Source of the DNA: Dendrobates tinctorius | Taxonomy: Eukaryota | Reading direction: 5' to 3' | Length of the DNA: 64,000 nucleotides | NCBI RefSeq assembly: GCF_039654945.1 | Contig: NW_027361792.1 | Coordinates: forward strand, 1,612,001 to 1,676,000 | In this document: positions 1 through 64,000 of the stretch, in pieces | How the letters are laid out: each line of letters starts with the position of its first letter | Position numbering within the stretch: the stretch's first letter is position 1 | Notes under the pieces: model-generated | The model's database searches: none | The model's input: only the letters and a program-made list of their open reading frames with translations | What the model was told of the DNA's origin: nothing | Position numbers and translations under genes: made by a program

Positions 1-343
1 CTTCAGCTAGTTGCTTTATAAATATGGGGTCTGATGTCTACCAATCATGAAGCAGAATGACATCACTGTAATTCCCCCCCCCCCGCTGCGTCCTTGTTTC
101 TCCTCCCCCCACGACTTTATTAAACTGTTATCCGGAAGGTGTGGAGCTCCGACCCTCTGTAACCGCTATGGCCGGTGATTGAGTATAGGGCGGCATCCAT
201 AGACCAGTGGAGAGGGTGCACCCCCTTAGCTGGAGTGGGAGGGTCACTAATGGCCCCCTCCAGCATCATCTTTGGTGATCTCTCCAGTCAGACGTCCATA
301 TTTGCAGTCCGGCTTTCATTCTTCCCGTATGGATCTCTTGCAG

Positions 344-447
344 ATTTGGAGCCGGAGACGCGGGTGGAATCCACTCGAGAGACTTTGAAGACTTTGCCTG
401 CAGAGAATTACGAAGTTCTGCGCTTCCTCCTCACTTTTCTAGTTGAG
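344..447 (+). CDS. ARHGAP1: Rho GTPase-activating protein 1, penultimate coding exon (RhoGAP domain)
   Basis: cag|ATTTGGAG acceptor and GAG|gtaaga donor; encodes LEPETRVESTRETLKTLPAENYEVLRFLLTFLVE, matching the RhoGAP helix LPxENYxVLRFL. Confidence 0.88.
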
Positions 448-531
448 GTAAGATGGCGGCGGCTCCTCAGTAATGTGCCGGGTGTCCTCGTCGGTTCTCT
501 ACCTCACAGATGGTCTCTGACTCCTCTTCAG

Positions 532-711
532 GTGTCTGCCCGGAGCGACCAGAACAAGATGACAAACGCCAACCTGGCTGTGGTGTTCGGCCCCAACCTC
601 CTCTGGGCAAAAGACGTGGCCATGACCCTGAAAGCCATAAATCCCATCAACACCTTCACGAAGTTCCTGCTCGACCGCCAGAAGGAGCTGTTCGAGGACA
701 CTCACCTGTAA
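532..711 (+). CDS. ARHGAP1: Rho GTPase-activating protein 1, last coding exon
   Basis: ttcag|GTG acceptor; VSARSDQNKMTNANLAVVFGPNLLWAKDVAMTLKAINPINTFTKFLLD... is the RhoGAP C-terminal signature as in ARHGAP1; TAA at 709-711; adjacency to ATG13/HARBI1 supports ARHGAP1 over ARHGAP8. Confidence 0.9.
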   Translation: MSARSDQNKMTNANLAVVFGPNLLWAKDVAMTLKAINPINTFTKFLLDRQKELFEDTHL

Positions 712-3700
712 ATCCGAATGTTCCCGCTTCAGCACTGCCAGCCGAGCGCTGCCCGGTCCCCTCCACCACGTCACCATCCGTCCTGCGTCTGCACATGACA
801 CGTTGGAGCCGGCGTCTCCAATGCAGCTTGTAGCACCAGGGCGCTTGCCAAATACAACGCCACCCGAATGGGGGCGACAGTCGGTGCCTCCGGTAGGCAG
901 AGCAGCACTCCCTGTGTGATTGGTGTGGTATGTCGTGTGCGAGGCAGAGCACAAAATGATTGAGGGACCCCCCCCCCCTACAACGCTTCTGTCCGTATCC
1001 TCATCCACATTCCCCGGAGCTTCTCTATATACACTGCCGGACGACACCCAACCACCATCTGTAGCTCCTGTAACCCAGGAGAGGCTTTTGGGGATTTTTT
1101 AGGGCGACTTTGTGGCCAATCTCATTTTTCCCTCTGAAAGCTTGGCACAAAGTTCTGCTCCGGTGGTCCGGGATCTGTGTCGCCCCCTTATTTTGCTTTT
1201 ATTCCTTATGGTGGTTGTTTTTTTTAATGTTCTTTTATCAATATATTTTTATACACGTTGCGCACTCTGCACAAAACCCCACAGCCGTCACATATCTGTA
1301 TATAAATGACATCCCGGGAGGGTGACCGTCAAGATTCGGCTTGTAAAATCCGCATCCGAAGGGAAGAAATGCCTTCAGCTAGTTCATATAATATCCATCA
1401 GAAAAACATGGCTGCTTCCTTTGTGAAACAGCGCCACATCTGGCCACAGGTTGGACGTGATATTGCAGGTCAGTCTCGCTTATTGTAATGGGGTTGAGCT
1501 GCAATACTGCATGCAAACTGTGGACAGGTGTGGCGCTGTTTCTAGAAGGAAGCAGCCATGTTTTTCTCATCCTGTTTAAGGATTGGCCTGTGACTCGCAC
1601 TTCTCGCCTGTGATTGGTAGGACCACAGCGACCAGGCAAAGTAATAGGGGTCCTGTGTGTCCCCCCTGTAATGCCGGGGCACTACTGTGCTCAGCCACCA
1701 GTCTTGTAGACACTGATTGGAGTAGTAGTGATTGACCACCACTAGGTGGAGCCTAAAACCAGCCTGAGCACCTCATCTCCCCCTAGTGGAGGCTGCAGGT
1801 ACTGAGGATTTGGAGCTTTGTATCAGAAATCAGACCACAACACAGATGTGATCAGAATCGGGCTGATCCACGTTATGACAGGTGATGACAGCAGTGATGC
1901 CGGCCAGTGCCACCTCTGTCTTGTCTGTCGCTTTGTGTGCCATGTCATTTTTTTCTCCTCGGCCGGTCGGTGGTGACCGGTGACTTTAATTCCCTCGATG
2001 TAGCTCTTTGTTCTGTGGTCGTGTTCCTGCCCTTTGCACAATCTCGTCCTTTATAAAGTGCATTTATGACTACGGTTTTGTAACTTTTGCTATTTTATTG
2101 CCAAATGTTTGCCTTCTTGGATGTATTGTTTTCTATGCTTTATGATTATGGCGTTACCTTCACGTGAGCGGGTTCCTTTTTTTCTGTTTTTGGGAGGGTC
2201 CAATGGGCGTCTTCGGCTGAGGATTGAAGGTCATCAAAGGGGATTTATAAGACCTACTGGTCGGAAACTCTGCAAGCCTCCTCTTGCCGGATTTCCCCTG
2301 GGGGGGGCGACTTCATAGTTGCGATGTAACAAATGCATGACGTCAGACCGACCTATAAATCCGGAGACTCTGGGGATGCCGGCAAGGAGGAGGAGGGTCG
2401 CAGGGACGACAACGTAACAGCCGGTCCAGATTCCTGTGAATCGATTCACTCGTTTCTAGTGAGGATTCATCCTTCAGCCCCAATAACATTTTACTCATCA
2501 TCAATCTCTTCCAAATCTGAGAAAAGCCTCGTAGGGGAACGATCCTACGCCTGCTGATCGCTGCGTCCCCCTGCAGAGCTGGAATATGGGGACGGAGCCA
2601 CCACAGCCCCCATTGTGTCCCTATTGGGATGCATTACTGATATATTTGTGATCCACATAGTGTAAATGAGAACTTACCCTTTTTAGGTATACAGCTCCTT
2701 TGCAGACCTATGTGTCTCCATGGTAACAGTACTGTTCAGTCAGGTATAAGGGGGCAGAAGGCAGGGTGTAACGTGTATGCGTGGTGATTTCTCAGTCTGC
2801 ACCGTCAGATTACGCCGGATTCACGCTCTGCAACACAAATCACAGGATCTAGCGCGGTTTTTGCTGCATCGTATCGTTCCCTGATGAGGTCGTGTTTGTG
2901 GCCGCCATGTTTGTCCATCCCATCCCCTGTATTCAGAAGGAAATCATCGTTTTCGGTCGTCTCCTGCCCTTTCCCTACATTGCTCACGTCCTGACCTCGG
3001 GACACAACCGGACACCGCCGTGATTTGCCACCTGACATCATGTAATGTGTTTTTGGTGCGGACCCCCGAGGATTCGCCTCTTCCTCCTTTTCTCGTTCCC
3101 GTGTGTCGTGGTTCTGATCCGAGGGTTCCTGCCTCGCGTCACATTTTTATTCTGCTTGTGATTTCATGTTTTGTACTTCAATTTCGAAGAGGAAAAAAAA
3201 AACCAGTCCATCAGAGGTAACTCGTGTCCTCGTCTTATTTCTGGGCGCCATTGTTTCAGATGGGGAAAACTCTGTTTTGATCAAATGGAGAATTATTAAA
3301 GCGGCTGCACACTGACAATGTGGGGGCGATCGTCTTCATTTTAAATGCATGTATTTTGGGTTAAAATATAATTTTTGCAATTGGATTTTCTCACCGTGCA
3401 TTTATATCTTTTGCATTTTGCGACATTTTTTTGACTTTTATTGCTGACTGCAAAATGAGGTAACTGCAGCTCCACCAGTGAGCTCATTCTGACGGTGACT
3501 TTCATCTATCTTTCTCTGAACTCTAATTTGGTCTGTGGTCAAATGAGTTCAGCAAAGTTGTGCTGAACCTTGATGTGGTCTTAAAGCAGCTGAGAGAAGT
3601 TCAGAAAAAAAAAAGACACATGTCCAAATTCAGCATCTTATTGTTTTTTTTTTGGCACTTTTCTGTTCGATAATCATTGCTGTTTTTTTTTGTGCCAAAT

Positions 3701-4497
3701 TCTTAAAAATGGTCACATGAGAATGAGCTCGCTGACTGATTCTTAGTTTTCTGCAGACAGCAATGTGCGGGAGACAAAAAGCCTTTTAAAAGCCAAACGA
3801 TGCAAAATGTTTAATCAAAGCCAATTGCAAAAATCATTATTAGCCGCAAATTCATAGATTTATGTAAAGAAATTTTGTCGTAGGGGTGTCTATTTCATTT
3901 AAAAGGTATTCACTTGGTTTGTTAGACTTGTGTGAATTTGGGGCCTGGACTTAGACTACACACACGATAGATATGTGGGTACGGCAGGCGCCGCTCGTCT
4001 TTGAGGTGCAACATATTTCTGCCTAAAACCAATGTGTGTGTGGGATGGCGCCATAACGTGGTACCTGATGGACGTACAGCCGGCCATGGAATGCAATATG
4101 GATCCGCTACGTCCCCTCCGTGCATATAACCTGCAAGGTCTGTGCTGTGTATTTGCATCTGGAAAAGAAAAACAAGTTTTCTGTATTCCAGCAAAGTGGA
4201 TACGATTTATATATATTTCTCTTGCAGTAAATGTGAATTGTATTTGCTGATTTTCACCATTTTTTTTTTTTAAATGAGGTGTAGAAATTCCAAAGGTTAA
4301 AAAAAAACAACCTGCATATTCGACTTTATTGCAGTTCTGCAGAAAAGCAATGAAAACGCAAGTAATCAGCACAAGACTAACGATTTATGACAGCTGGGGA
4401 ATTGGGCAAACTAAGAGCCAAACCAAGTTACTTTTATTTAAGAGTTAACCTGACAAAAAAAAGGGAAACTGCAGAGGAATAAATCTGATAAGAACAC

Positions 4498-4772
4498 AAT
4501 ATGCAAATTGCCTCTTCTGAAAGAAAGAGGACTTTTACTTTACAGCGCCACCTATTGGTAGTAGCGATCCTACAAGTCACAATCAACCCTTTAACGAGTC
4601 TTGTAATATGACTTAGGATAAAAGCCAAATCAGAATCTCAATTGGCTTTTATCCTAAGTCATATTACAAGACTCGTTAAAGGGTTGATTGTGACTTGTAG
4701 GATCGCTACTACCAATAGGTGGCGCTGTAGAGTAAAAGTCCTCTTTCTTTCAGAAGAGGCAATTTGCATATT
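4498..4772. repeat. Near-perfect inverted repeat, 131-bp arms with 13-bp spacer
   Basis: 4498-4628 is the reverse complement of 4642-4772 with about one mismatch; the ORF track gives the same peptide on both strands. Confidence 0.92.
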
Positions 4773-5677
4773 ATTTTCCCAGAGGAGCATTGCACGGCGA
4801 ATAAGCCTCCTTACCTTGACAAGCCAGAGCTGGCATGTCACTCTCCACAAGGAGAAACCTTACCTCTTAGACCATAAGAACACAAGTAACCTGAATTCAC
4901 CGATTGGTGCAGAAATACTAAAAACGCAGCAAATCAGCAGCGCGGGAAGTTATAAGCTGATGTACGTGACGCTGTGCTCAGTGCTGCTCACCGGAGGGCG
5001 ACATTGCGATTAGAAGAAGCAGCTTGGGGGGGATGGAAACTTTCGCCTGCAGCCGCCCCCATGTATGCCACACGTCAATTTTTCTTACTTTTTTTTGCAG
5101 CAGGAACTAATATCGATACATTGTTAATTACAATACTTAATGTAACAAAAAACACATCTTTTAAATGTAGATTTTTCCAGTAGAAGAAAATCCTCAGTCA
5201 TTGCCGGTGTTACTGCCCCCCGTAGGAATCATTGATTACTAAGCCCCCCCGAGAAAAACAACCTGTGTCATCAGTGTTTAGTCCTTTGTCGGGATAAAGA
5301 AATTAATGACAAATCTTCTCCCGTTCATTGCAATATTAACCCCGGACGGCACCCAGATTACACACTGACACCCCCTGAGTGACGTCCGGACCCCATGGAT
5401 TTGTATTGATAATTTTGATCTGTGATGCGGATCATCAATGGACGACTCCAGAAACAAAGTCTGCAAAAAACAAGGACGTGTGACCAGCCCCATAGATTGC
5501 AATGGGGTTACATCCATGAAAACCACAGATAGAACCCAAATGTGAGAAGTGACCGTGTGAACGAGGCCTCAGGCTGCGGGAAAACTGCATTGGAAAACAA
5601 ACACGTTTTCCTTTTGTCGCATTTTTCATTGTGATCCACAGTTTCTTACAATTGATATTGACCAATATTTGCATTAA

Positions 5678-5879
5678 GGCTCATCCTCACTTGCGAGAGA
5701 CTTGCTCGATTCTCGTGCGAGTCTCTCACATGAAAACCTGGTGCTGGGACCAGAGCTTGCGGCTGCATAGAAATACATGTAGCCGCACGCTCCGGTCCGA
5801 GTGCCGGCGGCAGTGCCGGGTATTCATGGGAGAGACTCGCATGAGAATCAAGCGAGTCTCTCGCAAACGAGGATGAGCC
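5678..5879. mobile_element. Palindromic MITE, PIF/Harbinger-like
   Basis: TIRs GGCTCATCCTCACTTGCGAG / CTCGCAAACGAGGATGAGCC; TA-rich flanks; core shared with 7037-7217. Confidence 0.7.
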
Positions 5880-7036
5880 CTTACAAAGTGTTTTGCAGCA
5901 GTTTACGATTTATTTGGTTTCTGGCTACTTAATGGCACCCAGCGCCCCTCTAAATCTATCCCATGCGGCCGTATTATGTCAGGGCAGATGCAGGAATCTC
6001 TGCAGCGCTCCCATCAGGTGTGAATGCGTCTTGCCACCCGCGGCCTCTCCCTGTCCATCTCTTCACACCTGATCGGTTCGGCAAGATGCTACGGGCAAAG
6101 TTCACAGAACGTTCCGTGCCAGGATCGTTCCTGAGAATTCACACCCCGGACAATCACTGCTGCCAACAACATGTTTATGTCACGCTTCTTGACCAGAATT
6201 TTCAGAAATTTTGCCCCGATGCCGACGACGAGGTTTTCTACCCATAAACCTGACGTTGCAGACAGTTGTTATTAAAGAAAATTCTGCAAAAAATGCAATT
6301 CTGATATTTATTTACACTCCTATGTTGTTTTTTGAGGTGATAGGAAAAAGGGGAACAAATGTGTCAGTCCGACCCTATGGATGATTCCTGGAAATTCTGC
6401 TTCCATTAAAAAATCCTTGCACTGAATTCGGAATTTTCCACTTTATGCAGCAGCCACTGTTTTTCTCCACTTTGGACGTGTTCACACACAGCTAAAGATT
6501 AGCCCCAGACCTCTGACGGGTTGTTTTCAGAGACAAGCGCATGAATTTCTGCACATCTCAATATTATCTAAAGGTGTACTTTCTTGCCAACTCTCATAGA
6601 AGACTTTCCCGCCAGTCGAGTTGGCAAATCCCCCTGGGTGCCGCCAAAACAGCCTGTGAAGGATGCAGGAGGCTTTGGTGACACCATAATCTATATTTAG
6701 AGGTTTTGTACCCCGCCCACAGCCGCTGCATGTGAATACGCCCTTATCCGCATTCACACGTCTGTGTATCACGGACCCTCCACACGTCTGCCCCCTGGAC
6801 TCCGCCGCTTCATACGTATATGTTAGAGTTCACGGAAAGAGGAGATTACTATAGATCCCATGCCCACTTTTATCTTTTACAGCTGACCCACGGCGCACTG
6901 TGGAAATCTACAGCACGTCCATTTTTTTTTTAATAACTTCCCTCGTTTTCAATGGGACATAGAAGATTCGCAGATAAAAAACCCAATGTGCACGCTCCTA
7001 TTTACTGAGTGGAGACGCAGGGATGACTGTCAATAA

Positions 7037-7217
7037 GGCCGGGGTCACACTTGCGAGTGTGATGCGAGAAACTTGCCTCAATACCAGGCACTCGGGACCG
7101 GAGTGTGCGGCTCCATGTCTTTCTATGCAGCTGAACGCTCCTGTCCGAGTGCCGGCGGCAGTGCCGGGTATTGAGGCGCGAGTTTCTCACATCACACTCA
7201 CAAGTGTGACCCCGGCC
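7037..7217. mobile_element. Palindromic MITE, PIF/Harbinger-like
   Basis: TIRs GGCCGGGGTCACACTTG / CAAGTGTGACCCCGGCC flanked by TAA/TTA. Confidence 0.75.
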
Positions 7218-8905
7218 TTACACTAAATATCTTGAAAAATAGCCCGTTTGCTGGACTCTGCACTTTTGGTGCATTTTTACTCTATGGTTTTACATAATCA
7301 GCCTGAAAAAAATGTAGTTACAATATGGGTTTTTTTTAAGTGCAGAATAAAATCTTTTCTGTACTAAAATAAACGCAATAAACAACAAAGTTTCCAACCT
7401 GCACCAAAGATGCAATGTATAAAGGGAAAACGCAGCCAAAACAATGCAGCACAAAGTGCAATAATCAGGAACACCGTGTTGTGCTGCAGATGAAGCAGAG
7501 AACGTGCGGCTATAAATCAGAAAATACTGTGTGAACTGAGCCTTATACTGACCCTGGTGCTAAATTGTCCCAATTCTGACATCTGTGAAACTCTGCCACA
7601 GACCGGTCGGGGTCTCCTGACAACATGTGGGCATATACGAGGCTGTGGCGTTTGGGTCATGAGCCTCGCGGCCGCTCTGGCCCACGACCGTGGTTCTCAA
7701 TTCGCCAGGATTCTTCAGTCAAATTAATGGGATCAGTTCAGGTAATCAGACCAATAATTGCGACCATAACACTAGTGATGCCCCCCGCCTCTAGGTCTGC
7801 GCTGTGCATATTACCGCGGGTTGCAAATGCAAATCTGGTTAATTTCCACAACTGAAAGGCCTGATGGGGACTTGCAGCCTTTCAGTCCCGTGGCCCCCGG
7901 ACGCTCAGGGTGCTGCATTATTTGGTGCGGTTTTCCTGCGACATCGCCCTGAAGGCGGGCACAGAGAAATACGGAAACGAATCCCAGAAAGGAGGAAGGA
8001 CTTGTACAAAGAATGATGCAACAGGATAAAAATCAAGATGACCAAGGACGGGCACAGATAAGAGTTAACTCTTTCAGAGTCACCTCCGCTGTGTCTTCTG
8101 GAGGCTGTAGGGACCCCCTTCCTCTGGGTCGTTCACAGTATGAATCTCCTTCGGCTGTCAGGGCACGATGGGAGTGGTAGTAGGAGAGCCAGAGGATGTA
8201 GCTCAGTGGTTCTGGCTTGTAGCGCTCTAGTTGATGCAAAACTACAACTCCCATCATGCCCTGACACCCGACAGGGCTTGCTGCCGCTACCCTGCAGTAA
8301 TAGCGGACTGTATTAACTCCTGCAGGTTATTTGCTACGGAATTAGTGAGACCAAAGTACAGAACAAGACGCTATCAGAAAATCCCATGCAATACAGAGGT
8401 GTTCGAGGATACGAAGGTCACAGTCTCATCTGAAAGATAGGGCAGAATCTCACACACAACCAATCACTGGGAGGCTACCGAGGTTGGTTGTACAATTAAT
8501 ACACAATCTAATTGGTTGCAACAGACAACACCTCAATTCAGTCTCTTGGTGCAAAACTCAAAAGTCCGGGCGGAGAAAGGAAAACAGTGAAGTTTCTCCT
8601 CCCCCCGACTGTGGGCAGCCATGATACCTTCCTGTGTGATCCCTTTTCACATTGTCTCGGTGCCCTCCTGAGGGTCCTCACCCTTTACCCCCCCCCCATC
8701 CTGGCATCAGTTGCGATATGTACCACGGGGCCCATGGCTGCCAGGTTGGACTCTTCTGCGATGTTGGGTGGTCTTCACTGTTCATACGCTTTACCCTTGT
8801 ACCCGGCGGCTGCTCCTGGGATCTTCTAGCGAGTGATTCCAGACGAGTCATACAAGGTTCGTCTCAGTCTCATGGGCAATCAGTGCCTGCCTGTGGCTCT
8901 GTACA

Positions 8906-9130
8906 TTACAGCCCTTGGCTCACGGCGTCACAATTCTTCCAGCTTTTCAGCTTCCACCTGACAACGTCCGGCAGAGGAAGCAGATCAGCAGAGTCTTTCC
9001 TTGTCAGGTTACGAGCCAACGTACTGAGGCATCGCTCCTCCAGAGATGGCAAAGTGCAGCAGCGAAGACCCAGGGCCATCTCTGTGCCAGGGCTGGTGGA
9101 AGAAGCCATGGGAAATAATGGCAGCTGCAC
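8906..9130 (-). CDS. SPSB3-like last exon (end of SPRY + SOCS box)
   Basis: ctcag|GTG acceptor; BC-box SLEERCLSTL and Cul5-box LPLP; TAA stop. Confidence 0.87.
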   Translation of the reverse strand: MQLPLFPMASSTSPGTEMALGLRCCTLPSLEERCLSTLARNLTRKDSADLLPLPDVVRWKLKSWKNCDAVSQGL

Positions 9131-11280
9131 CTGAGAGGTGAGGATAACGGTCACACACCATCATACAATCATGTCCTAAATCCTTTCTATTATAGCTGTG
9201 ATGCTCTGCGTGTCCTGACCCCTTTCTATTAAAGCTGCGATGCTCTGCGTCTCCTTACCTACCCCTTTCTATTAAAGCTGCGATGCTCCGCGTCTCCTGA
9301 CCCCTTTCTATTAAAGCTGCGATGCTCCGCGTCTCCTGACCCCTTTCTATTAAAGCTGCGATGCTCCGCGTCTCCTGACCCCTTTCTATTAAAGCTGCGA
9401 TGCTCCGCGTCTCCTGACCCCTTTCTATTAAAGCTGCGATGCTCCGCGTCTCCTGACCCCTTTCTATTAAAGCTGCGATGCTCCGCGTCTCCTGACCCCT
9501 TTCTATTAAAGCTGCGATGCTCCGCGTCTCCTGACCCCTTTCTATTAAAGCTGCGATGCTCCGCGTCTCCTGACCCCTTTCTATTACAGCTGCGATGCTC
9601 CACGTCTCCTGACCCTTTTCTATCACAGCTTTGATACTCTATGTGTCCTGACCCCTATCTATCTTGGCTGCGATGCTCTGCGTGACCTGACCCCTTTCTA
9701 TCTCGGCTGTGATGCTCTGCGTGTCCTGACCCCTTTCTATCTCGGCTGCGATGCTCTGCGTGTCCTGACCCCTTTCTATCACAGCTGCGATGCTCTGTGT
9801 CTCCTGACCCCTTTCTATTACAGCTGCGATGCTCTGCGTGACCTGACCCCTTTCTATCACAGCTGCGATGCTCTGCGTCTCCTGACCCCTAACACAGCTG
9901 TGATGCTCTGCATGCATTATATTACACTCTACACGGTGACCCATGACATTACCTTGTGGAGTCCGGTGAAGGCTACCCCCAGACTCTCTCTGTCTTTGTA
10001 AAACGTCAGCGTCCCATCCTCCATGTTCAGGTGCAGGCCGATCAACGTCCCCGCCTCGTAGAATGGCTCGGTGTACTGCCTGCTGCTGCCCCCGTGCCAG
10101 ATGTTGCCTTTATAGGACAGACCCCAGCTGTCGGCGTCCAGTCCTGGAAATAGTCACATGGATCATTACTGAGGGGAATAAGGGGGGATCATGCAATGTT
10201 CCCATCAGTAGGAGCCCCCGACCCTTGTACCATATGGACCCTCTATTACCGATGGCCGGGGGTCCTGATAGCTTTGTTAGCTGCCTGGACTTGGGAGGAC
10301 CCCATCTTACCCAGTAGATTGATATACTGGAAGCTGCCGGCACATAGAGCGGCTCTGCTGGTGCCAACACCGACCATGACGGACAGTCCAGACGGCGGCT
10401 CCAGGAACTCAATCTCCCAGTAATGTTCTCCTTGTAGGAAGCCTGGACGAGAAGAACCGAAAAATGTAATAAAACGGGAAGAAGTGATAAGAGAATCAGA
10501 CACGAGGGAGCGATTAAGTAGCGAAACCTAGAATTGACCTTGTACGATTCCACTGATCAGACGATCGGCCACGGGTCGCTGAAAGGAGACGTCTGTTCTC
10601 ACAACTGCGTCCTCCGGCCCGGTTTAATATTCAAAACCCGCAAAAATCTGTGCTTCACTCTCCATCCCAGGTCCAGGGCTGAGTCTCCTCTGCTGCTCCC
10701 AGTGTCTATTATTGTCTGCAGCGCTGAGGTCACGTCGACAGCACTGCAGGCAATCAGTGGCTTGTGCCGTCTACGGTCAATTAATAATTTTCACTATTTT
10801 TTTTACTCAGTCTCCATAGGGAATATGAACCTGCAATGATTTCCATATACTACAATATCTCTGGCTCAGATACAAAGGAGGATAATGAGGTCTTTATTGG
10901 GCTCCCACCTGCCATCACAACCCACCAGCTCCCCACGATCATACAAGCCGATGCCGGAGGAGTCTGCGAGTGGCGTTCAGTCTGCTCCTTGCTGAGGACA
11001 CACGAGTGCTGGGTCGAGCTGAAAATTCAGGGGTTTGGGGAGGTTGGGAAAGATGGTTGACGACTATCCTACATGCATGGGATACTAAGAAATGAAGCCG
11101 AGTATCCTCGTGCTTCTCACCCTCATCCCCCCGCACTCCGGCGGTACCGCCACTTTCTGACACAGGATCCGTGTGGAAATACACTTCTTTGCGACCATGA
11201 GACAGCTCCACCGACGGGCACAGGTCATTTGCGTCCCACAGCCAGTTTTTCTTCACAAAGCCACATGGCATGGGGGGCAT
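8906..11280 (-). CDS. SPRY domain + SOCS box protein (SPSB3-like paralogue); coding exons 11280-11121, 10442-10311, 10143-9953, 9130-8906; 235 aa
   Basis: All introns are GT-AG with consistent phases (1,1,0) and there are no stops. Product MPPMPCGFVKKNWLWD...VYFH...GTAGVRG...GEHYWEIEF...VMVGVGT...LLGLDADSWGLSYKG...GTLIGLHLNMEDGTLTFYK...LFPMASST...SLEERCLSTL...LPLP parallels the SPSB3 SPRY domain and SOCS box. Confidence 0.88.
9180..9905. repeat. 39-bp minisatellite, about 18 copies, filling the last intron of the SPSB3-like gene
   Basis: Unit GACCCCTTTCTATTAAAGCTGCGATGCTCCGCGTCTCCT. Confidence 0.95.
9953..10143 (-). CDS. SPSB3-like coding exon (SPRY)
   Basis: tttccag|GA acceptor, AAG|GTAATG donor; LDADSWGLSYKGNIWHGG...GTLIGLHLNMEDGTLTFYKDRESLGVAFTGLHK. 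Confidence 0.88.
10311..10442 (-). CDS. SPSB3-like coding exon (SPRY)
   Basis: ccag|GC acceptor, G|GTAAG donor; FLQGEHYWEIEFLEPPSGLSVMVGVGTSRAALCAGSFQYINLL. Confidence 0.88.
11121..11280 (-). CDS. SPSB3-like coding exon (SPRY N-terminal part)
   Basis: Acceptor gtag| just before 11293, ATG at 11280, donor G|GTGAG; WLWD...VYFHTDP...GTAGVRG. Confidence 0.85.
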
Positions 11281-12109
11281 CACCAGCCCGGCCCTACAAT
11301 CACAAATAAAACATTTAATGGGCATTTGAGTCATAACTATACAGGGGATCACTATTAGATGGCTGAGACCCCCGATGGCGGAACGGACGACTTGTGCCCT
11401 TATTTGAAAGCTGTGGCGGTTGTGACCTACAGGTCGGACTGTTGGAATACGTGGGTGCAGCGCTGGCGATCATTGGGGGTCTTAGACCAGACTTGCCTTG
11501 GTTTAGTCATCACCTATATTGTTAGAACTGGAATCCCCCTTAGCCCCCATCTCCCTTTTTGACATCGCACGTACGGGGGTCTCGGACACAGATATAGGGT
11601 CTTGTTTATAAATACAGGTGTTTTAGGCTGGGGCATCACAAGGTCACATGCGATTTGCTGTTGTATGACTATTTAAGGCTGCGACTTTGGCCACAACGCA
11701 AGTCGCATTGTGCCGCCGCAGCAGCAACGTAGTACAACACAGGCGAGTCGCGTCACATTGCAATCTGTGAGGCACAGCGAATAGAAAGTCATCAAAAATC
11801 TAATCAGTTCTTTTTGCAACTTTCTTGCCGCGGTTGCAGCACCTCGCAGGCTGCAATGTGACACGATTACGTTACAATGTAGCAGCGACAGAATGACCAG
11901 TGTCGTGGAAGACGCCACCAGCAAAAGAACATCCGACACATGGAAACATTAGCGACTCTGAGTAGCAGTCGGTCGCAATGTGATACCATAGGAAATGTGA
12001 TGTCGTAATGCGATGCACGGCGCCGAGTCTTATCTGTCCTTAGGTAACACCCCAGAGAGAAGACCCATCAAACAGCACCCCAGATCTCAGTGTCCTGGCA
12101 TCTCCTCAC

Positions 12110-12147
12110 CTGGTGTCCGTGTGCTGCCGGCCTCGTCCACCTCTCAT
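12110..12147 (-). CDS. Putative upstream in-frame first exon of the SPSB3-like gene (MRGGRGRQHTDTR)
   Basis: ATG at 12147; strong CAG|GTGAG donor, phase 2 and in frame with the acceptor at 11293; CCAAT-type motifs near 12248 and 12295. Confidence 0.45.
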
Positions 12148-12485
12148 GATCGTCCACCTCTCGTGGCCGTCTCTCTGGTGACAGGTTCTCCTGCTTTGCT
12201 TTTCTCGAAATTTGCGCCCATCACTCCCGGAGGCGTTTCTGACTCCGCCAATAGGAAGCAGATATGATTCCAGCCCCTCAAAGGCATTTATGTGATTGGC
12301 TGCAGCGGCTAAAAACAACAGACACTCCCTGGGGCATTGTCCCATTAACCCTTAGGGCACCACACTGAGAGGAACCTGCCTGCCCCTCATAGTACTGCCA
12401 ACATTAACCCTTCCTCTCCTGCAGAACACAGCGCATAGGAACACATCCAGGTCTGGATCAGTCCTCCCCGCTTTTACATAGGTAC

Positions 12486-12733
12486 TAGTGATGAGCGAGT
12501 ATACTCGTTGCTCGGGTTTTTCCGAGTATGCTCGGGTGTCCGCCGAGTATTTTGGCGTGCTAGGAGATTTAGTTTTCCTTGTCTCAGCTGCATGATTTGC
12601 GACTTGTAGACAGGCTGAATACATGAGGGAATTCCCTAACAAACAGGCATTCCACACATGTATTCAATCTGTCTCCGAGCACGCCAAAATACTCGGAGGA
12701 CACCCGAGCAACGAGTATACGCGCTCATCACTA
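12486..12733. mobile_element. hAT-like MITE
   Basis: TIRs TAGTGATGAGCG / CGCTCATCACTA; 8-bp TSD ATAGGTAC / ATAGGTGC. Confidence 0.8.
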
Positions 12734-13732
12734 ATAGGTGCACATGCTGCTATCTGACAGAGAACAATCCTGAAATTACAGGTCATTTACTAGGGGCGCT
12801 CCAGCTCTGCAGCCTGATGTGTATATGGAGGCAAAATCAGCCACCGCTAATATAAAGGTTTTGTGCTGGAGCGCGGTGGCGACAACAGTCCCAACATGGC
12901 AGTAGTCACAACTCGGACACGACAGTTGCAAAAAAATCAGAACCCCTGGGTAGTGGTCGCAGATGGCAAATGTTTCCAACACGGACTATAACATGAGACC
13001 GATTCAGAGGGTTACTATCGGGGGGACGACCCTGATGTGTGACCTCTGGGGTCTATGTGCTGCCAAGGGATCCACTGGGACGGTAAATTGGGAATCTACT
13101 AAGGCTTCCTTGCAAAGAGCCAAATAACATTTACATCTTGCAGTTTACATTTCTTTTCCAGTGAGAATAAATTGCAGACGTAGGGTCCTAATCACACTGT
13201 TTCTGCAGTGTGTCCGCGGTTCTGTCTGATGGATGCACTGCAGAATCAGTGTGAACAGGACCTGACACAGGGGCGTACATCAGAGGTTTACTCCGGGGAC
13301 CAACACAGACAGATACTACATTGACAAACTCTTCCACACAGCGTCGGCTTAAATTTAATGCAACTTTATGCGACTAAAACAGTCCTGCGACTTCAACACA
13401 AGTTGCAGATATAATTGCGCGTCTTGTCGGTGTCTTCATGTGATCTCAAACTGTAAGTGCAAAGTCTCGCACACAATAGGTCGCTCTGGAATAATTGTGC
13501 CAATGGTTTTATACAGATGGAGGGGCAGCGACTGACGTTACGGCTGAAGGCAGTTTACTACGACCACCTTCTCCCTCCAGTCACAGAATTCGGGGGTTCG
13601 CATCCCCCCTTATAGGGCAGAGAGAAGACAACAGGCACAATCACCTGCGGAGGTACCCCCCAAAGTGATCAATCAGCACCGCTACAGAAGTCGCTGTTTG
13701 CCGTCAACATGTCACCATGATACAGCTGCTAT

Positions 13733-14468
13733 CCAGAATCAATCCCTTCCTCAACCCTCAATCTACTAAACTACTTGAGAATGCCCTCATCATCTCCCGC
13801 CTTGACTACTGCAACATCCTTTTCTGTGACCTCCCTGCTAACAACCCCACACCTCTCCAGTCCATCCTCAACTCTGCCGCCCGACTAATTCATCTCTCTC
13901 CTCTGCTTCTCCCCTCTGCAAATCTCTTCACTGGCTCCCATTCCCTCAGCGTATCCAATTCAAATTACTAACACTGACCTACAAGGCCATCTACAACCTG
14001 TCTCCATACATCTCTGAACTGATCTCCCGATACCTTCCCTCACGTAATCTCCGGTCCTCCCAATACCTCCTTCTCTCCTCCACACTTATTCGCTCCTCAC
14101 CCAACCGCCTCCAAGACTTCTCCCGAATAGCCCCCATCCTCTGGAATTCTTTGCGCCAACACGTCCGACTATCAACCACATTCGGATCCTTCAGACGGAA
14201 CCTGAAAACTCACCTCTTCAAGAAAGCCTACAGCCTGCAATGATCCCCGCTGCCTCCTCACCATCACTGGAGCTGCTGCAACCTTCCAACCTACTGTCTC
14301 CTTCCCCACCATCCTATATAATGAGAGCCCGAAAGGGCAGGGTCCTCTCCCCTCTGTATCAGTCTGTGATTGTTAGTTTGTTTACTGTAAGTGATATCTA
14401 TAACTTTGTAAGTAACCCCTTCTCATGTACAACACCATGGAATCAATGGTGCTATATAAATAAATAAT
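13733..14468 (+). mobile_element. L2/CR1-clade LINE, 5'-truncated 3' fragment
   Basis: ALIISRLDYCNIL...[12 protein letters not shown] and HWLP...KLLTLTYKAI motifs typical of the L2 ORF2 C-terminus; ends in GGTGCTATATAAATAAATAAT tail. Confidence 0.85.
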
Positions 14469-15589
14469 GAAACCAGACGCTGAGCAACAAATGTACAACT
14501 GCGAGGACGGATGCAGCAAGTAAAATATCCAAAGTGCTGAATCGCTTGCATAACAGCGGCCAACCTGTTGTCTGACCCCCTTATTACAGGACACGCCATA
14601 CAGACCTCCTCATTACAGGACCCGCCACTCGGACCCCTTACTACAAGACACACCGCTAAGACCCCTTATTAGAGGACACGCCACACGGACCTTCTCATTA
14701 CAGGACACACCGCTCACTTTGTTCTCAGAACCATAACTTTTGTGCGGCCATTTCTGTGCAGAGCTAGTTCTGGTTGACGCCATATACCGGTAGATAATTT
14801 ACTGTAAAGGTGGGACAAGCATTTCTTGGTGCCGTTTCGCGGCACTTAAAGCATTTTGATCACTTTTTATTGTTTAGGTGATTTAAAAATGGCAATTATG
14901 GCATTTGATTTTTTATTTCTTTGTGGAGAATTTCATATTTTCATAGATCGGACTTTTAGAGGTGCAGCCATACCGGATGTCTTTATTTTTTTTTAGAATT
15001 GATTTCTTTATTTTTTGGATCTGGAACAGGAGGCGATTCCAAATTTATCATTTTATTTTTTAGCCTATGATTGTTTGTACCGTAAGCTGCAATATTTCAA
15101 TATATAAATATATGGTAAAACATGGATTTTTGTGATAAACTCACCGTAAAATCCTTTTCTCCGAGACGCACATTGGGGGAAACAGGTACTGTGGGTGTAT
15201 GCTACTGCCGCCTGGAGGCTGACACTAAGTGAAAAAAGAGGTTAGCTCCTCCTCCGCCGTATACATCCTCGCCCCGGTTGCGGGTGGAATCAGTTTGGTG
15301 CAAAAGCAGTAGGAGATCAAACAAAAATCAGACATCATCAACCTTAATGCAGGTAACAACCTGTCTAGAAAAGACACCACCCTAATATCATTCAAAAAAG
15401 TATATTAAAACAGAAGCCAACTTGGCTACCAGGGTGGGTGCTGTGTCCCCCAATGAGCGTCTCGGAGAAAAGGATTTTACGGTGAGTTTATCATGTTTAT
15501 CCATGTTTCTTCTTCGTCTCACTGGGGGACACAGGTACTATGGGACGTCCTAAAGCAGTCCCTGGGTGGGAAGTTGACTCACCGATCCA

Positions 15590-16620
15590 AGCTGCATGCA
15601 CCTGTCTTGGAGAATCCTTCTACCCAGACTCGCATCTGACGAAGCCTGAGCATGGCTATTGTAGTGCTTTGCGAATGTGTGCAAGCTGGACCAGGCTGCT
15701 GCCTTGCAAACATGTTCCGCCGATGCCTGGTGCCGAAGCGCCCAAGAGGCGCCCACTGCCTGAGTAGAGTGTGCTCTGATCCCTTCTGGAACTGGTGTGC
15801 CTCTGATGCGGTAAGACTCCTGAATAGTCAAACGAATCCATCTGACTATGGTCGATTTTGAGGCAAGTCCCTTCCTGCGCCCCTCATGAAGCAAGAACAG
15901 CGTGTCTGTCTGACGGAAGGGTGCCGTACACGACACGTACCTCCTGAGTGCTCTCACCAGGTCCAACATATTAAGAGCCTTTTCCACATGGTGCACCTAT
16001 GCTGGACAAAAAGAGGGCAAGACAATATCCTCATTAATGTGAAACGAGGAAACGACCTTCGGCAGAAAGGGAGGGGCTGGTCTGAGAACCACCTTATCTT
16101 TGTGGAAGACCAGAAACGGAGCTCGGCAGGATAGAGCTGCCAGCTCCGTCTGATCGACGCTATTGCCACAAGGAATACTACCTTCCAAGAAAGGTAGGTT
16201 AAAGAGACCTCCTGTAATGGCTCAAATGGAGCCTCCTGTAGGACACTTAGGACCAGGTTAAGGTCCTAAGTGTCCAGGGGCACCCTATAAAGGAGCTACC
16301 AAGTAGGAGACTCCCTGAATGAAAGTCTTCACCTGCAGATTGGTAGAAACCTGCGCTGGAACAGAATGGATAAAGCCGATATTTGTCTCCTGAGGGAACT
16401 TGGGGCCAAGCCTAAGTCTAGGCCAGACTGGAGAAAAGCCAAGATGTTGGGAATAGAAAATCTCAGTGGAGAACAACCATGGTTCTGAAACCATGTGAAG
16501 AAAACCTTCCAGGTGTAGTTATAAATATGTGCTGAGGTCAGCTTCTGGGCGCTAACCATTGTAGCGTCCGAACCCAGCCTGGGTTAGAATCCAGGATTCA
16601 ACGGCCAAGCCGTCAAACAC
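15590..16620 (-). pseudogene. DIRS tyrosine recombinase remnant (frameshifted)
   Basis: LDLVRALRRY...AHSTQAVGASWA...AAAWSSLHTFAKHY; the HxxR motif is mutated to HSTQ; split across frames. Confidence 0.85.
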
Positions 16621-18400
16621 AGGGCCCCTGAGTTCGGGTGGTAGATCGGGCCCTGGGACAGTAGGTCTGGGCGCTCTGGCAGGCGCCAAGGAACGTCGGC
16701 GAATAGCTGTACTAGGTCTGCGTACCATGCCCGACGAGGCCAATCTGGGGCCAGCAGAATCACTGGCACCCCTTCCGCCCTGATCTTCTTGATGACCTTC
16801 GAAAGTAGTGGCAACGAGGGAAATAGGTATGGGAGGCGAAACTGGTTCCATGGCAGAACCAGCACATCCACGGCAATTGCCTGCGGATCCCGGGATTGAG
16901 CGACAAATGCTGGTACCTTGGCGTTCATTCTGGAGGCCATTAGGTCCACATCCGGCGTCCCCCATCGTTGGCAAATCTGCTGGAATATCTCGGGGTGAAG
17001 TGACCATTCCCCGGATGAGAGACCCTGCCGGCTGAAGAAGTCTGCCGCCCAGTTCTTCACACCCGGGATGTGGACTGCTGATATCGCCGAGTGGTTTCTC
17101 TCGGCCCAATGAAGCACATGCCCTACCTCGCGCATGGCTGCCCTGCTGCGGATGCCCCCTGATGATTTATGTAATCCACAGCCGTGGCGTTGTCTGACTG
17201 AATCCGAACGGGCCGGCCTGCTAGAAGGGGATGAAACTGTTGCAGAGCTAGCCGGATTGCCCGTATTTCCAACAAGTTGATTGGGAGGCGTGCCTCCTGC
17301 GGCGACCACCGTCCCTGGGTCGTGTGGTGGTGAAAAACCGCTCCCCAGCCGAGGAGACTGCTGTCGGTTGTCACCACCATCCAATGGTCTGGGGGAAAGG
17401 GGTTGCCCTGGAGAAGTGAGGCACTGGCTGTCCACCACCCGAGTGCCTGTGTGACCCACGTGGGCAACCGGCACCAGCGATCGAGAGAGAATGGGTTCTG
17501 TCCCAGACTGATAGCAGGGCGTGCTGCAGGGGGCAAAGATGGAGGTGGGCAAACGGAATTGCCTCCATTGCTGCCACCATCCTTCCTAGGATCCTCATGC
17601 AGAGGCGGAAGGTATGAGGGACCGGTTGGCGCAGCTTCCGGACTCCCTGCCGGAGAGCTAGGGCCTTGTCCCGAGGGAGAATTACCAACCCTCAGGAAGT
17701 GACGAAGATCATTCTTAAGAAGGCAATCCTCTGAGATGGCACAGGGGATGACTTTTTCAGATTGACCAACCATCCTAAGCGGGAAAGAGTATCTAGCGTG
17801 ATGCTGACACTCTCCTCGCATGCCCGAAAGGAAGGTCCTTTGACCAAGAGGTAGTCTAAATAAGGAAAGGTAACTATGCCCCGGGAGTGCAGAGTGGCCA
17901 TGACGACTGCCATGACCTTTGTGAATACCCTGGGAGTGGTGGCCAACCCCCGAAGGGCAGTGCTGCGAACTGAAAGTGTAGACCACTGATGGCGGGGAAA
18001 AATGGGGATGTGTAGGTAGGCGTCTTGGATGTTGATAGAGGCCAAGTATTCTCCCCGCCCCATGGCAGATATGACTGAACGGAGCGACTCCATCCAGAAA
18101 TGCCTGATCCTGATAAACTTGTTTAGGAGCTTTAGGTCCAGAATGGGCCTGACGGCGCCATCCTTTTTGGGCACTGAACAGGTTGGAGTAGAACCCTCGA
18201 TATTTTTTGCTCTCCGGTACGGGAACAATGACTCCGTTATGCTGGAGTAATGTTATGGCTTTGAGTAAAGCCCTTGCTCGGGCGATTACTTTTGGAGGAC
18301 GGGAAAAAAAAACCCGTCTTGGGGGGTATTTGATGAATTCTATCTTGTACCCCAAGGACACCAGCTCCGTTACCCATGTGTCATGTGAGACGGAGAGCCA
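16584..18400 (-). pseudogene. DIRS RT-RNaseH-adenine methyltransferase ORF remnant
   Basis: VPKKDGAVRPILDLK, DAYLHIPI, YLDY (YLDD mutated), TTDSSLLGWGA, INLLEIRA, SDNATAV, N.AAD; MT-like DLMAS...PYLFPS...LLAPDWPRRAWY. Confidence 0.88.
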
Positions 18401-18474
18401 GGCATGGCGAAACCTAAGCAGGCGGCCGCCTACCTTGCTGAAGTCGCCTTGAGATTGCCTCGAGTCATTTGGCT

Positions 18475-19779
18475 GCAGATCTCCGGGACCTAGGTCCTCT
18501 TGATCTGGGCTGGTGGGTACGCACTCTCCCCAATGGGATGGCTCTCTATGAGACCTGCCGATCCCTGTCCTGGCTGGGACGACCTGAAGTGGCAGGATTG
18601 GTCGTTGCAGCCCACCCGGCATTGCTAAAGGACCGAAAACGTGTCTGAGGCTGATGGCGAAACGGCTGCTTAACAGTTTGTTGAGGGAGGAAACTGCTCT
18701 TTCCACCTGTGGAGTCAGAGAGGAGCTGATCCAACTTCTCCCCGAACAGACGACCACTCTGATAAGGCAAGGAAGTCAGGGATTTCTTGGAAGTTGTGTC
18801 TGCCCACATCCAAAGATGCATTAATTAGATAGTCCCCGGCCAAGGTGATCTGATTTGCGACCTCTGATACCTCTGCTGGTAGGTCCATACCCTGCAAGGC
18901 TGTGTTCAATGATCCTGACCAAGCCATCATGGTCTTTGCTACCCAAGTTGCCGCAATTGAGGGGGAGAGTGCTGAACCTGATGCCTCAAATACTGAGCAA
19001 GCAAGGCTCTCTATGATGCGGTCAGTGGGATCCTTGATAGAGGACCCACTAGGTATGGATAACAGGGTCCTAGAGGCCAAGCGTGACACAGGTGGATCTA
19101 CCGTTGGGGACTCTGCCCATTTCTTATGGAGACCAGGGGCGAACGGATAACTCGCCTCGAGCGCCTTTTGCCCTGAGAACCGTTTGTCGGGCCGCTCTCT
19201 GTGTTGTTGTACTATGTCCTCAGACTCTGGGTGAGAACTAAACACTCTATGTGGCCGCTTTGCTCGCTTAAATGAGACCTTATGACCTGAGGCAAAGGTG
19301 GAATCATCTTCGATCCCAAGGGTCTGGTTGACGGCCTCAATGAGACTGTCAACTGTTTCCCGGTATTCTGTAGTTCCTGAATCAAGCGGCTCATCCTCTG
19401 AGTTCCCATTAACGACCCTTGGTGAGCGAGAGGCCGAACTTATGGATGCCGAAGCACCAGAAGGACCGCGTCTGCCTGGAGTGAGAGTGGCCCCTGCAGG
19501 TCGGAGGCTCCTGTGAGGTGGAGGACCCCTCTAATACTGGCGAGCCGCTATCCCTACCCCTATCTGGGGCCCGAAGGGACTCGATTGCTCTCATAAGCGA
19601 TGCCATGGACTGCGACAGAGAGAGCCCATTCCGGGGGGCTTGGTCGCAGGGGAGGGCTCCTGGGCACGTTCGGAATCACAGGCTTCACAAATCTGCTTGG
19701 CTTGCGCCCGTGGGAAGGCGGACTGACAGGAGGTGCACGCAACATATAAGAATGTGTATGCCTTTGATTTTCTGGACAT
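18475..19779 (-). pseudogene. DIRS gag-like ORF1 remnant
   Basis: N-terminal CxxC...CxxC (ACTSC...ICEACD); W..SPTVDPPVSRLA...IKDPTDR; LW.WAD..SKKSL.SLPY..GRLFG. Confidence 0.75.
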
Positions 19780-19894
19780 GATAGCTGCTAAGTCATATGC
19801 CAAGGACCAAAAAGCTGCTTAGACTCTGGAAAAACACACAGAGGGTGGCCTTCCTCCAGAGGTAGCACTTACCCCAGTCCTGTGTCCCCCGTCC

Positions 19895-20030
19895 TGGAAC
19901 TACAACAAAAAAAGCGGTCTATAGGAGGGCTAAAGGAGAGGCAAAAACCAGAAAAAGGGTAAAACACTCAGCTTTAATTCTTCCTCCAATACCACAACGC
20001 GTTTCTACGGTCACAGCCGTCTTCCTCAGA
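19895..20030 (-). mobile_element. Short insertion with a Penelope-like hammerhead core inside the DIRS 5' region
   Basis: Minus strand reads CTGAGGA-AG-ACGG-ctgtga-CCGT-A-GAAA-CGCGTT; CGTCC is repeated on both sides. Confidence 0.5.
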
Positions 20031-21242
20031 CGTCCAGCCCGCCGACCAGCTGTTCCTTCTTTAAAAACAGCGCGCTCCGGCGGGCGTCCGGACGAAGAGG
20101 CTACCCCGGGGCAGAACTTCCGTCTGCGGCCTAGTCCTTGGCAGAAGCCGGGGACTACATTTCTGCCGTCCGCCCGTGGCCCCGATGGGCGGGACTTCCG
20201 CCCGCGGCCTAGCTCCAGGGACTAAATTTCCGGCTTGTGCCCGTACTCGGGGTGGGATCGCCGGACACCAGGCCTGGAACCTGCGCCGCCAGCTGCCACG
20301 CTATGTGGCGCACCCAGGGAGCCCGAGGATGCCAAAGAACGGCGCCAGGAGTGCCGACCACGGGGGTCCACAGGAGCCATCCCAGTCTACCTCCTTCCAT
20401 GCCTCACTCCTCAACGTCCTCTTAATCCTCAGGTTGGGGGGGGGGGGAGAACCGAAAAAAAGTTTAAGGACGGTGCAGGCACCCTAGCTGCATCTTCCCT
20501 TATAGGGGATGAGGAGAGGGACCGTCCGCCACCTTCCATCACCGCTGTCTGGCATTGGTGATGCAGTGGGGGCCGCACGGACTGTTCGCAGGCCTCTGTA
20601 CAGCCTAGGGTTTCACTACCTTAGGGTGGTCAGGGCTCAGTCCGGCATCATGTCCCACGTAGCAGGAAAGGATACGTGGAGGCGACACTCTCGCACGTGC
20701 TCACCCATTGTTGGTTTGGGGAAATCAGACCCTTTCAATAGGATCCGTTGCCCCTGTCTTATCGTCATGCAAAAAATGACAGAGTCTGAAAAAAAAGACC
20801 AGACGTGTGCCTCCAATGGACACTAAGCAAAAACTGATTCCGCCCGCAACCGGGCAAGGGTGTATACGGTGGAGGAGGAGCTAACCTCTTTTTTTCACTT
20901 AGTGTCAGCCTCCAGGCAGCAGTAACATACACCCACAGTACCCGTGTCCCCCAATGAGGCGAAGGAGAAAACACGAAGATCGTGCAGATTGGGGTCTTTG
21001 CAGGTCCCCGACTAAAAAAGAAACCAATCAGCACAATCACAAGTGTGTGGGAAGGTGATGGATGCCGGAATGGACGCCACACCAGAATTGTGCTGCTTAC
21101 ATGCAGATATCGGACTGACATTGGCATTTAAGTGGTTAAACAGCTTTGATAGCTGTGGACTGTATAACACAGCCAGATCCTGCCCTGTGTGGCGTCGGCT
21201 CAGGGGACGGGACACACACCGACACCTGCGGCATGACGCATG

Positions 21243-23176
21243 CAGTGGAGAATGTAAGCATTTGATACGCAGCTGATTTTACAAGTTTTCCCACCTACAC
21301 AGAATGGAGAGGTCTGTAATTTTTCTCATGGGTACACTTCACCTGTGAGAGACAGGATCTAAAAATAAAAACGAGAAAATCACATTGTAGGATTGTTACA
21401 TAATTAATTTGCATTTTATTGCATGAATAAGTATTTGATACAATAGAAAAACAGAACTTAATATTTGTACAGAAACCTGTTTGCAGTTACAGAGGTCAGA
21501 TGTTTCCTGTAGTTCCTGACCAGGTTTGCACACACTGCAGCAGGGATTTTGGCCCCCTCCTCCATACAGATCTTCTCCAGATCTTTCAGGTACCGGAGCC
21601 GTCACTGGCCAACATTGAGTTTCAGCTCCTCCAAAGATTTTTCATGGGTTTCAGGTGTGGAGACTGCTAGGCCACTGCAGGACCTGGAAATGCTTCTTAC
21701 GTATCTGCTCCTTAGCTGCGTGTTTTCGGTCATTGTAATGCTGGAAGACCCAGGCACGACCCATCTTCAATCCTCTTACTAAGGGAAGGAGTTTTGTTGA
21801 CCAAAATCTTGCGATACATGATGCCATCCATCCTCCCTTCAATATAGTGCAGTCATCCTGTCTCCTTTGCAGGAAAGCACCTCCAAAGTATGATATTTCC
21901 CCCACCATGCTTCACAGTTGGGACATGAGTTGTACTCATCCTTCTTCTTCCTCCAAACATGACGAGTGGAGTTGATACCAAAAAGTTCTATATTGGTCTC
22001 ATCTGACCACATGACCTTCTCTAATGCCTCCTCTGCATCATCTGGATGGTCATTGGTGAACTTCAGAAGGCCCTGGCCATGTGCTGGCGTGAGCAGGGGG
22101 AACTTGTGTGCCCTGCTGGATTGTAATCCATGACGACGCAGTGTGTTACTAACGGTAATGTTTGAGACTGCGGTCCCAGCTCTCTTCAGGTCACACTCAC
22201 CAGGTCCTCCCGCATAGTTCTGGGCTGATTTCTGACCTTTCTCAGAATCATCCTTACCCCATGAAGCTAGATCTTGCATTTAGACCCAGACCGAGGAAGA
22301 TCTTGTGTTTATCTTTCATTTTCTAATAACTGTGCCAACAGTTGTTGCCTCCTCACCAAGCTGCTTACCTATTGTCCTGTAGCTAGGATTGATCAAATAG
22401 CTTCAGATAAGAGCTTATTCGAATACCTATAGCGCTTACCGAATAGCTGCATCGGGAACCCTGGATACCTGGAGCAGTCCCGATGATAAGGTGTTCAGTG
22501 CCACAGCTGCATGTGTAGCAGCTGTTTTACTGTCACAACACATGTATGGAGAACCCAATAAACAGGCTCTCCATGCATGTGTTGTGACTGTCACATAGCC
22601 ACGACAAACGCAGCTGCGACGCCAAACAGCTGATCATCGGGAACGCTCCAGGTATCCGGGTTCCCGATGCAGCTATTCGGATAAGCACTATAACTATTCG
22701 AATAAGCTCTTATCCGAAGCTATTCGATCAACCCTACCGGAATCCCATCTCAGCCTTGTGAAGGTCTACAATTTTGTCCCTGGTGTCCTTAGACAACTCT
22801 TTGGTCTTGGCCATGGTGGAGAGCTTGGAGTGTGATTGAGTGTGTGAACAGGTGTCTTTTATACAGGTAACGAGATCAAACAGGTGCAATTAATACAGGT
22901 AATGAGTGCAGAGTATGAGGCTTCTTACAGAAAGACTAACAGGTCTGTGAGAGCCAGAATTCTCGCTGGTTGGTTGGTGATCAAATACTTATTTCATGCA
23001 ATAAAATGCAATTTAATTATGTAAAAATCATACAATGTGACTTTCTGTATTTTATTTTTAGATTTTGCCTCTCACAGGTGAAGTATACCTATGATAAAAA
23101 TTACAGACCTCTCCATTCTTTGTAGGTGGGAAAACTTGCAAAATAGTCCATGTATCGAATACGTATTTCCCCACTG
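21243..23176 (-). mobile_element. Tc1/mariner DNA transposon fossil with long IR/DR ends (copy A)
   Basis: CAGTG...CACTG termini with about 200-bp TIRs and TA on the right; transposase remnants [20 protein letters not shown] (ATG 22814) and [13 protein letters not shown]; multiple frameshifts. Confidence 0.9.
22384..22736. mobile_element. hAT-like palindromic MITE nested in Tc1 copy A
   Basis: TAGG...CCTA termini; whole element is palindromic; interrupts the transposase coding sequence. Confidence 0.78.
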
Positions 23177-24527
23177 TATATACGTCATGGAGAGAGAAGG
23201 GGCTAAAGAACATGATGATTTTGAAAAACGACATGGGAGTGCCCCAACGTCACACGATGGCATATGTAGAGCAATTTGGAGGTCACTGCGCCCGATCCTT
23301 TGTTCTCACTGAAGCTGGCAGTGACTTATTCCCTCTCCCCATGGAGAAAAGAGCATGCATGTGTAAGAGGGAGGGAGCGGGGTCAGTACAAATAGCAGAG
23401 GACCTAAGGAGCGCATCCCGTATGGCCACCCATATCCTGCTAACCAGGATGCAATAAACCTTCCCTCGATGCTCTGACTGAAATTCTCACAAAGCAAGAC
23501 TGACCCGTGTCACTACTGCTTAATCGGCCCTTAGGTCACAGCCAAAAACAATGATGTCATGAACCATCTCTTAGGTTGGATAAGTTCTTCTCCTCCTCTG
23601 AGAATCATACTGCGGGTCTCCTGGAAACGCCGAAACAGAAAAAGATGGGAGTCCTACAAATACAAACACTTCTCCATCCTTGGAAATACATATATTTTAT
23701 AATACATATCTGGATTTCATCTTTCATTAGTGCTGGATTTCCTTCTGGGGATGCGACAGGTGTACTGGGAGGGGGTGGGGTAGCAGCAATAAACCCTCTG
23801 CAGATTATTACTAGACATCACCTACGGAGAACCTGAGAGCCTCCTACTATGCCGATATGAAGCGTCCTGCTTAGTGTTAGAACATACAATGTTGTTGAGG
23901 AGCAGGTCGAAGCCGTCTGCAGAGCCCATTTACATAGATGCGGATAATAGTTCTGCGGTAATTAAACCTCTTCACCACTCGGGAGCAGGAGTGAGTCAAA
24001 GCGCGAAGGCCGGCTGATCGGAGGCCAGCTGATCGGAGGCCGCGTGGCGTCTATGAACATTTGTGACCATTACACAATGGCAACTACAGAATAACGTAAA
24101 GAAACCCCATGAACGGTAAGACGTGCGGGGGGGGTAACGTAGGACGGTGGTGCTGAACTTACGGGTGCACGTAGCCCACACGAGGCATATAAGGTGCAGG
24201 GTGGCAGGACAGTCTCTATCCTGGAATACAGCATTATATTTACAGTCAGTCTCAACACCTCGCTTTACCATCTTTCTCAGAGACGTTCAAGTCTACAAGT
24301 ATAAAACCAAGTCCCTGATCATAGGACAACCACCCCCATCGTCCCCAAAGTACTGTACAGATAGCAAGCTGTTCTACAAGAGTGCCTGACAGAAGTCCGC
24401 AGACAAAGTGCTTCTGGAAATGAGAATTACAAGTAGGGTCACACAAAAAAATGGCCTGAGTTTGGAAGGAGCAGGACTGGGCGAACTGGAGACACTCCGA
24501 ATCCTACAGGCAGAGACCTCCGGCATC

Positions 24528-24605
24528 TTACTGCAGGGATTCAACGAAGGCATCAAACTCCTCCATGTTTTTTTCATGCATGGCCAACTTTTCCGGCAGT
24601 GAATC
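24528..24605 (-). CDS. ATG13: ATG13 last coding exon (ULK1-binding tail)
   Basis: [25 protein letters not shown]. Confidence 0.95.
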   Translation of the reverse strand, partial: DSLPEKLAMHEKNMEEFDAFVESLQ

Positions 24606-27600
24606 CTATGGAGAGGAGATAGAAAGTAGATTTAGGGAACCGATTATAGGAGACCAGCTAGGGCATTGGTAGATGAATTATTTATTTGAAGACGATTATG
24701 GGCCCATTTTTAACGTAAAAAAAAACAAACAAAACAAACAAGTGGACGATGGCTCTTGTGAATCCCGATTACTTTCTAATCCTACGGAGGCCAAGCTCCC
24801 ACCATGTTTTGGCCTGATAAAACGTCACAAATATCTGATCGCGGCACACGGCTACATTCACACCAATGTATTTCCAGTCGGTCCATGAGCACGCTGAATG
24901 AAAGTGCATGAGCGATGTCTCACGCAGACTGTAGAAAAAAAATTGAAGCCTGTGTGACTTTTATTCGCAATTCTATCCATGATGCAATCTGACACGTACA
25001 GTGTTTAATGCAATTATTTATGTCAAAGCCAAACGTGGATACCGCAGGATGGAAACGCAAAAGTCCATGTCCTACTTTTGCTTCTCCAGCGGCTTTGGCT
25101 CAAAAAACACATTAAAAACTACAACAAAAATTGTGTGGGATTCCAGTAATGCAATCTATTTGCCAACACTACGTAGACATGTTGGTGGATTATGTTGGTG
25201 TAAGGGAGCTCATATGTGGAGCCACCTATGCTTTTTATTAACCTTGTGAGTTTACACTTTTGGCATACGTCTTTCTCAGAGAAACCCATGGGGACAATGT
25301 ACGTCCTACACGGGTAAAAACGTGAGTAGGAACAGGGCCTTACTTGTGCATCGGTTGTGATCAGTTGCTGGTGAGGTCTGCCCTATAGTAAAAGTAACAC
25401 CATATGTTAAATCATCATGGAGATAAGGACCTTTTATCGTGTAAGACGAACACCACTCAATAATTGTACCAGCAGTTACATCTGATACGTGATGACACTA
25501 ATAAAAGCTGATTCACAATGTGCCTCCGATAATCTGTGCTGGACCCCCTCATTGCTGCATTGGGGTCTCTTTGCCCAGACACCAGATCCTGACCACTCAG
25601 TCACATGTCAGGAGGAAACGACCCTTAATAAAATGTCTTCTGTGTAACATGCACAACCTTTAGAAAGCCATTTCTCACCAAGTCTTCAGCCATCGACTGG
25701 ACAGCAATGTCGATAGAAAGGCTGCTCAGCTGAGGAGGGTTCTGAAACTCCCGGTAGAAGGTCCCCACGTCCATTGGAAGATCATCTTTAGAAAAGGCCG
25801 GTCGCTACAAGAAAAACGAAACAATATGCTTTATCATGAATGGGATTTGTTACAGTTGATCCGCTGGACAGAGGATGAATATCCCCAATGATCACTGGTA
25901 TGGAAGCACCTAGCGCAATGGTTCTCATCTCAGCACAAGTGCAGCGAGGAGATGACTGACGGCAGTGTCGTAAGTCTATTCATAGATCGAGACCGCCAGT
26001 AATCAATGGGATCCCGGCAGATTGGACCTCCAGTGATCCACTATTTGTGAGAACAAACGACAATTAAGGACTTAGGATAAGTCATCAATATCAGATTACT
26101 TGGAGTCCGACACCCGGCACCCCCACTATTAGCTGTTTGTTGGTCATGCTTTGGCTGTAAGAACAGAATGTATGGAGGCAGAACCTCACAGCTGCTCACA
26201 CCGTGTCATGGCCGCTCTACAGTACAAGCTGCTGCAGATGGGGATAATGGTTGTCGGACCCCCACTGATCTCACAATGATGACCTATCCTAAGGGCATAG
26301 TCAGACAACCGTATAAATCAGACCGCAATGCACGGATTGGCCGGCCGGTCTCCCAACCCGAGAGTGACAGGTGCATAGAAATATATGATGCCGTCAGGCT
26401 CAGGTCCAGAGAACCGCCAACCAGTCTGTGAAAGAAATATTAAATACTCAACTCACACATTATAGTTTACTGTGCTGCAGAGACTAGATACCAGGAGCAG
26501 CACCTGGCAGCGGGCACGAAGTGTAGGGTATGGTCGTGCCAAGATCAACCAGTCGTGATATAGTAACAGATGTGAGCGGACTGCAAGACGCCACAAAAGA
26601 ATATGGACTCACAAATGACTTGCATTCGTTTAATTTTACTTGTTAGACAAGAGCCACTTACAAAGTCCACCATAACAAAATCATCCTGGGGCACGTCATT
26701 GCTAGAGCAGGAGCTCTGCAGGCTGCGGGCATCTGGCGACACCTCTACTGGCGTCTCAGGACAGACCACCTGCAACGGAAACACCTACTGTATCAGAAGA
26801 AAACATTTACACCCATCCTCATGTGGCATAATGACAGCACAAAGTGACACGGGTCAGGGGTGCGGACGTACCATGGGGTCGGTGTCCTCTGCATCAGTCT
26901 GTCTGGGTGCAAACACAGCAAATGGTATATCTGTGCTGGCGTACGTGACCTGTGGGAAAAGAGCAAAACAGCTCATCTTTCATTATAGCGATGGCTTGTG
27001 ATCTACAGGGATTGTCCGGTATAACTAATATTCGCCCCTTTAAGCCTCTGTCCTGGTCCCTGCTGGTCTCATTTACTTCCGGGCAGGTGATCACAAGATG
27101 TCCAAGCACCTGACCACTGCAGCCAATCTTTGCCCAGAGAGGTCATGTGCCCAGGCATGTTAAGGTTGCCGGGAAGTAAAGGAAGAAATCCATGCACTAG
27201 AGCGGAGGCGGCTTAAAGGGGATGATTCCTTTTGAGAAAAAAATTCATATGCCGGGCACACCCTTTAAGACCAGCACATACTCCATCTTTTAAAACTGCA
27301 TTCAATCACCTGAGGGGAAGGTTTGTCCACAAACGCCCCAACTTTGCGTGTAAATAGGATATGTGGAGACTTATTTGGGGAGGCACTCCTCCCTGCGGTG
27401 CTGCTGCCAGATGGGATGTCGGCTTCATCACTGCGTAGAAGTACAAGAATAGATGTGAAATCTGGGATAGAAAGTTCGGTGGGCATACAGGCCGAGGACC
27501 TACCTGCTGGAAGTGGTGCCAGTTACGTGTGATGGCGAGGTCAGAGGCACTCGGTCATGATCTGCTTGGGTGCCGTGTGTAGGGTGGGTCGTAATATTGG

Positions 27601-30600
27601 GCAATCCCCCATCCTTTCCAGGCACCATCATCTATGAAGAGAGTCAACATCAGAGTTAAATGCCAGGACCTCGTCGTCACATCCTCGGCACTAACCATAG
27701 CTCAATCAGCTGTGTACAATCACACACCACTGATGTATGTAGAGAACGGAGACACCTGGGAAACTCAACTGGCCAATGAGGGTTACTAGACCCCAATTGT
27801 TCCAAATATGCCATCCTTACTACCCCTACATCTGCACTGTCTACAGACCAAGCAGGGGCAGACAGAAAGTGTCCGGAGACAGAGAAATGCCACCTCTCTA
27901 CACGGCCAGGAATAAGTAGCAAAGGGATTGCTAGTTCCGAATAGGAGGAAAATGGTTATTCCACCATATTGTAAGAACTAATCAAATGATCCTGAAGTGC
28001 GTTAGGACAGTAAAGCATCAGGGATCAAGTCTACCCAACTTACTACAGTCCTTTCTGTATTTGGGCAGTCGCTATGTCTGTCGGCTTCCAACAGCAGCAT
28101 AAGCTGAGGCCAGAATCAATACAAGGTTCCCATCGAAATGTATTAACCCCCCAGACTTGGATTTACCAGAGTCTTGGCCTTATGGAGAGAAAACCTCCAT
28201 GTAATACAGATTGTCCCGTATACCGTTACCAGTAACCCCATCAGATTCCCCTCCTCCATAGAACCCTGTGAGGGCGATCATCCACGAGTCCTACTCCTAT
28301 GCCCACTCCTCTTGCGGAGGAGTACCGGATGAGGAAGGGTAGCACTCACTCCAGCCGCCAAGGCCACAGGGTAGCCCAAGTCTGAGGATCCAGCTCCAAG
28401 GACAGCTGGCTGGCAAGAAAGGCGAGAGCTGTACAGCTGGAAAGCGAGAGAAAGTAAGAAATAGAAGAAAGGAAATGCAAGATTAAAAAGCAATGATCAC
28501 CCTCCGTTAACTCGGATTTAGGTAGTGATTGTGGGTAAGACACTTGAGTTAAAAACACAGCAATGGGGGATGTTAGATCAGCGCGGGTCCTACACTCAGG
28601 CCCCCTATTAATCCCCAGAACATAGGACTGGTCTCCCTGTTATGGCGATGGGTTAGGGATTCAGGAGGAGTTGAATATTGGGCAAAGTTCTGCCTGCATT
28701 GTTCATGCCTGTGACGCTGAGCAGGGTGATCGGCCATCTTTGCCTGTGTCGGAGACTTGAATGGGGCGGGAGTCATGCATGACCTGCCAAAACATTCACC
28801 ACCTCCTGGTGGTCCTGCAGACGAGGTAGAATCAGTGGCAGCTGTCGCCTATCCAGTGATACATTGTATGGCTAGGAATTCCCTTTTAACCTCAAAATTT
28901 TCTATTCAAATAAGTTTTTAAGAATTTTACAAATATGCTACATTCCTATTTCTACCCCTGTCCAAAGCTGCAAGGAAACAATGTGACTAAACTATCATGG
29001 GCGAGGGACTAGAGATAAACCGGCCTCCTCTCTGACCAGCTTATGTAACCAGCTGTAAGACTGCACAGGTAGCAGATCTGTGAGGATGAGGGGGCACAGC
29101 TGAGCCCCTATGGAAACGTCTGCGTCATTGACCTATGGTGACAGTCCTTGGTATGGCTGCAAATTAACACCAACGTGCGGCGTTACCACAATTCATTGCC
29201 GTTTGTTGACTTAATAGCTGTGCAGTTTTGCAAGTAAAATACAGATTTATCTAGAAAAGTCATGATCAACTTGAAATTAGAAACATGTTGCGGTAAATCT
29301 GCATGTCAGCCATGTTTTTAATGCAACGTGACCACACATTGATTGCACGGCGGTGTCCAAAATCCGTGAAACTGTTGATAAATCTGAGATATGAAATGAA
29401 GGAGGAATGTGCTCTGTACTATGCAATGGTGCCAGATCCGCCGTCAATGGACCTCATCTCCGTCCCCAACATTACGGAATCGCTTCCTATGGGCAGTCAC
29501 ACCATTACTTTTATGATTTGTTACTCTGCTATACCTCGACCTCCGACGGTTATTATTTCCCTTATTCCTGCTGCCCGTTACACTGACACACAGGGGCTCA
29601 CACAGTACACATGCCCATATTGGACTCACTTGGTGAGGGAAGGTCAGTCCCACCGTCAGGACCCTGTGGGAGTCCGTAACCACCGGAGTGGCTGTCTGGC
29701 ACTGTGCCTTACTGAGAGTGAACACACACTACGCACAATGAGCCAGAGACAGACAGACAGAAAGAGAGAGCAGACAGGTGAGATTTGACCGCAGATATCA
29801 GGCTTCATTTTACTGAACCCATAGAGTAAATGCCCGCCTTTTATCATACCATTTTTTGGGCCAAAACCCTGTGAAGAATATTTTTTTCATATAGAGATCT
29901 TCACTGCATTCAACACTCCATTTTTCTGATGCAGCGCTCCAAATCCCCTGCATATATTGTTTAAAGAAACAGTTTGGCTGCTGCAATGACCACTAGAGGG
30001 AGCTCCCTGTACATGGAGCAATGTTTAAAACATTATGCAGTAAGCTGCCCCTAGTGGTGCTTGCTGTAAGTCAGCTAGTCATCCTTAAAGAGGTTGGCCA
30101 TAACTTATATACTGATGACCTATCCTACCCAAACCTTAGGACAGGTCATTAATATCAGATAGGTGGGAGGCACACACCGGGCACCACTCAACTGTGCAGT
30201 GTACAGAGCACAGCTTTGCACGATGTGTGGTGGCCGTTCTCGGTATTGCAGCTCAGATCCTATTAAAGTGAATGTGATCTGAGGTGTAGTAGTGAGAATG
30301 GTCACATTACAGTGTGCGGACCTCTGCTGTTCCAGCTCATCCACCGGGCACCCTGCAAACAGCTTATCGGTGGAGATGCTGAGTGTAGGACCCCCGTAGG
30401 TCTAATATTGACGAACAATCATCAATTTCTAAGTCCTGGACATCTCCTTTAAATCTGAGTTCATACAGGGGATTTGGAGCTCTGTATCAGGAAAACAGAA
30501 CTCCGACTACAATCAAGATATATTAAGAAATTAGTTTAGAACAGAATTTTGAACCTATTTAGATAAATCATAACAAAGGTTGGGCATTCACTTCTTCACG

Positions 30601-33600
30601 CTGGCTTAAAACACCTCCCTGTAGAAATATATTTATTAAAAGACACCATGTATTGCAGTGAAATTAAGTCTTCCCCTTTGTTTTGTGGGTAATGCAATTG
30701 TGTAATGAGCACCTGCAATGTATGCTTACCTGTGACGGAGGGGACGTAGAGAAGGACGTGGCACAGACATCCTGTGAATCCTCCACAGATGGGTATACAG
30801 CTCCTGGCTCCTCCGTTGCCCTGTAAAGAAATATTAAAACAAAACCCAAAAGAATGATCACAGGCTACTATATAGTGAGTCCCCTATCAACAAGACGTGT
30901 GAGAAGACAGCAATGACTCAGACATGAGGGGGACCTATGCGCAGATCAATGAATCGATCTTTAGCTTCAGTAGGGGTCTACAAGCCTTAAACTTTTATGA
31001 CGAGAAATGCTTCAGATGTCTGATAGGTGTGGGCTCCGCATCTCTCCAGAACTCACCAAACACCGATCCCGTCTACCAAGTCACGTTCTTGCCAGGTGGA
31101 GCATAAAAAGCAGTGGCCACTAATGGGCAGAGCTCCCAATATTCACTTCTATGGAAATGTTAGAAACAGGCATATTTGCTAGCTCTCATAGAAGTGGAGA
31201 TAACCGTGAAGATGTGCAGCTATTAATTCAATACTGTTCCTGCAGCCACCTCACCAGGCGGGATGGGAGTCGGAGGACCTGTGGATGGGATTATCTAGGG
31301 TTTAGTTTACCAGCTTTCTCCTGATGGTATTTGATCCCATTGTTGCCTATATACAGTGGGTACAGAAAGAATTCAGACCTCTTTACATTTTTCTCTCTTT
31401 GTTTCACTGCAGCCATCTGGTAAATTCAAAAAAGTTCATTTTTTTTTCTCATTAACCCCTTAACCCCCGGAGCTTTTTTCGGTTTTGCGTTTTCGTTTTT
31501 CGCTCCCTCTCTTCCCAGAGCCATAACTTTTTTATTTTTCAGCCAATATGGTCATGTGAGGGCTTGTTTTTTGCAGGACGAGTTGTACGTTTGAACGACA
31601 CCATTGGTTTTACCATGTTGTGTACTAGAAAACAGGAAATAAAATTCCAAGTACGGTGAAATTGCAAAAAAAAGTGCAATACGACAGTTTGGTTTTTTTA
31701 ACTATTTTTTTACCATATTCACCAAATGTTAAAACTGACCTGCCATTATGATTCTCTAGGTCATTACAAGTTTATAGACACAAAACATGTCTATGATCTT
31801 TTATATCTAAGTGGTGAAAAAAAAATCCAAAACTTTGTTAAAAAAAAAAAAATTGCGCCATTTTCTGATACGTGTAGTGTCTCCATTTTTCATGATCTTG
31901 GGTTGGGTGAGGGCTTAATTTTTTGCGTGCTGGGCTGACGTTTTTAATGATACCATTGTGGTGTAGATACGATCTTTTGATCGCCCATTATTGCATTTTA
32001 ATGCAATGTGACGGCGACCAAACAAAATGTAATTCTGGGGTTTTGACTTTTTTTCTCGCTACGCTGTTTAGCGATCAGGTTAATCCTATTTTTTATTGAC
32101 AGATCGGGCAATTCTGAATGTGGCGATACCCAATAGGTGTATGTTTGATATTTTTATTGCTTTATTTTGAATAGGGCGAAAGGAAATGAACTTTTATTTT
32201 TTTTTTTTATATTTTAAAAATGTTTTTTTTTTTTTATTCAATTTTGGCATGCTTCAATAGTCTCCATGGGAAACTAGAAGCTGCCATAACCCGATCGGCT
32301 CTGCTAGATAGAGGCAATGATCAGATCGCCTCTATATAGCAGAATTACTCACTTGCTATGAGTGCCGACCACCAGGTGATGCTCACAGCAAGCCGGCACT
32401 GACAGGCATAGAGGTCTCTAGGAGACCTCGGGTTGTCGTGCCAAAGAACTGGTGACCCACGATCACGTGTCGCGGGTCACCAGTGGGCGGGTTTCCGGCC
32501 CGATGGCAGGAAGCACGAGTTAAATGCCGCTGTCAGAGTTTGACAGCAACATTTAACTAGTTAATAGCCGCGGGTGGATTGCGATTCCACCGCGGCTATC
32601 GTGGGCACTTGTCAGCTGTTTACAACAGCTGACATGTGCTGGGAAAGATGTGGGCTCACCAACAGAGCCCATATCAAAGGGAGGGAGACTGACATCGGTG
32701 TACTATTACGCCCATATCAGAAAAGGGTAAATGTACACTCTGCACCTCATCTTGACTGAAAAAAAAAAAAAAAAAAAAACAAAATGTAGAAATTTTTGCA
32801 AGTTTATTAAAAAAGAAAAATAAGGATTTTTGTGTAGTCACCGTAAAATCCTTTTCTCCGAGCCAATCATTGGGGGACACAGACAGTGGGTGTTATGCTG
32901 CTTGCCACTAGGAGGACACTAAGTAAACACAGAAAAAAGTTAACTCCTCCCCTGCAGTATACACTCTCTCGCTGACTGGGAATTCCCCAATTCGGTGAAA
33001 AAAGCAGTAGGAGCATTAAACGAATAACAATAATCATAACTGTCAAAATCTAAAAATGCTACAGTGAGCCAATAGGCCAAACAGGGTGGGTGCTGTGTCC
33101 CCCAATGATTGGTTTGGAGAAAAGGATTTTACGATGAGTACACAAAAATCCCTATTTCTCCTACGCCTCATTGGGGGACACAGACAGTGGGACGTCCTAA
33201 AGCAGTCCCTGGGTGGGGAACATACAACTGCTAATATCCTATGTAACACTGACTCAACACTGTGGTACTGCCGACTGCAGGATGCGTCTGCCAAGAGCTG
33301 CATCCGCAGAGGCCTGAGAATGAATTTGGTAATGTTTTGTAAAGGTATGCAGGCTGGACTAAGTCGCAGCGTTGAAGACCTGTTCTGCCGACGCCTGGTG
33401 CCGAATGGCCCAAAAGGCGCCCACTGAGCGTATAGAATGCGCCTTAATCCCTGCTGGGACTGGTGTGTCTCGGACACGGTAGGATTCCTGAATAGCCAAG
33501 CAAGTCCACCTGGCTAGCGTGGGTTTTTTTGAAGCGGCTAGACCCTTCCTATGCCCCTGTGGAAGTAAGAACAGGGCATCTGACTTGTGGAAGGTTGCCG

Positions 33601-36600
33601 TCCATGAGATGTACAGTCTCAGAGCCCTGACCACATCCAGGGTGTGGAAGGCCCTCTCAATGCAATGGACTGGAGCCGGACAGAGGGAAGGTCAAACGAT
33701 TTCTTCATTGAGATGAAAAGACGACCGGACTTTGGGCAGGAAAGACTGGGACGTCCTGAGAGCTGCCTCGTCCTGAAGAAAATTCAGGAACGGAGGACGG
33801 CAGGACAAGGCTGCCAATTCAGAATCTTGTGTAATTGACATAATTGCCGCTAGAAAGACCACCTTCCAAGAGAGAATAGCTAGTGGTATGTCCTGCAGTG
33901 GTTCGAAAAGAACCTCCTGTAAGGCTCCGAGAACCAAGTTAAAGTCCCATGATTCCAATGGCCCTTTATATATAGAGGCGCCACCTGGGAGACTCTCTGC
34001 ATGAATGTCTTCATCTGAAGTTCGGTGGCAATTTTGCATTGGAATAGCACTGACAAGGCTGAAATCTGGCCCTTGATCGAGCTAAGCGCGAGACCTGACG
34101 TTAATCCAGATTGTAGGAATTTCAATATGGAAAGAATAGAAAACACCAGTGGGGATCGACCATGGTCCTTGCACCACGAGAAGAAGATTCTCCAGGTGTG
34201 GTGATAAATGCGCATGGACACGGGCTTCCTAACATTAATCATGGTGGAGATCACATCGGGAGAAAAAACAGCCTGTGCTAAAAACCAGGATTCAACGGCC
34301 ACGCCGTCAAAGACAGGGCCCCGGAGTTCTGGTGGTAAATCGGGCCATGTGAGAGTAGATCCATGCGATCTGAAAGTCACCAGGGGACGCCGGCGACTAG
34401 TTGTACTAGTTCTGTGTACCATGGCCGGCGCGACTAGGATCATTGTTAATCCCTCTGCTCTAATTTTCTTGATGACCCTCGGGAGCGAGGGAAGAATGCA
34501 CGGCAGCTGAAACCGGTGCCACGGCAGAACTAGGGTGTCCGCTCGGATGGCGCTTGGATCGCACGATCGGGTAATGAATCGAGGAACCCTGTTGTGTTTA
34601 GTCTTTTGGCCATATGATCCACATCCGGAGTCCCCAGCGATGGCAGATCTGTTGAAAAAACTTCCGGATGAAGAGACCACTCTGAGGCAAGGCCTTGGCG
34701 ACTGAGAAAAACCACCGCCCAATTGTCCACACCCGGGGTGTGGATTGCGGAGATGGGCAAATGGTTGGTCACGGCCCAATGGAGGATGTGACTCACTTCG
34801 TACATGGCCATCCTGCTCCGAGTACCCACCTGACGGTTGATATACGCCACAGCCGTGGCGTTGTCAGATTGGATCCTGATGAGGTGACCTGCGAGGAGAT
34901 GGTGGAAACTCAGTAGAGCTAATTTGATCGCTCGAATGTCCAAGATGTTGATGGGGAGACGTGACTCTTGAATTAACCAACGACCCTGTGCCGTGTGGTG
35001 ATGAAGAAAAAACCAACACCGGCCTAGGAGACTGGCGTCGATGGTCACCACCGACCATCGTACTGGGAGAAAGAACTTCCCTTAACTCAGGGAGGATTTC
35101 AGTGTCCCCCGCTTGGGGGCTCATCTGACCCGCAGGGACAGAAGGAACCGGCGGTCCAGGGAGAACTGGTTCTTGTCTCAAGTTAACAGCAACGCATGGT
35201 GTAAAGGGCAGAAATGGAACTATGCGAATGGGAACGCTCCCATCGCTGCCCTCTTGTTTACGAGAACTATCATGCTGAAAAACGTATTGAGTGAGAAACC
35301 GGTCGGGAAAGAGTCCACGCTGTTTGTTGTAAGGCTCGGGCCTTTTCTGGAGTGAGAATGACCAACCCGCGGGAAGAGTCCAAGATCAATTCCAAAAAGG
35401 AAATCTGCTGGACCGTTGTTGGGGAAGACTTTTCGAAGTTTATCTTCCGACCCAGGCGAGTAAGTGTATTTACTGTGATATCCACGGATTTCTCGCAGGC
35501 TGGAAGGGATTGGCCTTTGATCAGCAGGTCGTCCAGATACGGCAGTACCACCACTAAACGAAGCGTGGAGAATGGCCATGACAGCAGCCATGGTCTTGGT
35601 ATAGACCCTGGGGGCGGTGGCGAGACCGAAGTGCAAGGCAATGAACTAGAAGTGTTCTTCTTGAACTGCAAAATGCAGGAACTGCTGGATGATAGGGACT
35701 CTCCCCTTTGCATGGCGGCGACACCGATCGGAAGAATTCCATTCGGCATCGCCGTACTTTGACAAACTGATTTAACAGCTTGAGGTCCAGTATGGACCGC
35801 ATCGTTCCTTCCTTCTTTGGAACCACGAAGAAAGGTTTGAACAAAAAAAAAACAAAACAAAAAAAAAAACGCTGAACCATTCGTCTTGAGGGACCGGAAG
35901 GATGACTCCGTCCCTTTGCGGCGCATGAACGGCCCGAAGGAAGCCTGTGACTGAATGACAGCAGACGGCCGCCTACTTTGTCGGTGTCTGCCGGATACCA
36001 CAACAAGTCATTGAGTAGAGGATCTATGGGATGTGCTTCCTTAGATCTAGATGCTGTCGGCCTGGGTTTCCAAGAGCGGTTAGGTCTGTGAGAGACCTGG
36101 GAACCTCTGTCTCCACGCGGGGACCGACGTGATCCGGAAGAGAAGGTTGTGGAGGACCAGCTGGAGCTGTTGCGAAAAAAGTCGAAAAGCGAGTCAGCTG
36201 CTGATTCCGAAAACGTCCGGGCAGCCCCTTGTTGTGGAAGAAACCTACTCTTCCCCCCGGAAGTGTCAGAAATGAGCTGGTCTAGGTTCTTGTCCAAACA
36301 GGCGACCAGTTTGATATGGCAGAGAAGTTGGAATCTGCCCGCCAGTCGCGTAGCCATAGGGCTCTTTTGATGGAGACTGCATTAGTGGTTGCCTTAGCAG
36401 CGCAATTAGCGGCATCTAGAGAGGCGTCTACTGCAAAATCCCCTGCGTGAATTATCTGCCTGGCGACACTGGTTGTCTCCGGAGGATTGCTACCTTGGAA
36501 GGCAGTAATTAAGACTTCTGCCCAAGTGGCCATTGCCTTAGCCACTCAAGTCGCCGCAAAAGATGGAAAAAATGCCGCTCCTGAAGCTCCAAAAACTGAA

Positions 36601-39600
36601 CTGGCGAGGTGGCCAATTTGACGATCGGAGGGGTTTCTGACTGAAGAGCCCTCAGAAACGGATCGAAGCGTTTTAGGAGCAAGGTACAATACAGGAGGAT
36701 CCACCGAGGGGGACTGTAACCAGTCCTTCATTAGATCTTGAGTAAAGGGGTATTTAGCCTCGATAGGCTTTTGCCCTGTGAACCGCCTATGTGGTTAGTT
36801 CCTACACTTCTAAACAATGTCCTTCAACTCCGGATGGCTGGCGAATACCCTGCGTACACGTTTAGTCTTCTTAAAGGAGATAACTTGTTCCGGAGCGGGA
36901 ATATTCTCCTTGTCCAACGTCAAAAACTTGTTGACTGACTGTCAGAGAATCAAGCGATTCATGGACATTTGGGGAATCCTGAGGGACTGACGTGTCAGAC
37001 TCGAATTCAGAGACATGTTCTCTGCGAACATTAGGAGAGGGAAAGCGAGAGATAGAACTCGCCGATGCTGAATCGCGAACGTGACTAGTGGATGCGTCAT
37101 GGGTCCGCTTTCTAGAGACCTGAGGATCCCTTGAACGAGCACGGCCCCTGCTGGCGGACGGTTCCCGGCCGTCACCAAAAGCCCTCCTCGGGCGGTAAAG
37201 ACGCGTTCTGACTTAAAGAGGATTCTCGGAGGAGTCGATAGGCTTGGTCAGTGACTTCACAGACCGTGACAAAGACGCGGCCCACACAGGGGGACTAAAT
37301 GCAGGGAGCACCTTGCAGCGGATGGCGTTTTAGCACAAGCCGGGTCGCAATCCGTGCATAGCGGATTAGTCTGGGTACTGGGCAAGGCAGTCTTGCAAGA
37401 GGTACCAGCGGTAAAGAACGCAGTGCGCTTTTTATTAGCCCCCTTTTGCTTCCTTAGACTGAGACATAGTGCCCGCGAAAGGGTTACAAGCAGAGCCTGG
37501 GCTGCAGCTGCAGGGAATGTGCAGTGAAGAGGTTAAGCTTTTCTCTGAGAGCAGATGCAGCTTACCCGTGGTCCTGATGTTGTGTCCCTGGGAGGAATAT
37601 CGGTGGCCCTGTAGCGTCACCAGGTGTTGTCCATCCGTGCGCGCACCCCCGCAGCTGTCACAGAGCCCGAGGATCAGAGAAGGGGTTAAGAATATAGCAG
37701 TGCTCCTCTCGTACAGAGCGAGAGGCGCCAAAGACATGGGCAGCGCTATGTAAATTGTGGTCTAGTAGGCCGAAAAGCCGGGGACTAAATTTTTGGGCCT
37801 ACCCGCGGCGAGCGCCGGGTGAAGGGGGAGGCCGCGACGGGGCGCCAGTATGCCGCCGAGACTCGGTCAGCGCTTCTCCCGGGGGACCAGGACCCGACCC
37901 CATACTTCCAATCCGGTGCTCGCGCCGTCTGCACTGTTCAAGAGCCTGCAGGTTTCATCCCATCTCCGATCCTGAGGTAAAAGAGCTGCCGGGCGATGTA
38001 GCAGAGCCGGAGAGATTGTTACAGGGGTATTGCTCAATCGATCCACCCTATGGGCAGGGGGACGGAGAGCTATGGGGCTGATTCAGGGCATCCGAAAGCG
38101 CTGGTCAAGTTTTCTCCATGCGCTTGCCCTCGTATCCGTGTGGGGTACCGGGACCGTAAAGGAACCATAGCCAGAAGAATCAGCCCCAGTCGTCACAGGA
38201 AAGTGTACGGGGAGGTATACTCCGCGTGCTTGCCTGTTGTTGGTTCGGGGGAGAGCGGGCCGTAGAAAGGAACCGTCGCCCCCTTCACTCCGTTAATTAA
38301 AAAATAAAAATTTACAGAAAATTCAAAAATAAAAACGGTGGGGTCTGAAACCAGAACCAAATGCCTCCTACAGACACTAAGCAAGAACTGGAGAAATCTC
38401 ATCCAGCGAGAGGGTGTATACTGCAGGGGAGGAGCTAACTTTTTTCTGTGTTTACTTAGTGTCCTCCTAGTGGCCAGCAGCATAACACCCACTGTCTCTG
38501 TGTCCCCCAATAACGCGTAGGAGAAACTGAAATATCACATGGTCATAAGTCTTCAGCCCCTTTGCTCAGTATTGAGTATAAGCACCTTTTGAGCTAGTAC
38601 AGCCATGAGTCTTCTTGGGAATGATGCAACAAGATTTTCACCCCTGAAGTTGGGGATCTCTGCCATTATTCCTTGCAGATCCTTTCCAGTTCTGTCAGGA
38701 TGGATGGTGAACGTTGGTGAACAGCCATTTTCAGGTCTCTCCAGAGATGCTCAATTGGGTTTAGGTCTGGGCCAGTCAGGAATGGTCACAGAGTTGTTCT
38801 GAAGCCACTCCTTTGTTATTTTAGCTGTGTGTTTAGGGTCATTGTCTTGTTGGAAGGTGAACCTTCGGCCAAGTCTGAGGTCCAGAGCACTCTGGAGGAG
38901 GTTTTCACCTAAGATATATTATTATTTATTTATATAGCACCATTGATTCCATGGTGCTGTACATGAGAAGGGGTTACATACAAATTACAGATATCACTTA
39001 CAGTAAACAAACTTACAATGACAAACTGATACAGAGGGGAGAGAGGACCCTGCCCTTTTTGGCTTACATGCTACTGGATGGTGGGGAAGGAGACAGTAGG
39101 TTGGTGGGTTGCAGCAGTTCCGGTGTTGGTTGAGGTGATATCACCGATAGTGGTGAGAGAGGAGGCAGCGGGGTCATTGCAGGCTGTAGACTTTTTTGAA
39201 GAGGTGGGTTTTCAGGATCAGTCTGAAGGATCCAAATGTGGTTGATAGTCGGACTTGTTGAGGCAAAGAATTCCAGAGGATAGGGGCAATTCGGGAGAAG
39301 TCTTGGAGGCGGTTGGATGAGGAGCGAATAAGGTCTTGGGAGGATCGGAGATTACGTGAGGGAAGGTATCGGGAGATTAGTTCAGAGACATATGGTGGAA
39401 GACAGGTTATAGATGGCCTTGTAGGTATTAGTAATTTGAACTGGATACGCTGAGGGAATGGGAGCCAGTGAAGAGATTTGCAAAAGGAGAAGCGGAGGAG
39501 TAGCGAGGAGAGAGATGAATTAGTCGGGCAGCAGAGTTAAGGATGGACTGGAGAGGTGCGAGGGTGCTAGCAGGGAGACCACAGAAAAGGATGTTGCAGT

Positions 39601-42600
39601 AGTTGAGGCAGGAAATGATGAGGGCATGCACAAGCTTTATAGTAGATTGAGGAAAGGACGGATTTTGGAAATATTTTTGAGCTGGAGACACAGGAGGTAG
39701 AAAGGAGCTTGGATGAGCGGTTTGAAGGACAAGGCAGAGTCAAAGGTTACTCCGAGGCAGCGGACTTCCAGTACTGGGGAAAGTGTGATGTCATATATCT
39801 CTGTACTTGGCCACATTCATGTTTCCTTCAATTGCAACCAGTTGTCCTGTCCCTGCAGCTGAAAAAACACCCCCATAGCATGATGCTGCCACCATTTTTC
39901 ACTGTGGGGATTGTATTGGGTAGGTGATGAGCAGTGCCTGGTTTTCTCCACACATACCGCTTAGAATTATCACCAAAAAGTTCTATCTTCGTCTCATCAG
40001 ACCAGACAATCTTATTTCTCATAGTCTGGGAGTCCTTCATGTGTTTTTTTTTAGCAAACTCTATGCAGGCTTTCATATGTCTGGCACTGAGCAGAGGCTT
40101 CCGTCGGGTCACTCTGCCATAAAGGCCCGACTGCTGGAGGGCTGCAGTGATAGTTGACTTTGTGGATCTTTCTCCCATCTCCCTTCTGCATCTGTGGAGC
40201 TCAGCCACAGTGATCTTGGGGTTCTTCTTTACTTCTCTCACCAAGGCTCTTCACCCACAATTGCTCAGTTTAGCTGGACGGCCAGGTCTAGGAAGACTTC
40301 TGGTGGTCCCAAACTTCTTCCATTTAAGGATTATGGAGGCCACTGTGCTCTTAGGAACCTTGAGTACTGCAGAAATTCTTTTGTAACCTTGGCCAGATCT
40401 GTGCCTTGCCACAATTCTGTCTGAGCTCCTTGGCCAGTTCCTTTGACCTCACGATTCTCATTAGGTCTGACATGCACTGTGAGCTGTGAGGTTATATAGA
40501 CAGGTGTGTGCTTTTACAAATCAAGTACTATCAGTTTAATTACACACAGCTGGACTCCAATGAAGGAGTAGAACCATCTCAAGGAGGATTGCTAGGAAAT
40601 GGGCAGCATGTGACTTAAATATGAGAGTCTGAGCAAAGGGTCTGAATACTTATGACCAAGTGAAATTTCAGCTTTTCTTTTTTAATAAATTTCCAAAAAT
40701 GTCTACATTTCTATTTCTTTCAGTCAAGATGGGGTGCAGAGTGTACATTATTCAGAAAAAAAAAATGAACTTTGTGGAGTTTACCAAATGGCTGCAATGA
40801 AACAAAGAGTGAAAAATGTAAAGGGGTCTGAATACTTTCCATATCCACTGTATGCAATAATGGTATTAGATACCCTCAGGAGAAAGCTAGTAAAGCTAAA
40901 CTCAAGCCAGGATTTTGTGAAAAATTCCAAAACTACATAAACCCCTAATGAAGCCTTGATATAAGTAGATTAATAGAGCAGGGACAAACCTATTTATTTA
41001 TGCAAAGGTAAAAGTCAACTTCGTAACAGAGGTACCAATTTTAAATAGACACACGCATATTTCCAAAAAAAAAAATGTCTGGCATTTGCATGTTTCAGTA
41101 AAGATAAAGTGAAGGGTCTATCCAGAGTTCTAGAACGTTAGCGTGAATTACAACACATGTCCTAATGGTTATCGCGTGTTTACAAGATGTGTGTCACCTG
41201 CAGAGGCTGAGCCGAGGTCCTCTGCAGAGGCTGAGCCGAGGTCCTCTGCAGAGGCTGAGCCGAGGTCCTCTGCAGAGGCTGAGCCGAGGTCCCCTGTGGC
41301 TACAGATGGTGTGTGCATGCTGCCTGTGTCCTCACCTGTAGTTGCAGGGATGCATGTGTGAGGTGCTGGGGAAAGGTCGGTCAACAAAATGATCAATAAT
41401 AATCCCCATGATGGGCTGGGTCCTTTCATACTGCCTGAAATGCAACAAACAAATTGATGTTATTGAGCTGCTGGGCCTAGGTGTCCTATAGGATGTGTTC
41501 TTCAGTGTAGGGGTATTGGTGTAATAATTAGAATAATGAAGGTGCACTGAGCTGGTTTATAAGTGTGCTCCATAAATAATGCCTCCAGATAACTCCTTAT
41601 CTTTGGTGCTCAGGCTTACCGAGTGGACATGAAGGCCAGATTGGTTCTGTAAGCGCAAGTCAAAGTGAGCGTCCCTATGGGCGTCCCCACCGTGCCAACA
41701 CGTACTGCCTGAAACCCTGCAAAAGGCACAGAGAAATGAGGAGTAAACGACCCAAATGCTGATTACATATTGGGATAATCTGAGAATATAGCCAAATCAC
41801 ATGTATAGAGAGAGAAGGAGCTTAGCTATCTAAATAGGCAGCCAGCCCCCTTTACATACTGCTCCAAACATGTCATTACAGGAAAAGCTGTCTAGAGCGG
41901 GACAAACTCCGTATGAAGATCTGCTGAGACCCAAGTCAGCGGATGAAGATTGAAGCATTAAAGATGTATTTTCAATAGCTCATAAACAATCACTGATCAG
42001 GTACATAGAAGATGAATGACACTTGTGCACAGAACCATCAGTAATAAAATGGACGGTCATCGCTCTTGTTAGTGCATGCTCTCTTTACAAATGACGATGT
42101 GGTGCTAAGAACTTGGATTTTTAAGTAAGCTTAAAAATAATTTAACCGACAATCATTTTGCTCATTCGTGGGGTGATTGGCGGCTTATTGATACTGCCTG
42201 ATTATCGGGAAATGAGCGTTCCCAGGAACGATAATCGTCCAGTGTAAATGCACACAAAATGTACATTACATAACTTGCTCATTTAACTTCATTTTTTGCA
42301 GTAAAATACGGAGTGGCCCAAATTGTACCAAAGTATTGGCACAAGATCTGTGCACATTGTAAGCCAAGAGGTGGCATAAGGTGATAAGTGCCAGTGTCAT
42401 AAATTTGATGTCTAGTCTAATTCAGGACAATAATAATGAATCTGCCTCCGAGTGACTATTTTATATTTATTAATCCTTTAAAACAAGTGACCCAGCTTCT
42501 CTGTGAATTTTACAATCATACAAAGAGGGAATGTTTGGCCAGATCTGCTAGAGGGTCGGCACTTGCAGTAGCAACACAGCAGCTGACTTATTACCTTCTT

Positions 42601-44990
42601 TAAGTCCTAAGAGCTGGACGTCTCCAAAATAAATCCTAAAAGAAGAAAAATATGTTAAACACTTGAAATATAAGAAAACTACAATGTGTCATTGGGAGGA
42701 TAGACTAGGGCGGTCCAGATCGATGTTGCTGCTAGCTAAATTTGCAGTTCAGAAGTGGATATTACAAAAACAATCTAAAAAGTCTAATAGATCGGCAGTA
42801 CAGACCTGTAGAGAATGACATATTCATGTCCTTGCTTCCTGGACAACCTGTAAGCAGGGGTGACCCGAGTGACGGCAAGTAATGACTTCAGTAGTAATGA
42901 CAGCCGATTATATACAGTATATGAGACTTTGATGTCCCGGTCACACCTACGACCCAGATAGAAAATAAAACAGATCACAGAAAGACAAGGTTATTGCTAG
43001 TGCTTAGCCTATGTACCTGATGAGAACGTTCTACTTCAGTGACTATCTGTGCACATCTGCTTCACAGCGATGCTACAATCAATCACCTCCCCCAATAGAT
43101 GCAAATATATCCTACATACAGTCAGGATATGACACATTGCTACTGTCTCACTGAGCCATCTGCTGAGGACTTGTCATATCTAATAACGCTGCACACACTT
43201 GATTTAATTTCCCAATACATTGTCACAAGATCAGGAGTAATTTTTTTTTCACCTTCACAAACACCGAGCTAAATGATAACGTTCTAATTCAGGTGTATAA
43301 AAAAATAATTTGTGCAAATTATATAGTAGAGGAATACTTTTTCACACTTCTCAAGATCAGAAAAAATTAAAAAGGTTTACACTAACTTTTCGTTCATTTC
43401 CAGACACCAGACTTCCAGCTCCATGGAGTCTCCCTGAAAAATAAATGCAAGAAGTGAGCATAGAAAGCGGACTGGCCTGACCCTTTGTACTGTTTGGAGG
43501 GTTTGCTACATCTGCATCCAGCGTAGACCATCATGTCCACTTGGCAGCAAGGACTTCAGGCCGGTACCTAATAACCAACCCTTAGGATGATGATACATTA
43601 ATATGGACGATGTGTAACTGACTTTACTGGATGCACAGTGGCAAGCACCGAGGTTTTTCCTAAACTAAACTTTAAGGATTTTCCTGTAGGCAGATGGTAA
43701 CAACCATTGACAGGACAGGTGTTACCTTCTAGATCGCGCTATGAGATCTCCCTAGATTCAGTCCTGTGTGAATGGGGCAGAGGTCGAGGGTACGCACTGA
43801 CACTCCAGACATTTTATATATGTTTGACCTCCATTCCATTCAAGTGGAGGACAGAAGCTCCGCGGGGCTCAGCTGCCAATTCCTCACCAATCTAAAAGGT
43901 ATCTCCGATACTGTGGATAGGTTCTAACTTTTTACCAGAATACCCCTGTATATAACAGGGGAAAGAAGAGTAAAGTAGTAGGGTGCATTTTTTTCTCTGC
44001 TCCCAAAACTTCTTGTTGGTATAAACTTGTCAGATGAGAAATTCGGGGTATAATTACAGGGGTTTCCTATCTCAGACACAAATATCTCTAAATGTAATAA
44101 ACACCTGATCGTACCTCTGGGTCCGGCACCTATTTTGAGGGGAGGATTTTCCCATCTGATAAGACATGTAGACATAGTGGTGGGATCTGAACCTCCATGT
44201 CATATACTGAATATGTCCCATCAGATAGTAAAACAATTAAAAGGCTTTAAAAGAGAATGTTCAGTTTTAGTAATTTTCGCAAGGATGAAGCTGTCCCTTG
44301 TGCCTCATACGCATTAGTCTTTTACCTCGGAGGTCTTCAGGGAGATCTCCACACACATGGAGCGCCCCACGGCTGGCAGCTGGCCTGAAAGCGCTTTCTT
44401 GGCTTCTTGCGTCACCTCGGGGATGTCTTTTATCGCCAAATTAAACTGCAAAAAATCAGGACAGTTAATGCACATCCACATATAAAATATGTATGTGACG
44501 AGACGCCATATTAAAAAAAAAAATCTCTTACCCAGTCGGAACCTGTCGGAGAGGAAGATGAACGAGTGCAAATCTTATCTCCGAGCCGGGCTTGTACGAT
44601 GACCTGCACTGCCTGTCGAATGAAGACATTGCTAATGAAAGTTAAGAACGCTGCAGCAAGAAAAGTGAAGATAATATTTCCCATTATGAGTTACACAGCA
44701 ATCAAAATGTTTCACTTGTATTAAAATTTCGGTCTATGATCAGATCCAAAGAGATCTGGAAAACATTGGAGATTATATAGATATGAGGAGCCGTATGATT
44801 GTGTCCGCACACAGAAGACGCGGTCGAGATTCTCTAAGTGCACAGTGAATCTACAAGATACCAGAAAAATCAATTTTAACACCTTTAACCCATTCCTTAA
44901 TTAAGCCCCTGTCGCTGCCATCTTTGTATGTGTATGACGACCAGCCTGTGGTTAAGCTTCAAACGAGATGATTCATTTCCCTATATACTG

Positions 44991-45038
<48 letters not shown>

Positions 45039-45442
45039 CAGTATGGCATAGGAGGTTCCCATAGTCTGGGAAGACAACAAACTAGGTACAAAAAAGCTAA
45101 AAATAAAAAACCCACAGATCAGCCGATTGGCAGTCATTTAATGGCCAGGATCGTTTAGTGTTAATGCAAGTTTACATTACCTATCGATGGCTTATTCTGC
45201 ATCAATAATTTGAAACATTTTTAAGTCCCCAATTAAAGCCATATTTCAAGACCAAACCAAGTAAAAAAAATTTGAAACTAATCTAGGGCAAAGAATGTAA
45301 GGTTTTGTTTTTTTATCCCAAAATTCTGGGCCTTTCATTAGCGTAAATCTCCCCCATTTAGTTTTGCTTCTACCTTTAATGCAAAGAATTTGACAAACTT
45401 GTCCAGGTCCTTCCGGTCCTGAGGGCTGAGGTCGGAATCCAT
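24528..45442 (-). CDS. ATG13: Autophagy-related protein 13, 17 coding exons, 544 aa if all exons are used
   Basis: HORMA domain [23 protein letters not shown]..., LIR DDFVMV, C-terminus [10 protein letters not shown]; all junctions GT-AG with consistent phase; summed CDS 1635 nt. Confidence 0.97.
25679..25804 (-). CDS. ATG13: ATG13 coding exon 16
   Basis: [42 protein letters not shown]. Confidence 0.95.
26662..26769 (-). CDS. ATG13: ATG13 coding exon 15 (LIR motif)
   Basis: [36 protein letters not shown]. Confidence 0.92.
26872..26949 (-). CDS. ATG13: ATG13 coding exon 14
   Basis: [26 protein letters not shown]. Confidence 0.92.
27310..27430 (-). CDS. ATG13: ATG13 coding exon 13
   Basis: [40 protein letters not shown]. 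Confidence 0.9.
27504..27631 (-). CDS. ATG13: ATG13 coding exon 12
   Basis: [27 protein letters not shown]... Confidence 0.88.
28326..28436 (-). CDS. ATG13: ATG13 coding exon 11 (111 nt, probable cassette exon)
   Basis: [37 protein letters not shown]; phase 0-0. Confidence 0.88.
29630..29728 (-). CDS. ATG13: ATG13 coding exon 10 (99 nt, probable cassette exon)
   Basis: [33 protein letters not shown] resembles the 33-aa insert of the long human isoform; phase 0-0. Confidence 0.85.
30730..30820 (-). CDS. ATG13: ATG13 coding exon 9
   Basis: [30 protein letters not shown]. Confidence 0.93.
31456..32727. mobile_element. Non-autonomous TTAA-targeting (piggyBac-like) element nested in the Tc1-B left TIR
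   Basis: TTAA|CCCCT ... AGGG|TAAA; the Tc1 sequence CTCATTAA-TGTACAC resumes afterwards. Confidence 0.72.
33260..34300 (-). pseudogene. DIRS copy 2 tyrosine recombinase remnant
   Basis: [10 protein letters not shown]...SELAALSC..., VRALRLY..., [13 protein letters not shown]; frameshifted. Confidence 0.82.
34280..35990 (-). pseudogene. DIRS copy 2 RT-RNaseH-methyltransferase remnant
   Basis: [62 protein letters not shown]...[12 protein letters not shown]; frameshifted. Confidence 0.85.
36010..37467 (-). pseudogene. DIRS copy 2 gag-like ORF remnant
   Basis: MSQSKE start; W..SPSVDPPV..., DASLDAA...[11 protein letters not shown]. Confidence 0.7.
38917..39793 (-). mobile_element. L2 LINE 3' fragment nested in Tc1-B
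   Basis: Reverse-complement relative of 13733-14468, with the same tail and [16 protein letters not shown] motif; interrupts the Tc1 transposase. Confidence 0.87.
41198..41292. repeat. 24-bp tandem repeat x4 in an ATG13 intron
   Basis: CTGCAGAGGCTGAGCCGAGGTCCT. Confidence 0.9.
41336..41434 (-). CDS. ATG13: ATG13 coding exon 8
   Basis: [32 protein letters not shown](R). Confidence 0.94.
41620..41716 (-). CDS. ATG13: ATG13 coding exon 7
   Basis: [31 protein letters not shown](R). Confidence 0.94.
42595..42635 (-). CDS. ATG13: ATG13 coding exon 6
   Basis: [13 protein letters not shown](G). Confidence 0.92.
42806..42946 (-). CDS. ATG13: ATG13 coding exon 5
   Basis: [46 protein letters not shown](R). 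Confidence 0.95.
43387..43433 (-). CDS. ATG13: ATG13 coding exon 4
   Basis: [15 protein letters not shown](K). Confidence 0.93.
44326..44445 (-). CDS. ATG13: ATG13 coding exon 3
   Basis: [40 protein letters not shown]. Confidence 0.95.
44532..44612 (-). CDS. ATG13: ATG13 coding exon 2
   Basis: [27 protein letters not shown]. Confidence 0.95.
44993..45036. repeat. (AT)n microsatellite
   Basis: About 21 uninterrupted AT units. Confidence 0.95.
45374..45442 (-). CDS. ATG13: ATG13 coding exon 1
   Basis: [23 protein letters not shown]; exon starts at 45455; donor AAG|GTAG. Confidence 0.95.
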
Positions 45443-46570
45443 TGTGTCTGGAGAACTGCAGAAATGAGAATAAATGATTAATAAAGTGCAAGGAAGAAAG
45501 GCGACAGAGCCAACGAGAGATGCCGGGTCTGACCTGTGCCACACGGCATAACGGCTCGGTCACTTCAGGCAAAATTAATCATTTCACAGAATCAAACACC
45601 AAAAATTCCAATTTTCTGGTTGATGAGAAAGGAAAACAACCAAAGTCGTCATGGGGTAAAGATTTTCTTACAAGCTGCATTTTATCAGCTATTCACAGGG
45701 TAGAAGAGAAAAGTCTGATCACTGGGGGCCGCACAAATCACTACAATGGGGGTCGCCAGCACTTATTTTTCTTCAAGAGAAAAGAAAACAAAAGTGATAT
45801 CAGCGTCTTGCAGTAATAAAACTGGGGGATTGAGACCCCGGTGTGGCCTCAGATCAGACATGGTCTGTAACTAGGATTCGGGAAAAAAAATGGTCACTTT
45901 GGAAAAACCTAGCTGCCATGATCCAACGTGCAGTAACTGGGCTTTTTTCTGTTGTGTTTTTCTGCAGGCACTCGCACCTACATGAGCAAAAGCAATCTGC
46001 TCCTATTGCTGCATTTTTTTTTCCTTTTTTGATGCATATTTGAAGCAGCCTTTTTTAATGCATATTTTAGTGCTGAGACACAGATTCTGCAACTTCAGAA
46101 GCAAATGTGTTTGTTATGTGTGGCTCCTCATAGAAGCATATACATAAAAAATTTGCTTTGCTTAAAACAATGCAGTGGAAAAAAAACAGCAGTTATACTA
46201 GGTGGGAACATGGCGTTAATGTCTTAAGCATACTTTCCTCTCATCCTTTACATATGACCATAGGGTCAATGATGCTACCATTAGGAGGTAGACGCTAAGC
46301 AAATAGATTGTTAGCTCCTCCACCGAGCCATAGCCTTCCTGCAGGCAGAAAGCTAATGAGTTTCAGCCCAGTGTCCAGAGGAGGCAGACCTCCCTGCTCT
46401 GCTGTCACAACTAGGATTTTATTACCTTTCTTTCCCATTAGATTGGAAATACAGGGATGACATGATCTCCCCAATACCCCACTCAGAGAAGGCCGAACCG
46501 CACTGCCGACTACCCTAAATTAGGAAGATAAGAGAGGTGCAGCAGAGCACAAATCCCCTGCAATCCGTTA

Positions 46571-47136
46571 GGCCTGTTTCACACCAGTTGTTTGACGTCA
46601 GTCAAAATCCGCCGTTTTGCAAAAAAAAACGGACCCGCCATTTTTTTGGGCGGATCCATTTTTTTCCCATTGACTTTCATCAGCGGCTGATTTTGACGGA
46701 TGGTCATCCGTTGGATCTGTTTTTTGACAGATCCGCCAAAATTTTGTCATCCGCTGACTACAGTGGACCGACAATGAAATGTTTTTTGTCTGCGGCAAAA
46801 TAGCGGATAGCAACGGATCCGCCGCTATCCGCCATTCATTATAATGGTCGCCTATGGGCGGCGGATCCGTTGCCCTTTTTTTGCCAGAATCCGGCAACGG
46901 ATCCGCTTTTTGACACTGAGCATGCCCGGAAGAATTTCCTTGCCAGAAATCAATCTCTCTCTCCCCCCTTTTTCCCAGAATCATTTTCCTTTACATTTCA
47001 GTCACTCACTACTAAAGCGGATCCGTCAAAAAACGGATCCATTGGCATATGTTTGTGCCACAACGGAAACGGATCTGTTTTTTCACAACCTGGCGGATTT
47101 TGACTGACGTCAAATAACTGAAATGTGAAACAGGTC
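46571..47136. mobile_element. PIF/Harbinger-like MITE
   Basis: TTA|GGCCTGTTTCACA ... TGTGAAACAGGTC|TAA; internal CGGATCCG repeats. Confidence 0.78.
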
Positions 47137-48859
47137 TAATCTATAGAGGCAGCAGTCAACAAGCCCCGGGATGCCCCACCACCAAAACAGGAGACATCCA
47201 AGGAGCAAAGGCCGGAAGTCACCACATCTCTATCTCATTCCTGAACAAACACTGGAAAATCTACCGCCCTGGTAGAAAATAACCCATATCTGCTCCATGA
47301 TGAAAAACTGGTTTAAAAAAAAAAAAAAAAAAAAAAAAGTATTCCTGGTGTTCATATACGGATAAAGGATTGAGAGACTAGGCAGAACAGACTTGAGGGG
47401 CAGGGGGTGTCTGTAGTCAATAATTAAAGCTAAGTAGCGCCGAAGGGTCACTTTTCATGATACGCACTAACTAAAGCATTGCACGGAGGGACTGATAAGA
47501 CTGCAGCTCAAAGGCAGACGCTTTCCTTCCGAGGGGGATATAGGATGCCACGCTCAGCTTTTTGAAGCCAACTCTGCCCTCCTCAGCAGTTTCACGCAGC
47601 GTACCCCTGGGGAGCAGCAGAATCTGAATATTCAGTTATATAAGCTCAGAGTCATCTCCCAGAAGGCACCTGAGATATTAATGAAAGCTTATGAATCCCC
47701 TGTACTTGCAGTACTTAAAACTTCACCTATATCTGGAGGCCGTACAGACTGCACCCACGAACGATCAGGAGCAGCTCTCTGCAACAATTTTACTATTTGA
47801 AATTATTTTTTTTCTGCATCTATAGCAGATTCAGCTCCAAAATCTGCATCAAGGACCATTTCAGATACTCTTTAATGTCTATTGATCTCAAGGTGCCGTC
47901 TTCATCTCCCCAAACTTTTCTTTTAAAGCATTCCCCATTTAAAAATCAATAGGAAGCTAATTTAAAAAGATTATTCAAAGAGGTTTTGTGTAGAATCAGA
48001 TCCAAAATCCTCATGAAAACTCCTCCATATGAACATCCCGTGATCAATAAACGGTACAATGGCTAACAGCTTTATGGACTCTGCATTATTGGCCGTAGAA
48101 TGTGTCATATTTGGAAATTTTGCTTATAATATGTGCACCGAAGACCAGAAGACTCGGATAATTTCTTAGCCACATTTAGATTTATGAAGTGAAAGGGGAA
48201 TATTAGACTAATATTGATACGTTTTATCTTTGAAAAACAAGGCTAGAACATGCAGGAAAAAAAAAAAAAAAAATCGGAATTGTGAATAAAGCCTAAACCC
48301 TCATTACAATGGTCCTCTAACCAGTGCAATTGGCAGTTATCACCGAGCAATACGTCTGGTTAGTTCTCCTATTCCACATAAAGTAGTTTTCTGGGCCTTG
48401 CCTATCCCAATACCAAACCAGTAGGTGTGGAACTCACAGCAACTTTACCAATGAGAAGTTCAGAGGGTGGAGCTGATCCAACATGGGCCATGTCCCCTTC
48501 ATTGTCTTCAGAAACTACTCTGTACATTTTGAAGGATCGGCCTTGATACTTGGTTATTGTCTACAGCACCAGGCACAGTTATTACTAAAAGCAAAGAGAA
48601 GGGTCCCGACGATGTAACAATAAAGGTCTATCCTAAAAATAAGCTGCAGGCATCAAGGATTGAGAAAAAACTTTTGCTAGAGGACCATCCATATAGACAG
48701 CTGCTGCTCCTAGGAAGGAAAGACTCCTGTGGTGTACACATGAGTAATATTGATTCATGGAACCTCATGTACTATAGAAGGAATTGCCTGCAAGATCCAT
48801 GGCTGACGGTAATCCAAGAGGACTGCGGCAGTCCAAAATAACCATGAAAATAGGACAGG

Positions 48860-49565
48860 AACATGTCCATCCAGGAGGAGCATGACAATTGGTCAAGGCC
48901 ATGTCCTTCCAGGAGGAGCATGACGATCGAGCAGGGCCATGAGTATCCAAGAAGAGCATGACGATCGGGCAGGGCCATGGGCATCCAAGAGGAGCATGAC
49001 GATCAGGCAGGGCCATGGCCATCCAGGAGGAGCATGACAATAGGGCAGGACCAGAGCCATCCAAGAGGAGCATGACGATTAAGCAGGGCCATGGCCATCC
49101 AGGAGGAACATGATGATCAGGCAGGGCCATGGTCATCCAGGAGAAGTAAGATCGGACAGCGACATGGCCATCCTGCAGGGCCATGGCCATTCAAGAGGAG
49201 CATGACGATCAGGCAGGGCCATGGCCATTAAGTAAGAACATAACGATCAGGCAGGGCCATGGTCATCCAGGAGAAGTATGAAGATTGTACAGAGACATAG
49301 CCATCCAAATCGGGCAGGGATAGGGCCATCCAGGAGGACCATGACGATCGGGCAGGGCCATACAGGTGGACCATGATGATAGGGCAGGGCCAGGGCCATA
49401 CAGGTGTACCATGACGATTGGGCAGGGCCAGGGACATACAGGTGGTCCATGATGATAGGGCAGGGCCAGGGCCATACAGGTGGACCATGACGATTGGGCA
49501 GGGACAGGGCCATACAGGTGGTCCATGATGATTGGGCAGGGCCATACAGGTGGACCATGACCATC
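48860..49565. repeat. About 38-bp minisatellite with two sub-types
   Basis: CATGACGATCAGGCAGGGCCATGGCCATCCAGGAGGAG grading into CATGATGATAGGGCAGGGCCAGGGCCATACAGGTGGAC. Confidence 0.9.
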
Positions 49566-50499
49566 TAGGAGGACTATGTTGAACTTTTGAGTTCACCCAA
49601 TATACGATTGCGTTACAACAGATTTTAAAAATGTTATCCAGCGTTTCTCACTTCCACTTCAGGAAGTGAGCGGTTCTGAAGTGCCATGGCGATTGCTCAA
49701 GCCTGAGAAAGTGAGCAGCACTGTATTACCCCTTCAAAGGAATATTCCCTAAAAAACATGTTATTCACCATCTATAGTATAGGGGATAACTTACTGATTG
49801 CTGTGGATTCCAGCAGTGAGACCTACAGCGATCCTGAGCTCTGCAGTCTCATCTTGAATGCAGTGTAGGTGCCCATGATTGACCTCTGCTCCATTCATTG
49901 TTTATGGAAGTGTCGATTTAAATACTTTTATGCCCAAAAATGACAAACGTATTCTAGGATTGGTCCCTTTACTGGCTAACCAGAAGACTTATGTTTGCAG
50001 CTTTCAGAGCACAGAGGCTCCTTCTTCATGCAGGTTTACAAAAAATATGGGATGTGTTGTAAGCCGAGGGCAGCGTTCGCTCTATTTACTGCAGTCTCAT
50101 AGACGATTATGTCTGCAGTCAGAACGGGACTGCAGAGCTCAGACCTCAGCATCGCTCCGGGGCCCAGTGCTCGGCCTCCCAGCATATAGCAAGGGATTCT
50201 TTTATTTAAACAATAAACTTTAAAAATAATCAGCACTGACTTGCACGGTGGAACAGTATAAGAACTCCCCCCCCCAAAAAAAAAAACATCACAGAATCCC
50301 CCCCGCAGGGCTACTCATATGGACGCATCGTCTCTTGGCCATAATGTCTCGGTCTGACGCCTATCACAGCATATATTATATATATAGTGTACATTATTGA
50401 GTGAGGGGTAATACAGATGATAAAACCTGACCACAAGGTGGAAGATCCCTCTCATATTACAGCTATGATGCTGTATATATATTGTATGACTTTGCATCT

Positions 50500-51900
50500 T
50501 CCCCGGTAATAATGGTCACTTATGGGCAGCACGTTCCCTGCTCACCTCCAGCTGACGCGTCTCAGCTCCAGTCTCTTCTCTCCCCGGTCCCGTCTCGTCT
50601 TCCCCCCCTTCCCTCTCGTCCCCGGTCTCGGCTCCCCCTCTGTCCCCCGGCTCACGTCCCCCCCGGTCTCGGCTCTCCCTCTGTCCCCGGCTCACGTCCC
50701 CCCCGGTCCCGGCTCCCCCTCTGTCCCCGGCTCACGTCCCCCCCGGTCTCGGCTCTCCCTCTGTCCCCGGCTCACGTCCCCCCCGGTCTCGGCTCTCCCT
50801 CTGTCCCCGGCTCACGTCCCCCCCGGTCTCGGCTCTCCCTCTGTCCCCGGCTCACGTCCCCCCCGGTCTCGGCTCTCCCTCTGTCCCCGGCTCACGTCCC
50901 CCCCGGTCTCGGCTCTCCCTCTGTCCCCGGCTCACGTCCCCCCCGGTCTCGGCTCTCCCTCTGTCCCCGGCTCACGTCCCCCCCGGTCTCGGCTCTCCCT
51001 CTGTCCCCGGCTCACGTCCCCCCCGGTCCCGGCTCCCCCTCTGTCCCCGGCTCACGTCCCCCCCGGTCTCGGCTCTCCCTCTGTCCCCGGCTCACGTCCC
51101 CCCCGGTCTCGGCTCTCCCTCTGTCCCCGGCTCACGTCCCCCCCGGTCTCGGCTCTCCCTCTGTCCCCGGCTCACGTCCCCCCCGGTCTCAGCTCTCCTT
51201 CCCTCACGTCCCCGGCTCACGTCCCCCCCCCCCGGTCTCGGCTCTCCCTCTGTCCCCGGCTCACGTCCCCACCGGTCTTGGCTCTCCTTCCCCTTCCTTC
51301 ACGTCCCCGGTCCCGGCTCTCCCTCTCGCCCCCGGTCTCAGCTCTCCTTCCCTCACGTCCCCGGCTCACGTCCCCCCCGCCCGGTCCCGGCTCCCCCTCT
51401 CGCCCCCGGTCTCAACTCTCCTTCCCCTCCCCTCACGTCGCCGGTCCCGGCTCCCCCTCTGTCCCCGGCTCACGTCCCCCCCCGGTCTCGGCTCTCCCTC
51501 TCGTCCCCGGTCTCGGCTCTCCTCCCCCTTCCCTCACGTCCCCGGTCCGGCGCTCGGAGCCGCCATTACTGTTTGTGTTTTGCTCTGTCTGCGTGGAAAG
51601 CTCATCTGCGATTTCTCAGTCGCACATTCTACACCCACAAAAAAAATTCCCTCACTCTCCGGTTCCCCCCTCATCCCCGCAGCACCATCTTATGACCGCC
51701 TAATTTCTACCAGAAACGAGGATATTTTTTTCCGAGTTGCGTCATGATCTGTGATGAGATGTGGAATCTGCAGCCGCCAACAACAAGACTGACTGCAGAG
51801 ACTGCGCTGAGGTCTGGAGAGCCCGAAATTCGGTAAATGGCTGATTGTGTGGGGACCCGGGCGGCGGGGCCGCTGCTGCTTCACCGGAGGGGGCTGCTCA
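50500..51900. promoter_or_regulatory. Probable bidirectional ATG13/HARBI1 promoter region with non-coding first exons
   Basis: CpG-rich region between the divergent genes; candidate minus-strand donor GAG|GTGAG at 50546 and plus-strand donor CG|GTAAAT at 51832; the head-to-head arrangement is known in human. Confidence 0.5.
50585..51548. repeat. 40-bp C-rich, CpG-rich minisatellite
   Basis: CTGTCCCCGGCTCACGTCCCCCCCGGTCTCGGCTCTCCCT; about 14 near-perfect copies plus degenerate flanking copies. Confidence 0.95.
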
Positions 51901-52543
51901 GCTCTGCTAAATAGTTTCTGTGGGACATATGAGACCAGGAAAGTAATAATCCACAGCAACCAATCACAATGCAGCTTTCATTTTTCAGAGGCTTTATGGA
52001 GAATGAAAGCTGCAATCTAATTGGTTGCTATTGGCAATAGCACCATTTTTCTTTAGCTCTCCCCACTGCGGCTCATTTTCATTTTTTCGTCTTCTTGCAC
52101 AAGCAGTAACTTTTCCATCCACCCAGGACTTGTTTTTTCACGGGACGAGTCATAGTTGTGATCGAGAGCGTTCACCTTACTATATAATGTATTGAAAAAT
52201 GGGAAAACCTGATAACACGTGCGATGAAATTGTGAAAAGTCATTCCGCCAAGGGGTTTTTTTTTGTGTTTTGTTTTTACGGCGTTCATTGTGGGGTAAAA
52301 ATGAGCTGATTGCAGAAGTGGGACCAGTATGGGCGGTTGGGATGCCGAATTGTATGGGGCTGCAGTATTTGGCCCCGTCTCTGACCGCCGCTTCTTCTAG
52401 GGGGTGCAGTAAAAGCGCGCCAAATAGCTGACAAGCCTAAAGAGCTTTGACATCTAGGTCGGTGCCACCGGTTCCTATGCAGAGAGCAGGTGAGTTTGTC
52501 ATCGGCTGTTGCGCTGTGCATAGGTAGCGACCGAGATAACAAC

Positions 52544-52813
52544 GCGGCAGCACGGTGGCTCAGTGGTTAGCATTGCAGCGCTGGCGTCCTGGGTTCGAAT
52601 CCCACCAAGGACAATATCTGTAAGGAGTCTGTATGTTCTCCCCGTGTTTGCGTGAGTTTCCTCCGGGTTCTCCGTTTTTCTCCCACACTCCAAAGACATA
52701 CTGATAGGGAATTTAGATTGTGAGCCCCATCGGGGACAGTGATGATAATGTGTGCAAACTGTAAAGCGCTGCAGAATCTGTTAGCGCTATATAAAAATAA
52801 AGATTATTATTAT
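52544..52813 (+). mobile_element. tRNA-derived SINE (V-SINE-like)
   Basis: A box TGGCTCAGTGG, B box GGTTCGAATCC, V-domain-like ATGTTCTCCCCGTGTTTGCGTG.GTTTCCTCCGGG, and (ATT)n tail. Confidence 0.88.
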
Positions 52814-53069
52814 TACATCATTGCCTATGCAGAACACAACAGCTGATGAGAAGATCACCTTGATGCGCATTGCATAGGCAGCAACTCGGGGTTGTCCTGT
52901 GCTTTCCCCTGCGTCTCCTCCTTTGTCATTTTTGGAGAGGAGAGGAGAGAAAAAGACCGGGCTGCGAGAGCTGCCCCGAATGTAAAAAAAAAACAAAAAA
53001 ACAATAACGTGATAATAAATTTTAAGTTTTTACATAATTTGCCTAATCCTATCTAGGTTTTGGACTAAA

Positions 53070-53462
53070 GGGCCTGTCACACTAAGAAATATCGCTAGCA
53101 ATATCGCTATAACTAGTGACGTTATAGCGATATTGCTAGCGATATCGCTGTGTCTGATACTTACCTACGACCCGCTCCCCCGCTGGTTATCGCTGATCGC
53201 GCGAGAACGTCCTGGACTGTTTCTCGTCGTCAGCTTCCTGTGGCGCTTCCTGCTGTGAAGACGAGCGACACGTGGAGCCGGATGGGAGGACGCAGGATCG
53301 CCTAGTGTGTCGGTAAGTAGCGATCCCCGACCCCTGCGATGTCGCTGGCGAGATCTGCCTGTGTGACAGCTCACTAGCGACCACTTAGCGATGCACCAGC
53401 GATCCTGACCGTGTCATATCGCTGGTCGGGATCGCTGGTACATCGCTAAGTGTGACAGTACC
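53070..53462. mobile_element. PIF/Harbinger-like MITE
   Basis: GGGCCTGTCACACT ... AGTGTGACAGTACC termini with ATCGCT/AGCGAT subterminal repeats; related to 58137-58651. Confidence 0.72.
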
Positions 53463-55867
53463 ATAAGGGTTAAGGTTTGGGATCGTGCTATTGTTAGGGT
53501 TGGGTTTAGGGCCAGGATAATAACATATATATACAGTATATTTGTAATGAAAACTGAACTTAACAATGTATAACTTTCTTTTTTAAGTTTTATATCTAAT
53601 GGCCCACGGGTGAGAAGTGAGAAAAAAATTGGCTTCCTCTGGTGCTAGCAAGCCCTGCCTCACCACCGGCGCTGCTGAAAAACACTTTAAAGGAGTATTC
53701 TGGTAAGAAGAACAGGTAATAAGTACTAGATTGGTGGGAATCCCCCACTGATGAATGGAGTGAAGATTGACCACTGTTGCTTCATTCATTCTCTATGCGA
53801 CGCTGGGGATAGGTATTTTTTTCACTTAAATTTGAGTCGAGTAAAGACATTAGTGCTTCCCTGTCCTGACCGGTCCTCCATGGCATCCTGAGTAGGGCAG
53901 ACGTAACTTCTGCGACCAGCATCCTTCATGCTTCTTGCGCTTACAAGGCCCTGCAACATCATGGGGCCAAGTAATCACAAGAGGCAGCCAGGATGGCGGA
54001 TGCAGGACAGTCCAGCTGCATATGAAGGAGCAATTTAAAAGGAATCTATCACCTACAAAAATCAAACAAACGCTTTTTACCTGCATATATTGCGGTAATC
54101 TTCAGGTTAATAGCATTTATATCATGCCCGCCTTAGCGGAAGAGCAGCTACAGGGAGAAAAATAACTTTTATTCTCCCTGCAGCCACTGACTTCCAGACA
54201 CTGGGGCGGTGCAGCAGTTACCGCTTATTGCAGAACAGGCTGTCAGTCGAGGAGAGATGACATTGGATAGTGATCAGTGACTGTAGCCGCCCCGATGACT
54301 GGAAGCGAGCGGCTGCAGGGAAGATGAAACTTTTGCATTCCTCCCTGTAGCTTAAACTTATGCAGAGGCATCAGGTATGAATATCAGAAATGACAGGACC
54401 CCTGTGCAAGGACCATAAATGGATCCATATTTCCTAATAGCTTCTCGTAGAGCACCCCCATCTCCAAGAATCCTCCGGTAACTAAATTCCTTGCACCCCA
54501 CCTCTGGGACCTGCACCTATCGCTTTCCATTCACTTTTATGGCAGTTCCGAAATTAGCTGAGGAAGTGCACTCGACATTTTTTGGAGCGGCTTGACAAGT
54601 AGAGAGAGCTTGTATAAAACGCCACCTCTCTATCCCCAGCAGGACCCCATTTTTGGGATGGGCTCCTGTCCCTGCTTTAATGATGGCAAGGGGCCCCGCT
54701 AACCCATGTGTACTTATGGTGGTGGTCCTGCCCCTGGGAGCTATCACTGTTCCATTTCATGTTATGGAGATAATGTCTCCCAGATGCAGCCGGGGACGGA
54801 GGGCGGGCCTGACCGGGTGTGATGTGGATATTATATGGTGTTTCGCCATGTAATATTACATGTACATGGCAGAATGGTGGCGATAAATCGGCCTTGGAAA
54901 TAGTAGACCATCGTTGGATTTCCACCCGTCAGTGATCGGATACGTTTCTCTCCGTAGATCTCACCTTTATTTCTATATCAATAACTGGCGCTCAAGGAAA
55001 AATATACATAAAGGCGCCTGCTGTGCTCGACCCACAATCACAAAGATCAATCACATTTAATATATCGAGTCCAAGGCGTCTGTGGAAATAAGAGCAGGAG
55101 TGTTTCTGACCGAATCCTGTGGCTGGCCGCATTATTGCAGCGCAGACCAGGAATCACTGGGTAAGACTAGGAAGGCACAGCGACTTTTTTCATGTCGCAT
55201 CAAGTCACATGACCAAAACATTTGGTCTTAGTGTTCCTCAATTTTTCGGCTGTGACACAAGTCCAGAGACTGCAGCATAGTGCAAGTGAATGGGGTCGCA
55301 TGGTGTTCCCCAAGATACTGTGGCAAGCAAGTCGAAAATAATCCAAGTGATTCCAACACTTAGCGATTTGCTTGTCGTGGTTCCTTTCGGGTCACAATAT
55401 GACCCGATTCGCATGCAGCATGCTGTGAACTTTCCAAGGGCGGTGAAATTGCTAAATGCCATCTATACATCATTCATTAGGTAGTAAATATTTTAGAGGT
55501 GAGAAAATATTCTGAAATTTGTAAAAAAAAAACAAAAAAAACATTGTCGTTATTTTTAGAGATTAGTCCTGTATATTGATTTTGGAGTATGTGTGACATT
55601 TTGGTCACTTTTTATTGTCATTTTTGTTTTTTGGGGAGAGGGGTTGGCGATGATTTAATAGCCTTTCAGGCATTCCAATTTTTTTTTTTCTTCGGCATTG
55701 AACTTATACTTTTAATAATTTTATAGTTTAATGTATTTTTTGGTCACGACGCTACTAAATATGATTTTTTTATCTTTAATTATTGTTGACGCGACATGAT
55801 CAAAACTTTTACATTTTTTTAAAACATTTTAATTTTTACTTTATTTTCAGTTCCTCTAGAGGACTTA

Positions 55868-56629
55868 GGCTTTGTGCACACGTTGCGGAATTGCCACGGA
55901 AATTTCCGCGGGAATTCCATTCCGCAGGAAATACGCGAGAAAACCGCATATTAATTCCCGCCTATTTCCCGCGGAAAAACTAGCGATTTGCAAGCGTAAT
56001 CAGCTTGCAGAATGCTAGCGTTTTCCAAGCGAACTGTAGCATCGCTTGGAAAACTGATTGACAGGTTGGTCATACTCGTCAAACATAGTGTTTGACTAGT
56101 GTGACCAACTTTTTACTATTGAGGCTGCCTATGCATTATCAGTAGTAAAAAGATCTAATGTTAAAAATAATTAAAAAAAATTAAAAAAAAGGTGTCTTTC
56201 TCACCTTCCGACATCCCGCGCAGCGTCCCCGATCATCGCGATGCTCCCGGCAGGTCCCGTTCCCAGTGATGCATTGCGACAATGGCCTTTGACGTCGCGG
56301 TCTTTCTAGACCACTACGGTATCGCGAGACCGCTACATTATCAAAGGTCATTGTCGCAACGCATCACTAGGAACAGGACCTGCCGGGAGCATCGCTGAGG
56401 TCTGGTGACGCTGCAAGGGACATCGGAAGGTGAGAATATGACGATTTTTTTATTTTAATTCTATTTTTTACAGCATTATTGTACCCAGAGCCTGGAGGAG
56501 AATCTCCTCTCCTCCGGACCATGGACACCATCCGCAAATGTTCTGCTTACTTTTCGCGTTTTCACGGCAAAATCGTGCATTTAAAATCGCTGCGAAAACG
56601 CAAAAAAAACGCTACGTGTGAACACAGCC
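55868..56629. mobile_element. PIF/Harbinger-like MITE
   Basis: TTA TSD on both sides; GGCTTTGTGCACACGT / ACGTGTGAACACAGCC TIRs; long internal palindrome. Confidence 0.8.
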
Positions 56630-57065
56630 TTAAACTTGCGATTTGTCCACCTTTACTATATACTGCAGTTTTCATATGGAGCTCAGCCTGTGGCTCTACT
56701 TCATAGAAGGACCAATATGGTAGTTATATCATGGTAACCCATCAGTTCCCTATGATCGCGCCAATGTTATTATTCAATATATAAATGGTTGGACTGCTGT
56801 GATTTGAGGGTGCTCCAGTCGCTGCTGGTACAGGTGGATGTCGGCTGTGTAACGCAGCCAGTATCTGCCTGGTATGAAGCAGGATCAGCTCCTGAGCTGG
56901 ATTCTCACTTTCCATTATGTCTAGACCACATTGACCATCAGTAGATGTAAATCGCAGATGGATGGTTCCTGAGTGATGACCGCCTCCTTTCTCTTCTTTC
57001 CAGATAACCTCCCTATGACGTAGCCCAGGATACTTGTGACATTTGCTGGTCTTTGTAGCTTGACT

Positions 57066-57735
57066 ATGGCTATTCCGATAACTGTCCTGGATTGTGACCT
57101 CCTGTTATACGGCCGCGGACACCGCACCCTGGACCGGTTTCGCCTGGATGACGTTTCCAATGAGTACTTGGTTACTACATATGGCTTCCCCCGGCCATTC
57201 ATCGACTACTTGGTTGAACTTCTGGGTGCGAGCCTATGCCGGCCGACTCAGCGATCCCGTGCCATCAGCCCTGAGACTCAGATCATGGCGGCTCTTGGAT
57301 TTTACACCTCTGGTTCATTCCAGACCCGTATGGGAGACACGATTGGAATCAGCCAGGCTTCCATGAGTCGATGTGTGACCAATGTCACCGACGCTCTGGT
57401 GGAGAGAGCCGCGCAGTTCATCTGTTTTCCCCAGGAGGATGTGTCGGTGCAGAAGCTGAAGGATGACTTTTATGGCCTGGCGGGGGTCCCAGGTGTGCTG
57501 GGAGTGGTGGACTGCATGCATGTGACCATTAAAGCCCCTAATGCAGAGGACTTGTCATATATAAACAGGAAGGGCTTGCACTCTTTAAATTGCCTTCTGG
57601 TGTGTGACACTCAAGGGGTCCTTCTCTGGGCTGAAACCCACCGACCCGGCAGCACCCAGGATGATATGGTTCTCCACCAGTCCAACCTTTCCTGTCTGTT
57701 TGAGACGAAAATGCATAAAGAAGGTTGGATGCTGG
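57066..57735 (+). CDS. HARBI1: Harbinger transposase-derived 1, first coding exon
   Basis: [25 protein letters not shown]...[10 protein letters not shown]...[14 protein letters not shown]; exon starts at 57004; donor G|GTATG. Confidence 0.97.
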
Positions 57736-58136
57736 GTATGTTCCCATCATGTGTCTGCAGCTATGCATTATATACCCTGAGGGGTTGTTAAACGATGGTG
57801 GGGGATTCCCTGTCTGATGTCTCCTACTTATGCAACAGTATAGTCACACATTCGCCTATAGGATCCCATGCGAACCCCATTTCTCACCCTGGTATAACTG
57901 TATGTCACAGTCAGGGTGCGCAAGTACAGAGCTGTGTGACACAGACCGCATCTGCCTGTAACAACAGCGACCCGATCCAGCTATAATCGCTGCTGTTTAA
58001 GCATTTAAATGCAGCTGTCAATGCCTAAATGTCAATAGCTGGTGCACACGGAGGAATAAATGGTGCCGACGGGTTACAATGGTAGCTGAGAGATAGCTGG
58101 AAGCCCTCATCACTGCCTTATTGGCCCCTTTGTAAA

Positions 58137-58651
58137 CCTCCGTCACACATAGCGATCTCGCTAGCAAGATCGCTGCTGAGTCACAAGTTTTGTGACGTAA
58201 CAGCGATCTCACCAGCGAGATCGCTGTGTGTGACACTGACCAGCGACCGGCCCCCCTGCCAGTTATCGCTGATCGTCCTGGAATGGCCAGGATGTTTTTT
58301 TGATCGCTGGTCTCCCGCTGGCCAGCACGCATCGCTGTGTGTGACAGGCGGGAGACCGAGCAGGAGCTGGTAACTAAGGAAAACAGAGGGTTTCTAAGTG
58401 CCGCGCAGCACTTAGAAACCCGATGTGTACCTTGGTTACCAGCTCCCTGCACCAGCGCGCTGGTAACTAAGGTACACAGTGGGTAACTAAGCGACGTGCA
58501 TCGCTTGTTACCCCCGTGTCGCTGGTGCTGATCGCTGGTGAAGCTGCCTGTTTGGTAGCTCACCAGCGATCATGTAGCGACACACCAGCGATCCTGACAA
58601 GTTCATTTCGTTGTCGGGATCGCTGGTGCGTCGCTATGTGTGACGGGGCCC
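58137..58651. mobile_element. PIF/Harbinger-like MITE in the HARBI1 intron
   Basis: CCGTCACACATAGCGA / TCGCTATGTGTGACGG TIRs; right end GGGCCC|TTA. Confidence 0.75.
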
Positions 58652-58989
58652 TTACCCACAGCCTGCCTGGATTTCATAGGAAAATGTTAATTTAACTATA
58701 TACTGACTGCAATTAGACAACGACAGGATCAGGTTCCCTAAGGGGGCTACAAAAGTAAAGTAAAAAAAAAAAATTACACATAGATAATTTTTCTAACTAA
58801 TATGAAATATATATAGTAAAAAAAAGATGTATGTTTTAGTCGACCAACTTTTCTCAGGTTAACTAGTATGATAAAACCCATATTTGCATTTTTTTTTCAA
58901 AGTTCTGAATTGTTTTTATACCCCTGTATAAATAATTGAGTTTGCGATATATTCTGAGAGATAACGTTCTCATATTCTGTATTTATTAG

Positions 58990-59363
58990 CGGACAGTGTG
59001 TTTCACCTCCGGCCTTGGCTAATGACGCCGGTGCAAATCCCCGAGAGCCCCCAGGAGTACAGATACAACATGGCGCACTCCGCCACTCACAGCGTCATGG
59101 AGCGCGCTCAGCAGGCGCTTCGTCACCGCTTTCGCTGCTTAGATGGATCGCGCGCCACCTTGCAATACTCCCCCGAGAAGTCGGCGCAGATCATCCTGGC
59201 CTGCTGCATCCTGCACAACATCGCGCTCCAGCACGGCCTGGATATTTGGTGCGATCCTGGACCTTCTGCCATGGAGACTGAAGAGGACTGTAATAACATG
59301 GAGGCAGTGGAGACGGAAGCTTATCGAATGAGGCACGAACTAGTCCTAAATCATTTCACCTAG
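58990..59363 (+). CDS. HARBI1: HARBI1 last coding exon (protein 347 aa in total)
   Basis: ttag|CG GAC acceptor in phase; ADSVFHLRPWLMTP...YNMAHSATHSVMER...RFRCLDGS...LQYSPEK...IILACCILHN...HFT*. Confidence 0.96.
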
Positions 59364-59389
59364 AGAGGAGCGTGAAAATCCAATCAAAG

Positions 59390-60222
59390 TGTTACATCCG
59401 GTACCTGTCCTGGCTCTGCGCCCCGGTCTGCTGCTGCCCCCCCCCCCGCCGTCCAGGGCACTCACCTCGTTTCTTGCGCGCTGTTCCTATGCAGCAGCCG
59501 GCTCCCTATGTGTCCCACGCTGCTTCTCAGCATTCAGGTCTCTTCCCTTCCACCACCTCCTGGCGTCCCGTTGGCAGGCCTGCAGTCAAAGCTATTAGGG
59601 CACGGACACTCTCCAGGCTTCTTAAAGGGACCGCGCGCATTTTTTAAAAAAAAAACAGTTATCCAATAGCAGTGCACTGGCTGCTATATCTGGCCTCTCC
59701 TCCATAGGGAGAGCGCCGGAGCAACGAGTTTCAATCATTGCGACATCCGGTTCTGTTGCTAATCGGTCTGCGCTGCGTTAGCAGTCTCTGTGCATATTCT
59801 TGTGCTGTGTGTCTCCACAGAAATATCTGAATCCTGTTAACCCTGGTCATACCTGCAACCATCTGGGCGAAAGCCATCCCGTTCCGCCAACAGCCATCTG
59901 AGTCCGAGGACTGTGACAAGGTTACTTGAGCCAGCTATCTACAATCTACCCGGATCCAGAACCCGTCTCACTACGGACTCTGCTGCTATTTCTGTTATCC
60001 CTTTTGGTCTGCTGCCACGTGTCCGGGGTCTTACTGGAGGTAGCACCTGTATCCCCCGGGTATTCCATTCTGGTCCTGTCTGAGGGGCTTTACTACGGGT
60101 ACCCGGGGCTCACTAGTCACGCCCCCTTCGGAGCCCCCCGGACCGTGGTCCCGAGGTTCCACTTTGAAAATAAAAAACGAATGTGAACTTCATCATCTCT
60201 GCCTCCGCTTCCATTCGTTACT
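59390..60222 (+). mobile_element. Solo LTR in the HARBI1 3' UTR
   Basis: TGTTAC...GTTACT termini; perfect CAAAG TSD at 59385-59389 and 60223-60227; internal CCAAT and TATAT motifs; AATAAA at 60169-60174. Confidence 0.75.
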
Positions 60223-60399
60223 CAAAGAAGACATATCAAATTAAAATACACATTTACTTATGAAAATATGTGGCTCCTCTTCTTTATTGTCCCAATGACA
60301 ACACTTCCTGTCCTGTCAGGTATTTGCCCAGTCATATGGTCTTTCTGTGCATCCATGTCACCATTCACATCCTGAGAGTAGATATTAATATCAGTGCTC

Positions 60400-60918
60400 T
60401 ACAATGACTGATAGCACCTCTATATACAGCTGATAACACAGGATCCACCATTCATAATAGGTGCTGTCACAGCTCACCTCCTCCTGTACAAAAACTGATA
60501 ACATCTACATACAGCCGATAACACAGAATCCACCATTCATAATAGCTGATGTCACAGCTCACCTCCTCCTCCTGTACAATGACTGATAACACCTGTATAT
60601 ACAGCTGATAACACAGGACCCACCATTCACAATAGATGATGTCACAGCTCACCTCCTCCTGTACAATGACTGATAACACCTATATACAGTAGATAACATA
60701 GGATCCACCATTCATAATAGGTGATGTCACAGCTCACCTCCTCCTGTACGATGACTGATAACACCTCTATATACAGTGGATAACACAGGATTCACCATAC
60801 ACAATAGATGATGGCACAGCTCACCTCCTCCTTTACAATAACTGGTAACATCTCTATATAGAGGATAACACAGGATCCACCATTCACAATAAGTGATGTC
60901 ATAGCTCACCTCCTCCTT
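60400..60918. repeat. About 85-90 bp tandem repeat, about 6 copies
   Basis: CTCACCTCCTCCTGTACAATGACTGATAACACC...GGATCCACCATTCATAATAGGTGATGTCACAG. Confidence 0.9.
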
Positions 60919-61178
60919 TTTTCATAATGACCTTTGTACAACAGATAGGACAGTCTTTTCATTGCGGCTAATGTACATATGAATTTCGTGGAACAAGGAG
61001 TTTGAGTCTAGAGTCTATAAAGCCCCAGAGGTGACAATAGACAGATTTCTATTTTTTATTTTTCATAAAGATTCTGATATAGAAAAAAAAAACATATTCA
61101 AATGTTTTTAACAGACACATTTATTCCAGAAGCCTGATGTAAAGTATGGGTAATTTTCCGATGAAACATTCACTATAA

Positions 61179-61358
61179 GGCCTCGTTCACACCTTCAGTA
61201 TTTGGTCAGTATTTTACATCAGTATTTGTAGCCAAAACCAAAGGAGGAACAATCAGAGGAGAAGTCTATTAGAAACTCGTACCACTTCTGTATTCATCAC
61301 CGCTCCTGGTTTTGGCTTCCAAATACTGATGTCATATACTGACCATGTGAGTGTGGCC
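61179..61358. mobile_element. PIF/Harbinger-like MITE
   Basis: TAA|GGCCTCGTTCACA ... TGTGAGTGTGGCC|TAA. Confidence 0.75.
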
Positions 61359-62674
61359 TAAAGGGTAATACCTAAATTTCTAAGTTATCAGTTACTGATG
61401 GTCGGGGGTCCGACTCTAACTGATCCTGACACTGGGGCTCTGCAGAATCCAGAGTGAAGCAGAGGCGGACATGTCCTGCCACCACTTCATTCATTGTCTA
61501 TGGGACTGCTGGGGCACATGTCCAGATATCAGGAGGTTGGTGTGCTCTCAGTCGTGATGCTAGGTGCTGGTGGAACGGGTACGTGACTCCTCGTCCAAGG
61601 CAACAGAAATTCACCGCACACTCTTGGGGCTCTTTCACATCTTCTGATATTTCCGATACTGGAAAAGCCAATATCGGAGATGTCCATGTGTGTAATACTT
61701 GTGGCAGCTGTGTACGTGGCAACTGTGTGCCGCATAAGTACCACACATCCTGGAAACTAGGAATCAGCGGTATTGTTCGCACTTTACCCCGGGGCCGGGT
61801 GCTGAAGACGGCTCTCATCATTCACCCCTGCTCATGCTGTGATTAGCACTAGCAGGAAGAATGTTGAGACTTGACTTCAACTGATCACAGTGAGAGCATG
61901 AGCGGATGATGGGAGTATTCATCAGCCGCTTGCACTTAAATAATTTTAAAAAAAGTGACGTGGGTTTCCCTATATTTTTGATAACCATCCAGGCAAAACT
62001 GACAGCTGCGGGCTGCAACCCTCAGCTGTCAGCTTCAGAAAGGCTGGTTATCAAGAATAGAGGGGTCCCCACGCCATAATTTTTAATTACTTAAATAACA
62101 ACCAGCCATGCTAAAGCAGACAGTTGGGGGGCTGGTATTCTCAGGCTGGTAAGGGGCCATGGATATTGACCCCCCCCCAAGCAGAAAAATAGCCTGCAGC
62201 TGCCTGGAAAAGGCGAATCTAGTAGATGCGCCAATTCTGGCGTTTTGCCCAGCTCTTCCCACTTGACCTGTAGCGGTGGCAAGTGGAGTAATATTTGTGG
62301 GGGTTGATGTCACCTTTGTATTGTCCAGTAACATCAAACCCACAGCTTAGTAATGGAGAGGCATCTATATGTTCTATCTGTTGCATGCAAACATCTAATG
62401 ATAATGTGCAAAGGTCATTGTGAATAAATTAGAAGGTGATCTGTGACATCACCTGTTGTGAATGATGGATCCTGTGTTATCTATGTATGAATACTCCCAT
62501 CGGCCGCCTCCTGCTCTCACTGTTATCAGCTGATTACAACTCTCAACATTGTCTCCTGCTAGCACAGAGGAGGGAAGGATGATGAGAGCCGTCTTCAGCA
62601 CCCGGCACTGGGTAACAGCATTAACTGTATCGCTGCTTCCCAGGTGCCGGTACGTGTCACACAGATGATACACC

Positions 62675-63272
62675 GACGTTCATTGTCTATGGGACTGCCG
62701 ATGCACATGTCCTGCCACATCTCTATGCATTGTCTATGGGACTGTTGGAACACATGTCCAGCCATCGCTCCATTCATTATCTATGGGACTGTTGGGACAC
62801 GTTTAGCCATTGCTCCATTCAATGTCTATGTGACTGCTGGGCCACATGTCCAGCCACTGCTCCATTCATTGTCCAGTGGACTGCCGGGACACATGTCCGG
62901 CCACTGCTCCATGCATTGTCCAGGGGACTGCTGGGACACATGTCCTTGTTTATGGGACTGCTGGGACACATGTACTGCCACTGCCCCATGCATTGTCTAC
63001 AGGACTGCTGGGACACATGTCCGGTCACTGCTCCATTCATTGTCTATGGGACTGCTGGGGCACATGTACTGCCACTGCCCCATGCATTGTCTACAGGACT
63101 GCTGGGACACATGTCCGGTCACTGCTCCATTCATTGTCTATGGGACTGCTGGGGCACATGTCCAGCCAAAGCTCCATTCATTGTCTATGGGACTGCTGGG
63201 ATAAATGTCTGGCCACCGCTTCATTCATTGTCTATGAGACAGCTGGGACACACATCTGGCCACGGCTCCATT
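62675..63272. repeat. 47-bp minisatellite, about 12 copies
   Basis: CATTGTCTATGGGACTGCTGGGACACATGTCCGGTCACTGCTCCATT. Confidence 0.92.
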
Positions 63273-64000
63273 CAGATGGGGCATTTCAGAGCCTTGTTTT
63301 CAGGATTGCTGCAGGTCCTAGCAGTCAGGCTCCTACTGATCGGTAACTCATCACTTCCTCCATGGATAGTTGATAATTTTTAAAGATAGGAATAACCCTT
63401 TAAGTCCTGTCCTCACAGGAACGACCCCGACCTGTCCTGGACCTGCCGTGTTGTGGGCAGAAGCCTGGGTCTGAGAATTGGGGACCATCCTGGTAACTAG
63501 AGGTGAGGGCCACGCAGAGACGTGTGTATGTGGGGGTCCGGACTGTTGCGGGTCTCATGGGATGGTTGCTCTCCGGTCTGGCGTGTCACGTCTGGATTCT
63601 GGTCAGGAGTTTGCTCCGCAGCCTTCATACTACGTGACATCTCGTAGTCGCCATGTGTCCGTTTTTTTACAGCTAAATTGAGGCTCTAAAATAGTCGCAT
63701 GGACGAGGTGTACGGATGGTGTAAAGCACGAGAGACGTCAGCGAACTAAAGGCAAAAAAAAGAAAGGTGGCCGTAATCGCATGCGGTAGATCAAAAAACT
63801 GCATTCCAATCAGAGAGCCACTGATAATGGAGTCACGGCAGGATGTCTGCTCTGTATCACTCTCAAAAACTTCCCTGAAAAACTTCCAGTCAACAATTAT
63901 CCCCAAAAGTGTTCCAGATCGCGGCCTCTTCCCGCTCAGCGCTCCATTAATCCGCCTTGCTGCTGACAGCGCTCTCCACGCTCGATTCCTCCCGCCTGCC

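Follow-up and report, generated by a model that had tools for sequence, protein, structure and literature searches.

A compact SPRY and SOCS-box gene between ARHGAP1 and ATG13 in a poison frog is a likely member of an ancient animal clade separate from human-type SPSB3

A compact gene between ARHGAP1 and ATG13

We examined a 64,000-nucleotide stretch of the Dendrobates tinctorius genome (contig NW_027361792.1; hereafter ‘the window’), in which the last exons of ARHGAP1 lie at positions 340–702 (plus strand) and the last exons of ATG13 are found from position 24531 upward (minus strand). Between them an intact, compact gene encoding a SPRY domain and a SOCS box (‘the window gene’) occupies positions 12147 to 8906 of the minus strand. 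Its five exons, all with GT donors and AG acceptors, form an open frame of 759 nucleotides that encodes 252 amino acids, or 235 if translation starts at the methionine in exon 2. An initial annotation of this DNA had proposed such a gene at this location, with a product of 235–252 residues, a BC box (SLEERCLSTL) and a Cul5 box (LPLP), and we could place each of these elements. The features are as follows:

12147–12110, minus strand: exon 1, coding part, from Met1 through the second base of codon 13; donor GTGAGG
11293–11121, minus strand: exon 2 (173 nt), N-terminal SPRY/B30.2 strands including the FHTDPVSESGGTA loop; AG/GT sites
10442–10311, minus strand: exon 3 (132 nt), further SPRY strands with the EPPSGLSVMVG loop
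10143–9953, minus strand: exon 4 (191 nt), SPRY core; Pfam PF00622, E 3.7e-12
9130–8906, minus strand: exon 5, coding part, with the final SPRY strands and SOCS box, ending in the stop codon (8906–8908)
9017–9046, minus strand: BC box SLEERCLSTL, aligned to the SPSB3 BC box in PDB 8okx_B
8969–8980, minus strand: Cul5-box core LPLP, a motif with 90% or higher conservation in clade A (see below)
9182–9890, no strand: minisatellite (39 bp x 18) within intron 4, outside the mRNA and skipped by the 9130/9953 joint
12134–12171, minus strand: 17-nt tandem duplication in the 5' leader, overlapping the start codon

The start codon at 12147 is kept in R. variabilis and E. coqui, and, owing to the 17-nt duplication, the upstream ATG at 12221, itself conserved, does not share the frame of the main ORF. 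The 5' UTR reaches at least position 12305 (a spliced contig, X6 record 22, spans 12109–12305), and the 3' UTR extends below position 8700, through which two further contigs run (X1 record 1 and X3 record 15). The 173-nt exon 2 is also found in R. variabilis, E. coqui and X. tropicalis, and the sizes of the internal exons are kept as far as Xenopus and shark.

Expression, selection and domain structure

The window gene is intact, apparently expressed and under purifying selection. In public sequencing runs (taken as RNA by guess), all four introns were matched exactly by spliced contigs from close relatives (runs X1, X3 and X6), and a single 1034-nt contig, likewise from relatives, covers all five exons. 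The exon joints in these contigs are 11293/12110 and 10442/11121 (X1 and X6), 10143/10311 and 9130/9953. A run labelled with the frog's own species yielded exon contigs that are 100% identical to the gene, of low depth and unjoined. The dN/dS ratio is 0.21–0.27 against R. variabilis, 0.17–0.20 against E. coqui and approximately 0.15 against X. tropicalis (a comparison in which dS is saturated); none is near the value of 1 that, together with a lack of expression, would have argued against the gene.

The Pfam SPRY profile (PF00622) matches exon 4 alone with 46.8 bits (E 3.7e-12) and P0001, an orthologue 93% identical to the window protein, with 66.6 bits. The Pfam SOCS_box profile (PF07525) gave no match on the exon 5 piece or on frog orthologues; it scored 18.6 bits on the gar orthologue (cut-off 23.5) and 28.6 bits, above the cut-off, on that of amphioxus. 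Two other Pfam matches on the exon 5 piece, to Imm31 and TEP1_N, were dismissed as chance. In the window protein, an S-L-x-x-x-C BC box and an LPLP motif can be aligned with the SOCS box of PDB chain 8okx_B, which is SPSB3 within the cGAS-SPSB3-ELOBC complex. Conservation across clade A, including its frog members, is 90% or more for Leu and Cys of the BC box, and LPLP is conserved to at least the same level in clade A, its invertebrate relatives and clade B. A phmmer match between P0001 and 8okx_B (E 2.8e-36) extends through the SOCS box. The AlphaFold model of P0001 (pLDDT 86.7) comprises an SPSB-like beta sandwich and three C-terminal helices (residues 221–260, block pLDDT 87–92), and its best Foldseek match is again 8okx_B (E 3e-20), in agreement with the fold that had been suggested for this protein.

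A decaying or unexpressed copy would be in keeping with the local instability of the region, visible in the 17-nt duplication of the 5' leader and the minisatellite of intron 4, but is contradicted by the open frame, the canonical splice sites, the dN/dS values of 0.15–0.27 and the complete splicing in transcripts of relatives; we regard a pseudogene as extremely unlikely and, as far as sequence can show, refuted. The product might alternatively combine a working SPRY domain with a frog SOCS box that has drifted so far that it no longer recruits Elongin B/C and CUL5, in which case it would serve as a binder or competitor independent of the ligase. The missing Pfam match on exon 5 and on frog orthologues and the long anuran stem branch are consistent with such drift. 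However, conservation of the LPLP motif and of Leu and Cys in the BC box is at least 90% in clade A, frogs among them, three helices are predicted at block pLDDT 87–92, and an alignment matches the region to the SOCS box of 8okx_B, which is bound to Elongin; moreover, vertebrate SPSB3 binds ELOBC, yet its precomputed Pfam SOCS_box match is mostly missing too. We consider the loss of recruitment unlikely, and prefer the reading of the window gene as a working gene with a putatively functional SOCS box.

Three clades of proteins labelled SPSB3

Proteins labelled ‘SPSB3’ split in our trees into three clades (A, B and C), with SPSB1/2/4/GUSTAVUS as the outgroup in every tree. Clade A (support 97/97) contains the window gene together with compact forms found in amphibians, fish and sharks and with genes of amphioxus, echinoderms and molluscs; nemerteans are also among its invertebrate members, and within the vertebrates it extends through sharks, ray-finned fishes, lungfish and coelacanth to amphibians. 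Clade B (support 100/100) unites human-type SPSB3 with priapulid, mite, bee, nemertean and bivalve genes, and clade C (support 98/99) has invertebrate members only. Cnidarian SPSB3-like genes are closest to clade A by sequence, yet branch outside all three clades. Both A and B include cartilaginous and bony fishes; clade B sits on a long stem, as do the anurans within clade A. The placement of the window protein in clade A, apart from clade B, supports clade A as a lineage separate from human-type SPSB3.

In one mussel, Potamilus streckersoni, an A-like protein (P0072) occurs together with a B protein (P0421), so the A/B split probably predates the bilaterian radiation. More than 100 clusters of B-like proteins were obtained at 50% identity; the named priapulid, nemertean, mite and bivalve B-like proteins are 50–59% identical to vertebrate B, and the same N-terminal Cys motif is found in most of the top-scoring B-like cluster proteins. 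An AU test that included bee rejected vertebrate A+B as one clade (p 2.7e-6), whereas the same grouping was borderline when bee and Diadema were left out (p 0.052). The age of the split was settled by the representative search and the cluster names.

An intact, canonical long SPSB3 is located on another contig of the same genome (G000:C201:3117049-3134983); it was recovered with echidna SPSB3 as the query and is 82–97% identical to X. tropicalis SPSB3 across residues 1–360. A search of the frog's own genome with exon 4 alone returned no match other than the window gene at E <= 0.001. Compact and long forms are both present in each of X. tropicalis, X. laevis, axolotl, coelacanth, Callorhinchus and eel.

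These data bear on two further explanations of the window gene's origin. NCBI names the Xenopus laevis, Bombina, gar and shark members plain ‘SPSB3’, as would suit a gene that is simply a shortened form of the species' only SPSB3 orthologue; the long SPSB3 on the other contig and the presence of both forms in six other vertebrates refute that idea, to which we assign a practically negligible chance, and uphold the earlier distinction between the window gene and the SPSB3 orthologue. A vertebrate-specific (1R/2R) duplication of SPSB3, with clade B as a fast-diverged copy that amniotes retained, would account for the cartilaginous and bony fishes in both clades and for the long clade B stem, and vertebrate A+B was not clearly rejected in the AU test without bee and Diadema. 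Set against it are the invertebrates placed within both well-supported clades, the occurrence of A and B in one bivalve, the more than 100 B-like clusters with their invertebrate members at 50–59% identity to vertebrate B, and the rejection of A+B when bee is included. We judge a vertebrate-specific origin to be highly unlikely and retain an ancient, separate clade A. The initial annotation described the window gene as an old paralogue retained in this lineage. The first part stands, by the trees and by gar and Xenopus synteny, with a paralogy far older than vertebrates; the second does not hold as a speciality, since every anamniote jawed vertebrate sampled has the gene, for which the annotation ‘SPSB3’ or ‘SPSB3-like’ already exists.

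Synteny and apparent loss in amniotes

The order ATG13-A-ARHGAP1 is common to the window, X. tropicalis and gar. Within 10 kb of the shark and chimaera A loci the neighbours are different ones, among them an SLC26-type transporter and a dual-specificity phosphatase. The shared order suggests that the clade A gene has been located between ATG13 and ARHGAP1 since at least the bony-vertebrate ancestor. Among matches to annotated proteins there was no amniote clade A protein. Judged by the annotated proteins, clade A appears to have been lost in reptiles, birds and mammals; the loss in human that had been proposed earlier is supported by the trees, by synteny in gar and Xenopus and by the lack of amniote members among the protein matches.

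The predicted substrate-binding pocket

The residues of SPSB3 that contact cGAS are Ser132, Tyr160, Thr162, Tyr197, Arg213, Thr259 and Arg262 (PMC10972748), and those of SPSB1/2/4 that bind DINNN are Arg77, Thr111, Tyr129, Trp217 and Gly218 (PMC2923778). Human residue numbering follows PMC10972748 and PDB chain 8okx_B; the human protein was left out of the analyses. At the seven cGAS-contact positions the window protein has S, S, L, Y, P, T and G (three of seven kept), and at the five DINNN positions T, L, Y, S and P (one of five kept). All seven cGAS-contact positions are invariant in clade B, with K or R allowed at 262.

The clade A pocket, whose residues are at least 90% conserved over 62 proteins, keeps Ser132, Tyr197 and Thr259 in common with SPSB3 and is without the basic Arg213 and Lys/Arg262 of that protein; Arg77, Thr111, Trp217 and Gly218 of SPSB1/2/4, four of the five key DINNN residues, are likewise missing. 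Because neither set of residues is complete, the substrate of the window protein is probably neither cGAS bound in the manner of SPSB3 nor a DINNN protein, and the residue comparison favors the earlier suggestion that the substrate differs from that of SPSB3. On the long anuran stem branch the pocket has changed at 160 (Y>S), 162 (T>L) and 262 (E>G), the first two of which are equivalent to positions in the EPPSGLSVMVG loop of exon 3. The target of the frog protein may therefore differ from that of fish and invertebrate clade A members.

Discussion

We believe that the window gene is probably a working gene for a compact, 252-residue SPRY and SOCS-box protein, the poison-frog member of an ancient animal clade that is separate from human-type SPSB3 and was apparently lost in amniotes, and that its product is a putative CRL5 substrate receptor. 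In such a receptor the C-terminal, three-helix SOCS box would dock Elongin B/C through the BC box and CUL5-RBX2 through LPLP, and the SPRY sandwich would bind a short degron with the loops of its opposite face. A broader proposal, which we favor by a modest degree, is that three subfamilies of bilaterian age are carried under the label ‘SPSB3’, that clade A (echinoderms, molluscs and amphioxus to frogs) has a conserved pocket and hence a conserved degron, and that amniotes dropped it and kept only the cGAS-directed clade B; clade A would then in effect add a fifth SPSB receptor, with a substrate of its own, to the vertebrate set, and could be studied in Xenopus and zebrafish.

We found no functional study of a clade A gene in the literature, in line with the description of the gene as uncharacterised, and no gene-family study that separates clades A, B and C; databases annotate the gene as ‘SPSB3-like’. 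The name ‘spsb3a’ was found in no paper, and ‘spsb3b’ turns up in three papers, one of them a preprint that names it solely in qRT-PCR gene lists. SPSB3 has recently become prominent as the receptor that removes nuclear cGAS. Many invertebrate and several fish and frog proteins named ‘SPSB3’ belong to clade A or C and are without the cGAS-contact residues, so that the name may point to the wrong gene in work on those animals. The value of the finding is evolutionary and annotational and no new mechanism is revealed: it defines in clade A a putative CRL5 adaptor, a receptor lineage that is old, distinct and maintained by selection, and would provide a clear example of a gene lost at the amniote base, from between a pair of genes (ATG13 and ARHGAP1) that are still adjacent.

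Comparison with known systems

Human-type SPSB3 is the CRL5-SPSB3 receptor for nuclear cGAS and SNAIL. The window protein resembles it in its architecture (first a SPRY sandwich, then a SOCS box that contains LPLP and an S-L-x-x-x-C BC box), in its best PDB match (8okx_B), in the shared pocket residues Ser132, Tyr197 and Thr259, and in a coding region divided among several exons. Unlike the window gene, SPSB3 belongs to clade B and to another locus, and the two proteins are 38–41% identical. SPSB3 has an N-terminal extension of approximately 100 residues with a conserved Cys motif, found in clade B from bee to mammals; alignment with both clades confirmed the initial observation that this long N-terminus is absent from the window protein, and it is absent from all clade A members. 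The window protein keeps a three-residue D-P-V loop that is missing from clade B, and has Pro for Arg213 and Gly (Glu in other clade A members) for Lys/Arg262, with Ser and Leu for Tyr160 and Thr162 in frogs.

The closest counterparts are the clade A orthologues themselves (approximately 230 residues; X. tropicalis XENTR_v10010739 and genes from gar, Callorhinchus and Branchiostoma), with identities from 65% (Xenopus) to 57% (the clade A median). They share internal exon sizes, the compact N-terminus and the conserved pocket residues, as well as, in Xenopus and gar, the ATG13 and ARHGAP1 flanks; anurans differ from other members by their own changes at 160, 162 and 262 and by a SOCS box farther from the Pfam consensus. 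SPSB1, SPSB2, SPSB4 and GUSTAVUS, the receptors for the (D/E)(I/L)NNN motif, have the same domain plan and fold (Foldseek E about 1e-15), an x-P-V loop and a Tyr at the position of SPSB1 Tyr129, but are only some 32% identical to the window protein, in which Thr, Leu, Ser and Pro stand at the positions of Arg77, Thr111, Trp217 and Gly218 of SPSB1/2/4, respectively.

The window gene and its transcripts

Translation of the minus strand between 8800 and 12300 revealed five open pieces, which together with their splice sites define the following features:

12147-12110, minus strand: exon 1, coding part (translation and splice sites)
11293-11121, minus strand: exon 2 (translation and splice sites)
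10442-10311, minus strand: exon 3 (translation and splice sites)
10143-9953, minus strand: exon 4 (translation and splice sites)
9130-8906, minus strand: exon 5, coding part (translation and splice sites)
9017-9046, minus strand: BC box (SLEERCLSTL), in exon 5
8969-8980, minus strand: Cul5 box (LPLP), in exon 5

The donors read GTGAGG, GTGAGA, GTAAGA and GTAATG, and the acceptors are all AG, with pyrimidine-rich runs ahead of each. The joined frame of 759 nt encodes 252 residues (235 if started at the exon 2 methionine), and exon 4 by itself matches the Pfam SPRY model (E 3.7e-12). The initial annotation, with four or five canonical exons, a product of 235-252 aa, a full SPRY fold and both SOCS-box motifs, describes the gene correctly.

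Contigs from the Logan resource, representing four public sequencing runs, were placed on positions 8700-12400. Runs X1, X3 and X6 derive from two closely related organisms, and identity to the window is 90-99% for most of the contigs that these runs contribute. Contigs of these three runs skip exactly the stretches between 9130 and 9953, 10143 and 10311, 10442 and 11121, and 11293 and 12110, all four with GT..AG ends when read on the minus strand. The 1034-nt contig X6 record 22 covers the five exons together and reaches from 8818 in the 3' UTR to 12305 in the 5' leader. The RNA nature of all four runs is a guess, but genomic DNA cannot yield spliced contigs. Run X2, labelled as the window's own species, provided contigs 100% identical to exon 5 with the 3' UTR, exon 4 and the exon 1 region, two of which stop no more than a few bases from an exon border; at its low depth, no exon joints were seen over 8700-12400. 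One X1 transcript contig extends ~1.2 kb past 8700, indicating a long 3' UTR that heads toward the 3' end of the convergent ARHGAP1 gene.

Intron 4 is largely filled by a minisatellite (39 bp x 18, 92% matches, 9182-9890). Public-run contigs are heaped at high depth on its flanks, indicating that the unit is a member of a dispersed, transcribed repeat family. A short stretch of intron 2 (10684-10807), where summed depth is high and loose ends are numerous in every run, is probably a transposon-derived repeat without relation to the gene. Upstream, a 17-nt tandem duplication (12134-12171), missing from Ranitomeya variabilis and Eleutherodactylus coqui, lies between the main ATG (12147) and a conserved upstream ATG (12219-12221), whose reading frame in the window terminates overlapping the main start as ATGA. 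The upstream ATG of R. variabilis is in frame, which explains the longer 263-aa NCBI model. Just upstream of the 5' leader, the sequence at 12470-12600 starting 'tagtgatgagcgagtatactcg' presumably resembles the end of a repeat frequent in frog genomes.

Conservation, distribution and synteny

Coding sequences of orthologues were recovered by mapping their proteins onto their loci. The internal exons (173, 132 and 191 nt) are identical in size in R. variabilis, E. coqui and Xenopus tropicalis, and the 132- and 191-nt sizes are found again in sharks. Pairwise dN/dS between the window gene and its orthologues was 0.21-0.27 for R. variabilis (dS 0.12-0.14), 0.17-0.20 for E. coqui and about 0.15 for X. 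tropicalis, where dS is saturated; two cartilaginous fishes, Callorhinchus and Chiloscyllium, gave 0.17. Window values of about 0.15-0.27, with spliced contigs in relatives, argue against an unexpressed gene with dN/dS near 1, an outcome that the initial annotation had considered.

A word search with exon 2, queried within its 176-aa open frame and admitting full-length proteins, returned hyloid-frog 'SPSB3-like' proteins (R. variabilis 95% identical on exon 2). A profile built from these recovered compact members (220-260 aa) from all sampled anuran families, salamanders, lungfish, coelacanth, gar, bowfin, sturgeon, bichir, teleosts, sharks and chimaera, and on the invertebrate side from amphioxus, echinoderms, molluscs, one nemertean and cnidarians; unnamed matches place in frog, shark, teleost or invertebrate groups. 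The echidna mammal-type SPSB3 (350 aa) ranked far lower (39% identity), and no reptile, bird or mammal was present among the high-scoring compact forms in this search of annotated proteins. Judged on those proteins, the compact lineage of the window gene, hereafter clade A, appears to have been lost in amniotes.

The echidna query itself returned hundreds of long (~350 aa) SPSB3 proteins, from mammals, birds, reptiles, all three amphibian orders, coelacanth, bichir, teleosts ('spsb3a'), chimaera and shark. Both forms are thus present in many species. The window gene is single copy in its own genome, another contig of which carries an intact long SPSB3 (G000:C201:3117049-3134983; 82-97% identical to X. 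tropicalis SPSB3 over residues 1-360), so that it is not the sole SPSB3 orthologue of the species.

Gene order in X. tropicalis and gar is ATG13(+), A(+), ARHGAP1(-). The window order, ARHGAP1 (+, last exons 340-702), A (-, 8906-12147) and ATG13 (-, last exons from 24531), is the same arrangement seen from the opposite strand, and the location originally reported is thus common to all three. Shark and chimaera loci have different neighbours inside 10 kb. Human ATG13 lies immediately beside ARHGAP1, an arrangement that fits a clean deletion of the intervening gene.

Age of the clade A lineage

Maximum-likelihood trees (LG+C20 PMSF), including the script-assembled spliced window protein, were rooted on the SPSB1- and SPSB4-like genes of the window's genome. 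Vertebrate clade A (support 95-100) and vertebrate clade B, the human-type SPSB3 (98-100), each contain cartilaginous and bony fishes. Amphioxus is sister to vertebrate A (99/95), and the two are nested in a group holding echinoderm, mollusc and nemertean genes. A bee protein places with B, has the indels and the N-terminal Cys motif of that clade, and reaches 208 bits against B versus 136 bits against A. A single clade of vertebrate A and B was rejected with the bee included (AU test, p 2.7e-6); the same test minus bee and Diadema gave p 0.052 only.

When a profile of B plus bee was run on a representative library of 1.84 billion proteins, ~145 of the best 150 clusters were B-like, many with the Cys motif and 50-59% identity to vertebrate B; those named include a priapulid, a nemertean (Tubulanus), a mite and unionid mussels. 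Both types occur in one mussel, Potamilus streckersoni, where P0421 belongs to B and P0072 is A-like. The final tree, invertebrate members included, gave supports of 100/100 for B, 97/97 for A and 98/99 for the invertebrate-only clade C (oyster, Batillaria, Diadema), values that concern these clades and not the branching order among A, B, C and cnidarian genes. The presence of A and B in Potamilus, with supported invertebrate members, places their split before the protostome-deuterostome divergence, and bears out the earlier proposal of an old paralogue.

Clade C members (including P0099-P0115, with P0110 from oyster and P0111 from Diadema) form a third 'SPSB3' clade. Their loop reads F-H-P-N/W-S-N-G-T-A, residue 262 is Lys, and Pfam recognises their SOCS box; no vertebrate members were among the matches listed. 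In an alignment of bee and vertebrate SPSB3 (A3), four Cys and two Glu of the clade B N-terminal extension are invariant from bee to mammals and might form a metal-binding motif.

Many public annotations already predict the gene as 'SPSB3-like' or 'SPSB3', and it is therefore not undiscovered. Our literature search found no functional work on the clade A gene and no paper setting it apart from SPSB3.

Predicted CRL5 role and substrate pocket

Fold prediction, PDB comparison and a full-length Pfam scan were done on P0001, a frog orthologue 93% identical to the window protein. P0001 matches the human SPSB3 chain of the cGAS-SPSB3-ELOBC structure (8okx_B) with E 2.8e-36 over residues 48-254, SOCS box included. 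Its AlphaFold model (pLDDT 86.7) comprises a SPRY sandwich and three C-terminal helices, with 8okx_B the top Foldseek match (E 3e-20), followed by SPSB1, SPSB2, SPSB4 and GUSTAVUS. Across clade A, conservation reaches at least 90% at Leu and Cys of the BC box and in LPLP. The Pfam SOCS_box model gave no match in frog proteins, was sub-threshold in gar and passed in amphioxus; SOCS-box membership therefore rests on alignment and fold. We infer that the window protein is a CRL5 substrate receptor, with putative Elongin B/C and CUL5 binding.

SPSB3 contacts cGAS through Ser132, Tyr160, Thr162, Tyr197, Arg213, Thr259 and Arg262 (PMC10972748). These positions, numbered via the 8okx_B alignment (offset 82), were compared among clade B (n=18 sequences), clade A with its invertebrate relatives, and the spliced window protein.

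Residues at the cGAS-contact positions of SPSB3
132: B, S; A and invertebrate relatives, S; window, S
160: B, Y; A and invertebrate relatives, mostly Y in vertebrates but mostly S in anurans, and variable among invertebrates; window, S
162: B, T; A and invertebrate relatives, mostly T, but mostly L in amphibians; window, L
197: B, Y; A and invertebrate relatives, Y; window, Y
213: B, R; A and invertebrate relatives, P (likewise P in SPSB1/4); window, P
259: B, T; A and invertebrate relatives, T; window, T
262: B, K/R; A and invertebrate relatives, mostly acidic, but mostly G in amphibians; window, G

Only 3/7 contacts are kept by the window protein, a comparison that favours the suggestion of a different substrate; its substrate class, like the CRL5 role, is one that we infer. 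In 62 clade A proteins, Ser132, Tyr197, Pro213 and Thr259 each show conservation of at least 90%, which points to a conserved putative binding site. Anuran clade A proteins have common pocket changes at 160 (Y>S), 162 (T>L) and 262 (E>G), and their stem branch is long (0.5-0.7 changes per site). Together these features hint that specificity may have shifted in frogs. DINNN binding in SPSB1 requires Arg77, Thr111, Tyr129, Trp217 and Gly218 (PMC2923778), of which the window protein retains only the Tyr.
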